Shown piece by piece: positions 1 to 64,000 of a stretch of 64,000 bases of DNA. How positions within the stretch are numbered: position 1 is the first letter of the stretch; every line of letters starts with the position of its first letter. The translations under genes were made by a program, and so were the position numbers. A model generated the notes under the pieces. The model searched no databases. It was not told the DNA's origin and saw nothing but the letters and a program-made list of their open reading frames with translations. The stretch is from Candidatus Obscuribacteraceae bacterium (GTDB lineage Bacteria > Cyanobacteriota > Vampirovibrionia > Obscuribacterales > Obscuribacteraceae). The stretch is taken from positions 64,001 through 128,000 of the forward strand of contig JBGASG010000003.1 in NCBI GenBank assembly GCA_044229845.1. Reading direction: 5' to 3'.

Positions 1-27
1 AACACCCTCGTCGAAAAGAGGGTGTTT
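1..27 (-). terminator. Hairpin, probable intrinsic terminator of the 58-621 gene
   Basis: AACACCCTC-8nt-GAGGGTGTT inverted repeat just downstream of the minus-strand stop; truncated by the window edge. Confidence 0.55.
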
Positions 28-57
28 CACAGGTCTTCGAGTTCCGCGTTCGATCGA

Positions 58-621
58 TTAGTGGCGCGTTACCGGGTTGGCAGCCACGGTGGCTGGATCG
101 GCTTTGCCCGTGCCCAACGGATCGCCGTGGTAGAAGCGATCGAGCTTGACTTCAGCTTTGCCGGCAACAAATAGCCAGGCAAATATCGCCAGGATGTTGA
201 AGCCGAGCAACAGGGCGAGTGCACCACGGTTCACGTTGGAGACGTCTCGCAGTTCTCCAACACGCGTGTCCTCGGGTATACCGGGCGGCAGGATTATGCT
301 GTCAGGAGTCTGCCCCAGCGGCTTGCCGTAGGTTCCGACCTTACCCGCCTGTGAGTCAGCGGAATATGGTGTCTGAGAGATATCAGGAACCTGAGGGCTA
401 TTCAGTCCGACTTTAGACTGATTGCTGAGCTCCTGATTGAGCTGTGGATGCTTCGGATTAACCTGACTGGGTGGCACCAATTGGTGTCCCTTCCAATCCA
501 TGTCGACACCTTGCGCTTGGGCGCCACCGGACGGGGATAGAACACAAATTGCCAGTGTCGCTGCCAGCGTTAAAACCAAGCGCACTTCCTTCTGTTTGAG
601 CATATGCAGGTCTCCACTCAT
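58..621 (-). CDS. Hypothetical exported/membrane-anchored protein
   Basis: Signal-peptide-like N-terminus (AQA), Pro/Gln-rich body, one C-terminal TM helix. Confidence 0.7.
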   Translation of the reverse strand: MSGDLHMLKQKEVRLVLTLAATLAICVLSPSGGAQAQGVDMDWKGHQLVPPSQVNPKHPQLNQELSNQSKVGLNSPQVPDISQTPYSADSQAGKVGTYGKPLGQTPDSIILPPGIPEDTRVGELRDVSNVNRGALALLLGFNILAIFAWLFVAGKAEVKLDRFYHGDPLGTGKADPATVAANPVTRH

Positions 622-686
622 TTCGGATCTTGATTATCTTTGTGGAGACGACGCCAGAGCGCCACTTTGGTTCCGACACAGCCGTG

Positions 687-1880
687 TCAGCTACCGGCCT
701 GACGCAGCGCAGAAGAGCGCGGCGAGGGCATCTCAGGAACCATTCCTAACATCTCATCGCCGGCACCGGAAAGTGCAAAGGCTCTTTCTCTCACTTGCGA
801 TGCCTCTTTCTGGAGCCTTTCCGCGGACAGATTGTGCTGTTTCTCAATCGTTACTTCGTCGCGTACTCGGGCACCGCGTTCAACCAGGCAGCCATTCCCG
901 ATTATGGAATCGCGAATGGTGGCATTCGGTCGGACGATGTTATTTGACCAGATGATACTGTCGGTGATCTCTGCGTTCCGCTCGATTACGCAGTTATCGC
1001 CGATGACTACGTGCCCTCTGATGCGTACGCCTTCTCCAATGTGCGTGTTGTAGCCGACGAGCAGTTTCCCCCGCACATCGAGATCGGAAGGCAAATCAGA
1101 TCCACCGCAGACCCAGCCAAAGTCTTGCTGCTGACACGGTACGTCAAGATCGATCAAGCCGTTCAGAGCATCGAACGTCGTTTTCAGATACTGCTGCGGA
1201 GTGCCGACATCCGACCAGTAGCCCCAGGTCTCTACACCGAGGATCGGCATGTTCTTTTGCAACATAGCTGGAAAGACCATGCGTCCAAACATGCACATCC
1301 CCTCGGCAGGCATAACGTCGAAAATTTCTGGTTCGCAAACGTAGACGCCGGTCGAGGCAAGATTGGAAATCGCCTTACTTGGATCCGGCTTTTCCTGGAA
1401 CCCAGTGATGAAGCCATTTTCATCCATCACCGCGACGCCAAATTGGCTGACGTCCTCAACCTTTTTGAGAGCAATGGTTGCAACAGCGTTTTTCTCCTGG
1501 TGCTGTCTGATCACGTATGACAAGTCTAGATCTGTAATCAGATCGCCCATGATCACAACGAAAGTGCTGGTGCCGAAAAAGTCCCGGCATGCGCGCACCC
1601 CTCCGGCGTCGCCGGTCAGCTCCTCTTCGTTGATGTACTGCATGCGCACACCCAATCGCGACCCAGCGCCGAAATAATGAGGCACCTGGTCCGGTAAATA
1701 GTGCAAGTTGCACATGATGTCGGTGATGCCATGCTTACGCAGAAGGTTGATGATGTGCTCCATTACGGGACGATTCATGAGCGGCACCATGGGCTTGGAC
1801 AATTGCTGCGTCAAAGGATCCAAACGAGATCCCACACCTGCAGCCAGCACCATGGCTTTCACTCCACCATTGGAAACCAT
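687..1880 (-). CDS. NDP-sugar synthase (mannose-1-phosphate guanylyltransferase-like nucleotidyltransferase) with hexapeptide-repeat C-terminus
   Basis: LAAGVGSRLDPLT...KPMVP motif, GD motif, FQEKP, WSDVGT, left-handed beta-helix repeats; GGAG RBS. Confidence 0.92.
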   Translation of the reverse strand: MVSNGGVKAMVLAAGVGSRLDPLTQQLSKPMVPLMNRPVMEHIINLLRKHGITDIMCNLHYLPDQVPHYFGAGSRLGVRMQYINEEELTGDAGGVRACRDFFGTSTFVVIMGDLITDLDLSYVIRQHQEKNAVATIALKKVEDVSQFGVAVMDENGFITGFQEKPDPSKAISNLASTGVYVCEPEIFDVMPAEGMCMFGRMVFPAMLQKNMPILGVETWGYWSDVGTPQQYLKTTFDALNGLIDLDVPCQQQDFGWVCGGSDLPSDLDVRGKLLVGYNTHIGEGVRIRGHVVIGDNCVIERNAEITDSIIWSNNIVRPNATIRDSIIGNGCLVERGARVRDEVTIEKQHNLSAERLQKEASQVRERAFALSGAGDEMLGMVPEMPSPRSSALRQAGS

Positions 1881-2083
1881 ATGAGTTCTCTCCTGCTATT
1901 CGGAAGGTCATCCACGAGATTGTGTGGACTGTGATGCTGCAAGCACAGCTTCTGTTCCCGTCGAGTCCAACGTCGGCAAGGTGACCGACACCAGCGCCGA
2001 TCGAGCGATCAGACCAGCAAGTTACGCATGAGATTTGGCTGCGCACACCATATGGCTACGCCCATGCCTGCGACTATCTTCGA

Positions 2084-4330
2084 CTACATCGTATCTGCGG
2101 CTGCCGGAAGTTGTTCGTGTTCAGCACGCCAGCGAGACGGTACCATCGTATCCAGAGGTTCGATTTCCTGACCGATACCATCGGGAGCGGTTTGCGGGGA
2201 GAGCTGTTGCCGTGCGAACGGCGGTGCCGTCGGCGGAACAGTTTCTACCGAGCCAGGAACAGTTTGTTCTACTTCGCCGCTGTCGGCACCACCACGAGCT
2301 GCTATCCGACGCGCCGCAGACGGCGTTTCCTGCGTGAGCGTCTGGTTGCGCTGTGCTGGAGCAGATTTAGCATCCTTCTCCTCCCGAGTGTTGCCTTTGT
2401 CACCCACGAATGTCAGGAAACTCTGCGGCTTCTCGCCCTTCTTCGGCAAATTGAACGCGATCGGCGCAATCGTGTGCGCTGCATAGTAGCGGCTTGCATA
2501 GTCTTTCCAAATCCTGGCCATGACGACACCGCCGGTGACATTTCTTCCCTGAATCTTGTCGTTCTCGTCGTTTCCTCCCCAGACTGCTGTGCACATATCG
2601 GGAGTGTAGCCGACAAACCAGATGTCTTTGGAGTCGTCCGCGGTGCCTGTCTTACCAGCTACCTGCCGTCCCTTCAGACGAGCGAACATGCCGGTTCCGC
2701 GGTCGACCGCGGTCATCATCACATCGACTAGGCGACCGACAACGACACGATCGAAAACGCGGTGCGACTCCGGTTTGGCTTCGCTGAGAACCTGCCCCTT
2801 CCCATCTTCAACACGCCTGATCACGGTGGGTTTCATGTACACACCCTGTCGAGCAAAGGTCGAATAGGCGGTCGCCATTTCCATCGGTGAAACCGCCGAG
2901 GCACCGAGTGCCAGCGACAGATACGGATCGAGTTTGGCACTCTTGATCCCCGCCTTACGGGCGACCGAAACAACATTATCGGGTCCGACCAGCTGCATCA
3001 ACCGGATCGAGCACAAGTTACGCGACTTGGCCAGCGCTTCGCGGACGGTGATTTTGCCAAGATACTTGTTGTCGAAATTTTTCGGAGAATATGGTGGCTC
3101 GGACTCACCCATGTCGACGGTGAGCGGATCGTCCTTAATGATTGTTTCGGGCATTACACCTTGCATGAATGCAGCCAGATAGACAAACGGTTTAAAACTG
3201 GAGCCAGCAGTGTGAGGGCTGACGGCTCGGTTCCACTGGTGTTTGTAATAGTCTCCGACGCCGCCGACCATCGCTATCACGCCGCCGTCTTTGACATTGA
3301 TCGAAACTAGAGCAGCTTGCGATACACCCGCCGGAGCCGTCTTGACACCATCGTTGAGCGCCTTCTCGGCGGCCAACTGGGCCTTTGGATCGAGATTGGT
3401 GTACACCTTGATACCATCGTCCAACACGTCTTTTCGATAGTCCTGCTGCAGTTGCTGAACCACATAACTGACATAGTGTGGGTATCTTTCATAAGGATCG
3501 ATGAACTTGCGGAACGCCAGCTTGTCGTTCTTAGCCTGGTCGGTTTCAGTCTTTTTGGCAAGTCCATATTCAGCCATCTTGTCGAGAACAATTTGCTGGC
3601 GATTCACCGCATCTTCCAGGTTTTTCTGGGTTGCCATTGCTGACGGTGCGCGCACCAGACCAGCCAGGTAAGCTGATTCAGCCATGGTCAATTGCGAGGC
3701 GGGCTTGCCGAAGAAACGGCGTGCCGCCGACTCGATGCCGTATGCCTGGCGTCCGAAGTAGACCTGATTCAGGTACATCTCGAGAATCTGATCTTTGCTG
3801 TAGCGACGCTCGAGACTGAGAGCAAGAACAAGTTCCTTGATCTTGCGATCGAATGTCCGCGCTTGATTCTGGAAAAAGAGATTTTTTGCCAGCTGCTGAG
3901 TTATTGTCGAGCCGCCTTCGACGACGTGTCCAGCCGACAGGTTGACCAGCGCGGCGCGTCCGATGCTGACCAGATTGACGCCATCGTGCTTGTAGAACAG
4001 GTGATCCTCGGAAGCCAGCATGGCATGCTGCATGTGCTTCGAGATTTGCGAAAGGGGCACCGCTATTCGGTCCTGTCCAAGCGGCACCACGGCCGCCAGT
4101 TTGTCGAACCGGTCGTATACGAGCACGGATTGTGCAGGCTTGTAGCTCTGCAGCTGATCTATTTGAGGCATAGCCGTCGCAAAGAGGTAACTGATTTGGA
4201 GCACAACGCAGGCAGCTGCCCCGGCCGCCAGGATAAATGCCAACTTCGAGGCTCGATTGCGATTCACCACCTGCCAGAAACGGTTGGACGGCATGTCCCC
4301 CATGTCTCTAAATCTGCGCTTAAACTGCAT
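2084..4330 (-). CDS. Class A penicillin-binding protein (PBP1A family, transglycosylase + transpeptidase)
   Basis: EDHLFYKHDG, GGSTITQQLAKN, RKIKE, SSFK, SRN, KTGT motifs; N-terminal TM. Start uncertain (4330/4303/4294; ORF-track 4444 is only 8 nt from divergent potD). Confidence 0.93.
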   Translation of the reverse strand: MQFKRRFRDMGDMPSNRFWQVVNRNRASKLAFILAAGAAACVVLQISYLFATAMPQIDQLQSYKPAQSVLVYDRFDKLAAVVPLGQDRIAVPLSQISKHMQHAMLASEDHLFYKHDGVNLVSIGRAALVNLSAGHVVEGGSTITQQLAKNLFFQNQARTFDRKIKELVLALSLERRYSKDQILEMYLNQVYFGRQAYGIESAARRFFGKPASQLTMAESAYLAGLVRAPSAMATQKNLEDAVNRQQIVLDKMAEYGLAKKTETDQAKNDKLAFRKFIDPYERYPHYVSYVVQQLQQDYRKDVLDDGIKVYTNLDPKAQLAAEKALNDGVKTAPAGVSQAALVSINVKDGGVIAMVGGVGDYYKHQWNRAVSPHTAGSSFKPFVYLAAFMQGVMPETIIKDDPLTVDMGESEPPYSPKNFDNKYLGKITVREALAKSRNLCSIRLMQLVGPDNVVSVARKAGIKSAKLDPYLSLALGASAVSPMEMATAYSTFARQGVYMKPTVIRRVEDGKGQVLSEAKPESHRVFDRVVVGRLVDVMMTAVDRGTGMFARLKGRQVAGKTGTADDSKDIWFVGYTPDMCTAVWGGNDENDKIQGRNVTGGVVMARIWKDYASRYYAAHTIAPIAFNLPKKGEKPQSFLTFVGDKGNTREEKDAKSAPAQRNQTLTQETPSAARRIAARGGADSGEVEQTVPGSVETVPPTAPPFARQQLSPQTAPDGIGQEIEPLDTMVPSRWRAEHEQLPAAADTM

Positions 4331-4452
4331 GTGACTGGAATTCCTGGCTTTTGGGGTCCCACCGCCCGCGTGCCGGTGGACCCCAATTTTGTCGTGCTCA
4401 ACCGCCCAAATGTTCCAAATAGGTCGTTCAGGCGCTACAATCACGCGAACAC

Positions 4453-5520
4453 ATGGTTTCCAGAAGAGAGTTTCTGCGTTTGCTGGGTGGCACCGTCCTT
4501 GGTGCCGGCTCCTTGTCCGCGTGCAACGAAGAAAAGATCTCCACCGCCAATCTGAACCAGGTCAATATCTACAGCTGGCCGGACTATCTGGATCCCAGTT
4601 CAATTCCGGAGTTTCAGAACCGATTCGGCATCAAAGTGGTGTACGACACGGTTTCTTCAAATGAAGCTTTGCTGGCTAAATTCGCGGCTGGAGCCAGCGA
4701 ATACGACGTGGTTGTGGCCACCAGTTACGGTGTAAAGAAACTGATTGAACTGGGCGTGCTGCAACCGCTTGATAAAGAACGGCTGCCTAATTTCAAAAAC
4801 ATCATGCCGCGCTTTCTGCACACTTCATTCGATCCCGGCTGCAAGTATTCCGCCCCCTACACTTTCGGCACCACCGGCATCGCCTTCAACGTAAATGCCT
4901 TCGCCGGTCGCGCCCTGCCCACCGACTGGGACGTCTTCTGGGACGAACGTCTCAAAGGGCGCATCACGTTGCTCGAAGACGCGCGCGAGACCATCGGAGC
5001 CGCGCTCAAGCACCGCGGATATTCCTTTAATTCGCGCGTCAAAGAAGAAATAGACGACGCCATACGCGATTTGAAACTACAGAAACCGCTCACCATGTGT
5101 TACACGTCGGACCAGGTGATTATCTATTTGGCCAGTGGCGATGCGCTCGTTTCGCTCTCCTACAGCGGCGACGCTAACCAGGCGCGGCGCACCAATCCGG
5201 AGGTGCGCTACGTTATTCCGTCCAGCGGCACATCAGTGTGGCTCGACAATATGTGCATTCCGAAAAATTCACCGCATCCGGAGAACGCCCATAAGTGGAT
5301 CAACTACATGCTGGAAGCCCAAGTAGCTGCGGCGGTGGCCAATTACACTTATTACGCGACTCCGAACGCGGCCGCCCTGCCTTTGATCAAACCAGAGCTG
5401 GCTCACGACAAATGGCTCTATCCGCCCGAAGCAATTCTGGATCGCTGTGAAGAAATTGCGGACATCGGACAATCCATCTTCTATTACGACCGCATGTGGA
5501 CCGAGTTAAAGTGCTACTAG
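4453..5520 (+). CDS. potD: Spermidine/putrescine ABC transporter substrate-binding lipoprotein (Tat signal)
   Basis: SRREFL twin-arginine motif, LSAC lipobox, YSWPDY, SNE, YDVV, WLDNMCIP motifs. Confidence 0.88.
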   Translation: MVSRREFLRLLGGTVLGAGSLSACNEEKISTANLNQVNIYSWPDYLDPSSIPEFQNRFGIKVVYDTVSSNEALLAKFAAGASEYDVVVATSYGVKKLIELGVLQPLDKERLPNFKNIMPRFLHTSFDPGCKYSAPYTFGTTGIAFNVNAFAGRALPTDWDVFWDERLKGRITLLEDARETIGAALKHRGYSFNSRVKEEIDDAIRDLKLQKPLTMCYTSDQVIIYLASGDALVSLSYSGDANQARRTNPEVRYVIPSSGTSVWLDNMCIPKNSPHPENAHKWINYMLEAQVAAAVANYTYYATPNAAALPLIKPELAHDKWLYPPEAILDRCEEIADIGQSIFYYDRMWTELKCY

Positions 5521-6311
5521 CCCCGCATTTCCATAAGGCTGCCGCTTTCGTACCGCTTCAGTCCGCTGTAGAAAATTAGAATCGCCAACAGCAAAAAGCC
5601 AAGCGCAGACAGGAACGTGATACCGACCTTGGCATATGAGAGCGTGCGCAAAGCCTCGATCGGCAGATAGCTGATGAAGGCAGCCGGAACCACCGTGAAT
5701 AAGAGGAAGCGAATTGGTCCGTCAAACAGTGTCGACGGATAGGTAGCGAACGTAATCAGCGCGAACCGCCATTGCTCAGCTAAGCCCTCGGCGTTGCCGA
5801 GGAAGAAACTGAGGCTGCCGGTGATAATGCTGAACGCCACGAAGAGAAGCGCCACGCTGACTGTCAAAATCAAGAACATGATCAGGTGCGCCAGGTCAGG
5901 ACGCACTAACACCACATAAGCCACCACGCCGAATACCGCGTCCCCCCAGGCGGTGACCACCTGTTTGCCGAGCACGAAGTGACTGAGCAGGCGGCGCGGA
6001 TAAAGCAGCCAGCCATCGAGCTCGCCGCGCGCGATCAGTCCCGGCATGTACCAGGCGTTGCCGCACACGGCATGAGCCAAACCAAAACCGCCCGCGGCAA
6101 TCGCCCAGAGTGTAAACACATCCTGGACGGTCCAGCCGCGCAAGACCGGGAATCGATCGAAAAAGACGGCCCAGAACGCCAGCCAGAAGCAATTGTTGAT
6201 AAACATGGCGACCACCTGCGAAATGAACGCCTGCCTGTACTCCAGGTGAGCGCACAGGTTGAGGCGCACATAAGCGGCCGCCATTTTCAGGAAACTGAGA
6301 AGTGAATTCAT
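5517..6311 (-). CDS. ABC-2 family exporter permease (DUF990-like)
   Basis: 6 TM segments, EYR..F, GELD..L.YP, YP..F motifs, ends YESGS; operon with ATPase. Confidence 0.88.
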   Translation of the reverse strand: MNSLLSFLKMAAAYVRLNLCAHLEYRQAFISQVVAMFINNCFWLAFWAVFFDRFPVLRGWTVQDVFTLWAIAAGGFGLAHAVCGNAWYMPGLIARGELDGWLLYPRRLLSHFVLGKQVVTAWGDAVFGVVAYVVLVRPDLAHLIMFLILTVSVALLFVAFSIITGSLSFFLGNAEGLAEQWRFALITFATYPSTLFDGPIRFLLFTVVPAAFISYLPIEALRTLSYAKVGITFLSALGFLLLAILIFYSGLKRYESGSLMEMRG

Positions 6312-6320
6312 TTTCTATAC

Positions 6321-7168
6321 TTATCCACCGTGAGCCTGAACCCGCCGCATCGCTCGCGAGAAAACGAAGGCGACCAGAAGGGAAAAGGCAAGCACTCCAG
6401 AGAACTGCAAAAGCAAAACCCGCAAGAACTCATCTATTGAGGGCGCAATCAGCAAACGTGCCGGTCCGTACACAATGCTGGAAAACGGCAGCGCTCGCAG
6501 GATCGGTTGCACCTGGGGAGGAAACAACTCGATCGGGATCAACATGCCACCAAGGATCATTGTCAGCCTGGAATAAATCAGGGCGATACCGGCCGTGTCT
6601 TCGATCCAGAAGGCGCACAACCCGACCAGGAAGTTGCCCAAGAAGTCGAGGACGAACGCCAGCGGCAAGGCCATAAGCAGCATCAAAAGGCCTGGCAGCG
6701 TGATCGGCTGAACGCCGACGAGCAAGATGCAGAGCACAGCGCCCACAGCCAGATTGAGAGCAAAGCGCACCAGCCGCTCTCCCATGCACACACTCAGTTG
6801 ATAGAGTGGGTATGAGAGGGGACGGATCAACTGCATGGCAACCGCCCCGGTGCGAACATCCTGATCGACGTTGGGAGCAGTGCGCGGCACGGAAAGCATA
6901 ATCGCCTCCGTCACCGCCAGGTACCAGAGCATCTGTTGCAAAGTGATTCCACCCAATCGATCGGCTGCCATTTCCGCATATGTCACCTGCCAGAGCCTGA
7001 GGAAGATGTACATAATCACGGTCAGGAAAACGACACGGCTGGCCGCTTCGCCAAAGTAATAGATGTTGGAACGGGCGGCGGTAGCCGCTCTACCCAGAGA
7101 TACTTGCCGACGTGCTTATATAAGTACTTATATAAGTTGTGTAGGTGCTTGTTGAGGAATGCTTTCAC
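6321..7168 (-). pseudogene. ABC-2 family exporter permease, frameshifted near 7090
   Basis: GTG 7168 with GGGGGTG RBS reads ...GKYLWV then leaves frame; the other frame continues ATAARSNIYYFGEAASRVVFLTVIMYIF into ORF 6321-7019 (DVRTG, RPLSY motifs). Confidence 0.75.
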
Positions 7169-7184
7169 TGTCTCACCCCCTTTT

Positions 7185-8276
7185 TTATGTAATTCCCGCT
7201 GAGCTGTCCTGCGTTTCTTCCGCTGAGCTGTCGTGCGTTTCTTCCGTCCGCTCGGCACTATCTGCGGTGGCGACATATGCGCCGCCCTGCGCATAAATGT
7301 GAGCGATGACGTCTTCCAGAGGCGGATTCTCGATGGTGATGTCAGCAACTGGAGCGCACTGAAGAACCGTTTCCACAACCTTTTCTATAGGAACGATCGT
7401 GGTGTCGACATTCAGTTTGATCGCGTAACCGACCGCTTCAAAGACCTCCACTCCCGGCAAACTGATCGGCTGCGGCGTCTCATGGAATTTGACGCTCAGC
7501 ACCTTGGACCGCAAGAACTCGCGACGTATGCGCGACACCTTATCGTCGATCACCACCCGTCCATGGTTAATGACGATCACACGTTTAGCCACATGTTCGA
7601 TGTCTCCGGCATCATGACTGGTCAGGAAGACAGTCAATCCTTCGTCGCGATTCCATTCGCGAATCAGGTCGCGCAACTCCTGGCGAGCGACAACGTCTAG
7701 TCCGATCGTCGGCTCATCAAGGAAAATCACTTTGGGCATGTGCAGAAGGCTGGCTGCCACTTCGGCTCGCATGCGTTGTCCCAGTGACAGCTTGCGCACA
7801 GGCGTGTTCAGAAACGCGCCGAGCGCGAACCGTTCGATCAACAGATCCCTGCGTTTCTCGTATTGAGCCCGCGGCAAATCATAGATTCTGGCCAGCAACT
7901 CAAACGTATCGCGCGGCGGCAGGTGATACCACAACTGCGAACGTTGCCCGAAAACGGCGCCGATGTGTCGCGTCAGCTTTGTCCGCTCTTGCCAGGGTAC
8001 ACAACCGAGGACACGGGCGCTGCCCGATGTCGGATGCAAAATGCCAGTCAACATCTTTATGGTCGTAGACTTACCGGCACCATTGGGTCCGATGAAAGCA
8101 ACGGATTGTCCCGTCGGGACGGAAAGCGAGATGTCGTCGACGGCTACAGTTTCCGTATTCGCGCGCTTCAGTCCTTTACCCTGTTTGCGAGTAAACGTTT
8201 TTCTCAATCTCTCAATCTCAACACCGACACTTCCCTGTGCGGACAGGGCGTTGTGCTGTTCTTCTAAGTCGCTCAT
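7185..8276 (-). CDS. ABC-2 type exporter ATP-binding protein
   Basis: GPNGAGKST, FGQRSQLW, LSLGQRMR, LDEPTIGLD, TSHD; ATG 8276 preceded by GGAG. Confidence 0.93.
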   Translation of the reverse strand: MSDLEEQHNALSAQGSVGVEIERLRKTFTRKQGKGLKRANTETVAVDDISLSVPTGQSVAFIGPNGAGKSTTIKMLTGILHPTSGSARVLGCVPWQERTKLTRHIGAVFGQRSQLWYHLPPRDTFELLARIYDLPRAQYEKRRDLLIERFALGAFLNTPVRKLSLGQRMRAEVAASLLHMPKVIFLDEPTIGLDVVARQELRDLIREWNRDEGLTVFLTSHDAGDIEHVAKRVIVINHGRVVIDDKVSRIRREFLRSKVLSVKFHETPQPISLPGVEVFEAVGYAIKLNVDTTIVPIEKVVETVLQCAPVADITIENPPLEDVIAHIYAQGGAYVATADSAERTEETHDSSAEETQDSSAGIT

Positions 8277-9014
8277 GACGGTACTCCATCGCCGACGCCG
8301 GGGTGATGCCGACGCTGACGCCGATGCCGACGCCCGATGCTGGTGCATACGATGCACACGGGTGTCGCGCGGCAGATGCAAATCTGCCCGCGGGTGTGAT
8401 TTATACCGGGCGCGAATGCCAGCGTAAGCGCAATCCTGCATATGCTCAAGGGTTTATTAGCATTTGTTGCAGAGAAACTTTGTCTCAGCGGGAACAAATC
8501 CGTTCCAAAGGTCTGTCTCCTCATCCGTATTCTGCGTTTGATAAGGGATGTGCTCAATCAGGAAACGGTTGTTCGGCACTAAAATGAAGACCAACTGCCA
8601 CCACATACGGCACTGACTAGAACGCAGAATACTCGAGAATGCAAATCTCAAATCGGAGCCACTCGGCGAGAGCACCATGGAAGGTAATCAAGTCACAAGC
8701 ATTGCTAGACCTCAGTCTGCCGGCACTGTCATTGTGAACAGACCAGCTTCCATGCCGCTTTCGTCGACCGGGCACCACGGGAGGTACCAGCGTATTTTCG
8801 TCACTTCGCTGATGAGCGCTGGCGCAACCCCGAGTTGCGACTCGGGAATTCCCGGTTGGGGTTTGGCTATACTCGGCAATGAGGAGCGAACGTAGTCCGA
8901 GCGAAATCAGTCCGAATCGAACAAAGAGTAGTTCAATCTTGGTTCGGCGGTTTTTTTGCGCCTAGCTTCACTAGGCCATCGGGCTTATAAAATGTAGAGG
9001 TATAGGTGATTAAG

Positions 9015-10097
9015 ATGAGCAAGACAGTAAAGAGAGTCCTTTTCAGTGCGGTAGCGGCCACCCTGGGCGTGATACCGATGGCAATGGCGCAACAAGAAGC
9101 CACCGTCGTGGCCGCCACTCCATCCGGCTCGTTGGTCGAGCGTACCACCGTCACTTCCGCTTGCGGAAAACTTTTCACCATCGACGCCAACGCCGATGGC
9201 TTGACCGCTGAAGAGCGTGCCACAATAATTCAAAAGAACCTGGACAACGCGTTGGTCAAAGCACTGCATCGCACACCGAATGCGGTGACCGTTGAACTGG
9301 CTAACAACAATCCGACCGTCAAACTCGACGGACTACATATCGCCACGGCCGACGGTAACAGCGCCGCCCGCGCTGGCATGACACAAATGCAACTAGCCAA
9401 CAAATGGGCAGACTCGATTCGTTTCTGCCTGTCTGACACCGCAGCGATTCAAAGATACCTGTCTTCGCTGACCGGCAACTTCCCCACTAAAAAGGTGATG
9501 GTGCAGAGTCGTGAAGAAGTAGCATACATTCCAGCCGGCAAGTTCTTGCCTATCAAACTGAACAGCGCGATCAACGGCGCCACCGCTCAAGTCGGCGACA
9601 AAATTGAAGGCATCATCTCGACTGACATTCCGCTGCAGACCAGTTATTTCGCCACCCGCTACGATGCCTACATTCCTGAAGGTTCAGTGGCGGTCGGCCG
9701 TTACATCGACGCCAGCAACAACTACCTGGGCAAAGGCGCTCTCGGCATGCAGTTCGATGAAATCCGCACTCCGAGCGGCGAAAGCATTCCAATCAACGCT
9801 CATATTCTGGGCGGACCGGGAAGCTGGGTGGTCATGAACGTCACACCTGAAAAAACCGCCTGCAGCTCGTTTGCCCGCACGCTGGAAGACAAGGGCGCCG
9901 CGGCTCTGCCGGTTCGTGCCAGCATCTGTGGTGGATGGCGCGGGTATCCGATCGCGCAAGGTCCCAACATGCCCTATCAAAAGATGACCTTGACCCGTAA
10001 AGCACCGATCGCAGTCTCCGCCGGCACGCCGATGATTCTGCAGATGACTGCTCCGACCGCACTTTCGCTGGTCACTGACGGCGCCTCCGTCATGTAG
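9015..10097 (+). CDS. Exported hypothetical protein with C-terminal TrbI/VirB10-like beta domain
   Basis: Signal peptide (AMA), RA..IQKNLDNALV domain, LPIKLNSAI...QVGDKIEG...IPEGS pattern. Confidence 0.75.
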   Translation: MSKTVKRVLFSAVAATLGVIPMAMAQQEATVVAATPSGSLVERTTVTSACGKLFTIDANADGLTAEERATIIQKNLDNALVKALHRTPNAVTVELANNNPTVKLDGLHIATADGNSAARAGMTQMQLANKWADSIRFCLSDTAAIQRYLSSLTGNFPTKKVMVQSREEVAYIPAGKFLPIKLNSAINGATAQVGDKIEGIISTDIPLQTSYFATRYDAYIPEGSVAVGRYIDASNNYLGKGALGMQFDEIRTPSGESIPINAHILGGPGSWVVMNVTPEKTACSSFARTLEDKGAAALPVRASICGGWRGYPIAQGPNMPYQKMTLTRKAPIAVSAGTPMILQMTAPTALSLVTDGASVM

Positions 10098-10162
10098 TCG
10101 CGAGAGAAGCGAATCAGTCAGTATCATCAAAAGAAATCATCGAAGATTTAGAGGAAATAGAA

Positions 10163-11077
10163 ATGAAACTTCAATTGAAAACACTCTTGATTGTAGCGGC
10201 GACTGTAAGTATGTCCGCTCCAGCCTTCGCCCAATTCGCGAAGGGATCATCCGTAACCATGGGCAACCAGCCTATCTTCAATCTGCAAGCCGGCGGCGGT
10301 TTCACATCGGAGAAACGTGCCTGGATCACCCAAGATCGCCTCGACAACGCGCTCGTTCTGTCGAACGATAAGTCACCGTCGGCGGTGAACATCGACCGCC
10401 GGAACGGCGCCATCATCGTCACGCTGGGCGGACGTGAGGTAGTGACTGCCTCTTCTGAAGGACAAGCTCAAGAAATTGCCGGTTCTATCAAGAACTTCTT
10501 GTCCGATTCGTCCAGAACAGAAGCCTACATTGCCCAGCTCAAGGATCCAAATCCGGTGGCTTCCAATGTGGCCGTGCTCGAGCGCCGTCTCTACTTGCCT
10601 GCCAATGCAGTATTGCCGCTCTCCTTCCTGACTGAAGTGAACAGCGAGACTGCACACGCCGGCGACCGAATTGAAGCCGTGCTGACGTCCGATTATGCGG
10701 TCGGAGGTTACGTAGTTCCTCAAGGTGCCAAAGTTATCGGCTTCCTGCATGAAACCGAACCAGGCGCCTTCCTGGTCTCCTTCAGTGAACTGAAGATGCC
10801 CACCGGCACGGTGGTTCCAATCACCGCCACGTTGACTCACGCGGCCGTTGTGGAAGCCAGCGCTCCTAAGGCAGTCTGCACGCTGGGTCTGCCAGCCGGA
10901 CCGACAGGCGATTGCCGTCATCCGTCGACGATCGCTATCGGCGGACTGGGTGGACCGGGCGCGAAACTGATCGTGCGCCGCGGCACCAACATGGTGATTG
11001 CCGCGGGTCAGCCGTTCGGGTTGCTGTTCGAGCGTCCCACGTCGGTGGCGGTCGTGGTCCGCGAAACCCACATGTAA
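10163..11077 (+). CDS. Exported hypothetical protein, paralog of upstream gene (TrbI/VirB10-like C-domain)
   Basis: Signal peptide (AFA), RAWITQDRLDNALV, AHAGDRIEAVL...VPQGAKV; GAGG RBS. Confidence 0.75.
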   Translation: MKLQLKTLLIVAATVSMSAPAFAQFAKGSSVTMGNQPIFNLQAGGGFTSEKRAWITQDRLDNALVLSNDKSPSAVNIDRRNGAIIVTLGGREVVTASSEGQAQEIAGSIKNFLSDSSRTEAYIAQLKDPNPVASNVAVLERRLYLPANAVLPLSFLTEVNSETAHAGDRIEAVLTSDYAVGGYVVPQGAKVIGFLHETEPGAFLVSFSELKMPTGTVVPITATLTHAAVVEASAPKAVCTLGLPAGPTGDCRHPSTIAIGGLGGPGAKLIVRRGTNMVIAAGQPFGLLFERPTSVAVVVRETHM

Positions 11078-11132
11078 CCGAACCCTACTGTTTTGCGTTC
11101 GCGTACCTCCTACGTTAACCAGAACTACCCTT

Positions 11133-11158
11133 CAACCGCTCTCGCAAGGGAGCGGTTG
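11133..11158 (+). terminator. Probable intrinsic terminator
   Basis: CAACCGCTCTC-GCAA-GGGAGCGGTTG hairpin with GNRA loop after the stop; weak U-tract. Confidence 0.55.
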
Positions 11159-11194
11159 TCGGTTGCAGCCGAACTTGCCCTCTCTGTAAAAGAA

Positions 11195-11244
11195 CTGGAG
11201 TGATATCACTTGAGGCTCGGTAGTCTGCAGTGATATCACTCCAG
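11195..11244. repeat. 20-bp palindrome cluster (2 copies)
   Basis: CTGGAGTGATATCACTTGAG and CTGCAGTGATATCACTCCAG. Confidence 0.9.
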
Positions 11245-11520
11245 GATCGTGAGTCGCCCGGGTTCCTGCACTTCGTTTCGGTTGACCGCATTGAGTTCGA
11301 ACTGGGATAAGCAATCACGGTGGCAAACGGATGCCGTCGCACGCATGGCTGAGAGGGCAAAAGGTGCAGTTTATCGAATCCTTTTGCGATTATTCAGAGA
11401 CGATTTGCACTCAAAAAGCGTCCTCATGTTCCATCGTTCGCTGCTTGGAAATAGGACAGACGGTGATCTGCCTGCTGAGTTAAGAGGACGGCCGACACTT
11501 GGAGAACTCGAAAAAAACAG

Positions 11521-12579
11521 TCACAAGATGGCAATCAAAGGTGGGGAAACATAGTTGCGGATATCCGCTTTCGTTATAGCGTCAGCCGCAATACAAGACT
11601 CCAATAAAGTACCTTCCGGCCAGCGAACGGACTCGGCGAAGTATGAATAGAGACAGATGTAATGTTGGAGATACTTCCTGCTAATGCCTTGAAACTGCAA
11701 CTGAATAAACTCAATTGCATTATTGACCTTTCGGCGCACATCGTCGGATAACCTGACGTCCGCACTCCTGCCGGCATCTTCCTCGCGAACGCCTCCAACA
11801 CGAACATACCTTTGTGAGGGTAAACGCTGTGCAATGCCGCTTGCTTCCAAAAGCACTAGAGCTGATGCCAATACCCCCACCTCAATGCCTGTTCGCTCTT
11901 GCAAGACATCAATGGCCACAGGTTCATCAGTCAACTCGTTCACGATGTTTCTCTCCGTGTCACTGAGCTCAATCTGAGAGTCCAAGCCAATCGATATTTC
12001 GACCAGCGAATCGTTCGCATCTGAGTCCTCCTGCAAAAAGGGACTTCGCACATCGCCCCCGTCAGCTTCCGAAGCGGCACTCTGACGAGCCGGTGTTTCA
12101 ATGCTGCGTCGCGTCATCAATCCAACAAACGCTGACGACTGAATTAAGGCTCCGCCAGTAGTATTCAACATCCACTGGGACATGCTCATGACGATCTTCT
12201 TGAACATTGTCCAAGCCGTTCCATAGCTCACATTAGCTACTGTCGAAAATCTGTGAGGGTTCACCTCAACGCGCTTGTTGATTAACCAAACAGCAAACAG
12301 CCATTCGCGGACTAACTTGATACCGTCAAAAAACGTCCCAGCAGTCAGAGACACTCTTTGCCTACAGATTGAGCATTGAACAGTTCTGGCATCGAGGCGA
12401 TGCCACATACGGTTCGGGCACTTCTTCCGGCAATCCAGTTTTCGTCCAGCGGAACCAATGGCGTGCAGCACGTCTACGCAGTCGGCATCGGTCGGGAACT
12501 CTGCGTCGAACAGCTTTCTCTCGTTATACAGGGATTCTATTGCCTGTGCTTCTTGTTGAGGATTTTTTCGTTTTTTCAT
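11521..12579 (-). CDS. IS1595-transposase-derived protein with DprA-like winged-helix insert (no recognisable DDE core)
   Basis: FPTDADC, Cys zinc ribbon, SLTAGTFF, VSYGTAW HTH, C-terminal GISRKYLQHY; central LSDTE...D.L...G......L..LE..G....LP..RY; GGAGG RBS. Confidence 0.75.
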   Translation of the reverse strand: MKKRKNPQQEAQAIESLYNERKLFDAEFPTDADCVDVLHAIGSAGRKLDCRKKCPNRMWHRLDARTVQCSICRQRVSLTAGTFFDGIKLVREWLFAVWLINKRVEVNPHRFSTVANVSYGTAWTMFKKIVMSMSQWMLNTTGGALIQSSAFVGLMTRRSIETPARQSAASEADGGDVRSPFLQEDSDANDSLVEISIGLDSQIELSDTERNIVNELTDEPVAIDVLQERTGIEVGVLASALVLLEASGIAQRLPSQRYVRVGGVREEDAGRSADVRLSDDVRRKVNNAIEFIQLQFQGISRKYLQHYICLYSYFAESVRWPEGTLLESCIAADAITKADIRNYVSPPLIAIL

Positions 12580-12681
12580 AGTGAAGACCTCCACTATGTT
12601 CAACGCTGCTCGCAATCAAAAAGTTCAATTCACAAGATAAAACTGACAACCCCAGACTTTGCAAATTGATCGCCCAAGATC

Positions 12682-12701
12682 CTAAAGTGATATCACTTCA
12701 G
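12682..12701. repeat. 20-bp palindrome (1 copy)
   Basis: CTAAAGTGATATCACTTCAG. Confidence 0.85.
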
Positions 12702-12837
12702 ATTTTCCTGGCCTTTGGGGGCGGCCCCCGTGCCGCGGGGAACTGGCGAAGACATGGTCAAAGATGCACCTTCGCTCTCACGTTTTCCAGCATCCGTTTG
12801 AATGGGATCTTTCTTTGGGTTTTCACGCCGATTACTC

Positions 12838-14697
12838 CTATTCGAAGACAGCTGCAGCGGTGCCGTTTTGCACCGGCACTAGTTTCGATGGCTCGACGGA
12901 GGCGCCGGACTGATAGTTTCTCCACAGTTCTGCCAGTTTGCCGTTGCTCTGCAACAGCTCCTGGAATGTTCCGTGTTCAACCACACAGCCATCGTCGAAA
13001 ACGTAGATCTCATCGAAGAGATCAAGCAGATGCAGTTTATGGATCGACGAAACCAAACACTTGGAACGGAAGTACTGCAGCAGATTGTTGTAGATCAGCC
13101 GTTCGTTATACGTGTCGACACTGGATGTCGGCTCGTCAAGTAAGACGAGATCGCAATCCTTGGCGAAGAAAATTCCACGCGCGAGAGCAAGTCGCTGCTT
13201 CTCTCCACCACTAAGGTTTACACCTTTTTCAGCAATGTCGGTGTCCGGTCCGTTGGGCAATCGTCCAAGTACGGTATCGAAACGAGCAAGTTCGATAGCT
13301 TGTCCGATTTCTGCATCATCGATTTCTAGCCCGAACGATACGTTGTTGCGTATGGTATCCGCGAATATTTGCGGATCCTGCGGCAGCAGCGTCGTTGTTT
13401 CAGACAGATCAGCGAGTCCGTCAACCAGTTCTTTTCCGTCGCAAAGTACCTTAACCGAGTCGGCATGGTGTAATCCACGCAGCAGCCTCAGCAAAGTACT
13501 TTTCCCACTGCCACTTTCGCCAACGACGGCGATCGATTTGCCTTTGGACAGATTGATCCAGGCGCCATCGAGATGGTGCGTGCGTTTCTCATCATCCTCA
13601 TACCGGAAGTAGAGGTCTTGCACTGCTATGCATTGCCAGTCGGCACGCAATCGAGAGGCGTGGGCCGGTGTGCATAGAACGGCGGCAGCATCGCAAATCG
13701 TATCAGCGCTTCTGACGTCAGCCGATTGTTTGACCAACGTTCCGTATAGTGCGGAGAAATCGTAGAACGATTGTCCGATGCGTCGCAGGTATTCCCAGAG
13801 AGTGAAGAACGTTCCACCGAGTATCTTGTGTCCACCAGCCAGACTGGTAGCAACGTAGTACCACAAGACGATAACTGTCATGGAGACAATCAATATGGTG
13901 GTGATGAACCACTTCACTTCGTGCACTGAAACATTCTTTTTAAAGAGTGATATCAGTTTGAATAGCCGGGACACCACTTCGTTCATGGTGCGATCCTCAA
14001 GGCGAAGCGTAATTACTGTCTCTATGTTCGTGACGTAATCGTGCAACGCAGATGCGACATGATTGTCGTTCTTGTTGAGAGCTCCATATTGCGAGAACAG
14101 GTAACGATCGAACAGAAGTACGACCGCAAAGGATACAAGCGTGGTTGCCAATGAGACCCAACCGGCGAAGGGCAAAAAGCAGAAGAGCATGATCTGCGAT
14201 CCGACGAGCCGGAAGAACATGTAGTTGACTTCGAAAGAGTCGTCAAGGAATTGTCCGAGCGAGTTCGTGGCCCGGTTTATCTTGTCGATACTTTCGCCAG
14301 AATGGTGCTGCCTGTGCCATTTCAGAGGCAAGGCGCTAACCAACCCGAACATGTGACTTTTGTATGCCGCCTTCGTGCGGAAGGCGACGATACGTTCAAT
14401 CACACGGCCAGGACCGTGCAAAAGCCAGAACACTACCTCGATCGCAAACAACCCGCCCAGGTAGAATCCAAACTCGGCAAGGAGTTTATTGACGTCCACC
14501 TGGTTGATGTCCAGTTGCACGACGTTGAGCAGACGACCAATTACCCACGGTTCGAGCAAGGCAACAGCTTGAGCCAGAATGAACATAGTCGAATAGACAA
14601 GCATCAGCGAACGAGACTTGCCGGCATAGCGCCAGCCAGTTGCAGCCAGATGGAATATTGGGACTTTTAAAAGAGTCTTTCTGAGCAGAGCGTACAT
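12838..14697 (-). CDS. ABC transporter fused permease/ATP-binding protein
   Basis: N-terminal TM domain, GESGSGKST, LSGGEKQR, LDEPTS; start ATG 14697 or TTG 14733. Confidence 0.92.
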   Translation of the reverse strand: MYALLRKTLLKVPIFHLAATGWRYAGKSRSLMLVYSTMFILAQAVALLEPWVIGRLLNVVQLDINQVDVNKLLAEFGFYLGGLFAIEVVFWLLHGPGRVIERIVAFRTKAAYKSHMFGLVSALPLKWHRQHHSGESIDKINRATNSLGQFLDDSFEVNYMFFRLVGSQIMLFCFLPFAGWVSLATTLVSFAVVLLFDRYLFSQYGALNKNDNHVASALHDYVTNIETVITLRLEDRTMNEVVSRLFKLISLFKKNVSVHEVKWFITTILIVSMTVIVLWYYVATSLAGGHKILGGTFFTLWEYLRRIGQSFYDFSALYGTLVKQSADVRSADTICDAAAVLCTPAHASRLRADWQCIAVQDLYFRYEDDEKRTHHLDGAWINLSKGKSIAVVGESGSGKSTLLRLLRGLHHADSVKVLCDGKELVDGLADLSETTTLLPQDPQIFADTIRNNVSFGLEIDDAEIGQAIELARFDTVLGRLPNGPDTDIAEKGVNLSGGEKQRLALARGIFFAKDCDLVLLDEPTSSVDTYNERLIYNNLLQYFRSKCLVSSIHKLHLLDLFDEIYVFDDGCVVEHGTFQELLQSNGKLAELWRNYQSGASVEPSKLVPVQNGTAAAVFE

Positions 14698-15310
14698 AGT
14701 TAGGTTCCTCAAGAACCAACCTGTGCGTTGCATTCAAGGCAATAACAACAATGCGACAGCAAAGTGCCTTCATGCAAACCAAGGTTGGTGCGGAAAACTG
14801 CGCGCAATTTATGCGCATTCGCGATGGCGACCGACAGGGTGGGCCGCGCGGAAGAGCGAATTTCCGGCTACGTCAACCTTCGGGATGCAAGATGGTGGTC
14901 ATAACTTACTGCCGTCCTCAAATACTTGGAGCGATTAACTTTGGAAATAGCACCGAGTTCCAGTCAAGGAAACACGGAGTGGGTAACCGCATTTTACAAA
15001 CTATGCGATTTGGACTCTGTCGTCAAGAACTTTTGAACAAAAAGCCAACTTTTGTTTACGGGGAAGGCCCCTGGTTGAAGAGAAAGTATTGCATAAGAGC
15101 CAGGTAGACAATTTGGAAGCTGCCGTACAGCAAGACGACTACCGCCACCGAGTCACACGAGAACAACAAAGACATGGGCACCCACCTCTCGAAAAAAGAT
15201 TCAATTTGGAGCGTCTATCTTGAGTCTATGGCGCGAAACCGATTCCGTATATTCTCAAATCGGTATTAACGAAAAGGTGTATGCGTGCGAGATTGAGAGA
15301 GGAGCAGCCA

Positions 15311-16021
15311 ATGCCGTTCAGGAGAAGACATGTAGAGCGCCACTTCCAGGGCGGCGACACGGTGCGCGACATCGTAATCGGCATGGCCGATGGATTGACG
15401 GTCCCTTTTGCTCTGGCAGCAGGACTGTCCGGCGCCGTCGCCAGCAACGGATTAATCATTACAGCCGGCCTTGCAGAAATTGCCGCAGGGGCAATCGCCA
15501 TGGGGCTGGGAGGTTTCCTTGCCGCTCACAGCCAAATCGAACACTACCTGAGCGAACGAAAACGTGAAGTAGTGGAGGTTCAGGAAGTTCCAGAAGAAGA
15601 GAAGCGCGAAGTTCGAGACGTTTTTCGCACTTATGGTCTGACCGATGAGGAAATCGCCCCGATTCTGACGGCATTTCAATCCCGTCCTAAAGACTGGGTC
15701 AACTTTATGATGCGCTTCGAACTGGGGATAGAAAAACCAGACAAGGGAGAAGCTCTGAAGAGTGCAGTCACGATTGGAGGTTCATATATCGTCGGCGGGT
15801 TGGTTCCGCTTTGTCCATATTTTTTCGTCGGCACTACACACGGTGCGCTCGAGCTGTCCATTGTTGCAACAGCCAGTGCACTCTTTCTGTTCGGCTTCAT
15901 TAAAGCCAGATTCACGGGCAGTCAGCCTTTGCTCGGTGGTCTTCAGACACTTCTGGTGGGAGCGCTGGCTGCTGCGGCAGCTTACGGCATTGCCAGGGCT
16001 ATAAGTCACACGGGCGGCTAG
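15311..16021 (+). CDS. VIT1/CCC1 family iron/manganese transporter
   Basis: RDIVIGMADGLTVPFALAAG, MMRFELG, LCPYF; GAGGAG RBS. Confidence 0.93.
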   Translation: MPFRRRHVERHFQGGDTVRDIVIGMADGLTVPFALAAGLSGAVASNGLIITAGLAEIAAGAIAMGLGGFLAAHSQIEHYLSERKREVVEVQEVPEEEKREVRDVFRTYGLTDEEIAPILTAFQSRPKDWVNFMMRFELGIEKPDKGEALKSAVTIGGSYIVGGLVPLCPYFFVGTTHGALELSIVATASALFLFGFIKARFTGSQPLLGGLQTLLVGALAAAAAYGIARAISHTGG

Positions 16022-16040
16022 TTATGGCGGCTCGCCAGAG

Positions 16041-16130
16041 CCGGAGTGATATCGCTTCAGCTCACGCGAAGTCTGGAGTGATATCGCTTCAGATCAGCGG
16101 CGATGGAGGGATAGGGTGATATCACTTCAG
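16041..16130. repeat. 20-bp palindrome cluster (3 copies)
   Basis: Cores GTGATATCRC at 16046, 16078, 16116 between convergent genes. Confidence 0.9.
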
Positions 16131-16176
16131 GATCAAGACGGATCAAGACTAGCGACGTCAAGCTGGGTCGCTTGGA

Positions 16177-16617
16177 CTACGCGTCAAACTGGTCTGGAAT
16201 CCAGCGCCCGAAGACTTCTTTCAATTGAGCGACTGTGAAAGGCTTGCTCAAATAATCATCCATGCCGGCGGCTATGCACTTATCACGGTCCCCGGTCAGC
16301 GCGCGGGCGGTGAGAGCGACAATCGGTGTGTGCTGTCCCTTGGCTGTGTCGACTTCGCGTACACATTTGGTGCAGGCCAAACCATCCACTTCAGGCATCC
16401 GCCAATCCATAAGCACCAGGGCGTAGGTGTACCGCTCCATCAATTGGATGGCTTCCTTGCAGCTGGCAGCGGCGTGCACCTCGGCACCCAACTTCTCGGC
16501 GTATGCCACCGAGATGCGTTGCTGTATAGGATTGTCCTCGACCACCAGAACCAGAGGGCGGGTATCCGGAGGAAGCGATAAATCGCTGTTGTTGGCGTAG
16601 GTTCCCTTGCCTGTCAT
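16177..16617 (-). CDS. Single-domain response regulator (receiver)
   Basis: VVEDN, LMDWRMP..DG, ALTA, YLSKPF. Confidence 0.92.
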   Translation of the reverse strand: MTGKGTYANNSDLSLPPDTRPLVLVVEDNPIQQRISVAYAEKLGAEVHAAASCKEAIQLMERYTYALVLMDWRMPEVDGLACTKCVREVDTAKGQHTPIVALTARALTGDRDKCIAAGMDDYLSKPFTVAQLKEVFGRWIPDQFDA

Positions 16618-17039
16618 GCCATAAGCACCTGAGAGTGCGTAGACGATAGCTAAGCGTCCACTGTAACTACTTTATCAAAAATCAGGCGGCAGTCCCGAAA
16701 ATTCTCAATTGCCAATCATCTCCCCTCCAAGAAACGGTCACCAGCGCCTGATCACAGGTCCGAATTCGACCCGAACCGACTTGTTAAGAGGCTCTCAGTT
16801 GGACGATAGCAGGTAATTTCATGCGGGAGCGACCGATTTCGACCAATTTGTTGTAAAACGGCAACGTTCGGCACTGGACCCAAACACATGCCGAGCGACT
16901 CAGTGGCCATCATCCGTGGTGGCAGTGTTGCGCAAGGCTTAATTCTTACACCCATGTCAATCGTCGCGGTTTATTATATGGATGACTTTCTAGACTCTCG
17001 CCCCTGCGTCGTACGACGCATTGATGTGGAGGACCTGCC

Positions 17040-17423
17040 ATGAATCTGGTCGCTTACCTGCGTTCTAGCATGCAAGAAGATGTTGGCGAGCAGGACATGG
17101 AAGAGCAGGAACGCGGAATCGCTGAATACTGCAAGCAGCGCGGCTACAATCTCAAAGAGGTAGTAACGGACGAGAGTATCGAGTCAAGCACCGAACGCCA
17201 CGGTCTCGATCACGCTCTTGAAACCACAGCCGACGGCATCATAGTCACAGATCCTTTAGTCATCACCGACAAGTATAAGGATCTGGATCACTTCTTTGAG
17301 AAGCTGGCGCAGCATCGCAAGAAACTTATCGTCGTGTACGAGAACAAGCAGTTCGACCCGCTGGCAGCTGCGAACGTGAAGGCAGACTTTCACGAGGCTT
17401 ATCCGCATCTGCTGCGCGACTGA
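17040..17423 (+). CDS. Serine recombinase/resolvase N-terminal domain protein (probably degenerate)
   Basis: AYLRSS, EEQ..I..YC...GY.L..V..D; no HTH; GGAGG RBS. Confidence 0.75.
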   Translation: MNLVAYLRSSMQEDVGEQDMEEQERGIAEYCKQRGYNLKEVVTDESIESSTERHGLDHALETTADGIIVTDPLVITDKYKDLDHFFEKLAQHRKKLIVVYENKQFDPLAAANVKADFHEAYPHLLRD

Positions 17424-17479
17424 GCCTAAGCATTACTCGCCATGACAACTAATTGACACCACAGGTGGTGCTGGATTAA

Positions 17480-18502
17480 ATGTTGCCCCTCGAGTCTTCT
17501 TATCCGCCAATGGAAGCCACCCTCACCGAGAAGTTACCGGTTGATGAACAGGGTTGGCAATTCGAACCAAAATGGGATGGCTTCCGGTGCCTGAGCTTCC
17601 GTGACGGCAATCATCTCGACATGCGCTCCAAAAGCGGGCAGCCACTGTCTCGCTATTTCCCGGAGGTGGAGCAGGCGGTGTTGTCGCTGGCTGCGACCCA
17701 ATGTGTTCTTGATGGCGAACTGGTAATGGCGGATCCGGAGCAATTCAGTTTCGACGATCTCCTCGAACGCATTCACCCGGCGGCCAGTCGCATAAAGAAG
17801 TTGTCCGTGGAACGTCCCGCCATATATGTGATATTCGATTTGCTGGTTGACGAGCACGGGCAGTCGCTTGTGGACTTGCCGCTTGAGAAACGGCGGCAAC
17901 ATCTGGAACATTTTGCCGAACAATTTCTCCGCACCAGAGATATACAAATATCACCAGCCACGACTGACAAAGAAGTAGCCAAGAAATGGTACGACATGGT
18001 CGGGATAGAGCTTGACGGCGTGGTTGCTAAAAGACTCGGTCTGCCTTACCAGAGCGGCAACCGCAAGGGCATGGTGAAAGTTAAGAACAAAAGAACCGCC
18101 GACGTTGTGATTGGAGGATTTCGATACGCCTCAAGCGGACGCATCATCGGTTCACTGCTGCTCGGCATTTACGACAGTAACGGATTGCTGAACCATGTCG
18201 GTTTCTCCTCAGCTTTCAGCGCCCGCGAAAAGCAACAGCTGACATCGCTGCTGGAACCCTTAATAGAGCAGCCCGGGTTCACGGGAAATGCGCCAGGGGG
18301 TCCCAGTCGGTGGGCAAACAAGAGAAGCGAGGAGTGGTATCCACTGAAGACCGGACTGGTCGCCGAAGTGGAATATGACCATTTCAGTGCCGGGCGATTC
18401 CGCCATGGAACGAAGTTCCTGCGCTGGCGCCCGGATAAAACGCCGGAACAATGCACCTACGAACAGCTCAAGCTCGACAAAGGCAGTAAACGCCTAAGCT
18501 GA
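17480..18502 (+). CDS. ATP-dependent DNA ligase (LigC-type)
   Basis: EPKWDGFR, LDGE, RIHPAASR, FDLL, DGVVAK, KVK, PGGPSRW, RFRHGTKFLRWRPDK. Confidence 0.92.
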   Translation: MLPLESSYPPMEATLTEKLPVDEQGWQFEPKWDGFRCLSFRDGNHLDMRSKSGQPLSRYFPEVEQAVLSLAATQCVLDGELVMADPEQFSFDDLLERIHPAASRIKKLSVERPAIYVIFDLLVDEHGQSLVDLPLEKRRQHLEHFAEQFLRTRDIQISPATTDKEVAKKWYDMVGIELDGVVAKRLGLPYQSGNRKGMVKVKNKRTADVVIGGFRYASSGRIIGSLLLGIYDSNGLLNHVGFSSAFSAREKQQLTSLLEPLIEQPGFTGNAPGGPSRWANKRSEEWYPLKTGLVAEVEYDHFSAGRFRHGTKFLRWRPDKTPEQCTYEQLKLDKGSKRLS

Positions 18503-18556
18503 AGCGATATCATTTCAGTGCGGAGGAAAAGACTCAGTGGAGTGATATCACTTCGT
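18499..18556. repeat. 20-bp palindrome cluster (2 copies)
   Basis: CTGAAGCGATATCATTTCAG overlapping the ligase stop; second core at 18542. Confidence 0.88.
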
Positions 18557-18599
18557 AATCGCGTCGTGAGAGTTCCAGACTAGTGCCCAACTGGACTAT

Positions 18600-18782
18600 T
18601 TATTTGGCGTATATGGCCAGCGCGATCAGCGCCAGCACAGGGAGTCCGAACCAGAGCAGCGCTTTCGCCATTGTCACATTGACACGTCCCTCCTGCGCGT
18701 GTAGCTCTTCGTAGAACTTGTAGACGCGGTCAATTTCCTGCTCGCGGGTTCGCATCTTGAGTGGGCGTGCTTGGCGTGCCAT
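18600..18782 (-). CDS. Small membrane protein
   Basis: AAGGAG RBS, C-terminal TM helix. Confidence 0.7.
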   Translation of the reverse strand: MARQARPLKMRTREQEIDRVYKFYEELHAQEGRVNVTMAKALLWFGLPVLALIALAIYAK

Positions 18783-18989
18783 GTCCTTTCTCCTTCGGGA
18801 AGACCGGTAATCGTCTCAACTTTCTGATAGATGACGGAATTGCCAAGTAGCGGTTCCGGCTTTCCGTTACGAATCGGCACCGGTGGCGCGTTGCGGAACG
18901 AATTGAAAGTGTAGGACGTCAGCGTTCCGGACCGGGCGCGGATTTAGGCGTTTTCGGCAATCATCAACTGAGGTCAGGAGGCTAAACGT

Positions 18990-19208
18990 ATGACGGACAA
19001 AGTCAGCAAATCCAAGACGGCTCAAAACGAGCCTGTTCCAACTCGCGCCGAACGTGACGCGGCATCATCCTCCTCCGGAGGACGGAAGGCAGTCGAGGTC
19101 GAGGTCGACGCGGAAGTCGCTAAGAAGAACGAGGGATCGACTCCTGGCGCCGTCGAGATAGCTCCGCCCGTCGGTCTGGAGCTAGAGACTCGAGGAGATG
19201 AGGAATAG
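18990..19208 (+). CDS. Small hydrophilic hypothetical protein
   Basis: AGGAGG RBS before ATG. Confidence 0.65.
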   Translation: MTDKVSKSKTAQNEPVPTRAERDAASSSSGGRKAVEVEVDAEVAKKNEGSTPGAVEIAPPVGLELETRGDEE

Positions 19209-19493
19209 TCACCCAGTAGTGCGGATACAGCGTCATCCGGAGATCGATCTGAATCCACGGAAGATATGACTGTCAGTCCGCTGACCGTCACGGCGAGCGA
19301 TCGAACGAAGGGCTCGACATCAAATAGCGCTCACTTGTATATACAAACACCCTCCGGTCGCCACCACTGACGGTGACTAAGCAATATTCGAAGAGGCAAA
19401 TATTCGATCAAAGCTGTTGGTTTCACTAGGGGAGGGGGGAATATTATTACCGCCTACCCCATTTGGACACCCCGTGCAAGAGAGAAGAAGATC

Positions 19494-20015
19494 ATGAACA
19501 ACATTGCAGATCTGCTTGACCAAGCAACCGTTTTTGAGTCGACCGGCGATTACGCTAGAGCGGAGCGGTGCTATATCTATGCACTCGAACTGAAGGAACG
19601 CACCTTTGGCAGAGAGCATCCGGCCCTCGCAACTGACTTGCATAATGCGGGTCTTCTTCTGTTCGCCCAAGATAAATATGAAGAGGCCGAGCGTTTGCTT
19701 AGTCGCGAATTGATCATCGAAGAGAAACACTATGGTCCCGATCACCCGGAGTTGATAGCCACACTCGAGCATCTGGCAGCGGTCTACTTCAATCAGGAAC
19801 GCTACTCGGAATCAGAGTTCGCATATCGCCGGCTGATCAAACTAATCGAGGCGACGCAACCAATCAATCGCGCTGAACTTACAAATCATTTGCATAACCT
19901 CGCCGAAATTTGCGATCTTCAGGGAAACGGCAATGAAGCGCAAGCGCTCAAGAGACGAGCCCAAGAATTGCTGGATTCGCACATGAGCACAGCTTGCCGC
20001 ACCCGACATAACTAA
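19494..20015 (+). CDS. Tetratricopeptide repeat protein (TPR_10/12 type)
   Basis: G.EHP..A..L.N repeats. Confidence 0.88.
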   Translation: MNNIADLLDQATVFESTGDYARAERCYIYALELKERTFGREHPALATDLHNAGLLLFAQDKYEEAERLLSRELIIEEKHYGPDHPELIATLEHLAAVYFNQERYSESEFAYRRLIKLIEATQPINRAELTNHLHNLAEICDLQGNGNEAQALKRRAQELLDSHMSTACRTRHN

Positions 20016-20030
20016 CCCACAGGCAAGCTC

Positions 20031-20068
20031 AAATGGTCCGCTCGCTGACTCAGCGGGCGGACCATTTT
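20031..20068. terminator. Bidirectional intrinsic terminator
   Basis: AAATGGTCCGCTCGCTG-ACT-CAGCGGGCGGACCATTTT between convergent genes. Confidence 0.8.
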
Positions 20069-20083
20069 ATTGAAAGCTGATGG

Positions 20084-20941
20084 TCACATCTGGTCTACCA
20101 GATGAAGCAAATGTGCATGAAGTTCTCCGTGCGGTAGATGAATGCGGTCTCCATGGCCAGGCAATACCCACTCAAAGTTGTAGTCGAGGAGCCGTCGCAT
20201 AGACCGTTTCTGATCGCTCCACGAGTACCAGCACACGCTGCGCGACGCGCCAAGCGACTTCTCGTCACGATCCCACCATAAGTGATCACCAGTGAATAGC
20301 AATCTGCTGTCATGTAGAAGAACGCAATGCCCCTGGGTGTGTCCCGGCGTCGGAATAACGAAAAATCCCTCGCTAATTTCCGTTGGCTCATCGCCGCGCA
20401 ACACCACTTCAGCCTGGGGTTGTGAGGACAGTTCGAACTCGTGAATGATGCGCGAAGCCCCAAACTCTGCAGCGTATCGCTGCGCCTCAGCCACATCGTC
20501 CCGATGAGTCAGGAAGATGTATCTGATGCCGCCCAGTTTGTGAAACTGCTGTACCAGATGCATAACAAACTTTGGCGAATCGATAAGCCAGTTTCCGTCT
20601 TTGTGGCGCAGGAAATAGCTGTTTCCGCCGTACGATTTGGGCGAATTGAAACCGCAGTAATACAGATCAGGCTCCAACTCCAGCGGAAAATCCTTCATGA
20701 CTTCATGAGAGTCATTGTCCGTCAAAACCCCAATTGAACCAGTCGGGCAAGACAGGAGCGCCCTGGTCGCGGATCGGCGCTCAAAACCAGTTGCCGGTTG
20801 TACCTGGACGTATGAGTAATCGTCCGTTTCCCCAAATGTGGCAGGCGCCAGCTGCCTGCAGGTGTCGCAGTTTATGCAAGTCGAATCGACGAAAAATTCT
20901 CCCGGCACGTTAGCAGGCAACTTCTTATTTACATCGGCCAT
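20084..20941 (-). CDS. MBL-fold metallo-hydrolase with N-terminal ferredoxin-like domain
   Basis: CINCDTC...CP, THRDD, TPGHT.GH, FTGDH, LPGHG; GGAG RBS at ATG 20941. Confidence 0.9.
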   Translation of the reverse strand: MADVNKKLPANVPGEFFVDSTCINCDTCRQLAPATFGETDDYSYVQVQPATGFERRSATRALLSCPTGSIGVLTDNDSHEVMKDFPLELEPDLYYCGFNSPKSYGGNSYFLRHKDGNWLIDSPKFVMHLVQQFHKLGGIRYIFLTHRDDVAEAQRYAAEFGASRIIHEFELSSQPQAEVVLRGDEPTEISEGFFVIPTPGHTQGHCVLLHDSRLLFTGDHLWWDRDEKSLGASRSVCWYSWSDQKRSMRRLLDYNFEWVLPGHGDRIHLPHGELHAHLLHLVDQM

Positions 20942-21019
20942 GCAGCACGCTCCATGTCTCACTAACCACTGTATCACTGCTCCGACAGCCCCAAGCAAGC
21001 CCTCTCTCGGTTCTGGGAG

Positions 21020-21069
21020 CCCGAGTGATATCGCTTCAGCTTCACTCGGCTGGAGTGATATCACCGTAG
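21020..21069. repeat. 20-bp palindrome cluster (2 copies)
   Basis: Cores at 21025 and 21055 between divergent genes. Confidence 0.88.
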
Positions 21070-21143
21070 TTGACTCTTGGAAATGGGAACTTATGACCAC
21101 GACAATTCGACATACCTGAAATCCTACGAACTGGAGCAGCGCC

Positions 21144-21425
21144 ATGTTGAAGCCGTTGTTTTTACTACTCTCTGGGGCTGTCTACCTGACGAGCCTGAAC
21201 TCCGAGACCTGTAGCGATTTGCTGATCGCACAGACCCGCTCAGCCAGCAGGCACGTACCGGCTCCAGTCGCGGAAACCACCCGCGTCAGAAACTTCACCG
21301 TCCCATCGGAATCATCGGCGTCCACCATGCAAACCGAATTGAGCGGCGAAGCGCTTTCCCCGTACGACGATCATGCGGCACTGCCCGCGGGCGCGGTTTA
21401 CACTACATCTGACGACACTGCCTAG
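21144..21425 (+). CDS. Small exported hypothetical protein
   Basis: GGAG RBS, hydrophobic N-terminus. Confidence 0.55.
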   Translation: MLKPLFLLLSGAVYLTSLNSETCSDLLIAQTRSASRHVPAPVAETTRVRNFTVPSESSASTMQTELSGEALSPYDDHAALPAGAVYTTSDDTA

Positions 21426-21445
21426 CCGACCAACAAGCGGAATAA

Positions 21446-21493
21446 AACTGCGACAAGAACTGCGACCAGAACTGCGACAAGAACTGCGACCAG
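21446..21493 (+). repeat. 12-bp tandem repeat x4
   Basis: AACTGCGAC(A/C)AG x4, alternating A/C. Confidence 0.9.
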
Positions 21494-21548
21494 CCTGTCT
21501 GCCCGGTCCAAGCCCTGAACCGCAGTCACGCAATACGCATAGAAGGAA

Positions 21549-21755
21549 GTGATTTCCATGAAACAAGCATCCGAACCCGACTATCTGCATCCAGATGGTA
21601 AGCCTGATGATGCCACCGCGCTCGAGGATTTACCGGATCACGAAAAGTATTCCAACGGCTCAAAAAATAAGGCCTTGAACGAGGCAGATGGTCATAGTAT
21701 TGAGCGAAAAGATAAGTTCTTAGGAACAGATGGCACTACCCAGAATCAATCGTGA
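21549..21755 (+). CDS. Small acidic hypothetical protein
   Basis: AAGGAA RBS-like; start may be ATG 21558. Confidence 0.5.
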   Translation: MISMKQASEPDYLHPDGKPDDATALEDLPDHEKYSNGSKNKALNEADGHSIERKDKFLGTDGTTQNQS

Positions 21756-21787
21756 TACCCAATTTGGTATTGGCGGCGTGGGCGCAG

Positions 21788-23266
21788 CTAGCCGTTCAGC
21801 CGATTCCCACAAGTGCCGCAGAACTTGGCGTGCCGAATCATGAGCGCCTTGCATTTGGGGCATTCGATTTTGTTGTGCTCTTTGTCGGCTGGTCTGGCAA
21901 GACCACCAGTCCCTTTACTGGGGCGATTTGACACTTTTCCGCCCAGGCACTGCGCAATCGATTCACACCAGAGCATCTGGTGGAGATGCTGCGGCAATGC
22001 ATGCAATCTAGGGTCCAGAGGCAACATGCCGCAATGCATTCCAATCACCTGCGAGCCCTTAAAAATTGGGCTTCCGGCGGCCTGGTACGGCAGTGCGATT
22101 GAATGCAGCAGGTGCCAAGGATCGTTGGGGCGCAGCAAACCGATCAAGTTTCCCTGTCGTATTTGAGGAACCCCAACAGTTGGATGAATAGTCAGATTGG
22201 AGATCTCATCCCATGGGGCAAGGAAACTCGCGGGAGACATTTCCAATGGACGCATCGGCATAAGATCGTCAGTGTTCAGCGGAACCTGTGCAATCTGCCT
22301 TGTAGAAAGGAGCTCCGCAAGCGTCACGTAAACCGTGTAGCTGTCCAGACACACGATATCCCAGAGTCGGTCTATGGATACGCCGCCATCCAAGTGAGGC
22401 CAGATGCGACGTGCGTAGATCTGCACTTCCGGATTCAGAGCTTGTTCGTCGAGTATTTCGGTAGCCCTGGCATAACAAGTTCCGTCACCGCCCAGTTCCG
22501 TCAACACTCGGGGAACCTCGTCCATGCGTCGGTGCGCCTCAAGCAACAAACTTTCTGTCGGGCGAGACATTACAGCGCTGACCTGCCAGTCAGGCTTGCT
22601 CGCAGTTTGAAAGAGAAATTGGCCGGTCACCTGATGGCAGAACATCTGGTAGACGGCCGCTTCATTAATGAGCTTGCCGTACTTTGCATAGAGAACGGCT
22701 CCTTCGCGGCAAAAGAGCTTCGCCACCGGGCGATTGCGCTCATCGGACAGGACGAGCAGTCCGTCCTTTCTGGAGGCGGTCATCGTTTGTATTACAAGCG
22801 CCAGTCCCAACTCATCAACCGAACCACCCAGACCTTTCATGCGCGGCATGGGAGTCATCGAGAGTTTCTTGTTGAATGTGGTCATAAAATCTGTAGTCAG
22901 TTCAACCAGCGATCGCGAAAGCGTCAGCACGGCTAAATTGTGGTCCTGCAAAGCCAGTGCGGGAACAGGCTGCGACAAGGAACGCTGGGATAACTCGTTG
23001 GCTGTCTTGATGTCGAAACGCGGGTGAAAGTCAACATCTCTGACCTCCCAATCCTGTCCCGTGGCGGGAAAGCTCACCTTTAGCGCGTTCAAATCTTCCA
23101 GGTAGAGAACCACCAGGTGGGCGCAAGTCACCACCTTGTTTTGCTCCACCATCCAGACCGTGCCGAAGGGCTCCTCTCTGCGCACGCACCTGTCAACGAG
23201 CATTCCGACCGACGTCGCATACTTCGCAATTTCTTGCCTTTGTGTAGAAAGAATGGCCTGGTGCAT
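21788..23266 (-). CDS. DUF4388 domain protein with split trypsin-like fold and C-terminal zinc ribbon
   Basis: GT.W...TCAH; G.V.ELGL..VIQT....KDG.L (DUF4388), LLLEA.RRMDE; GSPIF..VIGMH; CPKC...FCGTCG. Confidence 0.82.
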   Translation of the reverse strand: MHQAILSTQRQEIAKYATSVGMLVDRCVRREEPFGTVWMVEQNKVVTCAHLVVLYLEDLNALKVSFPATGQDWEVRDVDFHPRFDIKTANELSQRSLSQPVPALALQDHNLAVLTLSRSLVELTTDFMTTFNKKLSMTPMPRMKGLGGSVDELGLALVIQTMTASRKDGLLVLSDERNRPVAKLFCREGAVLYAKYGKLINEAAVYQMFCHQVTGQFLFQTASKPDWQVSAVMSRPTESLLLEAHRRMDEVPRVLTELGGDGTCYARATEILDEQALNPEVQIYARRIWPHLDGGVSIDRLWDIVCLDSYTVYVTLAELLSTRQIAQVPLNTDDLMPMRPLEMSPASFLAPWDEISNLTIHPTVGVPQIRQGNLIGLLRPNDPWHLLHSIALPYQAAGSPIFKGSQVIGMHCGMLPLDPRLHALPQHLHQMLWCESIAQCLGGKVSNRPSKGTGGLARPADKEHNKIECPKCKALMIRHAKFCGTCGNRLNG

Positions 23267-23974
23267 GATTGGTCAAAATCATAGCCGAACCTCCAAGAAG
23301 TAAACAGGCCCGCGCTGAAGCGAGGTTGCATCTGTAAAGCATCGGATGCGGGACCAATTGAAACGTACTCCGCAGGACCTTGCCGCTCCACGCGCCCCAG
23401 ACGGCTCACGGCAGTGCAAGATGTAAGTTCCTGCCCTGGCATCGTTCCGATGCATCCAAGAGAGAACAGTTCTCCTATCAGCATGAGTAAAACTTTTCCA
23501 AGTTGATTAGCATTCCGCCGGCTTGTCAGGAACGTATGTTCAGCACCGACTCCCAGCGTAAACAGGCGCTTAGTGGTTTCTTCAAGAATTCCAAGAGAGA
23601 CAAAATAAGACACGCGTTGTCAACAAAGGTGCACTAAAACGCTGAAGTGCCTGCTTCGCAGGTTTTACTGTTCAACCGATGAATCATGTCTAGCGCCGGC
23701 AACAGTTTAGGTTCAGCCGCTGTTCGGTGTTAGGATGATTGCCGAAGCGACCTCCTGAAGTGACACCATCTGCGCTATCAACTGATGGTGATATTCGAGA
23801 TTCTCGCAGTCAAACTGCTTCGCATTTTCGTGGCGTGCGCTTTGTGTCGGCGTTTGTTAGGCTATTAGGTGGATCGATCGAAAGTTTCTTCGAATGTTTT
23901 TGTCTCAATGTGCCGCGTGCGTTCATCGTAGATCGATTGCACCGGATGGATTCCTCTCAGCGTGAGGCGGTCCC

Positions 23975-24265
23975 ATGGGAGTGGACAGCGTGTCAAAAAA
24001 ACCGATAGCTCCAGACGTGCTGGTTACGGCTCTCAGTCTGGCTATCCAGGAACGCCGCAAAGAGCTGAGGCTTTCGCAAGACGAAGTTGCCAGACGCGCC
24101 GGACTGCACCGCACGTACATAAGTGAAGTGGAGCGGCACTCCCGGAACTTCTCCATCAAGATCTTCATGCGTTTGTCTAGCGCGCTCGAAACTGATCCTT
24201 CTACGCTCATGCGCAATGCCGAAGCAATGGCGACGCTCGAACGAAAGCCCACCAAACGCGGTTAG
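23975..24265 (+). CDS. XRE-family HTH transcriptional regulator
   Basis: LSQDEVARRAGLHRTYISEVER..RN. Confidence 0.9.
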   Translation: MGVDSVSKKPIAPDVLVTALSLAIQERRKELRLSQDEVARRAGLHRTYISEVERHSRNFSIKIFMRLSSALETDPSTLMRNAEAMATLERKPTKRG

Positions 24266-24315
24266 CCTGCTCTAAGTCTAGTCCTGCTCTAAGTCTAGGT
24301 TTCCAGGTTTTCCGG

Positions 24316-25236
24316 TTAGGTTTCCGACGTGGTCAGCGAGGACATCGAAGTTCCGACCGGGCTGCTGGAAAGTGTTGCGACATATTCCTTCAGTTCAAAG
24401 AACTGTCTGTGCAGTCGGCAATAGGCACTGTATATGGTGCGCCAGTTCTGCTGCGCAGCACAAGTCTCGAGATACAAGGCTAATCTTGCCAGTTCCTCGG
24501 CATGAGCTGCCCATGCTGCACCTTTGACTTCGTGCGCCAGGCGGGAAATCTTTTGCGCCTGCTGCTTGTCGATTGCTTTGCGCAGCTCATCCACCAACTT
24601 CTCGGTCGACGTGGTGAAGAGTGTCAAGAGTTCAGCTGCGTTGGTTCCGTACTCTGCTTGCAGCGCCGCAAAATCGACAGGCTCTTCCTTCGAATCGACA
24701 ATCGATTTTGCAGCATCGAATATAGGTATGACCTTGCCTGGCTCTTTTGTAATGCCGGCTGTCCAGTACTCGAGCTTCTCAGCTAGCAGGTCCCGATCAA
24801 TTGGTTTGGTTATATAGTCGTCCATGCCGGCAGCCAAACACCGTTCGCGATCGCCCGACATAGCCATGGCGGTAACCGCAATAATCGGCACGCGCCGCCC
24901 CAAGACTTTCTCGGCATCCCGAATCAACTTCGTGGCTTCGAATCCATCCATTTCGGGCATCTGACAATCCATCAAAATCGCAGCGTACTGTTGATTTGAC
25001 GCCGCTTCCACAGCTTGCAGCCCGTTCATGGCCAGATGGCTTTCCCATCCGAGGCGATCGAGCAGAAGCATGGCGACCTTCTGGTTAAGCGGATGGTCTT
25101 CTGCGAGCAAAATCACTCTGGAAACCGTGTTGTTGTCAGCTCTTCGTTTGAATGCGTTCATTAAGGATGCCTGATTTAAGGTGGTTGGGAAAGACGACCA
25201 AGAGTTCTTCCATAACACCTTCGATAATCGCACCAT
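24316..25236 (-). CDS. Response regulator with C-terminal HPt domain
   Basis: AEDH, LMDCQMPEMDG, KP; AHEVKGAA HPt motif; start may be the internal MNAFK. Confidence 0.9.
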   Translation of the reverse strand: MVRLSKVLWKNSWSSFPTTLNQASLMNAFKRRADNNTVSRVILLAEDHPLNQKVAMLLLDRLGWESHLAMNGLQAVEAASNQQYAAILMDCQMPEMDGFEATKLIRDAEKVLGRRVPIIAVTAMAMSGDRERCLAAGMDDYITKPIDRDLLAEKLEYWTAGITKEPGKVIPIFDAAKSIVDSKEEPVDFAALQAEYGTNAAELLTLFTTSTEKLVDELRKAIDKQQAQKISRLAHEVKGAAWAAHAEELARLALYLETCAAQQNWRTIYSAYCRLHRQFFELKEYVATLSSSPVGTSMSSLTTSET

Positions 25237-25424
25237 GAGGAGACTTCCTTAAGTAAGGATTCCCCTCTTTTCACTGTGGGTTCCCCTACGTCCGTAGACG
25301 CAATGGCTCATCCAGCTATCGGCTCCACGGTTCAGCTAGGACTGGAGTCATCTCTGGCGAAAACCATAATTTTTCCCACTACACAACGATAGGCGCCATC
25401 GGTGAACACATGCCCCGAACTAAG

Positions 25425-25506
25425 CTGAAGCGATATCACTCCAGCACAATCGATATCACTCCAGCACAAAGCGATATCACTCGGGTCCGATATCACTCGG
25501 GGTCCG
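25425..25506. repeat. 20-bp palindrome cluster with internal tandem duplications (4 cores)
   Basis: GATATCAC-containing cores at 25430, 25450, 25471, 25487. Confidence 0.9.
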
Positions 25507-25527
25507 CGAGGGGCTACCTGCCAGGGG

Positions 25528-26655
25528 CTACCTGCTGTGTGGAAACATAGAGCGAAAGTCAGTCGGCTGCTGAAGCGTGACAGGTTTCCATCCGACCGAT
25601 GCTGGCGCTCCAACTGGTGAAAGAATCTGGTACTTGCTCGTAGTGGGTGCTATCGGTTGTGAACCTGTGGCTATAGCGTTCCGCAGTGACGAAATCTCAG
25701 GGTTCTCGACTTTCATCTTTTCAAGACGTTTCACCATCTTATCGGCTTTATCCCACTGCCGATTGTCTACATAGTAGCGGGCTGCGTTGAGAATTAGCGC
25801 AACGGTGGCATTATCGTCCGGTCCATTGTCGATTTCGGATTGCTGGATCTGCTGCTTGAACTGCTTATCCGTCGCGTCCGGCGCCTCCCATGTGGTTACC
25901 TTTTTCAGTTCGCCTGCTCCATTCGGCAACGCAGGAGTCATCCGATACCGAGTCCTCTCTGAGTTTGTATTGCGCCAACCTAGATAGCGAGAGTAGGCTT
26001 GTCCGCTCGGAGTAGACGAGTTCCAACTACTTCTCGGTTGAAAATTGATGTATGGACCTGACCAGCCAGACGAAAAGGTTGGATGCCAGCTTGGCGTTGA
26101 ATTGCCAGAACCCCACTGGTTGCCACTTTGCCACTGAGCCGCAGACATAGTTCGACCGGAAGCCGAGCAAGCCCCACCCGTTCCCCAGCTGTAAGAGGTG
26201 ATGCCACTTTGTGATGTGTAAGTAGTTGGTGCTGGCGCCAGCGTATAACTGGGTGGTGCCAACGTACAACCGGGTGGCGTCCCCGCCTGAAACCCAGGAG
26301 GCCAGCCCAGTCCAAAACTCTGTAGAGGTACAAGTGCTGTTGGATGTGCAGGGAAACCCTGGGGCGATATCGACACGCCACCGCCGGACTGGCTGTGTTG
26401 AATGTACAGGTTGTTCCATCTTTTAGAACTCGACCTTAGCCGATCAGCCCGTTCTCGAGCGGCTCGTGCGCTGTCGTCAGTTGAACACAAGCCCGGAATG
26501 CCCAATCCTGTCAGAGTTACCGACAAGGACAACACCAGAGCCACTTTCGCGGCCCACAGCTGCGTAAAATCAAAGTGATATCGCTTCAGGATCGGCGCCT
26601 TTGAACTGAAGTGATATCGCTTCAGGATGTTCGTGAGTGCTGGGATATAACGCAT
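25528..26655 (-). CDS. Hypothetical exported Ser/Gly/Trp-rich protein with a C-terminal TPR-like helix
   Basis: Long ORF, hydrophobic signal-like segment; start uncertain because the 5' end contains two palindrome copies. Confidence 0.65.
   Translation of the reverse strand: MRYIPALTNILKRYHFSSKAPILKRYHFDFTQLWAAKVALVLSLSVTLTGLGIPGLCSTDDSARAARERADRLRSSSKRWNNLYIQHSQSGGGVSISPQGFPAHPTALVPLQSFGLGWPPGFQAGTPPGCTLAPPSYTLAPAPTTYTSQSGITSYSWGTGGACSASGRTMSAAQWQSGNQWGSGNSTPSWHPTFSSGWSGPYINFQPRSSWNSSTPSGQAYSRYLGWRNTNSERTRYRMTPALPNGAGELKKVTTWEAPDATDKQFKQQIQQSEIDNGPDDNATVALILNAARYYVDNRQWDKADKMVKRLEKMKVENPEISSLRNAIATGSQPIAPTTSKYQILSPVGAPASVGWKPVTLQQPTDFRSMFPHSR
26570..26625. repeat. 20-bp palindrome cluster (2 copies)
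   Basis: AAGTGATATCGCTTCAGGAT twice, 36-bp period. Confidence 0.9.
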
Positions 26656-26702
26656 GCTAAGGGTAGAACTTTGGGTAGAAACTAGCGTCTGGGCGCATTT
26701 TT

Positions 26703-28082
26703 ATGCCGAAGTTGCTCTCTAACCACCTTATCATTCCCTTCCTCTTAATGTTGTTGGCGTGCCCCCGAGAGGGTTTTTCCAAAAATATTGTGGAGAAACA
26801 GCCACTGGCGCAGCCGGCGAAACTGCAAGCCCTGACACCCAAGCTGGACGAATCGAACAAGATTCAGCTGCACGCGGAAGAAACCCATAACCTGGACATC
26901 TCCATGCAAAACCTGAGCGGCTGGAATCAACTGTATAGCGCCGGCCGCACTCTCTTTGCCCAGGGAGACTATCGACGGGCGCTGAACGCTTTCCGCGCTG
27001 CTTACTCTCATAGCGACGATGACGGACAAAGTGACACTCGCGACAAAGCAACGCTGCAAGCCATCGAATTAACGAAAAGGTCTCTGACACGCGATTCTCT
27101 TTTGGGTTACAAGCTCACCGCCTCCAAAGGTGGGTCCAAGGTGGTGGAAAAAGTGTTTCGTCCATCGCTGGCCTGGCTGGCTGGTATCAAAGATGGTGAC
27201 AGAATACTGTCCGAACGTCAGGTCAACAACCAAATACAGCTGACAGTATCAAGGAATGGGAGGACTTATTCGGTCAGCATGCAGGCGCCGGTTTCCTTGC
27301 GCGCAGGCACAGATCCGTTGTTGGCACGGCACGCGCGTGCGGACAATGGTGGCTCCTCTTTGAGCGGGCGCATCACCAATCCGTCCGTACTTCAAGCTCA
27401 CGAGAAGGATTTGAGCAAATGGGATGTCGCCATATTGATCGATTGCTCTGGCTCTATGAGCTCGAATATTACGACGTCCTCCGGGCAGATGAGCAAGTGG
27501 CAATGGTGTGTCGCCAGCAGCAATCAGCTGCTCACCGATTGCGGAAAGTATTTTCCGAACGGCATTACGATTGTTCCGTTTCATAGCCAGTATGCCGTGC
27601 TGGACAATGTTCGTGTCTCAGAAATCAATCGCGTCTACGAAGCCCTCTCGCCTTCGGGCGGAACAGAAATGGCTTCCCCTCTCGGATTTGTCCTCATGCG
27701 CCATTTCCAGGCCGCAAAACGGCCGTTGGTGGTGGCAGTGCTGACCGATGGCATGCCTAATGACGTGGACGCCGTTCGCAGCGTGATTGCCGACGCCGCA
27801 GCCCGGACTACCGGTGACAAACAGGTGGCAGTAACGTTTCTCCAGGTTGGCAACGACGGCGGCACGGAAACTCTGCGCAGCCTCGACGACGAAATGGTAA
27901 ACGCCGGCGCCGCGCGCGACATCGTAGACAGTCATTACTTCGACGAGATACAGCAAATCGGCATCAAGGGCGGATTGGTCGCCTCCATGATGGAACGAGA
28001 AGCCGAGGGTCGCGCCGCCACTGCGCCGCCATTGCCGCACGCGCAGTCGCCGACGAAAAAGCCGCCCTCGACGCAGCACTGA
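26703..28082 (+). CDS. Exported TPR/PDZ-like + von Willebrand factor A domain protein
   Basis: Signal peptide, A..AGIKDGDRIL (PDZ-like), MIDAS DCSGSM, GGT, LTDG.P. Confidence 0.85.
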   Translation: MPKLLSNHLIIPFLLMLLACPREGFSKNIVEKQPLAQPAKLQALTPKLDESNKIQLHAEETHNLDISMQNLSGWNQLYSAGRTLFAQGDYRRALNAFRAAYSHSDDDGQSDTRDKATLQAIELTKRSLTRDSLLGYKLTASKGGSKVVEKVFRPSLAWLAGIKDGDRILSERQVNNQIQLTVSRNGRTYSVSMQAPVSLRAGTDPLLARHARADNGGSSLSGRITNPSVLQAHEKDLSKWDVAILIDCSGSMSSNITTSSGQMSKWQWCVASSNQLLTDCGKYFPNGITIVPFHSQYAVLDNVRVSEINRVYEALSPSGGTEMASPLGFVLMRHFQAAKRPLVVAVLTDGMPNDVDAVRSVIADAAARTTGDKQVAVTFLQVGNDGGTETLRSLDDEMVNAGAARDIVDSHYFDEIQQIGIKGGLVASMMEREAEGRAATAPPLPHAQSPTKKPPSTQH

Positions 28083-28126
28083 GGTCACCGCTCATGGTGC
28101 GCAGCAGACTACTCGCTCGCAGCAAA

Positions 28127-28537
28127 CTACCCCTTGCGGTAATCGTCAATGGCTGCGTCCCAGCGCGCCAGTTCGTCAGGGCGCACAGATGACCGATTCT
28201 CGGCGGTAATCATCAGCCCAGTCTGCCTGTACGCGTAGAGCATTTCCTCCGACATGCCTGACTTCAACATCTCCGATTCGATTAACTGAGTCAAATCGGC
28301 AAAGCCGTCGGCTCGCAGTATTCCTTCCTCTTCATCCGTCGGTTTGCGCCCGAATTTCTCCTGAAACAGCTGTTTGTCGCGCTCGAATTGGTCTCGGCGC
28401 TCCTGCGACATGGCGGCTTCGCGAATGACCTTCTTATTCTTGATGAAATAATCGATGCCCTTCGTCCGACAGCAACTTTTATATTTGATGTTGCTTCCGC
28501 AAGGGCAGTAATTGTTTGGTGGGAACGGCTTTTTCAT
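28127..28537 (-). CDS. SEC-C motif protein
   Basis: N-terminal CPCGS..KYKSCC. Confidence 0.85.
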   Translation of the reverse strand: MKKPFPPNNYCPCGSNIKYKSCCRTKGIDYFIKNKKVIREAAMSQERRDQFERDKQLFQEKFGRKPTDEEEGILRADGFADLTQLIESEMLKSGMSEEMLYAYRQTGLMITAENRSSVRPDELARWDAAIDDYRKG

Positions 28538-28543
28538 CGAGCT

Positions 28544-29767
28544 CTAAGACAGTTTCAAGATGGGAATGACAGTGGTTTGAATCGGTTGCCCGCCGACCAC
28601 CGCATCATCATCGCTGAGGAATACATCGATTTCGCTGCGCACCCCGAACTCCTCCAGATAAATGCCGGGCTCAATCGAGAATCCGGTGTTGGCGATCAAG
28701 CGCCTTTCATCACGGGTTTCCAGATTATCGATGTTTGCACCGTTGGCGTGCACTTCCAACCCGATCGAATGTCCGGTTCGGTGCACAAAATGATTTCCAT
28801 AGCCTCTGTCTTTGATGAAGTTGCGCGCCACATCATCGACTTCAAATCCGTGCACTGTCTTCCTGGTGCGGTGTGCTTCACCGACGAACTCGAGCGCGGC
28901 ATCGCGGGCCCCGCGAACCACTTGAAAAATCTCTTCGTATTTCGAGGGAACGCTCTCGCCGACATATCCCGTCCAGGTGATGTCGGCGTAAACTGCATCG
29001 GCAGGCTCCTTCAGTTTCGCCCAGATGTCCAGCAACACAAAGTCGCCATTCTTGATCGGATCGCTTTTGGCGCTGTTCGGTTGATAATGCGGACTGCCAC
29101 TGTTGGCGTTGACCGCCACGATGCAAGACGAGTTGCTGATCATGCCGCGTTGTTCGAAAGCGCGATCGATTAACTGCTGGATGGCGTACTCGTGGCAAGG
29201 CTGGCCCGCCTGCACCTGAGCGGCGATGGTACCAAAGGCCTCAAATACGATCGCGCGCAAGTGATCGGCTGCCAGAAGATGACTTTTGAGTTGAGCGGGT
29301 GTCCAGCGCGCTTCGAAACGCTGCACCAGATCCGCGGAAGAAACGACACGCACGTTGCCTGATTCCTGGACCAGTTCAACAATGCCGGCGTCCACTCGCG
29401 AAACATACGGAATCGCATTCAACGGCGAGTACTGCATGGCTACGGTCTGGCAGCCGGCAAGAATCTCTTTCAACTTGTCGTGCAACTCGCGCCAACCCAG
29501 ATAAACTGTCTTGTCGCCTGGCAGCGCATCGAGAGCATCCATTTCAATACGATGAACTAGTTTGCGCGGAGCACCATACTGAGGAATCAAGTAGAACCAG
29601 CGGCGCGACACGAAGTGCGAGCTGCCCAAACCGAGAATGTGTTGGGCCAGCGGATCATTGTCATGAAAAAAGTAAAACAGCCAACCATCCACCTTGTCCT
29701 CGGCAAGCGCTTTCTGGACGGCGGCAATATCGATGGCAGCAGTGGCGGAAGAAGTTGTTGTCGACAT
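28544..29767 (-). CDS. Xaa-Pro aminopeptidase family (M24) metallopeptidase
   Basis: PHY, LLDIWA, YADIT, HRTGHSIG..H, EPGIY, GVRSE. Confidence 0.92.
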   Translation of the reverse strand: MSTTTSSATAAIDIAAVQKALAEDKVDGWLFYFFHDNDPLAQHILGLGSSHFVSRRWFYLIPQYGAPRKLVHRIEMDALDALPGDKTVYLGWRELHDKLKEILAGCQTVAMQYSPLNAIPYVSRVDAGIVELVQESGNVRVVSSADLVQRFEARWTPAQLKSHLLAADHLRAIVFEAFGTIAAQVQAGQPCHEYAIQQLIDRAFEQRGMISNSSCIVAVNANSGSPHYQPNSAKSDPIKNGDFVLLDIWAKLKEPADAVYADITWTGYVGESVPSKYEEIFQVVRGARDAALEFVGEAHRTRKTVHGFEVDDVARNFIKDRGYGNHFVHRTGHSIGLEVHANGANIDNLETRDERRLIANTGFSIEPGIYLEEFGVRSEIDVFLSDDDAVVGGQPIQTTVIPILKLS

Positions 29768-29768
29768 A

Positions 29769-30368
29769 TCAGGCCACCACTTCCTTGTCTTGCAGAAGAA
29801 TAATTTGATCGCCATCGAAGCGTTCGATAACGGCCAGCGATTCGATGGGAACCGTGATGTGTTTCAATTGCTCGCGACCGCCGAAAGAGCGTTTCTCGAT
29901 CACGCAACCGATACCGACGAGGGTGGCACCGCTTTGCGTCACCAGTTTGTCCAGAGCAAGCAAAGTGCGAGCACTGGACAGAAAGTCGTCGATAATCAAA
30001 ACGCGGTCGTCGGCGCTCATGTACTCAGTGGACACTATCAACTCGACTTCGCGTTTGTGGGTCGGCGATGACGATTTCTCTCTATAAGGATCGGGCGCCA
30101 TCGTAATCGGTTGATGCTTGCGCGCGAAGACGACCGGCACACCCAGTTCTATGCCGGCAGCCAGCGCCGGTGCAATGCCGCTGGTTTCGGCAGTCAGGAT
30201 GCGCGTCGGCTTCAGGGCCGCGAATTTGCCGGCAAACTCCTGTCCGATTGCTTTCATCAAAAGCGAGTCCAACTGATGGTTCATGAATGCATCCACTTTC
30301 AGGATGCCGTCACCGAGATGTTTGCCGTGTTGCAAAATTTTTTCGCGAAGCAACTGCATGTCTATCAC
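29769..30368 (-). CDS. xpt: Xanthine phosphoribosyltransferase
   Basis: ILKVDAFMNHQLD, TAETSGIAPA, IIDDFL, IEK.F..GR. Confidence 0.9.
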   Translation of the reverse strand: MIDMQLLREKILQHGKHLGDGILKVDAFMNHQLDSLLMKAIGQEFAGKFAALKPTRILTAETSGIAPALAAGIELGVPVVFARKHQPITMAPDPYREKSSSPTHKREVELIVSTEYMSADDRVLIIDDFLSSARTLLALDKLVTQSGATLVGIGCVIEKRSFGGREQLKHITVPIESLAVIERFDGDQIILLQDKEVVA

Positions 30369-30440
30369 CTGCCGAAGTCACTGTATTTTACCTAAGGCGC
30401 TTCGTATAATGGTCGACCGCTTCACAATGGGAGAGAAAGG

Positions 30441-31643
30441 ATGCCACGATCGCTGGCGAACACGTTCGCAGCACTACTTTTTGCAGTTGTAATGACTATG
30501 GCTCCCCTGGGAAAATGGAGCCAGCATCCCGCACTGGCGCAGCAGCCTGTGCTGGCGCAACAATCTCAACAACAGCAAACAATGTGGCAGGCGCCCGGGC
30601 AAGGCGGCGCACAAACTCAATCACCAGGACCGACCATATGGCAGGCGCCCGGTCCTGGCTCGTCCCAAACGCAGCCAGCAGCACCACAGCAAACTCAGAC
30701 GCAAACGGAAGACAGCGGCATCTCCACCCTCTATGCGTCGCGACCGTACGTCAGCGCCAGCACCAGACAGGACCAATACTTCTATGACTGGCTGCCATTG
30801 CAGCCAGGACAGGAGAAGCTGGAGAAACTGACCTTGACCGTCATCAACGGAGTACAGGGTCGTCCGAAGTTCAAGTGGCTACGATTGCAGATCGGCGGCT
30901 ACATGATGGCCACCGAAAAGGATTTTCCGAAGGGCAGCAATCGAGCAACCATTGACGTATCAGGCAAGCTGCAGCCCGGCACCAATCAAATCATCTGCGA
31001 AGCGGGCGGTGTTGTCGGCGCCAGCATGCAGTGGTTCCTGACCACGTCCAATCCGTACATCACCAACGTGCATCCGATCAATGCCGCGCAAGGACAAGTC
31101 ATTTCCATCTACGGCGGCAATCTCGATATGGCAAATGTCGATGAAATCGTCTATTTCAATGGGGTTGCGGGCAACACGGTTTTCTCCTCTGATCCGGTAA
31201 TCCGCGCCAAAGTACCGGACAATGCAGAGCCTGGTCCCAACGAACTAATCGTGTCAGTTGCCGGCATCAAGACACAGCCCCTAATGGTAAACGTCTATCC
31301 GAAGCCCGTTCCCGAGCTTCTTTCCGTGCTGCCGTGGGTTGTAGTGCCTGGCGGCCAATCCTATATAACCGGAAGAAACTTCGCGCCCAACCCCCAAAAC
31401 AATCAGGTCTACATCGGCGGAATCTCTGCACAAATCGTTAACGGGGATGAGAACAATTTGACTGTAATAGTGCCTCTGGACTTCAACGCCAATTTGGCAC
31501 CACTGATGGTGAAGTACAACATTCCCGTCTATGTGGTCAGCAATGGTATTCGTTCAGCCAACACTCTAAACATGGACATTGGTGCATACGAACAGGGTCC
31601 GGGCACACAGTACCCCACCATGCCCGGCGATGCCGACCCATAG
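30441..31643 (+). CDS. Exported IPT/TIG domain protein
   Basis: Signal peptide, Gln/Pro linker with WQAPG x2, two IPT/TIG repeats (I.G.N motifs). Confidence 0.82.
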   Translation: MPRSLANTFAALLFAVVMTMAPLGKWSQHPALAQQPVLAQQSQQQQTMWQAPGQGGAQTQSPGPTIWQAPGPGSSQTQPAAPQQTQTQTEDSGISTLYASRPYVSASTRQDQYFYDWLPLQPGQEKLEKLTLTVINGVQGRPKFKWLRLQIGGYMMATEKDFPKGSNRATIDVSGKLQPGTNQIICEAGGVVGASMQWFLTTSNPYITNVHPINAAQGQVISIYGGNLDMANVDEIVYFNGVAGNTVFSSDPVIRAKVPDNAEPGPNELIVSVAGIKTQPLMVNVYPKPVPELLSVLPWVVVPGGQSYITGRNFAPNPQNNQVYIGGISAQIVNGDENNLTVIVPLDFNANLAPLMVKYNIPVYVVSNGIRSANTLNMDIGAYEQGPGTQYPTMPGDADP

Positions 31644-31658
31644 TTGCAACCGCCAGCC

Positions 31659-32330
31659 ATGCACACGCGCTGCCCAAATCCAAACTGCTTGATGACATTC
31701 GAAGCCCTGGAAGACTTCGAAATGGACAGCGGCAGTTGCCCGCATTGCGGGCAACCAATGACTGCTCGCCTGCTATCCGTAATCGATCAGACCGAACGGC
31801 AGTACCGAAAACATCTCGCCGCCGGGACGGCGTGCGCTGAAAACTTCCAAGACACAGGCGATCAGCAATCGGCCTTGCTCGAGGACGTCCGCAGCTTGTG
31901 GAACGTCGGCTCAATCTTCCGCAGTTCAGACGGCGCCGGACTAACCACGCTCTACCTGACAGGCATCACGGGTTGCCCGCCGCGCAAAGAGATCGCCAAA
32001 ACCAGTCTGGGAGCAGAGGAAAACGTTCGTTGGCAGTATCACTGGAACTCACTGTCCGTTCTCAAGACTCTAAAGCAACATGGAGTTCTGCTCCTCGGTC
32101 TTGAGCGCACAGAAGGAAGTCAGCCGCTCAATCAGTTCCGTCTGCAACCAGGACAACGCGTCTGCCTGATTGTCGGCAATGAGGTCAGCGGGTTGTCACA
32201 AGAAGCTCTCTCCGTTTGCGATGTCGTTTGCGACCTGCCCATGCATGGAGTAAAAGAATCGTTGAACGTCGCCGTAGCCTTCGGAATTGCTGCCTATTTC
32301 CTGAATTGGGAACGCGCACACCCCACCTGA
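31659..32330 (+). CDS. TrmH/SpoU family RNA methyltransferase with N-terminal zinc ribbon
   Basis: DVRSLWNVGSIFRSSD, GNEVSG, LPMHGVKESLNVAVA; CPNPNC...CPHC. Confidence 0.9.
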   Translation: MHTRCPNPNCLMTFEALEDFEMDSGSCPHCGQPMTARLLSVIDQTERQYRKHLAAGTACAENFQDTGDQQSALLEDVRSLWNVGSIFRSSDGAGLTTLYLTGITGCPPRKEIAKTSLGAEENVRWQYHWNSLSVLKTLKQHGVLLLGLERTEGSQPLNQFRLQPGQRVCLIVGNEVSGLSQEALSVCDVVCDLPMHGVKESLNVAVAFGIAAYFLNWERAHPT

Positions 32331-32335
32331 CAATC

Positions 32336-32355
32336 CTGGAGTGATATCACTCCAG
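32336..32355. repeat. Perfect 20-bp palindrome
   Basis: CTGGAGTGATATCACTCCAG between convergent stops. Confidence 0.92.
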
Positions 32356-32380
32356 TACTTAAGTAGTGGGGGCGTCGCCG

Positions 32381-32803
32381 CTAGGCGATGGCTTGCGTCC
32401 ACCGAACAACTGCGTTTTTCAGTTTCTGAGCCGAAAAAGGTTTCTCAAGAAAGTCGCTGACTCCAGACGACCGCAACCGCATGGTTTCTTCCGCATTGAG
32501 ATCGTCCACTAGGGCGATGATCGGTGTGCTGCGCCCAAGACGAGAATCGTTCATGCGAATGGATTTAATGCAGGCCAGGCTCTCAAGATCGGTTCTGACA
32601 ATATCGAGAAACAGGAAGGCGTAGGCACTGGTCCCCAGGCAATCGATAGCCTCACGGCAATCGCTGACCTGATTGACGCGAAAGTTGAGACTCTTGGCAA
32701 TGCGACTGAAGCGAACCGACCGGTCCGAGCGACCCGAGCATTCTTCCGAGCTGTCTTCAACAAGCAGAATCAGCATCTCGTCTGAAATTCTTCCGAATGA
32801 CAT
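32381..32803 (-). CDS. Atypical single-domain response regulator
   Basis: LVED, FLD, PIIAL, DFLEKPF; GGAGCAGG upstream of ATG 32803. Confidence 0.8.
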   Translation of the reverse strand: MSFGRISDEMLILLVEDSSEECSGRSDRSVRFSRIAKSLNFRVNQVSDCREAIDCLGTSAYAFLFLDIVRTDLESLACIKSIRMNDSRLGRSTPIIALVDDLNAEETMRLRSSGVSDFLEKPFSAQKLKNAVVRWTQAIA

Positions 32804-32980
32804 ATTCACCTGCTCTGCCCCGTGTGGACTGTGGTCTCTATCTGTACTTATGCCCGATTTGACACAGACTTGTGGGTCAGGATACCCGTGCCATAATATG
32901 CGGCGATCGCCATAGCTCACCCATGATTGTGGCCAGCATTTGAAAATGGCTGGGACAGTCGTCGCCCGTTTAAAGGTGTT

Positions 32981-33631
32981 ATGCAGAAACCGAATTTGAT
33001 GCGTTTACTGATTATGGCAACGGCAGCGAATTGGGTAACCTGTGCTGGTCCGTGTTTCTCCCAGCAGGCAATTGCCGATGCGAGTTCTTCGGCTGTCAGC
33101 AGCACAACCAGTAGCCCCTACAAGAATGCTGTTCAAGAACTGCGAGAACTGGGACTGGTCGTACACCACATCCACCAAACCAGCAACGACCTGGCTACCG
33201 AAGCCAGCCAACCAATCGACATGGTCGGCGAAATCGATTTTATCGGCGGGCAGGTGATTCCAATTATGCCGGCGACATCCGAAGGATTCGGACCAACGCA
33301 ATACTTGGCGCCCCGCAGAAAATACCTGGACCTATACATGTCGCATCTTTCCAATCTCTTGCCTTTGCTGAATGATGAGATCAACACCTTGATTGTTCCA
33401 GACTATGCGCAAGCGACGGTATCACCAATGGTGGCAAAGATGAAGACCTGGGCGGCCGATATTCAACAGGACTACACCGCGCTGCAAGCATCAACGGCTG
33501 GTCCTAAGTTCGTCAACAAGGATATTCGCACACAAGCCGACGCCATCACCGAGTCGATCAAAGGCATCGATAAACTGCGCCACGATATCTATAAGCAAAT
33601 GCGCCGCGACGAAAAGTCGGCAGGCGGCTAG
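32981..33631 (+). CDS. Exported helical hypothetical protein
   Basis: AAGGTG RBS, signal-like N-terminus, helical-bundle pattern. Confidence 0.7.
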   Translation: MQKPNLMRLLIMATAANWVTCAGPCFSQQAIADASSSAVSSTTSSPYKNAVQELRELGLVVHHIHQTSNDLATEASQPIDMVGEIDFIGGQVIPIMPATSEGFGPTQYLAPRRKYLDLYMSHLSNLLPLLNDEINTLIVPDYAQATVSPMVAKMKTWAADIQQDYTALQASTAGPKFVNKDIRTQADAITESIKGIDKLRHDIYKQMRRDEKSAGG

Positions 33632-33632
33632 C

Positions 33633-33718
33633 GCGCCGGCAAAGGCACCGGCTAAAGCACCGGCAAAGCAGCGGCTAAAGCAGCGGCTAAACCACCGGCA
33701 AAAGCAGCGGTTAGAGCG
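33633..33718. repeat. Degenerate 11-12-bp tandem repeat between convergent genes
   Basis: About 7 units of GCA(C/G)CGGC(T)AAA. Confidence 0.75.
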
Positions 33719-33731
33719 TATTGAGCGCCGG

Positions 33732-34520
33732 TCAGCCTTTGCTTTTCGCCAGTTCTTGCGGGTGTTCGCTGTCCGTAGTGGTGGTGCTGTAGCGGATGGC
33801 GATGATGGTCACGTTGTCCGGCGCGCCACCGGCAATGGTGCGACGCAGAAGTTCGTTGCAAACGGCGTGCGGCTCGTCGAGTTCCTTGACGATTTCGCCA
33901 ATCTGCTCATCGCGTACTACGCCGGTCAGTCCGTCGGTGCACATCATCAATGTGTCGCCAGGGCGCAGTTCGCATGGGCTGTGATCGATTTCGACGTTGT
34001 TGTTGTGACCGACACAGCGCGTCAGATAATTCTTGAAGGGACTGTTCTCGAATTGCTCCTGGGTGAGCTTGCCAGCCAACATCAAGTCCATGACCAGTGA
34101 ATGATCCTGGGTGAGCACGATAGTTTTGCCTTCGCGGATAAGGTAAGCGCGGGAGTCACCGACGTGCGCTACGTGAACATCAGCCGAGGAAGTCTGCATG
34201 GCCACGACGATTGTCGTTCCCATGCGATGCATCTCATCGATGGCAGCTGAAAAGACCGATTCGTTGGCATTGGAAACGGCTTCCACCAGCCAGCGGTGAA
34301 TAGTTTCGCGCTCCTCGTCCTGAGGAGGGCTGGTATTCCACATCTTTTCGATGGCTTCTACGGCCAGTCGACTGGCAGTCGCCCCACCGAACTCACCACC
34401 CATTCCGTCGGCGATCACAAACAAACGGCGATCATCGCTGACAAAAAAATTGTCCTGATTTTCCGTGCGTTTGCAGCCAACGTCAGTGACTGCTGCAAAT
34501 TCCCACTTCAGCATGTTCAT
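33732..34520 (-). CDS. PP2C-family Ser/Thr phosphatase (Stp1/PrpC type)
   Basis: R.ENQD, ADGMGG, MGTT, HVGDSRAY, CTDGL, GAPDNVT. Confidence 0.93.
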   Translation of the reverse strand: MNMLKWEFAAVTDVGCKRTENQDNFFVSDDRRLFVIADGMGGEFGGATASRLAVEAIEKMWNTSPPQDEERETIHRWLVEAVSNANESVFSAAIDEMHRMGTTIVVAMQTSSADVHVAHVGDSRAYLIREGKTIVLTQDHSLVMDLMLAGKLTQEQFENSPFKNYLTRCVGHNNNVEIDHSPCELRPGDTLMMCTDGLTGVVRDEQIGEIVKELDEPHAVCNELLRRTIAGGAPDNVTIIAIRYSTTTTDSEHPQELAKSKG

Positions 34521-34817
34521 ATGCCCTTCAATCCCGCCGAGCGGCGGCCCTCATATTTTTATGCCACGAGCGGACAATCCTGCACTCCTGACGTCACAAT
34601 TCCGAGTCATTAGAGCTACTTAATCTTAAGACGGGCTTCTGATTCAGTCCGCAATAAGTTACGAAAACTGGCAACAAGACTAAGAATGAAGCGGACCCGC
34701 CCCTTGATGAGATAACATTCAAGGGTTCGTATAAGGCACGACTAATGCCTGCCCCGGCTGATGCAATCATTGCATGGGGCACGGATTTTCCGATTCGCAA
34801 CAGGGAGAACTGGTTTC

Positions 34818-36395
34818 ATGGCTCACACGTTGGAAGAAGCACTGGTTCTGGGCGAAGTGACCCCGGAATTCGCCAAGATCCTAGTACCGGAAGCCTTGCG
34901 CTTCGTGACCACCCTTCAGCGTGAGTTCAATACCCGGCGCGAAGACTTACTGGAAGCCCGTGACGCTCGCCAGCGCGAACTGGATGCCGGAATGAAACCG
35001 GACTTTCTGCCGCAGACGAAGGAAATTCGCGATGGACAGTGGCAGGTAGCCGCAGCGCCAGCCGATCTCGACGACCGCCGTGTCGAAATCACCGGACCTG
35101 TAGAGCGCAAAATGATGATCAATGCGCTCAATTCAGGCGCTCATGTGTTCATGGCCGACTTTGAAGACGCCCTGTCGCCAACCTGGGACAACGTGCTGCA
35201 GGGACAACTCAATTTGATTGAAGCGGTGCGTCGCAAACTGACGTTCACCAGCCCGGAAGGCAAAACCTATAAACTCAACGAAAAGCTGGCCACCCTGGTG
35301 GTGCGCCCGCGGGGCTGGCACCTGCTGGAGAAAAACGTAGAAGTCGACGGCGAGCCAATCTCCGCCAGCTTGTTCGACTTCGGACTTTACTTCTTCCACA
35401 ATGCCAACCGCCTGGTCGAAAAAGGCAGCGGTCCCTACTTCTATCTGCCCAAACTGGAATCGCACCTGGAAGCCAGGCTGTGGAACGATGTTTTCAATTT
35501 CGCTCAGGATGAATTGAAGATTCCGCGTGGCACCATTCGCGCCACCATTTTGATCGAAACGATCACCGCCGCGTTCGAGATGGAAGAAATTCTCTATGAA
35601 CTGCGGGAACACGCTTCCGGATTGAATGCCGGTCGCTGGGACTATATGTTCTCGATGATCAAAAAGTTCCGCAACAACCCACATTTCGTCCTGCCTGATC
35701 GCGCGCAAGTGACGATGGCAGTGCCCTTTATGAAGGCGTACACCGAATTGCTGGTAAAAACCTGCCATGCACACGGCGCACACGCCATGGGCGGGATGGC
35801 GGCCTTTGTACCGAGCCGCAAAGACAACAAAGTCAACGAAACCGCTTTCGCCAAAGTGCGGGAAGACAAAAAGCGGGAAGCCGGCGACGGCTTTGACGGC
35901 ACCTGGGTAGCTCACCCGGATCTGGTGCCGATCGCCAAAGCCGAGTTTGATCAAGTGCTGGGCGAAAAACCCAATCAAAAAGACCGTCAGATCGCGGCAG
36001 AAGTTACTCAGGAACAACTTCTGAACACCAAGATAGACGGTGCCACCATCACCGAACAGGGACTGCGCAACAACATAAATGTAGCGCTGCAATACTTAGA
36101 ATCGTGGGTAAACGGCACCGGCGCAGCCGCCATCCACAATCTTATGGAAGACGCTGCCACCGCCGAAATTGCCCGGGCACAGATCTGGCAATGGATAAAG
36201 AACAAAGCCAAACTTGCGGACGGACGCGTAATTGATCAAGCCCTCTACAAGCAACTGCGCAGCGAAGAGTTGACCAGTTTGGGCGGCATGCAAACAGGTC
36301 GTCTGCGGGCCGCTGTCGAACTGCTCGATGCTTTGATCCTCACAGAAAAATTCGAGGACTTCCTGACCATTCCGGCATACGAATACCTGCTCTAG
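34818..36395 (+). CDS. aceB: Malate synthase A
   Basis: [56 protein letters not shown]. Confidence 0.96.
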
Positions 36396-36497
36396 TCCCT
36401 GCTATGGTCCTGCCATAGAACCAGTTCAAGAATGCCCGCGCCAACTGCGGTAAACTGGCGGCTCAATTGGTTACTGGCGCCGGTTAAGCGCTCCTAA

Positions 36498-38123
36498 ATG
36501 CAGGCTCTTGGACCCAGCGTCGAAAGACGCCAGTCGAACACAGTTACTACGCTGCTTAACAGCCTCTCGCTGCTCGAGAAGTTGCCCATGGCTGTGGCCG
36601 GCGGCGTCGTGCTTGCGCTTGCCAGCCCGGGGCTGGATTTGTGGTGGTGCGCCTGGCTGGGACTGGCACCGCTTTTGATCTTGATTCGCGCCTGCAAAAC
36701 AGTGGGGGAAGCCGGCGTCCTCGGCTTTGTGTTCGGACTGGCGTATCACCTGGTCTCACTGCGCTGGATTTTAGATCTCAAACCGGCAGAAGCCGCAGCC
36801 GGACCGGTATGGACCCTGGGGGTCGGACAGCTGTGGGGCGTGGTGGCGGTTCATCAATCAGTCCTCTACCTGGCTTTTGCCTGCCTGGTGTTCGCGTTGC
36901 CCTTGCGGGCCGGCAATCTGCCTCATTACCATCGCCCATTTTTTCCATACATCTGGAGCGTGCCCATCATCTGGTTGTTCATGATGTGGGTGCTGGCACC
37001 GGCCGACTTCTTCGGCGGACTGCCGCTCGCCCAGCTGGCGTACACACAAGGCCCGCTGTTGCAACTGCTGCAGGTGGCGCGGTTCGGCGGCAGCCAGCTG
37101 ATCGACCTGATCCTCATACTCAGCAACTGCGCGGTGGCACAACTGATCATCGAGGTCACGCACCTTTCGCCGCCTTATGCCAACCGCATCGATTTTTTCC
37201 CGCCCCGCACCGGTGCCGCTTTCGATTTAGCCTGGATACTCGGACTCGCCACTCTCGCCTGCTTCTGGGGCGCCGGCGAGTTGCAGAACAGTTGGCTTTT
37301 GCCCGACGATCAAGTAGCCGGTTACGCAGCGCCACCAATCACGGTGGCAGTGGTGGAACCTGATTATGCTAAAAGCCGTGAGCCGGAGGTCCTGTTCAAG
37401 CCTGCCCAGAATCTCGGCGTCAACATGATCTTTCTGCCGCAGCTGCCTGCCGTGGGCACTCGCGAGTACCGGCGCCTGCTGCGGCAACTGGCGATTAGTG
37501 AGCACAAGGACGTGGTGGCCGGTCTGCGCGAAACCACGGACAACGGCGGCGTCATGCAAACGATTCGCGTCTTCAGCGCGGCCGGCAAAAGCGATGCCAA
37601 CAACTTCACATCTAAGTGCAAGCTGATGCCGTTCTTCGATTTCCCACCCTGGTACGCGCTGTTGGTTTCCGGCGCCGTCCAGAAGGCGCTGGCACCAGAC
37701 CCGGACGAGAGCGCCCGAGCCGAACAACCCAACATTCTGCAGACGACACCGGCGAAAATCGGCGCCCTCTTCTTCAATGAAATCCTCTATCCGGAATTCG
37801 TCGCCCGCCAGGCGGAACGGGGCACGGCACTTTTGGTGCACGTCACCGACCTGACCGCCTTTAAGAGCGACACTCTGGCAAAACAGCTGCTGGCCGCCGG
37901 ACAATTGCGAGCCATCGAAACCGGGCGCTACATTGTCATGTCCGAAGGCGGCGCTACATCGGGCGTCATTGATCCCATGGGTGTGCGCCGCTGCACCGCC
38001 ATCTTTGCACCGGGCAAAGCGGGCTGCCTTGTCGACAGGGTACAATTCACTCCTAAAAAGACTCGCTTCACCAGCTGGTGGTGGATCTGGACACCGTTTT
38101 ACAGGATGCTTTCGAAACGATGA
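36498..38123 (+). CDS. lnt: Apolipoprotein N-acyltransferase-like protein (catalytic triad degenerate)
   Basis: Lnt-type TM region, LAYTQ, K..LMPF, RAIETGRY, G.SGVIDP.G; FLPQ and FFNE at the WPE and ICYE positions. Confidence 0.7.
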   Translation: MQALGPSVERRQSNTVTTLLNSLSLLEKLPMAVAGGVVLALASPGLDLWWCAWLGLAPLLILIRACKTVGEAGVLGFVFGLAYHLVSLRWILDLKPAEAAAGPVWTLGVGQLWGVVAVHQSVLYLAFACLVFALPLRAGNLPHYHRPFFPYIWSVPIIWLFMMWVLAPADFFGGLPLAQLAYTQGPLLQLLQVARFGGSQLIDLILILSNCAVAQLIIEVTHLSPPYANRIDFFPPRTGAAFDLAWILGLATLACFWGAGELQNSWLLPDDQVAGYAAPPITVAVVEPDYAKSREPEVLFKPAQNLGVNMIFLPQLPAVGTREYRRLLRQLAISEHKDVVAGLRETTDNGGVMQTIRVFSAAGKSDANNFTSKCKLMPFFDFPPWYALLVSGAVQKALAPDPDESARAEQPNILQTTPAKIGALFFNEILYPEFVARQAERGTALLVHVTDLTAFKSDTLAKQLLAAGQLRAIETGRYIVMSEGGATSGVIDPMGVRRCTAIFAPGKAGCLVDRVQFTPKKTRFTSWWWIWTPFYRMLSKR

Positions 38124-38713
38124 GACTTTCAACTTGCCTCTCCTGGCTGACATCATCCGCGGTGCTGCTGGCGATGACATCGTATGCAGTGGCAGGCACC
38201 AATTCGGCGGAGGCGACCAGTAAAATGCCCCTGGCCAAACTCGGCAAAAACACCGTCAAACTCGAAGTCGCATCTACCCAGGCAGAGGTGCAGCGTGGTC
38301 TGATGTTTCGCACCAGTATGCCGGAAGATGCCGGCATGGTTTTTATATTTCATCCTGAAAATGCGGTGCAGTTCTGGATGTTTCACACACTCATCCCGCT
38401 CGACATGCTGTTTATCAAGGACGGCAAGATTTTGAAAATTTGCCAGAACGTGCCGCCCTGCAAGTCGGAGAATCCGCGCGGTTGCCCGACTTATCCGACC
38501 GAAGGACCGATCGGCGTCACCGAAGTGCTGGAGCTGAACGGCGGCTACGTTACACGACATGGCATCAAAGAGGGCGATCAGATAACCTTTGAGTTTCTGA
38601 ATGCACCGTCCGGTCCGGCTGCTGCTACTCCGTCCACCACCACTGCACCATCTTCGTCAACGCCGCCACCATCTGCGGCAACGAAGGAAAAGCCGGAAAA
38701 ACCAGAAAAGTAA
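38120..38713 (+). CDS. DUF192 domain exported protein
   Basis: EVA.T....RGLMFR..M....GMVF, FWM..T..PLDM.F, VLELNGG; ATGA overlap with lnt stop. Confidence 0.9.
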   Translation: MRLSTCLSWLTSSAVLLAMTSYAVAGTNSAEATSKMPLAKLGKNTVKLEVASTQAEVQRGLMFRTSMPEDAGMVFIFHPENAVQFWMFHTLIPLDMLFIKDGKILKICQNVPPCKSENPRGCPTYPTEGPIGVTEVLELNGGYVTRHGIKEGDQITFEFLNAPSGPAAATPSTTTAPSSSTPPPSAATKEKPEKPEK

Positions 38714-38729
38714 CGGAGTTACTCAAGCA

Positions 38730-39500
38730 GTGACTGAACGAGAACAAACCCAGCTCAATGAACGAGAACAGATTCGCCTCACCTTAGATGGCGGCATTGC
38801 ACGGGTTATCCTTAACCGCCCTCAGGTCCATAATGCGATTTCCAAAACCATGTGGCTGGCACTACCTGCGGTGTTAAACAATGCACAGATGAACGGGGCG
38901 CACGCCGTCGTTATCTCAGGCGAAGGCAAATCGTTCGCATCAGGCGCCGACATTGGTGAACTAAAGTCACTGAGCAACGAGGCGGAAGCCCGCGATTACT
39001 GGCTCTCTATCTGGAAAGCCACCAACTTTCTTGCCGAATTCGCTCTGCCCACCATCGCGGCTATTCGCGGCAGTTGTTTTGGTGGCGGCTGCCTGGTGGC
39101 TGCCGCCTGCGACCTGCGATATTCCACAGCGTCTGCCACATTCGGTATCCCGGTCGCTAAGTTCGGGATCAAATTGGACGACGACAACATCGGACGCATC
39201 GTGCGCCTTGTGGGTCCAGCCCTGTCCAAAGAGATACTCTTCTCGGCTCAACCTTTTTCGGCAGCCAGAGCCAAATCCATCGGCTTCATTAACGACATCG
39301 TCGACGACCAACATCTGGAAGAAACTGTACTCGCTACGGTCAAAACATTCTGCGACAACTCCCCGGCCGCGATCGCGCAGATCAAAGCAGCGGTTGCCCG
39401 CATTCTGTCCTGCCCGCAAAAGACCGGATCGCAGGACCAGAAGGAGATGATTCAGAGTTATTTGAGCGTAGACTGTCGGGAGCGACTCGCTCGCGTATAG
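38730..39500 (+). CDS. Enoyl-CoA hydratase/isomerase family protein
   Basis: LNRP..HNA, FASGADI, PTIAAIRG.CFGGG, ACDLR; GTG with GGAG RBS. Confidence 0.9.
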   Translation: MTEREQTQLNEREQIRLTLDGGIARVILNRPQVHNAISKTMWLALPAVLNNAQMNGAHAVVISGEGKSFASGADIGELKSLSNEAEARDYWLSIWKATNFLAEFALPTIAAIRGSCFGGGCLVAAACDLRYSTASATFGIPVAKFGIKLDDDNIGRIVRLVGPALSKEILFSAQPFSAARAKSIGFINDIVDDQHLEETVLATVKTFCDNSPAAIAQIKAAVARILSCPQKTGSQDQKEMIQSYLSVDCRERLARV

Positions 39501-39703
39501 ACAGGAGTGGCGTTCAGGGAAAAAGCTCGCACCACCATATAGATGGCGAAGATGCCGCCGAAAATCAGCTCTAGATATACGGCCGAGCAAGAGGGTCCAA
39601 CCGACTCCAAGACTGCAGGCATTTGCCCCATGAGCCAGAGGATTGCTCCAAACAACAGTGGCAGAACACCACTCATCACTATTTCCATAACCAAACCCGC
39701 CAA
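39458..39703 (-). CDS. Small two-TM membrane protein
   Basis: Two hydrophobic segments; 3' overlap with convergent gene, start uncertain. Confidence 0.4.
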   Translation of the reverse strand: MAGLVMEIVMSGVLPLLFGAILWLMGQMPAVLESVGPSCSAVYLELIFGGIFAIYMVVRAFSLNATPVYTRASRSRQSTLK

Positions 39704-39912
39704 AACAGAATCAACATTCGAGCGAAAAAGAGAAATTCGCGCTTTGCTACTGATTACTTAGTATGGATAGCCCGCCAGAGGCTATTTTCTGTTGCCAAGT
39801 TGAACTAGACCGATTCTAGTGATTATTGCCAACAGATGTCATTAAATCTGTCTCCGAAACACACTCAATCCATCGTAAAACCCGGGGTCTGCGCGCCAGA
39901 TTAGCCCCGAAC

Positions 39913-40000
39913 CCGAAGTGATATCACTCCAGGGCCGGCCCGAATGCCAAAGTGATATCACTCCAATACCAACCAGAATACTGAAGCGATATCACTTCAG
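39913..40000. repeat. 20-bp palindrome cluster (3 copies, 34-bp period)
   Basis: Cores at 39918, 39952, 39986. Confidence 0.92.
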
Positions 40001-40054
40001 CACAAATGGGCGACCCAGGGTGGGCGGAATCGCCTACTGGCTGAGAAACAGACT

Positions 40055-40279
40055 TTAGACTTGGACGACGCGCTTGATGGACGGCAGAGCTTCTTTCAAT
40101 GCACGCTCCACACCCATTTTCAGGGTCATTGTCGAGCTGGGGCACATGCCGCAGGCGCCGACGAGGTGAACGAAGACTTCGTCATCTTTGACATCGACCA
40201 GCTCAATGTTGCCGCCGTCGGCCATGAGCATGGGACGCAGTCTATCCAGAACCTCTTCTACCTTATCCTTCACTTCCAT
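40055..40279 (-). CDS. NifU C-terminal domain (Nfu-type) Fe-S carrier protein
   Basis: RP.L.ADGG.IEL, GACGMCPSS..TLK.GVE. Confidence 0.92.
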   Translation of the reverse strand: MEVKDKVEEVLDRLRPMLMADGGNIELVDVKDDEVFVHLVGACGMCPSSTMTLKMGVERALKEALPSIKRVVQV

Positions 40280-40527
40280 TTGCTCGATTCCTCGATTTTC
40301 TCGGACGCAACTTATCCAATTATACGGATGACATCCCCCACCCGGGCTGATGAACACTATATCTTTAGACCCCAAGTCCTCCCTGTCGATTTGCCGAGCA
40401 GGTCAAATATTGTTAGAAAAGGTCTTAAGGACTAATAAAGGAAACCTGCCCTTCCCGCTTGGGAGGCTATTCTTTTGAAATTCCAGGTGAATTCCCAGCA
40501 GTTTCAAGGACCGGAGAAGGAGTATCT

Positions 40528-41550
40528 ATGGCAAGAGTAGCAATCAATGGCTTTGGCAGAATCGGCAGAAACGCTCTGCGTGCCTATCTTCAGAACGGCA
40601 GCAAAGATGTCGAAATCGTCGCTATCAACGATCCACTGCAGGACACCGAAACTTCGGCGCACCTTCTCAAGTACGACTCTATTCTTGGCGAATTGAAAAA
40701 CGAAGTCAGCCATACCGCCGACTCGCTGGTCATTGATGGCAAGAAGATTGCTTTCTCTGCTGAAAAAGACCCTTCCACCTGCCCTTGGTCGAAACACAAT
40801 ATCGACATAGTCCTAGAGTGCAGCGGCGTTTTCACCGATGCCGACAAAGCCGGCGGACACATCAAAGCCGGTGCCAAGAAGGTGCTTATCTCCGCGCCTG
40901 CCAAAGGCGAAGATATCACGATCGTGCTTGGCGTCAACGACAAGAACTACGACCCACAGAAACACAACATCATCTCGAATGCCAGCTGCACCACCAACTG
41001 CCTGGGACCGGTAGCCAAAGTGCTGAACGACGTCTTCGGCATCGAAAGCGGCTTGATGACCACCATCCATAGCTACACCCTCGACCAGCGCCTGCTGGAC
41101 ACCTCTCACAAAGACATGCGTCGCGCCCGCGCCGCAGCCCTTTCGATGATTCCTTCCACCACCGGCGCCGCAAAAGCTATCGGTCTGGTGCTGCCCGAGT
41201 TGAAAGGCAAACTGAACGGTTTCGCAATGCGTGTCCCGACCCCGAACGTCAGTGTCGTCGACCTGGTCGTCACCACCAAGAAAGACGTCACCGTCGAGAG
41301 CGTCAACAAGGCACTCAAAGACGCAGCCGCTGGCGAACTGAAGAACATCATGCATGTCACCGACGTGCCGCTGGTTTCTATCGATTTTGCCGGTAACAAG
41401 CTCTCCTCGATCGTCGATGCCGACCTGACCATGGTCGTCGGCGAGCGCATGGTCAAAGTGCTTGCCTGGTACGACAACGAGTGGGGCTACAGCAATCGCT
41501 TGATCGAGCTGTGCACCATGGTCGCCAGCAAATTGATGGCGAAAGTGTAA
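40528..41550 (+). CDS. gap: Type I glyceraldehyde-3-phosphate dehydrogenase
   Basis: INGFGRIGR, NASCTTNCL, WYDNEWGY; AAGGAG RBS. Confidence 0.97.
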   Translation: MARVAINGFGRIGRNALRAYLQNGSKDVEIVAINDPLQDTETSAHLLKYDSILGELKNEVSHTADSLVIDGKKIAFSAEKDPSTCPWSKHNIDIVLECSGVFTDADKAGGHIKAGAKKVLISAPAKGEDITIVLGVNDKNYDPQKHNIISNASCTTNCLGPVAKVLNDVFGIESGLMTTIHSYTLDQRLLDTSHKDMRRARAAALSMIPSTTGAAKAIGLVLPELKGKLNGFAMRVPTPNVSVVDLVVTTKKDVTVESVNKALKDAAAGELKNIMHVTDVPLVSIDFAGNKLSSIVDADLTMVVGERMVKVLAWYDNEWGYSNRLIELCTMVASKLMAKV

Positions 41551-41568
41551 TCGTCTACACGATATTCG

Positions 41569-41595
41569 ATGCGCCCGGGAAACCGGGCGCATTTT
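41569..41595 (+). terminator. Intrinsic terminator/stabilising hairpin between gap and pgk
   Basis: ATGCGCCCGG-GAAA-CCGGGCGCAT-TTT. Confidence 0.75.
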
Positions 41596-41654
41596 GATTA
41601 GCAGCGTATTCGTATTTGATTGGCAGCGCGATTCTCACAGGGAGAACATCACCC

Positions 41655-42887
41655 ATGTCCAAGAAGCACAAGAAAACCATCGCCCAGGCCGGCAAGGATT
41701 TGTTCCGAGGAAAACGCGTGCTGGTGCGGGTTGACTTCAACGTTCCGCAGAACGAGGATGCAACCGTTGCCGACGACTCGCGCATCAGAGCCGCTCTGCC
41801 GACAATCAATTTTTTGAGCGAAGCCGGAGCTAAAGTCATTCTCGTTTCGCATCTGGGCAGGCCGAAAGGTAAATCCGTAAAGCTCAGCTTGAAGCCGATC
41901 GCCGACCACACATCGAGTAAGCTGCACGTCAAGGTTCATCACCTGGAGCACACGATCGGACCGGAAGTTGAGGCTCATATCAACGAAATGAAGGATGGCG
42001 ACATCGTTCTGCTCGAAAACGTGCGCTTCCACGAAGGCGAGGAAAAGAACGACCGCGAGTTCTCCAAACAGCTGGCGAAACTTGCCGACGTCTATGTCAA
42101 CGATGCCTTCGGAACCGCTCACCGCGCTCACTCGAGCACAGCCGGCGTGACAGAATTCGTGAAGCCGGCACTGGCCGGTTTCCTCCTGGACAAAGAAATC
42201 AAAGCGCTATCAGGCGTAGTCGATAATCCCAATCGCCCATTTGCCACTATTATTGGTGGCGCCAAAGTCAGTTCCAAAATCGGCGTTCTGGAAAACTTGA
42301 TTGACCGCGCCGATGTACTGGTCATCGGCGGCGCCATGGCGTTCACGTTCTTGAAGGCACAGGGACTGGAGATCGGCAAGTCGCTGGTGGAGCTAGATCG
42401 CGTCGATTTCTGCAAAGACCTGCTGGCGAAAGCCAAAGCCAAGGGCGTTAAGGTCATCCTCCCGGAAGACCTGGTCTGCGCCCCGGAACTAAAGCCCGGA
42501 CAGACGACGATTACCGTTCCCGCGAATCAGATTCCAGCCGATCAGATGGGGCTGGATGTAGGTCCCCTGACAGTTGCCGCTATCAAGAAGGAACTGGAAA
42601 CCTGCCACACTATTTTGTGGAACGGACCGCTGGGCGCTTTCGAAACGTCCGGCTTCGAAAACGGCACGTATGCACTGATCGATATTCTCGTCGAACTGAC
42701 GAAGGCAGGCGTGAAAACGATTATCGGCGGGGGTGATTCAGTAGCTGCTCTGGAAGAAAAGGGCATCGCCCCGGAAGCGTTCACCCATGTCTCCACCGGT
42801 GGTGGCGCTTCGCTGGAGTTTCTCGAAGGGCTGGAACTGCCTGGCGTCGCCTGCCTCGATCCGGCGGAAGGCGTGCCAGCCGTCTAG
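41655..42887 (+). CDS. pgk: Phosphoglycerate kinase
   Basis: RVDFNVP, SHLGRP, LENVRF, NDAFGTAHRAH, GGGDS, STGGGASLE. Confidence 0.97.
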   Translation: MSKKHKKTIAQAGKDLFRGKRVLVRVDFNVPQNEDATVADDSRIRAALPTINFLSEAGAKVILVSHLGRPKGKSVKLSLKPIADHTSSKLHVKVHHLEHTIGPEVEAHINEMKDGDIVLLENVRFHEGEEKNDREFSKQLAKLADVYVNDAFGTAHRAHSSTAGVTEFVKPALAGFLLDKEIKALSGVVDNPNRPFATIIGGAKVSSKIGVLENLIDRADVLVIGGAMAFTFLKAQGLEIGKSLVELDRVDFCKDLLAKAKAKGVKVILPEDLVCAPELKPGQTTITVPANQIPADQMGLDVGPLTVAAIKKELETCHTILWNGPLGAFETSGFENGTYALIDILVELTKAGVKTIIGGGDSVAALEEKGIAPEAFTHVSTGGGASLEFLEGLELPGVACLDPAEGVPAV

Positions 42888-42897
42888 AATTCAACTC

Positions 42898-44115
42898 ATG
42901 ACGGGAAGCTGCCTATTGATAAATCGATGCCTAGCTGTCGGGCTGGTTCTGTCCTTGGCTCCGTTTGCAGTGTTCTGTTCGCTGGCGTCGCCGGCGTCTG
43001 CACAACTCAGTATCAACGGTAAGAAGGTGACGCCGCAACAGTTTCATGGGGCGGAACTGGCTAACGAAGGCATCGTCCTCCTGCGCCAGAATCGCAACGC
43101 CGAAGCCGCGGAAAAGCTGCGCGAAGCAGTGATGCTCAACCCGAATCTGCCGGAAGCCTTTCACAATCTCGGTCTAGCTCTGGCCAAGTTAGGAGACACC
43201 GCCGGGGCGGTGCAGGCGCTGAATCAAGCGCGTTCGATGAAGGATCTGGACGCCACCTGGTTGACGCTGGGTGGGCTCTATCAGGCAAACGGACAGGTCT
43301 CCGATGCTCTCGCTCTGTACAGAGACTTTACGGTCAAGTTTCCGAACCATCCGATGGTGCAAAGCGGAAAGCTCGAGAGTCTGATACGCGGGCTTGAGCG
43401 CGAGAAAAATGGCGGTGCCGGCGCTCCCTCAGGCACCGGCAGTCCCAGTGCTACCGCAACCGGCGATGATTATCTGGCTCAGGCAACTCGGTCCGGAATT
43501 GTTCGCTGGCCGGCCCAGCGCATGCCCATTCGCATCTTCATCAAAGATGGCAGCCGGGTGCCGGGTTATCAGAGCGACTTCAACGGCATTCTTCGGCAGT
43601 CCTTCGAGGATTGGTCGCGTGCATCAGGTGGTCTGGTTCGCTTTGATACCGCCAGTAGTGCGGACCAGGCCGACATAGTCTGCACGTGGATCGCCGACCC
43701 ACAGCTGCTGGCGAACAAAGCGGAGGCCGGAGAGGCGCACATATACGGAAAACGCGCCAATGCTCCAACCGCAGCAGCAGCCGGCACCACAAACGGTGCC
43801 AGTGCGGCAGGAAACAGTGCGGCAGGAAACACCACGGCAGGAAACACCGCAGATAGCGCGACTGCAGCGGGTTCCGATATAAACCGCGGAACTATTTTGC
43901 TGCTTACGCAACCCTTGTCACCAGGTCTGCCCGTCACTCGCAACAGCATCAGACTTCTTTGCCTGCACGAAATCGGGCATGTGCTGGGGCTCACAGGGCA
44001 CACGATCGTGCCGTCAGACATCATGTTCTACTCAGCAGTGTCTTATAAGGATGAATGGCGTTACCTCAGTCCCCGTGATGCCAAAACCATTACTCGCCTA
44101 TACTCATCTCAATGA
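42898..44115 (+). CDS. Exported TPR + matrixin (M10-like) zinc metalloprotease
   Basis: Signal peptide, TPRs, RW....P..I.I, HEIGHVLGLTGH, DIMF Met-turn. Confidence 0.88.
   Translation: MTGSCLLINRCLAVGLVLSLAPFAVFCSLASPASAQLSINGKKVTPQQFHGAELANEGIVLLRQNRNAEAAEKLREAVMLNPNLPEAFHNLGLALAKLGDTAGAVQALNQARSMKDLDATWLTLGGLYQANGQVSDALALYRDFTVKFPNHPMVQSGKLESLIRGLEREKNGGAGAPSGTGSPSATATGDDYLAQATRSGIVRWPAQRMPIRIFIKDGSRVPGYQSDFNGILRQSFEDWSRASGGLVRFDTASSADQADIVCTWIADPQLLANKAEAGEAHIYGKRANAPTAAAAGTTNGASAAGNSAAGNTTAGNTADSATAAGSDINRGTILLLTQPLSPGLPVTRNSIRLLCLHEIGHVLGLTGHTIVPSDIMFYSAVSYKDEWRYLSPRDAKTITRLYSSQ
43801..43845 (+). repeat. In-frame 15-bp repeat x3 in protease linker
   Basis: AGTGCGGCAGGAAAC x2 + ACCACGGCAGGAAAC (SAAGN/TTAGN). 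Confidence 0.8.
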
Positions 44116-45011
44116 GTGCGAACGACTGTCACGATCAACCACACGCTCCGGCTCCCCGCCAAGAAAGCAGAAGCCGCCTGACGCTGGTTCTCTCTATGAC
44201 CAGCGTGTTCATGCTGGTAGAGTTAATCGCAGGCTGGTACACACATTCGCTGGCGCTGATGGCGGATGCCGGTCACATGCTCAGCGACGTCGCTTCTATA
44301 TGCCTGGCGCTGTTGGCGATCTGGTTCGCCACCCGTCCTCCGACCTCCGATAAAAGCTACGGCTATTACCGAACAGAGATTCTGGCGAGCTTAATCAACG
44401 GGGTCCTGCTGGTCGTTGTTTCCCTGGGAATCTTCTTCGAAGCCTATCGGCGCATCGGTTCGCCGCCGGAGGTGAGCACGGGTCCCATGCTGGTCGTGGC
44501 TCTAATTGGTCTGGGAATCAACATAGCATCCATAAAACTGCTCCATGAAGTGCAGCACGATTCCGTCAACGTTAAGGCGGCGTACCTCGAGGTGCTCTCC
44601 GACCTGGCTGGATCTGCCGGCGTCCTTGTGGCCGCCATCGTCATCATGTTCACCGGCTGGCAAATAGTCGATCCCATCATCAGTTCAGTAATCGGACTTT
44701 TGATTCTGCCGAGAACCTGGTTATTACTGGCAGAGGCAACCAACGTCCTGATGGAAGGCACACCAGGACACATCGACCTCGATAGCCTGCGGGATAAGTT
44801 CGCATCAGTGGAGGGTGTCGTGGACGTCCACGACATTCACGTCTGGAGCATCACTTCCGGACTCGAAGCCATGTCCGGACATATAGCCATCCGTCCGGGC
44901 GCCAACGCCAAGGACGTGCTCTCAGCCGTCACTCAGATTGCGCGCCAGGACTTCGGAATCCAGCACACAACCATTCAAATAGATGAACAAGACCCCCAGG
45001 ACTCTAAATAG
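44112..45011 (+). CDS. Cation diffusion facilitator (CzcD/ZitB-like) transporter
   Basis: SLALMADAGHMLSD, SYGYYR.EIL, HDIHVWSI, HTTIQ. Confidence 0.93.
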   Translation: MSANDCHDQPHAPAPRQESRSRLTLVLSMTSVFMLVELIAGWYTHSLALMADAGHMLSDVASICLALLAIWFATRPPTSDKSYGYYRTEILASLINGVLLVVVSLGIFFEAYRRIGSPPEVSTGPMLVVALIGLGINIASIKLLHEVQHDSVNVKAAYLEVLSDLAGSAGVLVAAIVIMFTGWQIVDPIISSVIGLLILPRTWLLLAEATNVLMEGTPGHIDLDSLRDKFASVEGVVDVHDIHVWSITSGLEAMSGHIAIRPGANAKDVLSAVTQIARQDFGIQHTTIQIDEQDPQDSK

Positions 45012-45023
45012 GGTACCTGAGGG

Positions 45024-45081
45024 TTGAAGTGATATCACTCTGGTTCAAGCGGACTGCTGGGCTGAAGTGATATCACTCTGA
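45024..45081. repeat. 20-bp palindrome cluster (2 copies)
   Basis: TGAAGTGATATCACTCTG twice, 38-bp period. Confidence 0.9.
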
Positions 45082-45275
45082 CGTTGGGGGAGAAACGGGA
45101 ACTGGCGGGGCGAAATTGCCGCCTACACACCAGTGGCGATTTTTGGACACATCGAGATGGGAGATTTACGAATGGGTTGGGAAATCTCCCAATTGTTTAT
45201 CAAGGGGCAGATTCTTAAACTGTTCACATTCGAGAAAGCGCCAGTGGCGCAGTTCAAGGTAAGCAGGAGCCAGCA

Positions 45276-45512
45276 ATGAGCATGTTTCAAGATCCTCAAG
45301 ACGAAGAAAAACTCTGCCAAGTACTGAAGGCTTATGTGGAAGAGTGGGGACCTGAAAATGTAGTCGTGTCGGTTCCGATGCACTGGAGAGAATATAGCGG
45401 CAACACTCTCGGCCGCGTCCGTCTGGAGTTCACAACTGAGCGCTCGGTCTGCATTCGCGTCGAATATGAATGCGTGCGCTTGAACTACGACGTCCAGCTA
45501 CAGATGGTGTAG
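45276..45512 (+). CDS. Small hypothetical protein
   Basis: AGGAG RBS, globular-looking 78 aa. Confidence 0.65.
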   Translation: MSMFQDPQDEEKLCQVLKAYVEEWGPENVVVSVPMHWREYSGNTLGRVRLEFTTERSVCIRVEYECVRLNYDVQLQMV

Positions 45513-45597
45513 CAAAAGTTTCCTTGCGCCTTCCTCCTGTCAGCAAGTCTCTCCAATCGGGGAGGCTTTCTGGCTTTTTGGCACAGCACTACGAGCA

Positions 45598-46905
45598 TTA
45601 CGGAAGCGGTTGCTCGTGAAGAACCCGTCGGGTGATGGGATCGATCCAGACAAGTTTCCGTTTGAGTTTCGGATATTCGACCTCGAACGCGAAGTAGATC
45701 TGTCGCTGGGAGCCCGGCTCGATGTGGAAAATCGTTTCCGCTCTCTCGTCGCTGTCGGTGACAACCGAGTGGCGCTTACCGTTATCGTCAATCATGAAGA
45801 GATCCATTGAACGCAAATCACGGTCTGTCTCATTCAGGACTACGGCTTTGATTCGCAGTTGGTGCCCATCCAATCCATCCTTCATCAGCTTGCTCTTCAG
45901 GATGTGAATCTCCAGACCTTCGAGTTTGGGTGGCTCTTTCTTGACGGTAGGAGCCGTCGCCGCAGGGATAAGCAAATCGCTGTCAAAGTGCATGTTCAAG
46001 TCGTCGCCCGGCTCCAGAACAGCTTTCTTGCCCTTGGTCCACAGCGCGATTGCGATTCCGACCGCGGCACCAGCCGCGGCGCCGCCTGCAATGTTATATC
46101 CGTGCATGGCAATTGTCTGTTCCAAACCAAAAATCTTGTATGCGACCAACGCCCCAACGATGGCGCCGCCAGCTGCGTGCGCAGCGATTCGACCGGCTCC
46201 GCGTGCTTTGGTTTTCCAGGTGGATTTCTGCTTGCTGTCCGCCGCCACGTGGAACTTGAAAGTACGCCCATCCGGTGTAGTGAACGTATTGAACTCCAGG
46301 GCGTAGGCGCCAGGTCTGCCTACGCGACGGGGCGGGAATACTTGGGAGACTCTGCCTTTGAACACGGTGCCGGCAGGGATTACCTTATTGTCATCAACAT
46401 AGATGTCTTCGGTGACCTTGGCTGTGACAGGCGCATTCATTTTGGCAGGAAGCAAATTGCCTTCCAGGTCTCTGTTCATAAGATTCATTTTGAACAGAGG
46501 CACGGTCGCCAGTTTCATTTTGATCGGCGTGCCCATGGGCACGCAGTAATTCACCTGTCCTTTGAGCATCGGCTGCGGGGGGCGAGCGGCGCCGGTCGGT
46601 TGACCAGCCACTGGCGGCAAAACCGGTTCGGCAATCAGCGTTGGTGGTGTGGCGTCTGGCAAAGCCGTTTCAGCAACGGGCGACTCAGCCTGCAGTTTTC
46701 CTGGTATGGCAGCCATGGGCGTCACGACTTCCACTGATTCCGGCTGGGGGGCGGCCGCTTCTTGCGCAATCACCGCAGGCGCCATGCAACCAAATATGGT
46801 GGCAAGCAACGCCAACATTGCCGCCAGCCGCTGATGCGAAATTCGCCATGTCTGTTTCAGAGCCACAGGTGTCTCCCCTTGCCTTCTTGATGAGTATAGC
46901 GGCAC
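45598..46905 (-). CDS. Exported protein with TrbI/VirB10-like domain and glycine-zipper
   Basis: Signal peptide, VPMGTPIK, IPAGTVFKGRV, AAGGAIVGA..GGAAAGAAVG; start uncertain. Confidence 0.78.
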   Translation of the reverse strand: MPLYSSRRQGETPVALKQTWRISHQRLAAMLALLATIFGCMAPAVIAQEAAAPQPESVEVVTPMAAIPGKLQAESPVAETALPDATPPTLIAEPVLPPVAGQPTGAARPPQPMLKGQVNYCVPMGTPIKMKLATVPLFKMNLMNRDLEGNLLPAKMNAPVTAKVTEDIYVDDNKVIPAGTVFKGRVSQVFPPRRVGRPGAYALEFNTFTTPDGRTFKFHVAADSKQKSTWKTKARGAGRIAAHAAGGAIVGALVAYKIFGLEQTIAMHGYNIAGGAAAGAAVGIAIALWTKGKKAVLEPGDDLNMHFDSDLLIPAATAPTVKKEPPKLEGLEIHILKSKLMKDGLDGHQLRIKAVVLNETDRDLRSMDLFMIDDNGKRHSVVTDSDERAETIFHIEPGSQRQIYFAFEVEYPKLKRKLVWIDPITRRVLHEQPLP

Positions 46906-47298
46906 CGCACTTCCCAGGCACCGCGTTCTGTTAATTTCAAAGCTGCCAAGAGCTCATCGCCGCAGCACCGCGGAACATCCCCGCGGAAGCCAACGACATT
47001 CCCTCCGGCGGATGGCAAGCAGGCGCAAAGATCAAATCTCACCTCGAATCACAAATAGTGCACGCAAAGTGAGCATCAAGCATCATGTCAAGCGACACTA
47101 ATCAAGGTCAATTTTTTTCGCACTCCCCTGGCAGACAAACTGAAGTCCTGGCGCGATCGCAAAAATGTGCCCGAGAAGCCAACTAAATTCTGGGACCGTT
47201 ACCTGGGCAAACTGAAGCGCTCCCTCGAATGCCTGGAAACTTCGAATTTCAAGCACTGGTAAGCCATCCGAAGCCACAGCCCGACCGCCCGCCGCGGA

Positions 47299-47368
47299 CT
47301 GAAGCGATATCACTTTAACGCCGAAGCGATATCACTCCAGTGTCGAGGCTGAGGTGATATCGCTTCGG
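47299..47368. repeat. 20-bp palindrome cluster (3 copies)
   Basis: Cores at 47304, 47326, 47354. Confidence 0.9.
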
Positions 47369-47512
47369 CGTTGGGACGGAATGGACCCATTTTGGAGGAC
47401 AGTTAATTTGCGCGTTGCCAAGAATATATCTATCATATGTCTTGGCATTGACGCATCGGAACAGCTGCTGGCAACACCGCAGTTGTTATCACTTTTGTCG
47501 CTGGTATGGGAA

Positions 47513-47770
47513 ATGACTGAAAATCACGACTCGGCTCGCACGCCGTTTACTTCTAAAATGCGCTCGGTGCGGGAACGATATGAACGCATCGCCAGCGAAG
47601 ATCGCAAATCAGAACAGGTTTTCTGGATGCAGACCACGGGTAAGTTGCGCTGTCAGAATGTCATCAGAGCGCACATCCACTGGTTTCCTCCCGAATCCAA
47701 TTACGCCGCCATGTCAGAACCGAGTGTCATTGATCCGGCGGAACTGGCATGGCTGCTGGTCAAGAGCTAG
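47513..47770 (+). CDS. Small hypothetical protein
   Basis: Protein-like composition from ATG 47513; fills gap to convergent kinase. Confidence 0.45.
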   Translation: MTENHDSARTPFTSKMRSVRERYERIASEDRKSEQVFWMQTTGKLRCQNVIRAHIHWFPPESNYAAMSEPSVIDPAELAWLLVKS

Positions 47771-47798
47771 TCACTGCTGATTCAGAGCTAACCAACCT

Positions 47799-49349
47799 TC
47801 ATTTGTTTGAAGTGGATTTGTGCAGAAAACGTGCAGCGAGCTCGTACAGATCAGCGCGCAAATCCTGCACCTGACTGTAGCGTAATTCAAGATCAAGCGC
47901 TGTAGCATGCGCCACCACATTATCGATGTCACCGGATAGTGCATCGTTGAGTTTTTTGGGGTGAGCGGTGGTGATCGGCTCCGGTTCTTCGCCGGTGATC
48001 AGATAGAACAGCGAGGCACCAAGCGCGTAGATGTCGCTCTGGGGACAAGCCTTGCCTCTGAACTGCTCCGGAGGGATGTACGAGTGCTTGCCCACTACAG
48101 TGCGGGTTGCGGTCGAATGCAACTGCTGCGCCACGTTGAAATCGATCAATACCAGTTCACCGGTCGGAGAAAGAATCAAGTTCTCGGGAGTAAAGTCGCG
48201 ATGCACCACTGGTGGTGACTGCATGTGCAAATGTTCCAACATGTCGCACATCTGAATGCCCAGTTCAACGACTCGCTCTTCACTAAACTTGCCGCTCGCT
48301 TGCACCAGTTCTTTGAGAGAGTTTCCCGGCACATGTTGGAGCACCAGATACGCACGCTGATCGTCGACGAAGAGGTCGACCAGGCGCACTATCTGAGGAT
48401 GCTGCAGTTTCCTCAAGAGCTCCGCTTCGCGGTCGATGTTGTCCAGAGCTTTCTTCACTACCGAAAGTCCAGCGTAGTAAGGCAGACAAAACTCCTTCAG
48501 CACGACATCCATTTCAGGACTGTCGATCGCAAATGAACCGGCTCTAGCTCTAGCCAGATATGCGGTTCCCTGCCCACCGGAACCGATACGATCGACGATC
48601 TCGTAGCGGTCATTTCCGATCGAGGCACCAGCGGTGAGAACATCTTCCCGAATGCGTTTACGCCCGCCGGAAAGGACCTCCAGCCAGAGTGTCGTGTAGT
48701 TGTCCACGCGGATCGGATTGAGCGTATCGTGCAGTGCCCAGTCGGCTCGGTCGGCAGGTACGTATTCCTTGAGCACGGTGTGCAGGCGCTTGCGATGCTC
48801 GCCACTGGCAATGCCTTCCAGGTGCAGGTAGAACTCCTTAGATCTGCCACCGTTCCAGTATTTGAAAAAGGTGCGCTTGATCTTCGGGTTCAAGGTCTGG
48901 TCATCGATCTGAAAGCGCAGCTGCGTTTCGGTGGTGGCGAAGTTTCTGCGCCGAACTACTGAGAGGCTTTCGATCTTGTTCCAGGGCAGGTAGAGAGTGC
49001 TTTTGTCACCGAACCACCTTATCCAGTAAAGCCGCAATCCCTTCTCGCTGAACCCCAGATGGGTTGGCTGAATGGCGCTGTAAATCGGCACGGCAGCTGC
49101 CAGCAAACAAGCCAGCATCGGCATGAAGAGAAACCACACCGGCGACCCGGTAACCAGCGCGATGAAAATAGCCAGCACAGACAGACAGCCTTGAAAGAAA
49201 GTGTCGTGCCGCAACACGACCTGCAACCGCCTTTGCAGAGCCTTTTCCGGCTTATATGGAATTACGATTTCATCGAAACGCTGGCCGTCATAGAGGCGAT
49301 ACGCAACAAAGTATTTGTATGCTAGTGAGGTTTCCAGCGGAGCCTTCAT
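47799..49349 (-). CDS. Membrane Ser/Thr protein kinase (C-terminal kinase domain)
   Basis: 2 N-terminal TMs, GSGGQG, VVLKE, HRDFTPEN, DFN, PPEQ. Confidence 0.92.
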   Translation of the reverse strand: MKAPLETSLAYKYFVAYRLYDGQRFDEIVIPYKPEKALQRRLQVVLRHDTFFQGCLSVLAIFIALVTGSPVWFLFMPMLACLLAAAVPIYSAIQPTHLGFSEKGLRLYWIRWFGDKSTLYLPWNKIESLSVVRRRNFATTETQLRFQIDDQTLNPKIKRTFFKYWNGGRSKEFYLHLEGIASGEHRKRLHTVLKEYVPADRADWALHDTLNPIRVDNYTTLWLEVLSGGRKRIREDVLTAGASIGNDRYEIVDRIGSGGQGTAYLARARAGSFAIDSPEMDVVLKEFCLPYYAGLSVVKKALDNIDREAELLRKLQHPQIVRLVDLFVDDQRAYLVLQHVPGNSLKELVQASGKFSEERVVELGIQMCDMLEHLHMQSPPVVHRDFTPENLILSPTGELVLIDFNVAQQLHSTATRTVVGKHSYIPPEQFRGKACPQSDIYALGASLFYLITGEEPEPITTAHPKKLNDALSGDIDNVVAHATALDLELRYSQVQDLRADLYELAARFLHKSTSNK

Positions 49350-50974
49350 GCGTGTTCTTTCTGCCTCTGCGGCGTCTTGATCGTCTGTCCTTCGTCCGTC
49401 TCCGCATGGGGGAGCTTTTCTATAGTTTCGATCAAAGAGTCGGCGCTGGAAATACGATCGCTAACTTCTGTGCGCGTCAAGGAAGCTATAAAGTCATCGA
49501 GCCAGCCAGGACACTTGCCCGACCAAACCTTTGGATGAGACTCGGACAACGGCTCTGGTTCATCGCCGGTCAGCAGGAAATAGAGCGTTCCGCCCAGACC
49601 ATAAATGTCGCTGGCAGGTCCGGCTTTGCCACGAAACTGTTCTGGCGCAATGTAGCATTGCTTGCCGATCAGGGTTCCGGTTGCCGTACCTACAAACTCG
49701 TTCGCAGCACCGAAGTCAATCAGAAACAGCTTCCCGTCTTCGCGCAAGACGAGGTTGTCGGGGCTGATATCCCGGTGAATAATCGGTGGCGACTGATCGT
49801 GGAGATACTTCAAAATTTTGGCAATCTCTAAGGCCCAGTGCAATACTTGTTCCTGGCTTTGGGGACCGTTCATCGCGACAAGCTGACGCAGACTCTGTCC
49901 GCGAATGTATTCCAGAACCAAATAGTCACGCCCACCTTCTACGAAGTGGTCGGACACCCGAGCTATCCTCGGATGCTCGAGGCGGAGAAGCAACCGAGCT
50001 TCACGCTCGAACATCTCCTTCGCTTTCTCCTTCGCGGTATCATCAGCGGTGACTGGCACCACAGCTTCCTTCAAAACCACGAGGCGCTTATCCGGCATTT
50101 CCGCCAGATAAATTGCTGAGAGCCCGCCAGCCGCCAGTTGCGACAGGACCTTAAACCGTCCATTTTGCAGGGACCGACCTTTGTCGAGCGGCATGAAAGT
50201 AGTGGCAGTGAAGTGCGCCTGCAGGTCCTCTTCCCACAAGGTCGTAAATGACGAATGCTGCTGTTTCTTCGGACCACTGAACAGTTTGCGCTTCAGATCA
50301 ATTAACTCAGGAGCCAGCACGGCTGTGCTTCCCCAGTGCTTGGCGGCTTTGAAGAAATTCTCCAGATCGGACATAGCCAGGTCTTGCAGATTGATGCGAG
50401 CGGTACCGCCACTGGTGAAATAGAAAACCATCTGGCGATCTTCCAGTTCGCGAGTGACGTCCTTGCCACCAATCCTGTGCTTGCCCGAGGTGAACGAAAG
50501 CTGTTCATCAGTCAATCCAACTGCACCGATGTCGTTCCAGGATCGCTGACGACGAAACAATAGCGGCACCCACATGTGGGCAGGAAAGGTCAAACCGGTC
50601 TGCCTCAGACGTATCCGTTTCTCTCTCATGAGTGCAGCCAGCCAACCGAAAGCTCCCGCGGCAACCAGAAAGCATCCCAGGGAGAAACCATGCTGCAGGA
50701 GAAGTTCTTCGTTGGTGACATACGAACGGGTGGCCGCCGGATCGTGTGTAGTGATCCGCCGCTTGGTGAAGATTGAGCCGACATCAAATGGTCTGCCCTG
50801 CTCCTGTTCTGATGAGGCGCTCAAACTGAGCGGGCGGGCGCCTGACAGATGTCCGCCGATGTCATAAGCAAGCATTCCCGAGTAGACAAGACAGCCCAAA
50901 CCAAAGGCCAGCAACCCATTCACCAGCCAACCCGGAGCCCGTTTGTACTGAAGGGAAAACTCCTGTTGTCTCAC
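49346..50974 (-). CDS. Membrane Ser/Thr protein kinase (C-terminal kinase domain)
   Basis: 2 TMs, VVLKE, HRDISPDN, DFG, APEQ; ATGA overlap with the next kinase. Confidence 0.92.
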   Translation of the reverse strand: MRQQEFSLQYKRAPGWLVNGLLAFGLGCLVYSGMLAYDIGGHLSGARPLSLSASSEQEQGRPFDVGSIFTKRRITTHDPAATRSYVTNEELLLQHGFSLGCFLVAAGAFGWLAALMREKRIRLRQTGLTFPAHMWVPLLFRRQRSWNDIGAVGLTDEQLSFTSGKHRIGGKDVTRELEDRQMVFYFTSGGTARINLQDLAMSDLENFFKAAKHWGSTAVLAPELIDLKRKLFSGPKKQQHSSFTTLWEEDLQAHFTATTFMPLDKGRSLQNGRFKVLSQLAAGGLSAIYLAEMPDKRLVVLKEAVVPVTADDTAKEKAKEMFEREARLLLRLEHPRIARVSDHFVEGGRDYLVLEYIRGQSLRQLVAMNGPQSQEQVLHWALEIAKILKYLHDQSPPIIHRDISPDNLVLREDGKLFLIDFGAANEFVGTATGTLIGKQCYIAPEQFRGKAGPASDIYGLGGTLYFLLTGDEPEPLSESHPKVWSGKCPGWLDDFIASLTRTEVSDRISSADSLIETIEKLPHAETDEGQTIKTPQRQKEHA

Positions 50975-51058
50975 AACGCCCCTACCTGAGCGTAACTGCT
51001 CGGCCAGACCAAGCTATCAGTGAGATACCCAGCCAGAAAGCCTACCTAATCAGTAAAA

Positions 51059-51119
51059 CTGGAGTGATATCGCTTCAACTTATCAGGAGCTTGGCGAAAC
51101 TGAAGTGATATCACTCCAG
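51059..51119. repeat. 20-bp palindrome cluster (2 copies)
   Basis: Cores at 51064 and 51105. Confidence 0.9.
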
Positions 51120-51149
51120 CTTGAGCATGCCCTCAGGTGGCACTGGCGC

Positions 51150-52196
51150 CTAATATCTGGCGTTCGGCGGCCGGTCGGTCCGGTTCTGGGGATCGCCGTC
51201 TGGATTATCAGGGTCGCCGCCGGCATTGGGATCGCCACCGGGGCTGGGATTGCCGTCCTCCGGCGAGCCCGAGTAGTCATATGGATCGGTGTCGGAGCCC
51301 TGTCCAGGTCCTGGACCAGGCTGCGGGTCCGGCTGGTCCGGATTCTCGCGTCCCATACGCTGCCAGAATTTCTTCTCCAGTTCAGCAACTTCGCTGGCGG
51401 CTGGCAAGGTAAAGGTTTGTCCCGCGTAATAGGTCGGGGCAACCAATTCGGTGTGCCCGTCCTTCTCCACGACCTGAGGCGTCATGTTATTCGCTTCGTA
51501 GATAGCCGCCAGTGGCGGATTATCTGTCCCGTACTTTTTGGCAGCCAGGGACCAGAGCGTGTCCCCGTAGATGAGCTTTACTTCGCTTGCGGCATCAGCT
51601 GAGCCGACGCGTTCTTCACTGTTTTTTCCCAGCTCGTTCACGCGGTCGCGATATTGCTGAGTCAGAGCGTCGAGCTGATCTTCAGTAGGCAACACAAACT
51701 CGTCGCCAACGTGATAAATGGGATCGACAAGTTCTTTCTTGCCGTCTTTTTCCACGACCCGCGGCTCCATGTTATTCGCCGCGTAGACAGCTTCTAGAGG
51801 ATATTTGCCGTTGTAATGCTCGCCGATGATACCCCACAACGTTTGACCTTCGCCGACGGTTACTTTGGTGCCGGCAACCTCTGTGTTGCCTTGAGTTCCA
51901 TCTGTCACGGGAGGCTGCCCTGTTCTGGTATCGCCACTGTAGTCATACATATCGCCGGTGCTGTTGGCGGCCGGGTCCACCGCCTGCACGTCTGCTACCT
52001 GGGTACCGTTGCCGGTGCCGTTACCGCGGTCATCGGTGATATTGACGTTTCCTACTAAGTACGACTCGACGTCGGCATTAATGCCATTATAAGTCTGTCC
52101 GTCGCTCTGTCCGTCGCTTACTGAGTTGAGATTGAGTGACTCGCCGGACGGCGTCATGCCCGTCGCACGGTCGCCATCTCCAACATTCTCTGTCAT
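51150..52196 (-). CDS. Two-LysM-domain protein without signal peptide
   Basis: GQTLWGII...YAAN...IY.G..F.LP and GDTLWSLA...YEAN...YYAGQ.F.LP; acidic G/P/D tail. Confidence 0.82.
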   Translation of the reverse strand: MTENVGDGDRATGMTPSGESLNLNSVSDGQSDGQTYNGINADVESYLVGNVNITDDRGNGTGNGTQVADVQAVDPAANSTGDMYDYSGDTRTGQPPVTDGTQGNTEVAGTKVTVGEGQTLWGIIGEHYNGKYPLEAVYAANNMEPRVVEKDGKKELVDPIYHVGDEFVLPTEDQLDALTQQYRDRVNELGKNSEERVGSADAASEVKLIYGDTLWSLAAKKYGTDNPPLAAIYEANNMTPQVVEKDGHTELVAPTYYAGQTFTLPAASEVAELEKKFWQRMGRENPDQPDPQPGPGPGQGSDTDPYDYSGSPEDGNPSPGGDPNAGGDPDNPDGDPQNRTDRPPNARY

Positions 52197-52637
52197 CGCT
52201 CTTACCTGCCTTAGGAATCGATGCGCGGCTGCCCCCAAAACGGGGGATCTGTGCGGGGTAGGAGGCTGTTATAACACCCGGCGACAGGGTGAGCTATGGG
52301 GAAAATACGCAGGCAAATGGACCAGGGTCGACCGCTAACGGGGCGCCGCTGAGTCTTAGTAGCGATTTCCTTCCCTGGTGATGCCGTTGTAACCCTTGGT
52401 CTGGTGTAACATCTACCGATTGGAGACTCGTCCTCCGGTGGCGTGCCGACGAAGTATTCCTCGGAGCCTGGTGGAACCTTGTGGCGAGTTGCGTTACTGG
52501 CGATCGCTTGCGCACACCAAGCTGGAACACATAGCAGAAGCCCAACGCAACCGCCTGATCGCCGACGAATTAGGCTACGAAGTTCCAACCGACGAGGGAT
52601 TGGGATCGACGGCATACAGTCCGGCTAAGTAATCAGC

Positions 52638-53450
52638 CTAGCGCCTCCGCCCTTGCGGTCCTTGCGGCACTTGTGCTCTAGGCTGTTGACCGTCCCACTG
52701 GATGGCATTGATGGCCTTCCAGGCGTCGTTGGCATGCGCCTTGTATCCCGCTTTGTTCGATTCGAACCAGACAAGTTCGATGCTGGTCGTCTTCGGATCC
52801 GGATTCGCGAAAATACCGATGGTTGAACGGTCGGCATCCTTGAAGCGCGTTTCCATCATGAGCACGCGCTTGCCATTGATGTCAGTCGTTGCCAACTGCA
52901 ACACGTCGAAGTTGCCGTTATAGCCGTAAAGCGCATTCGGAATCGCCTCGGAAATAGCATCGATTTCAGCTTGACTGAGTTTGTGCGGTGGATTGTTTCG
53001 ACCCGGTGTCAAAAGTTTCTGCAAAGCCGCTGCCGACTCCTCACCAGGGGAATGTGCATCGAGCTTCCAGTAACATAGTTTGGTGTTCGGATCACGATCA
53101 AATCGATAGACGCGATATGAATCCGGCGAATGCACTGACGTGTTGATACCACTGTTTGGGTCGGTCTCGGTTCCTTTGCGGAAGCCTCGGGGAACGTCCA
53201 TCCGGGCTACAGATCCCTGATGCAAGGAAAATTCGTCGGCACCAACGGCACCAGGAGCGCCACCGCGCCCGGGCGGTGGATTCTCACGCGGACGCCATTG
53301 ATTTTCTCTCCGTTCATCGGCTCGCTGGCGAATCTTCCCGAGGAAGTCACCCATGAACGCTCCCCGCGCATCGGAATTGGGATTGGGTCTGCCGTATTCT
53401 CCGTCTCCTTCCTGAACAGCCGGGGTCAGTGTATCGATTGGTTGTGCCAT
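52638..53450 (-). CDS. Hypothetical protein (possible PsbP/DcrB-like fold)
   Basis: AAGGA RBS; disordered N-terminus; M.VP.GF, INGK.VL, C-terminal ..AI.W pattern. Confidence 0.75.
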   Translation of the reverse strand: MAQPIDTLTPAVQEGDGEYGRPNPNSDARGAFMGDFLGKIRQRADERRENQWRPRENPPPGRGGAPGAVGADEFSLHQGSVARMDVPRGFRKGTETDPNSGINTSVHSPDSYRVYRFDRDPNTKLCYWKLDAHSPGEESAAALQKLLTPGRNNPPHKLSQAEIDAISEAIPNALYGYNGNFDVLQLATTDINGKRVLMMETRFKDADRSTIGIFANPDPKTTSIELVWFESNKAGYKAHANDAWKAINAIQWDGQQPRAQVPQGPQGRRR

Positions 53451-53631
53451 TTTCTTATCCTTAATCAACGCCAAAACTAGAATCAGAAATCAGATTGAAT
53501 ATAAAACTGAGGTGCCAAGGTCGACTTAGAGTGCATGGAATGCGTGGAACGAGTGGAGTGATACTGATTTTGATTGTGAGAGAGAGTGAAGTGAAGAGTG
53601 AATTGTGCAGTGTCGTTCTTCGAATTCGTTC

Positions 53632-56600
53632 TTAGAATCGGAAGAGTCGGCCGAGCAGACGTCGCAATAGCGGGCGACGCAGACGTGGCAGGAAGTCCTC
53701 TTCGTCATCATCTCCATCCGGACAGGGTCCCGGTCCAGGGCACGGTCCATCCGTCCAATCGTCATCGTCGTCATCCGGACCGCACGGTCCCCAGGGACTA
53801 TATGGACCATCGGGACCAGGTTGATTGGGTCCCCACGGTGAGTCGTTGCCGCCCCAGTTGTTGCGCCGCACACGTCCACCGCCATTTTCTTTGACCCACT
53901 GACGAATGTCGCGAATGCGGCTGATGACGCGATCGTTTCCTTCGCCGTGTTGATCGTCTTGAATGATCACCCAGCCGTCACCGTCTCGCTTCAGGTGGCG
54001 AGAGCGCATGTGCCCCGGAGCGTAAGTGATATAGGCACCATTGAGCAATAAGGTGTCCCGCTCGCTGCCGTTGACCAGGTGAGAGCTGTCGGACATGATG
54101 TCGCCCGTGATCTTGTAGATGATGTTGCGGCATCCGGAAGAGCCGCCATAGTTACCGCCGTTCGGCTGCCGGCGGTCGCCGATTGCCGAGCAGGTTTCGT
54201 CGAGAATCTTGCCGATCGGGCTGCGCATGCCGTTGTTGAGCGCACTGTTGATGGTCCAACGCTGCTCTTCATATCCCATGGAAAGCATGCGTCGGCTGAA
54301 CTGATAGGTCTGCGGTCCGCCGCCGCGCTCGCCACCGTTGAGAGTTCGGAAGGAACCCCAGGAAGCTTCTTTGACAAGACGCGCCAGCGAATCAGGATGG
54401 TTCATCATGGCGGAAATGTGACCAGCCTGCATCCAACAGGTGCCGTTTGCTCCCTGATCCATGGTGCTGGGATCCTGGGCGTGGAACAAGAAGTTCTCCA
54501 CCAGTTTCACGCGCATGGCTTGATCGTAGTAGGCGCCGGGTTTGTCCGAGACAACAAGAGCAGCCAGATGATCGTAGGTCTGGGAGACAGCGGCTTGCGT
54601 CGCTTCTTCCACCTTGGACTGATCGCGCCCGCCCAGCACCTGCAACATGGCGCGGTCGGCCATGCGCTTTTCGAACTCTGTCATCATTTTTTCCAGTCGC
54701 TGCCGCCGACCTTCGTCCATCTTGTCGGCGACTACTTCCATGAGTCGCGAACGAGCGTCGTCGACCGATTCGGAGAGCCAGCCGTCGGCACCATCGATGG
54801 TGACACCCATCTTGGCGGTCTTCAGCTTGGCGTCGCCGGGAATCTTGTATTCGTATTCGCCGTCGCGACATATGTTGAGATTCTCCCGCACGCGCGGCTT
54901 GCTGCTGCCGGGTGCCGGTGCCGCCAGGAACTGATTGGTCAGCGTACCGTCGGCATTCGCTTGCCTGGTCCAGGCTTCTTTCACTTCACCGGTCGGCTTG
55001 CGATCGACGATTTGGGCCAGTTCTTGCTTGTCGCCGACCGTGACGTATTTGAACTCGCGGCTGGAGCCGTTCGCCGCCCTGGCTAAGAGGGTGTTACCAC
55101 CCTTATCCAGTTCCAGGTGAACGAAATTGGCTCGCTCGATAACAGCACCATTTGTAGTGGCATAACTGAAATCGCCTTCGGAATTGATGTGCAGATTGCT
55201 GGCGTCTTTTTGCACCGCGGCATCGAAGACGACCTTCTCACCCGACTTGCCGTCGGTGTCGACAACCCGCACCACCTGACCGTTCTCTCGTATGAAGGAA
55301 CGATGGTTGTTGCCTTTGGTGATGCCGGTGACTTCGCCGTCCTTGAAGTCGACGCGCACGTTGTCCTTTCCGATCACGGCCAGGGTGCCGTCGGTGCCCT
55401 GCAGATACTTCTTGTCACCGCCCGTGGTGAAACTCAGTTCACCCCTCTCGGTAACGGCAAGATTCAGCCGGTCGCCAGGATAGTTCTTGGAGTCGGAAGA
55501 CCAGCGTCCACCGGCGTTCGTAAAGGTCACCGTCTCGCCGGTATGGTTGTTGAACATGCGGATTTGCGAATCGGTGATCTGATATGTGTCGCCACCCCTG
55601 GTGCGCACAAACGTCAACTTGCCGGCTTCGTCGTAAGTGGCCCGCGAGCCGTCGTCTGATTCTTTGAAGCGCACACGACCACGCGAGTCATAGGCGGTCC
55701 GGTTGCCTTTCTCGTCGATGTCGTCTCGCGTTTCTGTGCCGTCTTGCCAGATTGTCGACCACTTACCGTCGCGCGAACGACCTTGTGAATCGGTATACCG
55801 GCGCGAATAGACACCATTGTCCGAGAGCATCGCCTGCCCGTACCAGCTCTGAGTGCGATAGCCTTCCGGCGTTTTCACGTCCCAGTGCAGCGACTTGGCG
55901 TCGGCGCGTTCATTTATATAAGTAGTGCCGCGCTTTTTGTCCGAGACCGTAATCGACTTGATGTCTTTGCTGTCGCCGAAATACGAGAAGTCGCGAACTT
56001 GATCCAAGCCGGGCCATTCGATGCGCGTAATCCGATTGTGATCGTCGAAGGTGAATTTAGCTTTGCCTTGCCCTTGCTGGCATACACTGCCGTCACCGCC
56101 GATGCGGAAGTTGTCACCCTCCGGCGTGTCGTAAGAAACAACACCGGAAGCATCCAGCTTGAAGTTCTTGCGATGCAGATTGGGGTTTTGTATGCAAACC
56201 CAGTCACCGCCAGCCTGCTGTTTCCACTCGATGCTCTGACCGGTGGCAGATGTTTCTATAATGGTATTAGCGTCGGTTTGAGAGACAAACGATCGATCGC
56301 GGCGACTGATGGTGCCGACTCCGCCGCGGTCGTTCAATGTGACGATGGAGCCGTCGGCATTCTCTTTCTCTTGAGTAACGGTGCCGTCAGCTCTCTCAAG
56401 CTGCCAGAGTCCGGGAGTTCCCAGTTCATATCGAAAGTCGCCGGTCACCCTATCGAAACGAACGCCGCCGTTGCCGGGTAAGGCAAATTCCATACCCTGG
56501 AATTTGGCGAACCACTTTCCATCACGATTCACCAGTGTCGACTTGCCTTCGGCGCTGGTGGTGACGATTTCGAGGGGCTGACCTTTCTCGTCGGCTCGGG

Positions 56601-56874
56601 TGATTTCGCGAGTCTTCTCGCGGCCGGGATAGGTGATTTTTGAAATCAGATTCTGGTCGTCGCGCTCAGTCTTCCTGCCATCATCGATGGTGACTTTCGG
56701 AAGCTCTCGCTCCAGCTGCACCTTGTCTGATGCGGCTAGTTGGGCGACGCGTTCGTTGATCGCACGCAAATAGCTGTCGACATCGATGCTGGCGTCGGCG
56801 ACGGCTGACGTTTCGAAAAGGGGCTCTGGACCAACGAATGTTTGGTCTGGACGGGCAGATATTGGGGTGCTCAT
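53632..56874 (-). CDS. Large beta-repeat (YD/RHS-like) protein with C-terminal papain-like Cys peptidase-like domain
   Basis: YDSRGR/YDEAGK-type repeats; QGANGTCW, PGH, DDQHG; acidic Pro/Gly tail. Confidence 0.8.
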   Translation of the reverse strand: MSTPISARPDQTFVGPEPLFETSAVADASIDVDSYLRAINERVAQLAASDKVQLERELPKVTIDDGRKTERDDQNLISKITYPGREKTREITRADEKGQPLEIVTTSAEGKSTLVNRDGKWFAKFQGMEFALPGNGGVRFDRVTGDFRYELGTPGLWQLERADGTVTQEKENADGSIVTLNDRGGVGTISRRDRSFVSQTDANTIIETSATGQSIEWKQQAGGDWVCIQNPNLHRKNFKLDASGVVSYDTPEGDNFRIGGDGSVCQQGQGKAKFTFDDHNRITRIEWPGLDQVRDFSYFGDSKDIKSITVSDKKRGTTYINERADAKSLHWDVKTPEGYRTQSWYGQAMLSDNGVYSRRYTDSQGRSRDGKWSTIWQDGTETRDDIDEKGNRTAYDSRGRVRFKESDDGSRATYDEAGKLTFVRTRGGDTYQITDSQIRMFNNHTGETVTFTNAGGRWSSDSKNYPGDRLNLAVTERGELSFTTGGDKKYLQGTDGTLAVIGKDNVRVDFKDGEVTGITKGNNHRSFIRENGQVVRVVDTDGKSGEKVVFDAAVQKDASNLHINSEGDFSYATTNGAVIERANFVHLELDKGGNTLLARAANGSSREFKYVTVGDKQELAQIVDRKPTGEVKEAWTRQANADGTLTNQFLAAPAPGSSKPRVRENLNICRDGEYEYKIPGDAKLKTAKMGVTIDGADGWLSESVDDARSRLMEVVADKMDEGRRQRLEKMMTEFEKRMADRAMLQVLGGRDQSKVEEATQAAVSQTYDHLAALVVSDKPGAYYDQAMRVKLVENFLFHAQDPSTMDQGANGTCWMQAGHISAMMNHPDSLARLVKEASWGSFRTLNGGERGGGPQTYQFSRRMLSMGYEEQRWTINSALNNGMRSPIGKILDETCSAIGDRRQPNGGNYGGSSGCRNIIYKITGDIMSDSSHLVNGSERDTLLLNGAYITYAPGHMRSRHLKRDGDGWVIIQDDQHGEGNDRVISRIRDIRQWVKENGGGRVRRNNWGGNDSPWGPNQPGPDGPYSPWGPCGPDDDDDDWTDGPCPGPGPCPDGDDDEEDFLPRLRRPLLRRLLGRLFRF

Positions 56875-56954
56875 TGTGATTCTTGCCTGCAACTTCGGAG
56901 CAGAAAGAATCAGCGAATGCGACGAATTTCTTAGAACTTAACCCTGATGGATGG

Positions 56955-56985
56955 AGTCTAGCCTCTCCGTCGTGGAATTTTTGTG
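56955..56985 (-). promoter_or_regulatory. Putative promoter of the 1080-aa gene: CAC-N8-CAC-N11-TAGACT
   Basis: Same architecture as the three upstream sRNA promoters. Confidence 0.55.
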
Positions 56986-57079
56986 TCACGAAACGTGCAC
57001 GCATGGGGAAAACCGCATGCGACAACCGCCTACAAAATCGACCTGAACGAAACCAAAATGGAAAACCCAAAGGGCTGCC

Positions 57080-57169
57080 AAAAAGGGAGAAAGCCAACCA
57101 TTACTGGTTGACTCCCCTTGTTTCCGGTCCCGCAACCGGTTACAAACTTGTTTCGCTGCCAAGCGAATA
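57080..57169 (-). ncRNA. Putative sRNA, copy 1
   Basis: UUCGC/GCGAA 5' hairpin, AACCGGUUGCGGGACCGG core, terminator hairpin + U5; -10 TACACT at 57175-57180. Confidence 0.7.
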
Positions 57170-57174
57170 TCAAT

Positions 57175-57204
57175 AGTGTACTGCCCGAGAGTGCATTTTT
57201 TGTG
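57175..57204 (-). promoter_or_regulatory. Promoter of sRNA copy 1: CAC-N8-CAC-N10-TACACT
   Basis: Motif and spacing conserved across copies. Confidence 0.6.
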
Positions 57205-57308
57205 AAATGCGTAACTCTGTGTAGCTATGAGCTTTCTCACCTTCCTGCATTCTGAAGGGGGAAAACACGCATGAAATCGCCGCTCACCGCGATTTCTAAA
57301 AAGCCTCC

Positions 57309-57393
57309 AAAAAGAAAGAGAGCCACAACTGGCTCTACTCCCTTAATGCCGGTCCCGCAACCGGTTATAAAATCGTTTCGCGAGTGCGAATAT
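57309..57393 (-). ncRNA. Putative sRNA, copy 2
   Basis: Same 5' hairpin and core; AGAGCCA/UGGCUCU terminator + U-tract; -10 TAAGAT at 57398-57403. Confidence 0.7.
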
Positions 57394-57397
57394 GAGT

Positions 57398-57427
57398 ATC
57401 TTAGGCACAACTGGTGAAAAATTTGTG
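57398..57427 (-). promoter_or_regulatory. Promoter of sRNA copy 2: CAC-N8-CAC-N10-TAAGAT
   Basis: Motif and spacing conserved across copies. Confidence 0.6.
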
Positions 57428-57475
57428 ACACGTAAGGGTCCACCCAAAGCCCCGATAGAGGCGATTTTTCAGCAT

Positions 57476-57566
57476 AAAAGGAAAGGGACCAACCTACGAA
57501 TAGTTGGTCCCTTTCCATTTTTCCGGTCCCGCAACCGGTTACAAAGGTTTTTCGCTGGAGCGAATG
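57476..57566 (-). ncRNA. Putative sRNA, copy 3
   Basis: Same 5' hairpin and core; 14-bp terminator stem GGAAAGGGACCAAC/GUUGGUCCCUUUCC + U4; -10 TACTAT at 57572-57577. Confidence 0.7.
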
Positions 57567-57571
57567 TACTG

Positions 57572-57601
57572 ATAGTATTGCCACTTCGTGAAAAAAACGT
57601 G
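57572..57601 (-). promoter_or_regulatory. Promoter of sRNA copy 3: CAC-N8-CAC-N10-TACTAT
   Basis: Motif and spacing conserved across copies. Confidence 0.6.
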
Positions 57602-57619
57602 GCAAAGGACCCCTTTTTT

Positions 57620-58291
57620 ATGGCCAAAACAATCGAAGACGTACGGGCTCTGATTTTCGATATGGACGGCGTTTTAGTCGACTCAGAACCCCTGCATCTC
57701 CTGGCGTACCAGGAACTGTTTTCGGTGCACTCAATTGAATACACCGAGACGCACAACCAGGAATTTTTGGGCTGCAAGGACATCGCAATGGCACACATCC
57801 TGGTGGAGCGCTGGAGCTTGCCGTTTACGCCGGAGCAGCTGGTCCAGAATAAAGAAACCATTCTCGCTCGCCTGCTCAAGTCGGATGCTCAGATTCGACC
57901 GGGGGTCAAAAAGCTTTTGGAAGAAGCGCGAGCTCTGCAGATTCCATGCGCGGTCGCATCCTCCGCAACGCTGCCAACCATCCAGCTGGTTGTTGATGAG
58001 CTCGGTATTCGCCAGTATTTCCATCATCTGTCCTCCGGAGACGAAGTTGAGCACGGTAAACCGGCGCCGGATGTTTTTCTGCTGGCAGCAAAACGGCTCG
58101 GGGTGGGGCCTGAGCACTGCCTGGTCATCGAGGACACCGCCAACGGCATCAAGGCGGCTAAAGCGGCGGGAATGTTCTGCATCGCCATTCCATGCGACGC
58201 CACCCGCCACCAGGATCACTCACAGGCAGATATGAACCTCACCAGCCTGGAGGAAGTGTCTCTCAAGAGCTTGATTGCGTGCGCTCTCTAG
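57620..58291 (+). CDS. HAD family phosphatase (beta-PGM/CbbY-like)
   Basis: FDMDGVLVDSE, ASS, GKPAPD, IEDT..G; AAGGA RBS. Confidence 0.92.
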   Translation: MAKTIEDVRALIFDMDGVLVDSEPLHLLAYQELFSVHSIEYTETHNQEFLGCKDIAMAHILVERWSLPFTPEQLVQNKETILARLLKSDAQIRPGVKKLLEEARALQIPCAVASSATLPTIQLVVDELGIRQYFHHLSSGDEVEHGKPAPDVFLLAAKRLGVGPEHCLVIEDTANGIKAAKAAGMFCIAIPCDATRHQDHSQADMNLTSLEEVSLKSLIACAL

Positions 58292-58314
58292 GCGCTGACT
58301 GATCTCTGGTCTTT

Positions 58315-60534
58315 CTAGTTGGGCTGTTGCTCGAGTTCCGGCGCGCCGGGAACGGCAATGCCCATCTTAACCATGGATACTTTTATAGATTGCCAGTCTC
58401 CGCCATTGGAATTGGCGAACAGCTGGTTAAGCGCGTCATTGGTGATTGGACCACCGAGTTGCTTGGAGATGTCTTGAACGACTGTAGCGATCTGGGCTTG
58501 ACCCAGTTGGGCGTTAACCAGTCCTTGAGCTGCTTCCACTTCGGCGATTGCCGAGAAGGCTCCAGCCGCAATCAAAGCACTCTTGATGGCCGACAGTTCC
58601 GAGTAAGCGCCGAGCAGTTCGCTGACGTGACCGAGACTGATTTCCGCCGGCGCCAAGCCGCCCACGCGTCCGGCAATACCGGTGGCGCTGGCCGCCACTG
58701 CGCTTGCATGCGCCGCGACCGGCAGATCATCGCCGTCGGTGCCGGTGGCGAGCTTGAACAAGCCGCTATCGAGTTTGTCGCCGTTCAGGCCAAAGAGGTC
58801 GCCGGTCAATCCGTCAATCTTGAAGCCATCGGCGAAGTCAACGACCATGTCCCGGATATTTATCACCGTATCGTTGATGAACTTGGTGAAGTCGTTGAAG
58901 AAGGTTGTACCGTTCGAAGTTGTTTCGCTGTTGTTCTGAGTATCGATGGTGAACGGCTGTGACTCACCAGAACGCGGATCCATGTGATACACGTACGGAT
59001 TTGAGTCATCCGACTCGAATTGCGGCGTGTCCATCGATCCCGGTTTGCCGATGACGACCTTGGCGGTGTTGCTGTCGACATCGCTTTGCCCGGTTATGGC
59101 TACGCTGGGAGCCAGGTCGGGCAATGTGATCGGCTTGCCGTTCGGATCCAGCTTGCATGCGCCCGGCTGTTCGGGATCGTCGTCGGTTTGATCTTGCTCG
59201 CCGCAAGCACCGGTTTGCACCGAGCTCTTGCCGTCTTCGGTGGCGGTAACAGTGGTGAACGTGCCGCGACCTTGTGAGTTTTTCACAGTGGTCTGGTTGG
59301 AATCGGCGGCGATCACTACGCCTTCCTTGGTAGAGACGACGCCGTTGGGATTGACTGTCGCGCCGGCCATTTGCAGAGTGCCATCAGGCTTGACGGTGAC
59401 ACCGTTCGACGCATCAGCGGCGATGGCATTATTGTCTTTATCGAAGACTTGATAGCTGCCGTCCGGTCTGATCAAGACGCGCTCACCGGTCTTCAGGTGA
59501 ATTTCTTTGCGTCCATCAGCGTGGGCGAAAATTTCGGTTTGATCTTGTGTGGTGACTTTGATGACGCCGTGATCGCGTACATCAATGTCCCCGGCCGGTG
59601 GTTGATCGGCAGCGGCGGTTGGCTTGTTGGCTGGCTGCTCCTCGCCGTCTCCCGGCTTGTCGTCGCCCGGTTTGTCATCACCGTCACGGTGGCGGCGATG
59701 GCGGTGCTGGTGGATGGCGATGCCGCGATCCAGTCGGTTCAGAACTTCTTTGTCAGTGATCTCTTGTTTGCGACCATCATGCCACTCTATCTCAATCTTC
59801 TGAATATGGCCTTCTGCGTCTTTGACGATCCTGGCTTTGTCACCATCTGCAGTGGTGAACATATCGTCGCCTTTGGCGTTCTTTTCAAAATGCCACTGGT
59901 GACCGGGCAGTCCACCGACTTCCCACTGGTGTCCGCCTTTTCCATCGTTGGCGTAACCCTTGGTGCCGTTGTGCGACTCCATCCATCCAGGTCCGGATGT
60001 GAACACAGTGCCATCGGCGTCGGTGTGAGTAACCACGCCGTCTTTTACGGTTGCAGAGCTGCCGTCTTTACCGGCATAAACACGTTCTACAGCATTGAGA
60101 TTAGTGGCAGTTTGCTGGTCGCCCTGGTCGGTTGGAGCCATGTTGTACAGGGCACGAATCTCGTTTTCGCTCTTGTCCGGCAGAAGTGAAACTGCTTCAG
60201 CGAAGCCAAAATGCGAAATTGCATCGACTGCAGCCATGGTGTTTTTCACCCAGCCGGTGGCAGTCGACCACAAACTTTCGCTCGCCAGTCCATGTTGGGC
60301 TGCATCTTTGTCGGTCGTGCTGAAGTAAGCCGCCGCTGCCTCAACTGCCCACGTCGAAGCATTACCAATAGACTTAACCCAGGAATCTTCTTCCGCTGTG
60401 TTGTCCGGATGACCAGCATCCTCTTTCGGATCCTTCGCAGCCGGATCGTCCTTATGCTGACCGTCGGCGCCATCCTGGTTGTTGGCGGCGTCGTCTTGCT
60501 TATCAGGTTTAGTGGTCGGCGCGTCAGTGACCAT
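58315..60534 (-). CDS. Large acidic hypothetical protein with beta-hairpin repeats and Ala/Gly-rich helical C-terminus
   Basis: 739-aa ORF, DG-turn repeats, no signal peptide. Confidence 0.75.
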   Translation of the reverse strand: MVTDAPTTKPDKQDDAANNQDGADGQHKDDPAAKDPKEDAGHPDNTAEEDSWVKSIGNASTWAVEAAAAYFSTTDKDAAQHGLASESLWSTATGWVKNTMAAVDAISHFGFAEAVSLLPDKSENEIRALYNMAPTDQGDQQTATNLNAVERVYAGKDGSSATVKDGVVTHTDADGTVFTSGPGWMESHNGTKGYANDGKGGHQWEVGGLPGHQWHFEKNAKGDDMFTTADGDKARIVKDAEGHIQKIEIEWHDGRKQEITDKEVLNRLDRGIAIHQHRHRRHRDGDDKPGDDKPGDGEEQPANKPTAAADQPPAGDIDVRDHGVIKVTTQDQTEIFAHADGRKEIHLKTGERVLIRPDGSYQVFDKDNNAIAADASNGVTVKPDGTLQMAGATVNPNGVVSTKEGVVIAADSNQTTVKNSQGRGTFTTVTATEDGKSSVQTGACGEQDQTDDDPEQPGACKLDPNGKPITLPDLAPSVAITGQSDVDSNTAKVVIGKPGSMDTPQFESDDSNPYVYHMDPRSGESQPFTIDTQNNSETTSNGTTFFNDFTKFINDTVINIRDMVVDFADGFKIDGLTGDLFGLNGDKLDSGLFKLATGTDGDDLPVAAHASAVAASATGIAGRVGGLAPAEISLGHVSELLGAYSELSAIKSALIAAGAFSAIAEVEAAQGLVNAQLGQAQIATVVQDISKQLGGPITNDALNQLFANSNGGDWQSIKVSMVKMGIAVPGAPELEQQPN

Positions 60535-60715
60535 TGGCTAAAACACCCGGGGAGAAACCGGTGTAAACGTGAGGACGGAAAAGCTGGGACACGAACGGAT
60601 AGTAAAGGTTTCCCAATTGTCGACTTTTCCGGTGTTTTGTCAAGTGCCCCATCAACGATCGATATGCCCAAATATCGGCATTTTCGGACGGTTGGCGAAG
60701 CGACCTGAGCCGGTT

Positions 60716-61336
60716 TTAATGATTGCTGTTTTCGAGCCTGGAAAGCACGATTTTGGCGTCCGCCCCACGCCCGCTCTTTTCCAGAGCATTGGCATACTCT
60801 TTTAAAACGGTCTGAGCATCGCTGCTTGACCCATCGCCGTTCTTGTCCATGATCGCCACTGCCTGTTCATAAAATTTTGCCGCATCGGCAAAATTTCCTT
60901 TGTCGGCATTGATTTTGGCCAACATCACCAGTGCAGTGCCGGTCACCGAATTGCCTGCCCCTGCGGTATCCAGAAAAATGCTGACAGCGCGACTGGCCGC
61001 CTTCTCGGCTTCATCGAGTTTCTTCTCGGATTCATAAGCCGCCGCCAGATTTAATAAAGTACCTGCGAGCCGAACGTCGCTTGGTCCGAATTTTTCGGCA
61101 ATGTCGCGAGCCGCTTTCAGGTGCTGCTCTGCTCCAGCGAAGTCACTTTTAGACAGAGCATCGACCCCGGCATGATTCTCTTCCTTCCAGGCCGCGACCT
61201 GCTGAGGATCGTCCACATGAGCGGCACCGGAAGACTCTGTTGAGCCGGTCTGCGGCGGCGGAGACTGACTGCACGCGCCCAGGACACCCAAAACCAACAA
61301 TCCAGCCGACAGCTTGCTGATAGCTTTTCCAACCAC
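60716..61336 (-). CDS. TPR lipoprotein
   Basis: Lipobox LGAC, TPR_12-like repeats. Confidence 0.85.
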   Translation of the reverse strand: MVGKAISKLSAGLLVLGVLGACSQSPPPQTGSTESSGAAHVDDPQQVAAWKEENHAGVDALSKSDFAGAEQHLKAARDIAEKFGPSDVRLAGTLLNLAAAYESEKKLDEAEKAASRAVSIFLDTAGAGNSVTGTALVMLAKINADKGNFADAAKFYEQAVAIMDKNGDGSSSDAQTVLKEYANALEKSGRGADAKIVLSRLENSNH

Positions 61337-61450
61337 TGGTCTTCACCCCGAGGCTCCGCGAGCCCAAATGCCAACTCGGTCACCCGCGTATTATGACGGT
61401 GCAGCGGCAATTTGCGAATTAAGGTTACCCCGATAATCGCCCAGCTAAAG

Positions 61451-61504
61451 CTCAAGTGATATCGCTTCAGCCCTATTGTCCACAGCGAAGCGATATCACC
61501 TGAG
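61451..61504. repeat. 20-bp palindrome cluster (2 copies)
   Basis: Cores at 61456 and 61490 between divergent genes. Confidence 0.88.
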
Positions 61505-61603
61505 CTCCGTTTCGGTGTGACAGGAGCCTAAAATTGGGTTCACAGGGGTCGATGAAAATATGGGCAGGAATTCACCACTTGGGATGGGCTACAATCACTC
61601 CTC

Positions 61604-62875
61604 GTGCCGCGAGTTTCCTCATGCATGCTTAGACCGTCAGGGCTTTCAAATTTCCGCTTGCCAGCGTTGCTAGCGGCAGCGGTTTTGTTTGTGTCAGCCG
61701 CTGCTCAGGTACAGGCGGCACCCGGCACCTGGGAAACTCTCAAAAAGACCGGCGACGAAGCGCTCCAGGTCAACAATTACGGCGTTGCTGAACGCAACCT
61801 TCTCGCTGCAGTCAAAGAAGCTGAAAAGTTTGGCGACGGCGATATTCGCCTGGCAACAAGCTTGAAGGACTTGGCCGCTTACTACAAGATTCGTGGATTG
61901 TTCGCCAAAGCTGAGCCTCTTCTGGAGCGCGAGTTGCGTGTGCGCGAAAAATCGCAGGGCGCCGAACATCCAGATGTGGTAGCGAACGTAGCGCGTATGG
62001 TGCAGTTCTATTTGCAGCAAGGCAAGGTCGAGAAAGCCGAACGACTGAGCACCTTGTTGGTCAACTTCGCCGATCGAAAATTGAAAGAGCAGAAAACGCT
62101 GCGCGACCAGATCAACACCCTCAACAACTACTTCGAGAAACACCCCGGCTACAAAGATTCCAGCAAGATCATGAAACAACTGGAGTCCACGACCGGTAAA
62201 ACAGTGGCCAACCAGGATATGGAGTTTGCCACCAGCCTTGATACCGTCGCTATTTTGTTCAAGGGAAGAAACAAATACACGCTCGCCGAACAGCTCTATA
62301 AACGCGCACTCGAACTGCGTCTGCGCAACCTGCCACCGGGACATCTGGCGCTTGCCTTGAGCTACGACAACCTGGGTAGTCTCTTCGCCGCACAAGGACA
62401 AAATGCTCTCGCCGAACAAAACTTCAAAGCATCGTTGCAGGTAACCGAGCACACTCTTGATCTGACGCGACCAGACGTCTACGGACGGCTCGACAGCCTC
62501 GCTAAAGCCCATCTGAATCTGGGTGAGTTGACTGAAGCTGAAGCACTGTACAAGAAAGTGATTGCGCTGGTGCAGAAAGGTCCGCCGGCGAAAGGAGCCG
62601 TCGCTTGCGAATGCAATTACGCCCTCGGCAACATTTACATGAAGCAAGGCAGATATGCCGAGGCTGCCCCGCTCTTCAAGCGGTCGCTGGAATGCGCCGA
62701 ATACATCAACGGTCCCCAGCATGCTCAGGTAGCCACCATGTGTGATGCCTATGCAGCTGCTCTGCAGAATTCAAACCGATCGTCGGACGCCGCCAAGTTT
62801 CGCGAGCGCGCCCGCAGCATCAGAGGTTTCTCGTCAGAGCAGCAGCAAGTTTCATCGAAAGAGACGGACTTTTGA
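61604..62875 (+). CDS. Exported TPR protein
   Basis: Signal peptide (VQA), multiple G.EHP/AE.LYKRAL repeats; start may be ATG 61625. Confidence 0.88.
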   Translation: MPRVSSCMLRPSGLSNFRLPALLAAAVLFVSAAAQVQAAPGTWETLKKTGDEALQVNNYGVAERNLLAAVKEAEKFGDGDIRLATSLKDLAAYYKIRGLFAKAEPLLERELRVREKSQGAEHPDVVANVARMVQFYLQQGKVEKAERLSTLLVNFADRKLKEQKTLRDQINTLNNYFEKHPGYKDSSKIMKQLESTTGKTVANQDMEFATSLDTVAILFKGRNKYTLAEQLYKRALELRLRNLPPGHLALALSYDNLGSLFAAQGQNALAEQNFKASLQVTEHTLDLTRPDVYGRLDSLAKAHLNLGELTEAEALYKKVIALVQKGPPAKGAVACECNYALGNIYMKQGRYAEAAPLFKRSLECAEYINGPQHAQVATMCDAYAAALQNSNRSSDAAKFRERARSIRGFSSEQQQVSSKETDF

Positions 62876-64000
62876 TGCGTAAGTTGCTGCCGGCGCTCCT
62901 GGCCGGACTCGTACTGGGAACCTCACAAGTTTCAGCCGCGGCGCAGAATGTCGTTTCTGCCGCCGGCGAAGAGCCGCAATTGAAGCCGGTCGAGGACATA
63001 GCCGCCGCCTGGCTCAGGCGCCCCGATTTGCAACAATCTTTGATTGGCCTCGAGATTTTGCACGTGCCGACCAACCGGGTACTTTTTTCAGCCAACGGGC
63101 GTCGCCGTTTCGTGCCGGCATCCACCTGTAAGGTGCTGACGACGGCCTGCGCCTTTGATGTCCTGGGTGGTGACTATCGCTACAAAACGCGCTTGCTGGC
63201 TGCCGGTCCGATCGAAAACGGACACTTGCACGGCTCTTTAATCCTGTCTCCCAGTCAAGATCCGTCCCTCAAGTTTACCGACCTGGTCAATCTATTGGGG
63301 GCGCTGAAAGCAGCCAGGATTCAGCAAGTTGACGGCACCGTCGAGATGACCCCGGTCGCGGGAGGCGGCGACAACTTTGCCACCGAGTGGGTGGTGCAGG
63401 ACTGGGGACAGGACTGGATGCCGCCCTCATCCGATCTGGTCGTCGAAAGCAATGTAGTATCGACCGCTCAAGCCGGCCGCGGGTTGATGCCGGTCGTCAA
63501 TGTGGGCGTCGATGCGGACAGCAGTGCCCTCACCAGCACTCTGATGCGTTCAGCTTGGGCTCCGGCCTGGGCGTCATACGATCGCGGCTCAGGCAAAGTG
63601 CGTCTCTATAAAGGCGTGGTCGGCTCAATAGGTTCGGCAGTCGTTGCCAACCCTGAGCAGTTTCATTTAGCCACCATCCGCAATTTGATTCGCGGCTCAG
63701 GAGTGAAACTCGGCGGTCAACAGATTGCCATCGCTCCGGAAGCATCACACATCGGCGAACACTGGTCCAAACCGCTAAGCGACCTGATTCGCCATACTCT
63801 CAAAGAGAGCGACAATCTCTACTCGCAGCAATTTTTGCGCACTCTGGGCGCGCAAGTTACCGTCAGCGGTAAAGGCGAGTCGTTAACTCTGGAAGAACGC
63901 GGATTGATCCGCCTCAATCAATGGATAGCCGGCCTGGGGGTTCCGCCAGGCGAAGCGGTGCTCTGGGACGGTTGCGGATTGTCTCGCAAGAACGGCATCA
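62875..64000 (+). CDS. dacB: D-Ala-D-Ala carboxypeptidase/endopeptidase (PBP4, peptidase S13), 3'-truncated by the window
   Basis: Translated by hand (absent from ORF track): MRKLLPALL..., PASTCK (SxxK), KESDNLY (SxN), DGCGLSR; TGATG overlap. Confidence 0.9.
   Translation, partial: MRKLLPALLAGLVLGTSQVSAAAQNVVSAAGEEPQLKPVEDIAAAWLRRPDLQQSLIGLEILHVPTNRVLFSANGRRRFVPASTCKVLTTACAFDVLGGDYRYKTRLLAAGPIENGHLHGSLILSPSQDPSLKFTDLVNLLGALKAARIQQVDGTVEMTPVAGGGDNFATEWVVQDWGQDWMPPSSDLVVESNVVSTAQAGRGLMPVVNVGVDADSSALTSTLMRSAWAPAWASYDRGSGKVRLYKGVVGSIGSAVVANPEQFHLATIRNLIRGSGVKLGGQQIAIAPEASHIGEHWSKPLSDLIRHTLKESDNLYSQQFLRTLGAQVTVSGKGESLTLEERGLIRLNQWIAGLGVPPGEAVLWDGCGLSRKNGI

Follow-up and report, generated by a model that had tools for sequence, protein, structure and literature searches.

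An undescribed small RNA family with response-regulator-type promoters, present as three tandem copies in a Candidatus Obscuribacteraceae genome

Three tandem genes on the minus strand of the DNA analysed here (a stretch of 64,000 nt from contig JBGASG010000003.1 of a Candidatus Obscuribacteraceae bacterium, hereafter the window) belong to a real and previously undescribed family of small RNAs with promoters of the response-regulator type. The family totals 22 copies in 16 genomes and six genera of Candidatus Obscuribacteraceae, with two of its three helices covarying and the third never varying. As to the mode of action, we infer, with a probability of about one half, that each RNA is made separately from its own promoter and acts in trans by base pairing on the messages of other genes.

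The 18-nt core AACCGGTTGCGGGACCGG is present in exactly three minus-strand copies in the window, at spacings of 225 and 174 nt, compared with an expected count of 0.11 and with none of 100 shuffles reaching three. A search of the 5.16-Mb genome allowing up to two mismatches revealed no further core beyond these units. Unit 1 spans 57079–57171 (minus strand, as are all features of the units) and is supported by a covariance-model match of 90.9 bits, the predicted fold and a terminator scan. Its 5′ hairpin pairs UUCGCU (57167–57162) with AGCGAA (57157–57152) around the loop UGGC, and is followed by the core at 57141–57124 and a terminator at 57117–57088 that leads into a U-tract. Unit 2, supported in the same manner (covariance-model matches of 82 and 73 bits), spans 57304–57394, with a 5′ hairpin formed by UUCGC (57390–57386), the loop ACUC and GCGAA (57381–57377), the core at 57366–57349, and a terminator at ~57344–57311 (upper stem 57336–57319), again followed by a U-tract. 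Unit 3, which is promoter-proximal to the neighbouring HAD gene, spans 57474–57568 (covariance-model match of 90.3 bits, E 3e-17), with its 5′ hairpin formed by UUCGC (57564–57560), the loop UCCA and GCGAA (57555–57551), its core at 57540–57523, and a terminator stem at 57516–57480 preceding the U-tract.

The predicted fold of each unit comprises three hairpins, namely one at the 5′ end, one in the centre, and that of the terminator with its trailing U's, with folding energies of −35.9, −35.0, and −41.3 kcal/mol for units 1, 2, and 3 and corresponding z-scores of −3.3, −4.6, and −5.4; none of 200 shuffles folds equally well. Per-column identity among the three units is 74%, and no reading frame is kept across the copies, which are separated by indels of 1–4 nt. 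A terminator scan of 1.1 kb returned six sites compared with 1.7 expected, three of these being the minus-strand terminators of the units, and the terminators with U-tracts, whose strong hairpins reach up to 15 bp, are found on the minus strand only. Across the family the RNAs are 85–110 nt in length. Two to four GGA triplets are present per RNA, one of which lies within a hairpin loop. A first-pass annotation of the window had described three paralogous minus-strand units of ~90 nt, and every detail it listed can be read in the sequence, with the UUCGC/GCGAA 5′ stems and their differing loops, the UUURUAA linker and the U-tract terminators all confirmed. The core stem-loop it drew, with the stem CCGGU/ACCGG and the loop UGCGGG, is corrected here to a predicted hairpin of 6 bp, CCGGUU/GACCGG, which includes a U·G pair and closes on the loop GCGG.

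The three units are paralogues, and their proposed origin by tandem duplication is supported by both direct repeats and remnants. Direct-repeat families at a spacing of 219–229 nt span the boxes, 5′ ends, cores, and post-terminator spacers, and remnants of GGGGAAAAC(A)CGCATG lie at 57005–57019 and 57257–57273. A decayed fourth core, recognised from direct-repeat family D2 and by reading of the sequence, lies at 57023–57040 on the minus strand and is 78–83% like the linker and core start of units 1 and 2, with the second GGGGAAAACCGCATG spacer remnant (57005–57019) coming after it. The spacing of the repeat families, together with the decayed fourth core, points to tandem duplication of a unit of ~225 nt.

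Selection on RNA structure, as the first-pass annotation had suggested, is evident in the 5′ hairpin and the terminator helix, where both sides have changed at four of four and nine of 14 pairs respectively. In the 22-copy alignment, which was fitted to the covariance model and hence favours a covariation result, 95.4% of cells are paired compared with 86.0% after shuffling, and changes on both sides are seen at 13 of 24 pairs compared with 6.2 in shuffles, with none of 500 shuffles reaching the observed value in either case. Sliding the partners by 1–3 columns in this alignment reduces pairing to 36–61%, and RNAalifold, run anew on the same alignment, returned the identical three helices. In the central hairpin, by contrast, all 22 copies have the same six pairs, except for one change of U-A to U·G, and this helix is consequently uninformative for covariation. 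The central hairpin is probably extended across a small internal loop by a UUUGU/ACAAR helix, predicted locally in 12 of the 15 distinct sequences and preserved in units 1 and 2, which differ within it by one exchange of G-C for A-U; we count this extension as probable only, because RNAalifold does not adopt it. The flank 5′ of the core varies between copies (UGUUA, UGUAA, UAUAA, AAGAA, GAAAA, and UGUCA), while the 3′ side UUGCGGGACCGG is invariant; in terms of a LacI-type operator, the right side is constant and the left half varies at three positions among the 22 copies.

All three units possess a promoter of their own on the minus strand, composed of a 20-nt box, a spacer of 8 nt, and a −10 element. 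The box of unit 1 lies at 57208–57189 with the −10 element TACACT at 57180–57175 (PWM score 23.8 bits), that of unit 2 at 57431–57412 with TAAGAT at 57403–57398 (33.2 bits), and that of unit 3 at 57605–57586 with TACTAT at 57577–57572 (26.3 bits), which would place the start of unit 3 transcription near 57567. The three −10 elements agree with those of the first-pass annotation, in which the conserved box upstream of every −10 had been overlooked; a sigma-70 consensus scan of the locus found no promoter. In 18 of 18 promoters examined, a set that omits three near-identical copies from the congener (G001) and the copy in G076, the 20-nt box is followed by exactly 8 nt and then TAnnnT; the upstream region in G076 looks coding, with the box absent. 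The box consists of two TKYCAC half-sites at an 11-bp period, with the second half-site ending 10 bp before the −10 element. This geometry resembles that of the E. coli Pho box, and the resemblance, taken with a layout of the csRNA type, suggests by analogy that the promoters are activated by a response regulator of the OmpR/PhoB family. The layout in question, hexamer-N5-hexamer-N10-(−10), is that used to predict CiaR-dependent csRNA genes (PMC3091779).

The same box is found well beyond the array. A PWM constructed from 17 distinct 34-mers, with the three sRNA promoters among the training set, matches the source genome (G000) at 52 sites compared with eight in the reversed genome at ≥12 bits, at 30 compared with two at ≥16 bits, and at 23 compared with none at ≥20 bits. 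Most sites are intergenic, 11–164 nt upstream of an ORF, and several have additional half-sites in 11-bp register. By these predictions the box marks about 25–50 sites in the source genome, mostly upstream of large proteins that match no Pfam family: 16 of 20 ORFs downstream of boxes are without one, many of them 685–1718 aa in length, and the other four encode an OmpR-family response regulator, a LysM protein, an EF-hand protein, and a protein with a weak RHS-repeat match. Expressed as an IUPAC pattern, the promoter is present in 94 of the 104 family genomes, whereas controls gave almost no matches (10 sites compared with none in the control for the source genome), indicating that promoters of this class predate the sRNA and are more widespread.

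As a candidate for the regulator, the OmpR-family gene that has the best box of the source genome (L070/L090) was considered and rejected, as it does not co-occur with the sRNA. Its closest relatives, at 56–59% identity, are in genera that lack the sRNA, with five of the six sRNA-bearing genera yielding matches of only 42–50%, and in the congener a mere piece survives (residues 8–150, 82% identity) with an internal stop. On the PhoB model, which has a cut-off of 296 bits, this regulator reaches 153 bits, and no kinase gene lies next to it. No Pho genes are among the 20 annotated ORFs downstream of boxes, and the source genome, which is 88% complete, gave no match to the PstS family (PF12849); PhoU is present.

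The range of the family was established with two covariance models, in line with a search of related genomes proposed in the first-pass annotation. The first, built from six copies and run on 104 genomes of Candidatus Obscuribacteraceae, gave matches in 17, one of them in G060 (E 0.0044); this match and a second match in G013 were dropped as terminator-only, the core being absent from both. The second, built from 22 copies and run on 107 genomes of the order, places the RNA in 16 of them and in six of 38 genera, with all eight genomes of one genus (g13) carrying it. Three copies are present in the source genome and in its congener, two copies in each of two genomes, and a single copy in twelve. 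A core-pattern search gave 32 loci, of which 15 duplicate known copies and 17 are from outside Obscuribacterales, in coding or unrelated contexts. When metagenomes were scanned with a 21-mer from the foot of the terminator, two related contigs came up, in which the core is the same except for the base before CCGG.

The copies nearly always sit between a gene for a HAD-family hydrolase and a large, RHS-like gene. The HAD gene, a conserved left-hand anchor divergent from the array, occupies 57620–58291 on the plus strand (PF00702, 2.9e-34; PF13419, 1.4e-32), and its orthologue lies divergently upstream of the sRNA in 14 of the 15 other genomes, with 98% identity in the congener and 54–69% in the other 13. 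The large gene occupies 53632–56874 on the minus strand and encodes 1080 aa when read from the ATG at 56874; a TTG at 56892 opens the longest ORF. Its product contains no Pfam domain; as a lead only, the Atlas cluster nearest to it is a Melainabacterial one in which 62% of members have RHS_repeat (score 0.91). A co-directional homologue lies downstream of the sRNA in 12 of the 15 other genomes, with ~29–37% identity outside the genus, and a paralogue elsewhere in the source genome, 38% identical over ~1000 aa, is likewise box-driven. The large gene also has a promoter of its own on the minus strand, with a box at 56989–56970, a 9-nt spacer, and the −10 element TAGACT at 56960–56955 (20-nt PWM, 23.3 bits; repeat family D3), and a box promoter between the last terminator and the start of this gene is detected by PWM in eight of 16 loci, with a half-box in three more. 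The HAD orthologue is also present in 17 genomes from genera without the sRNA, where it has a different gene as its neighbour, and at these loci the covariance model gives terminator-like matches only (E ≥0.057).

Contigs from six RNA libraries of five studies, at a depth of 2–6, carry pieces of the array. Those at 57112–57339, 57114–57373, 57185–57374, 57095–57287, and 56864–57127, together with one at 57324–57583 that comes from a relative and has 13 differences, jointly tile 56864–57583. They bridge spacers, among them that from unit 2 to unit 1, with 56864–57127 joining the unit 1 core to the start codon of the large gene, and therefore reflect read-through transcripts or DNA carry-over rather than discrete 90-nt RNAs; the contigs carry neither strand nor end information. 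Within a 19.9-kb control stretch, much of a 739-aa gene at 58315–60534 is likewise covered by these libraries, and no contig in the six runs covers the HAD gene, a gap that proves nothing. Contigs from two studies share ends at 57112/57114 and starts at 57373/57374, which hints, weakly at best, at a read-through species extending from unit 2 to unit 1.

Searches for targets of the conserved centre gave no clear signal. In RNAduplex-type scoring across the whole genome, the energy distribution of the centre was the same as that of the reversed query, and scoring against the downstream 5′ region of each genome gave z-scores of +1.1 to −2.8 with no common site; such scoring allows very long loops, making both outcomes uninformative. 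Exact antisense words of at least 11 nt number 75 compared with 45 for the reversed query and are not clearly enriched, the longest matches being no longer than those of the control. In five of 16 genomes the 11-mer antisense to the loop does not occur anywhere beyond the sRNA gene, and no conserved pairing site is present in either neighbouring gene. Two antisense matches are regarded as leads and not as evidence, these being a 13-mer located 45 nt upstream of a TPR-like ORF (G000:C8:109725) and an 11-mer immediately next to the ATG of a gene for a secreted SNase-like nuclease (C18:170033). The loop and 3′ arm of the 5′ hairpins of units 1 and 3 likewise provide leads, with matches of 11 and 9 nt in two box-driven 5′ UTRs (C3:175552 and C22:199356). 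Enrichment of 5′-hairpin matches in box-driven 5′ UTRs is marginal and not significant (p 0.08–0.11), and a window-wise test of the 3′ arm of the unit 1 hairpin gave p = 1.7e-4 before correction for ~60 windows. With regard to protein partners, CsrA (PF02599) was found in none of the 16 sRNA-bearing genomes (66–96% complete) by a search whose controls were positive in E. coli, B. subtilis, and T. maritima, and the Hfq Pfam model gave no match in the source genome, a weak test given that the Synechococcus control was also without a match.

A separately made, regulated sRNA is the best reading of the locus, since each copy has a promoter and a strong terminator, the helices covary, and copy number varies between genomes. 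Among possible modes of action base pairing is ranked first because nearly all sibling sRNAs of such architecture act in this way; a seed locked within a 6-bp G+C hairpin with a 4-nt loop would be unusual and counts against it. For RNAs acting by base pairing, a response regulator of the OmpR/PhoB family would switch on both the sRNA promoters and the protein-coding regulon marked by the box, with the RNA forming the post-transcriptional arm of that regulon. The 5′ hairpin would shield the RNA from decay, contact with the partner may be made by the invariant centre or by the G-rich stretch just 3′ of it, and additional copies would raise the RNA dose. Foremost among the alternatives, and considerably less probable than base pairing, is a protein-binding RNA (a sponge, decoy, or handle), in which the invariant extended hairpin would be the site for a clade-specific protein and additional copies would raise titration capacity. 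The arms and loop of the central hairpin are held in 22 of 22 copies, save for the single U·G, whilst the other helices drift and covary, invariance of the kind that protein recognition typically produces; in 12 of the 15 distinct sequences almost every conserved base lies at a paired position of a long irregular hairpin, the GGA triplets would suit such a role, and the target searches gave no base-pairing target. However, the obvious partner, CsrA, is absent from all 16 genomes and no candidate binding protein emerged, and absolutely conserved stretches that include hairpins are also a feature of base-pairing sRNAs such as Qrr. Somewhat less likely again is a design that operates without Hfq or CsrA, with the invariant hairpin docking a clade-specific RNA-binding protein and the paralogue-specific 5′ loops carrying the seeds. 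If this were true, one two-component signal would fan out via sibling RNAs onto different messages, those messages being the regulon of giant RHS-like proteins in non-photosynthetic cyanobacteria.

The conserved position of the array could instead reflect a leader in cis, with the units serving as attenuators or processive-antitermination elements that set transcription into the large RHS-like gene. The order and orientation of sRNA and large gene in 12 of the 15 other genomes, the restriction of the family to loci where the large-gene module is present (the 17 sRNA-less HAD loci having another neighbour), and the RNA contigs that bridge unit 2 to unit 1 and the unit 1 core to the large gene's start codon are all consistent with such a role. 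We nevertheless consider it unlikely, given that every unit has a complete promoter and a strong terminator, that the large gene has a box promoter of its own in half of the loci and a half-box in three more, and that no alternative antiterminator pairing is conserved. An element acting at the level of DNA only, whether a cluster of regulator boxes or a LacI-type operator around AACCGGTT, with the RNA functionless, is very improbable. AACCGGTT forms a perfect palindrome of 8 bp, and the boxes are true signals at the DNA level, yet conservation is asymmetric, with the 3′ side UUGCGGGACCGG invariant and the 5′ half of the would-be operator variable, the U-tract terminators are confined to one strand, and DNA binding leaves unexplained the double changes through which the two flanking helices stay paired. 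The LacI-type operator had been raised in the first-pass annotation against its own reading, which stands, as homologues do not conserve the palindrome symmetrically. Least probable of all is a diverged member of a known family (Yfr2/Cyano-1, streptococcal csRNA, Qrr, or CsrB/Rsm). GGAAACA, a putative Yfr2 motif located 3′ of the central hairpin in most copies, counts in its favour, as does the host, a sister lineage of the photosynthetic cyanobacteria, in which multicopy Yfr2 is near-universal (PMC6778093). Against it, Rfam matches at E ≤10 are noise far below threshold, CsrA is absent, the half-site is unlike the CiaR repeat, and the linker is without an anti-SD or anti-AUG stretch.

The claim that the family is an unrecognised one holds up against Rfam. 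Rfam 15 gives no match at gathering score across the whole window, and a search of all 4227 families at E ≤10 over 56700–57800 gave four noise matches (mir-133 twice, psm_mec, and rli26) at 18–20 bits compared with thresholds of 55–100. Of the known sets to which the units had been compared, Qrr1-5 of Vibrio form a set of sibling sRNAs whose central stretch, a hairpin included, is absolutely conserved; their dose is set by copy number, a response regulator controls them, and they require Hfq and a sigma-54/LuxO promoter. The copies described here similarly share an invariant central hairpin stretch, but give no Rfam match to Qrr. The Csr/Rsm RNAs (CsrB, RsmX/Y/Z) are likewise redundant, sometimes tandem, under response-regulator control and in possession of GGA triplets, of which one sits in a hairpin loop; this comparison is excluded by the absence of CsrA/RsmA from 16 of 16 genomes, with only two to four GGA triplets per RNA here and no Rfam match from the CsrB, CsrC, or RsmX/Y/Z covariance models.

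The csRNAs of Streptococcus are the closest analogue by promoter architecture, and by that alone. According to PMC3091779, they are multicopy sibling sRNAs of ~50–200 nt with an intrinsic terminator, each gene stands behind an OmpR-family hexamer-N5-hexamer repeat 10 bp before the −10 element, and the same box also governs a protein-coding regulon. The half-site here is TKYCAC, in contrast to the CiaR repeat TTTAAG-N5-TTTAAG of the csRNAs (PMC3091779), and the linkers here (AAACAAGUUUGUAA and variants) contain neither CCUCC nor CAU, so that no stretch complementary to an SD sequence or AUG is available. Furthermore, the conserved part is a closed hairpin here and an unpaired region in csRNAs, synteny is conserved here whereas csRNA gene locations are variable, and the phyla differ. 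The family thus appears to work most like the csRNAs, yet lacks their defining features of half-site and anti-SD linker. Yfr2, from the sister host lineage, also comprises multicopy RNAs of <110 nt with a 5′ hairpin and terminator (PMC6778093). Its 5′ motif pairs with Yfr1, and it is controlled by a GntR-family regulator according to the title of PMC6191309; the units here have no Rfam match to Yfr2 or Cyano-1 at E ≤10. A full-text search found no paper on sRNAs of Obscuribacter, and a further search on Melainabacteria small RNAs returned none on such RNAs, as judged by titles and the starts of abstracts.

Whilst no concept is overturned by this family, it is the first covariation-supported sRNA family for this uncultured lineage, and its precisely defined activator-type promoter makes a putative regulon of ~25–50 sites readable from sequence alone. 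That regulon is tied to a set of giant, domain-less (RHS-like) proteins, and the placement of a response-regulator box before sibling sRNAs would constitute a second, phylogenetically remote circuit in the style of the csRNAs.

Between the sRNA and the large RHS-like gene that lies downstream of it in synteny, genomes of g13, the genus in which all eight carry the sRNA, share a recurrent ACGTG-N3-5-TCCCNCA motif (loci L020, L019, L026, L025, and L021), which is variable in position, lying either upstream of the large gene's leader or inside it, and which, in its TCCCGCA version, is the complement of the UGCGGGA loop of the sRNA. In G085, a genome of the order, the corresponding interval holds a tandem array of a G+C-rich, ~24-nt repeat resembling cgcgatcccgagggctacgcgcc (L023:1660-1850), placed 3' of the sRNA and before the large gene. 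Near the sRNA array in the window, a minus-strand ORF of 739 aa (58315-60534), with an Asp/Gly/Ala-rich N-terminus and no Pfam domain, is the best-covered part of the 20-kb neighbourhood in three RNA libraries.

The 17-nt hairpin sequence of the sRNA is also found in two MAGs from outside the Melainabacteria, labelled Krumholzibacteriia in one case and just 'bacterium' in the second, within a conserved, apparently non-coding region (L043:1380-1680 and L068:1370-1670, 81% identical to one another) for which Rfam returned no match. This probably represents one chance event common to relatives.

Outside the window, the source genome carries a box promoter of 24.6 bits at G000:C18:29496-29625, beyond which come a long hairpin (GAAAACACACUC ... 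GAGUGUUUUUC) and then a run of U's. As no ORF lies downstream of this promoter and the hairpin and U-run follow it, the locus may encode a second box-driven sRNA, unrelated to the tandem family. Amongst the 5' UTRs of box-driven genes in this genome, the hexamers TTACTA (6 vs ~0.5 expected), TACTAA (4 vs ~0.3), and CCCCTT (4 vs 0.27) are over-represented, with TTACTA and TACTAA, as in CTTACTAA, often close to start codons that have no Shine-Dalgarno sequence.

The highest-scoring box of the source genome (G000:C13:199414-199460, equivalent to L090:2915-2960) comprises three half-sites in an 11-bp register, with an OmpR-family regulator gene starting ~370–480 nt beyond it. The gene run behind this box (L090:3324-7010) continues with a TPR protein of 721 aa, along with a second regulator, the receiver and DNA-binding domains of which are split over two overlapping frames, possibly by a frameshift. 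Across the family Candidatus Obscuribacteraceae, the box sub-types TCTCAC...TCTCAC, TGCCAC...TGTCAC, and TTCCAC...TGCCAC cluster by genome, and this grouping of promoter sequences suggests several paralogous OmpR-type regulators that would recognise related half-sites at equal spacing.
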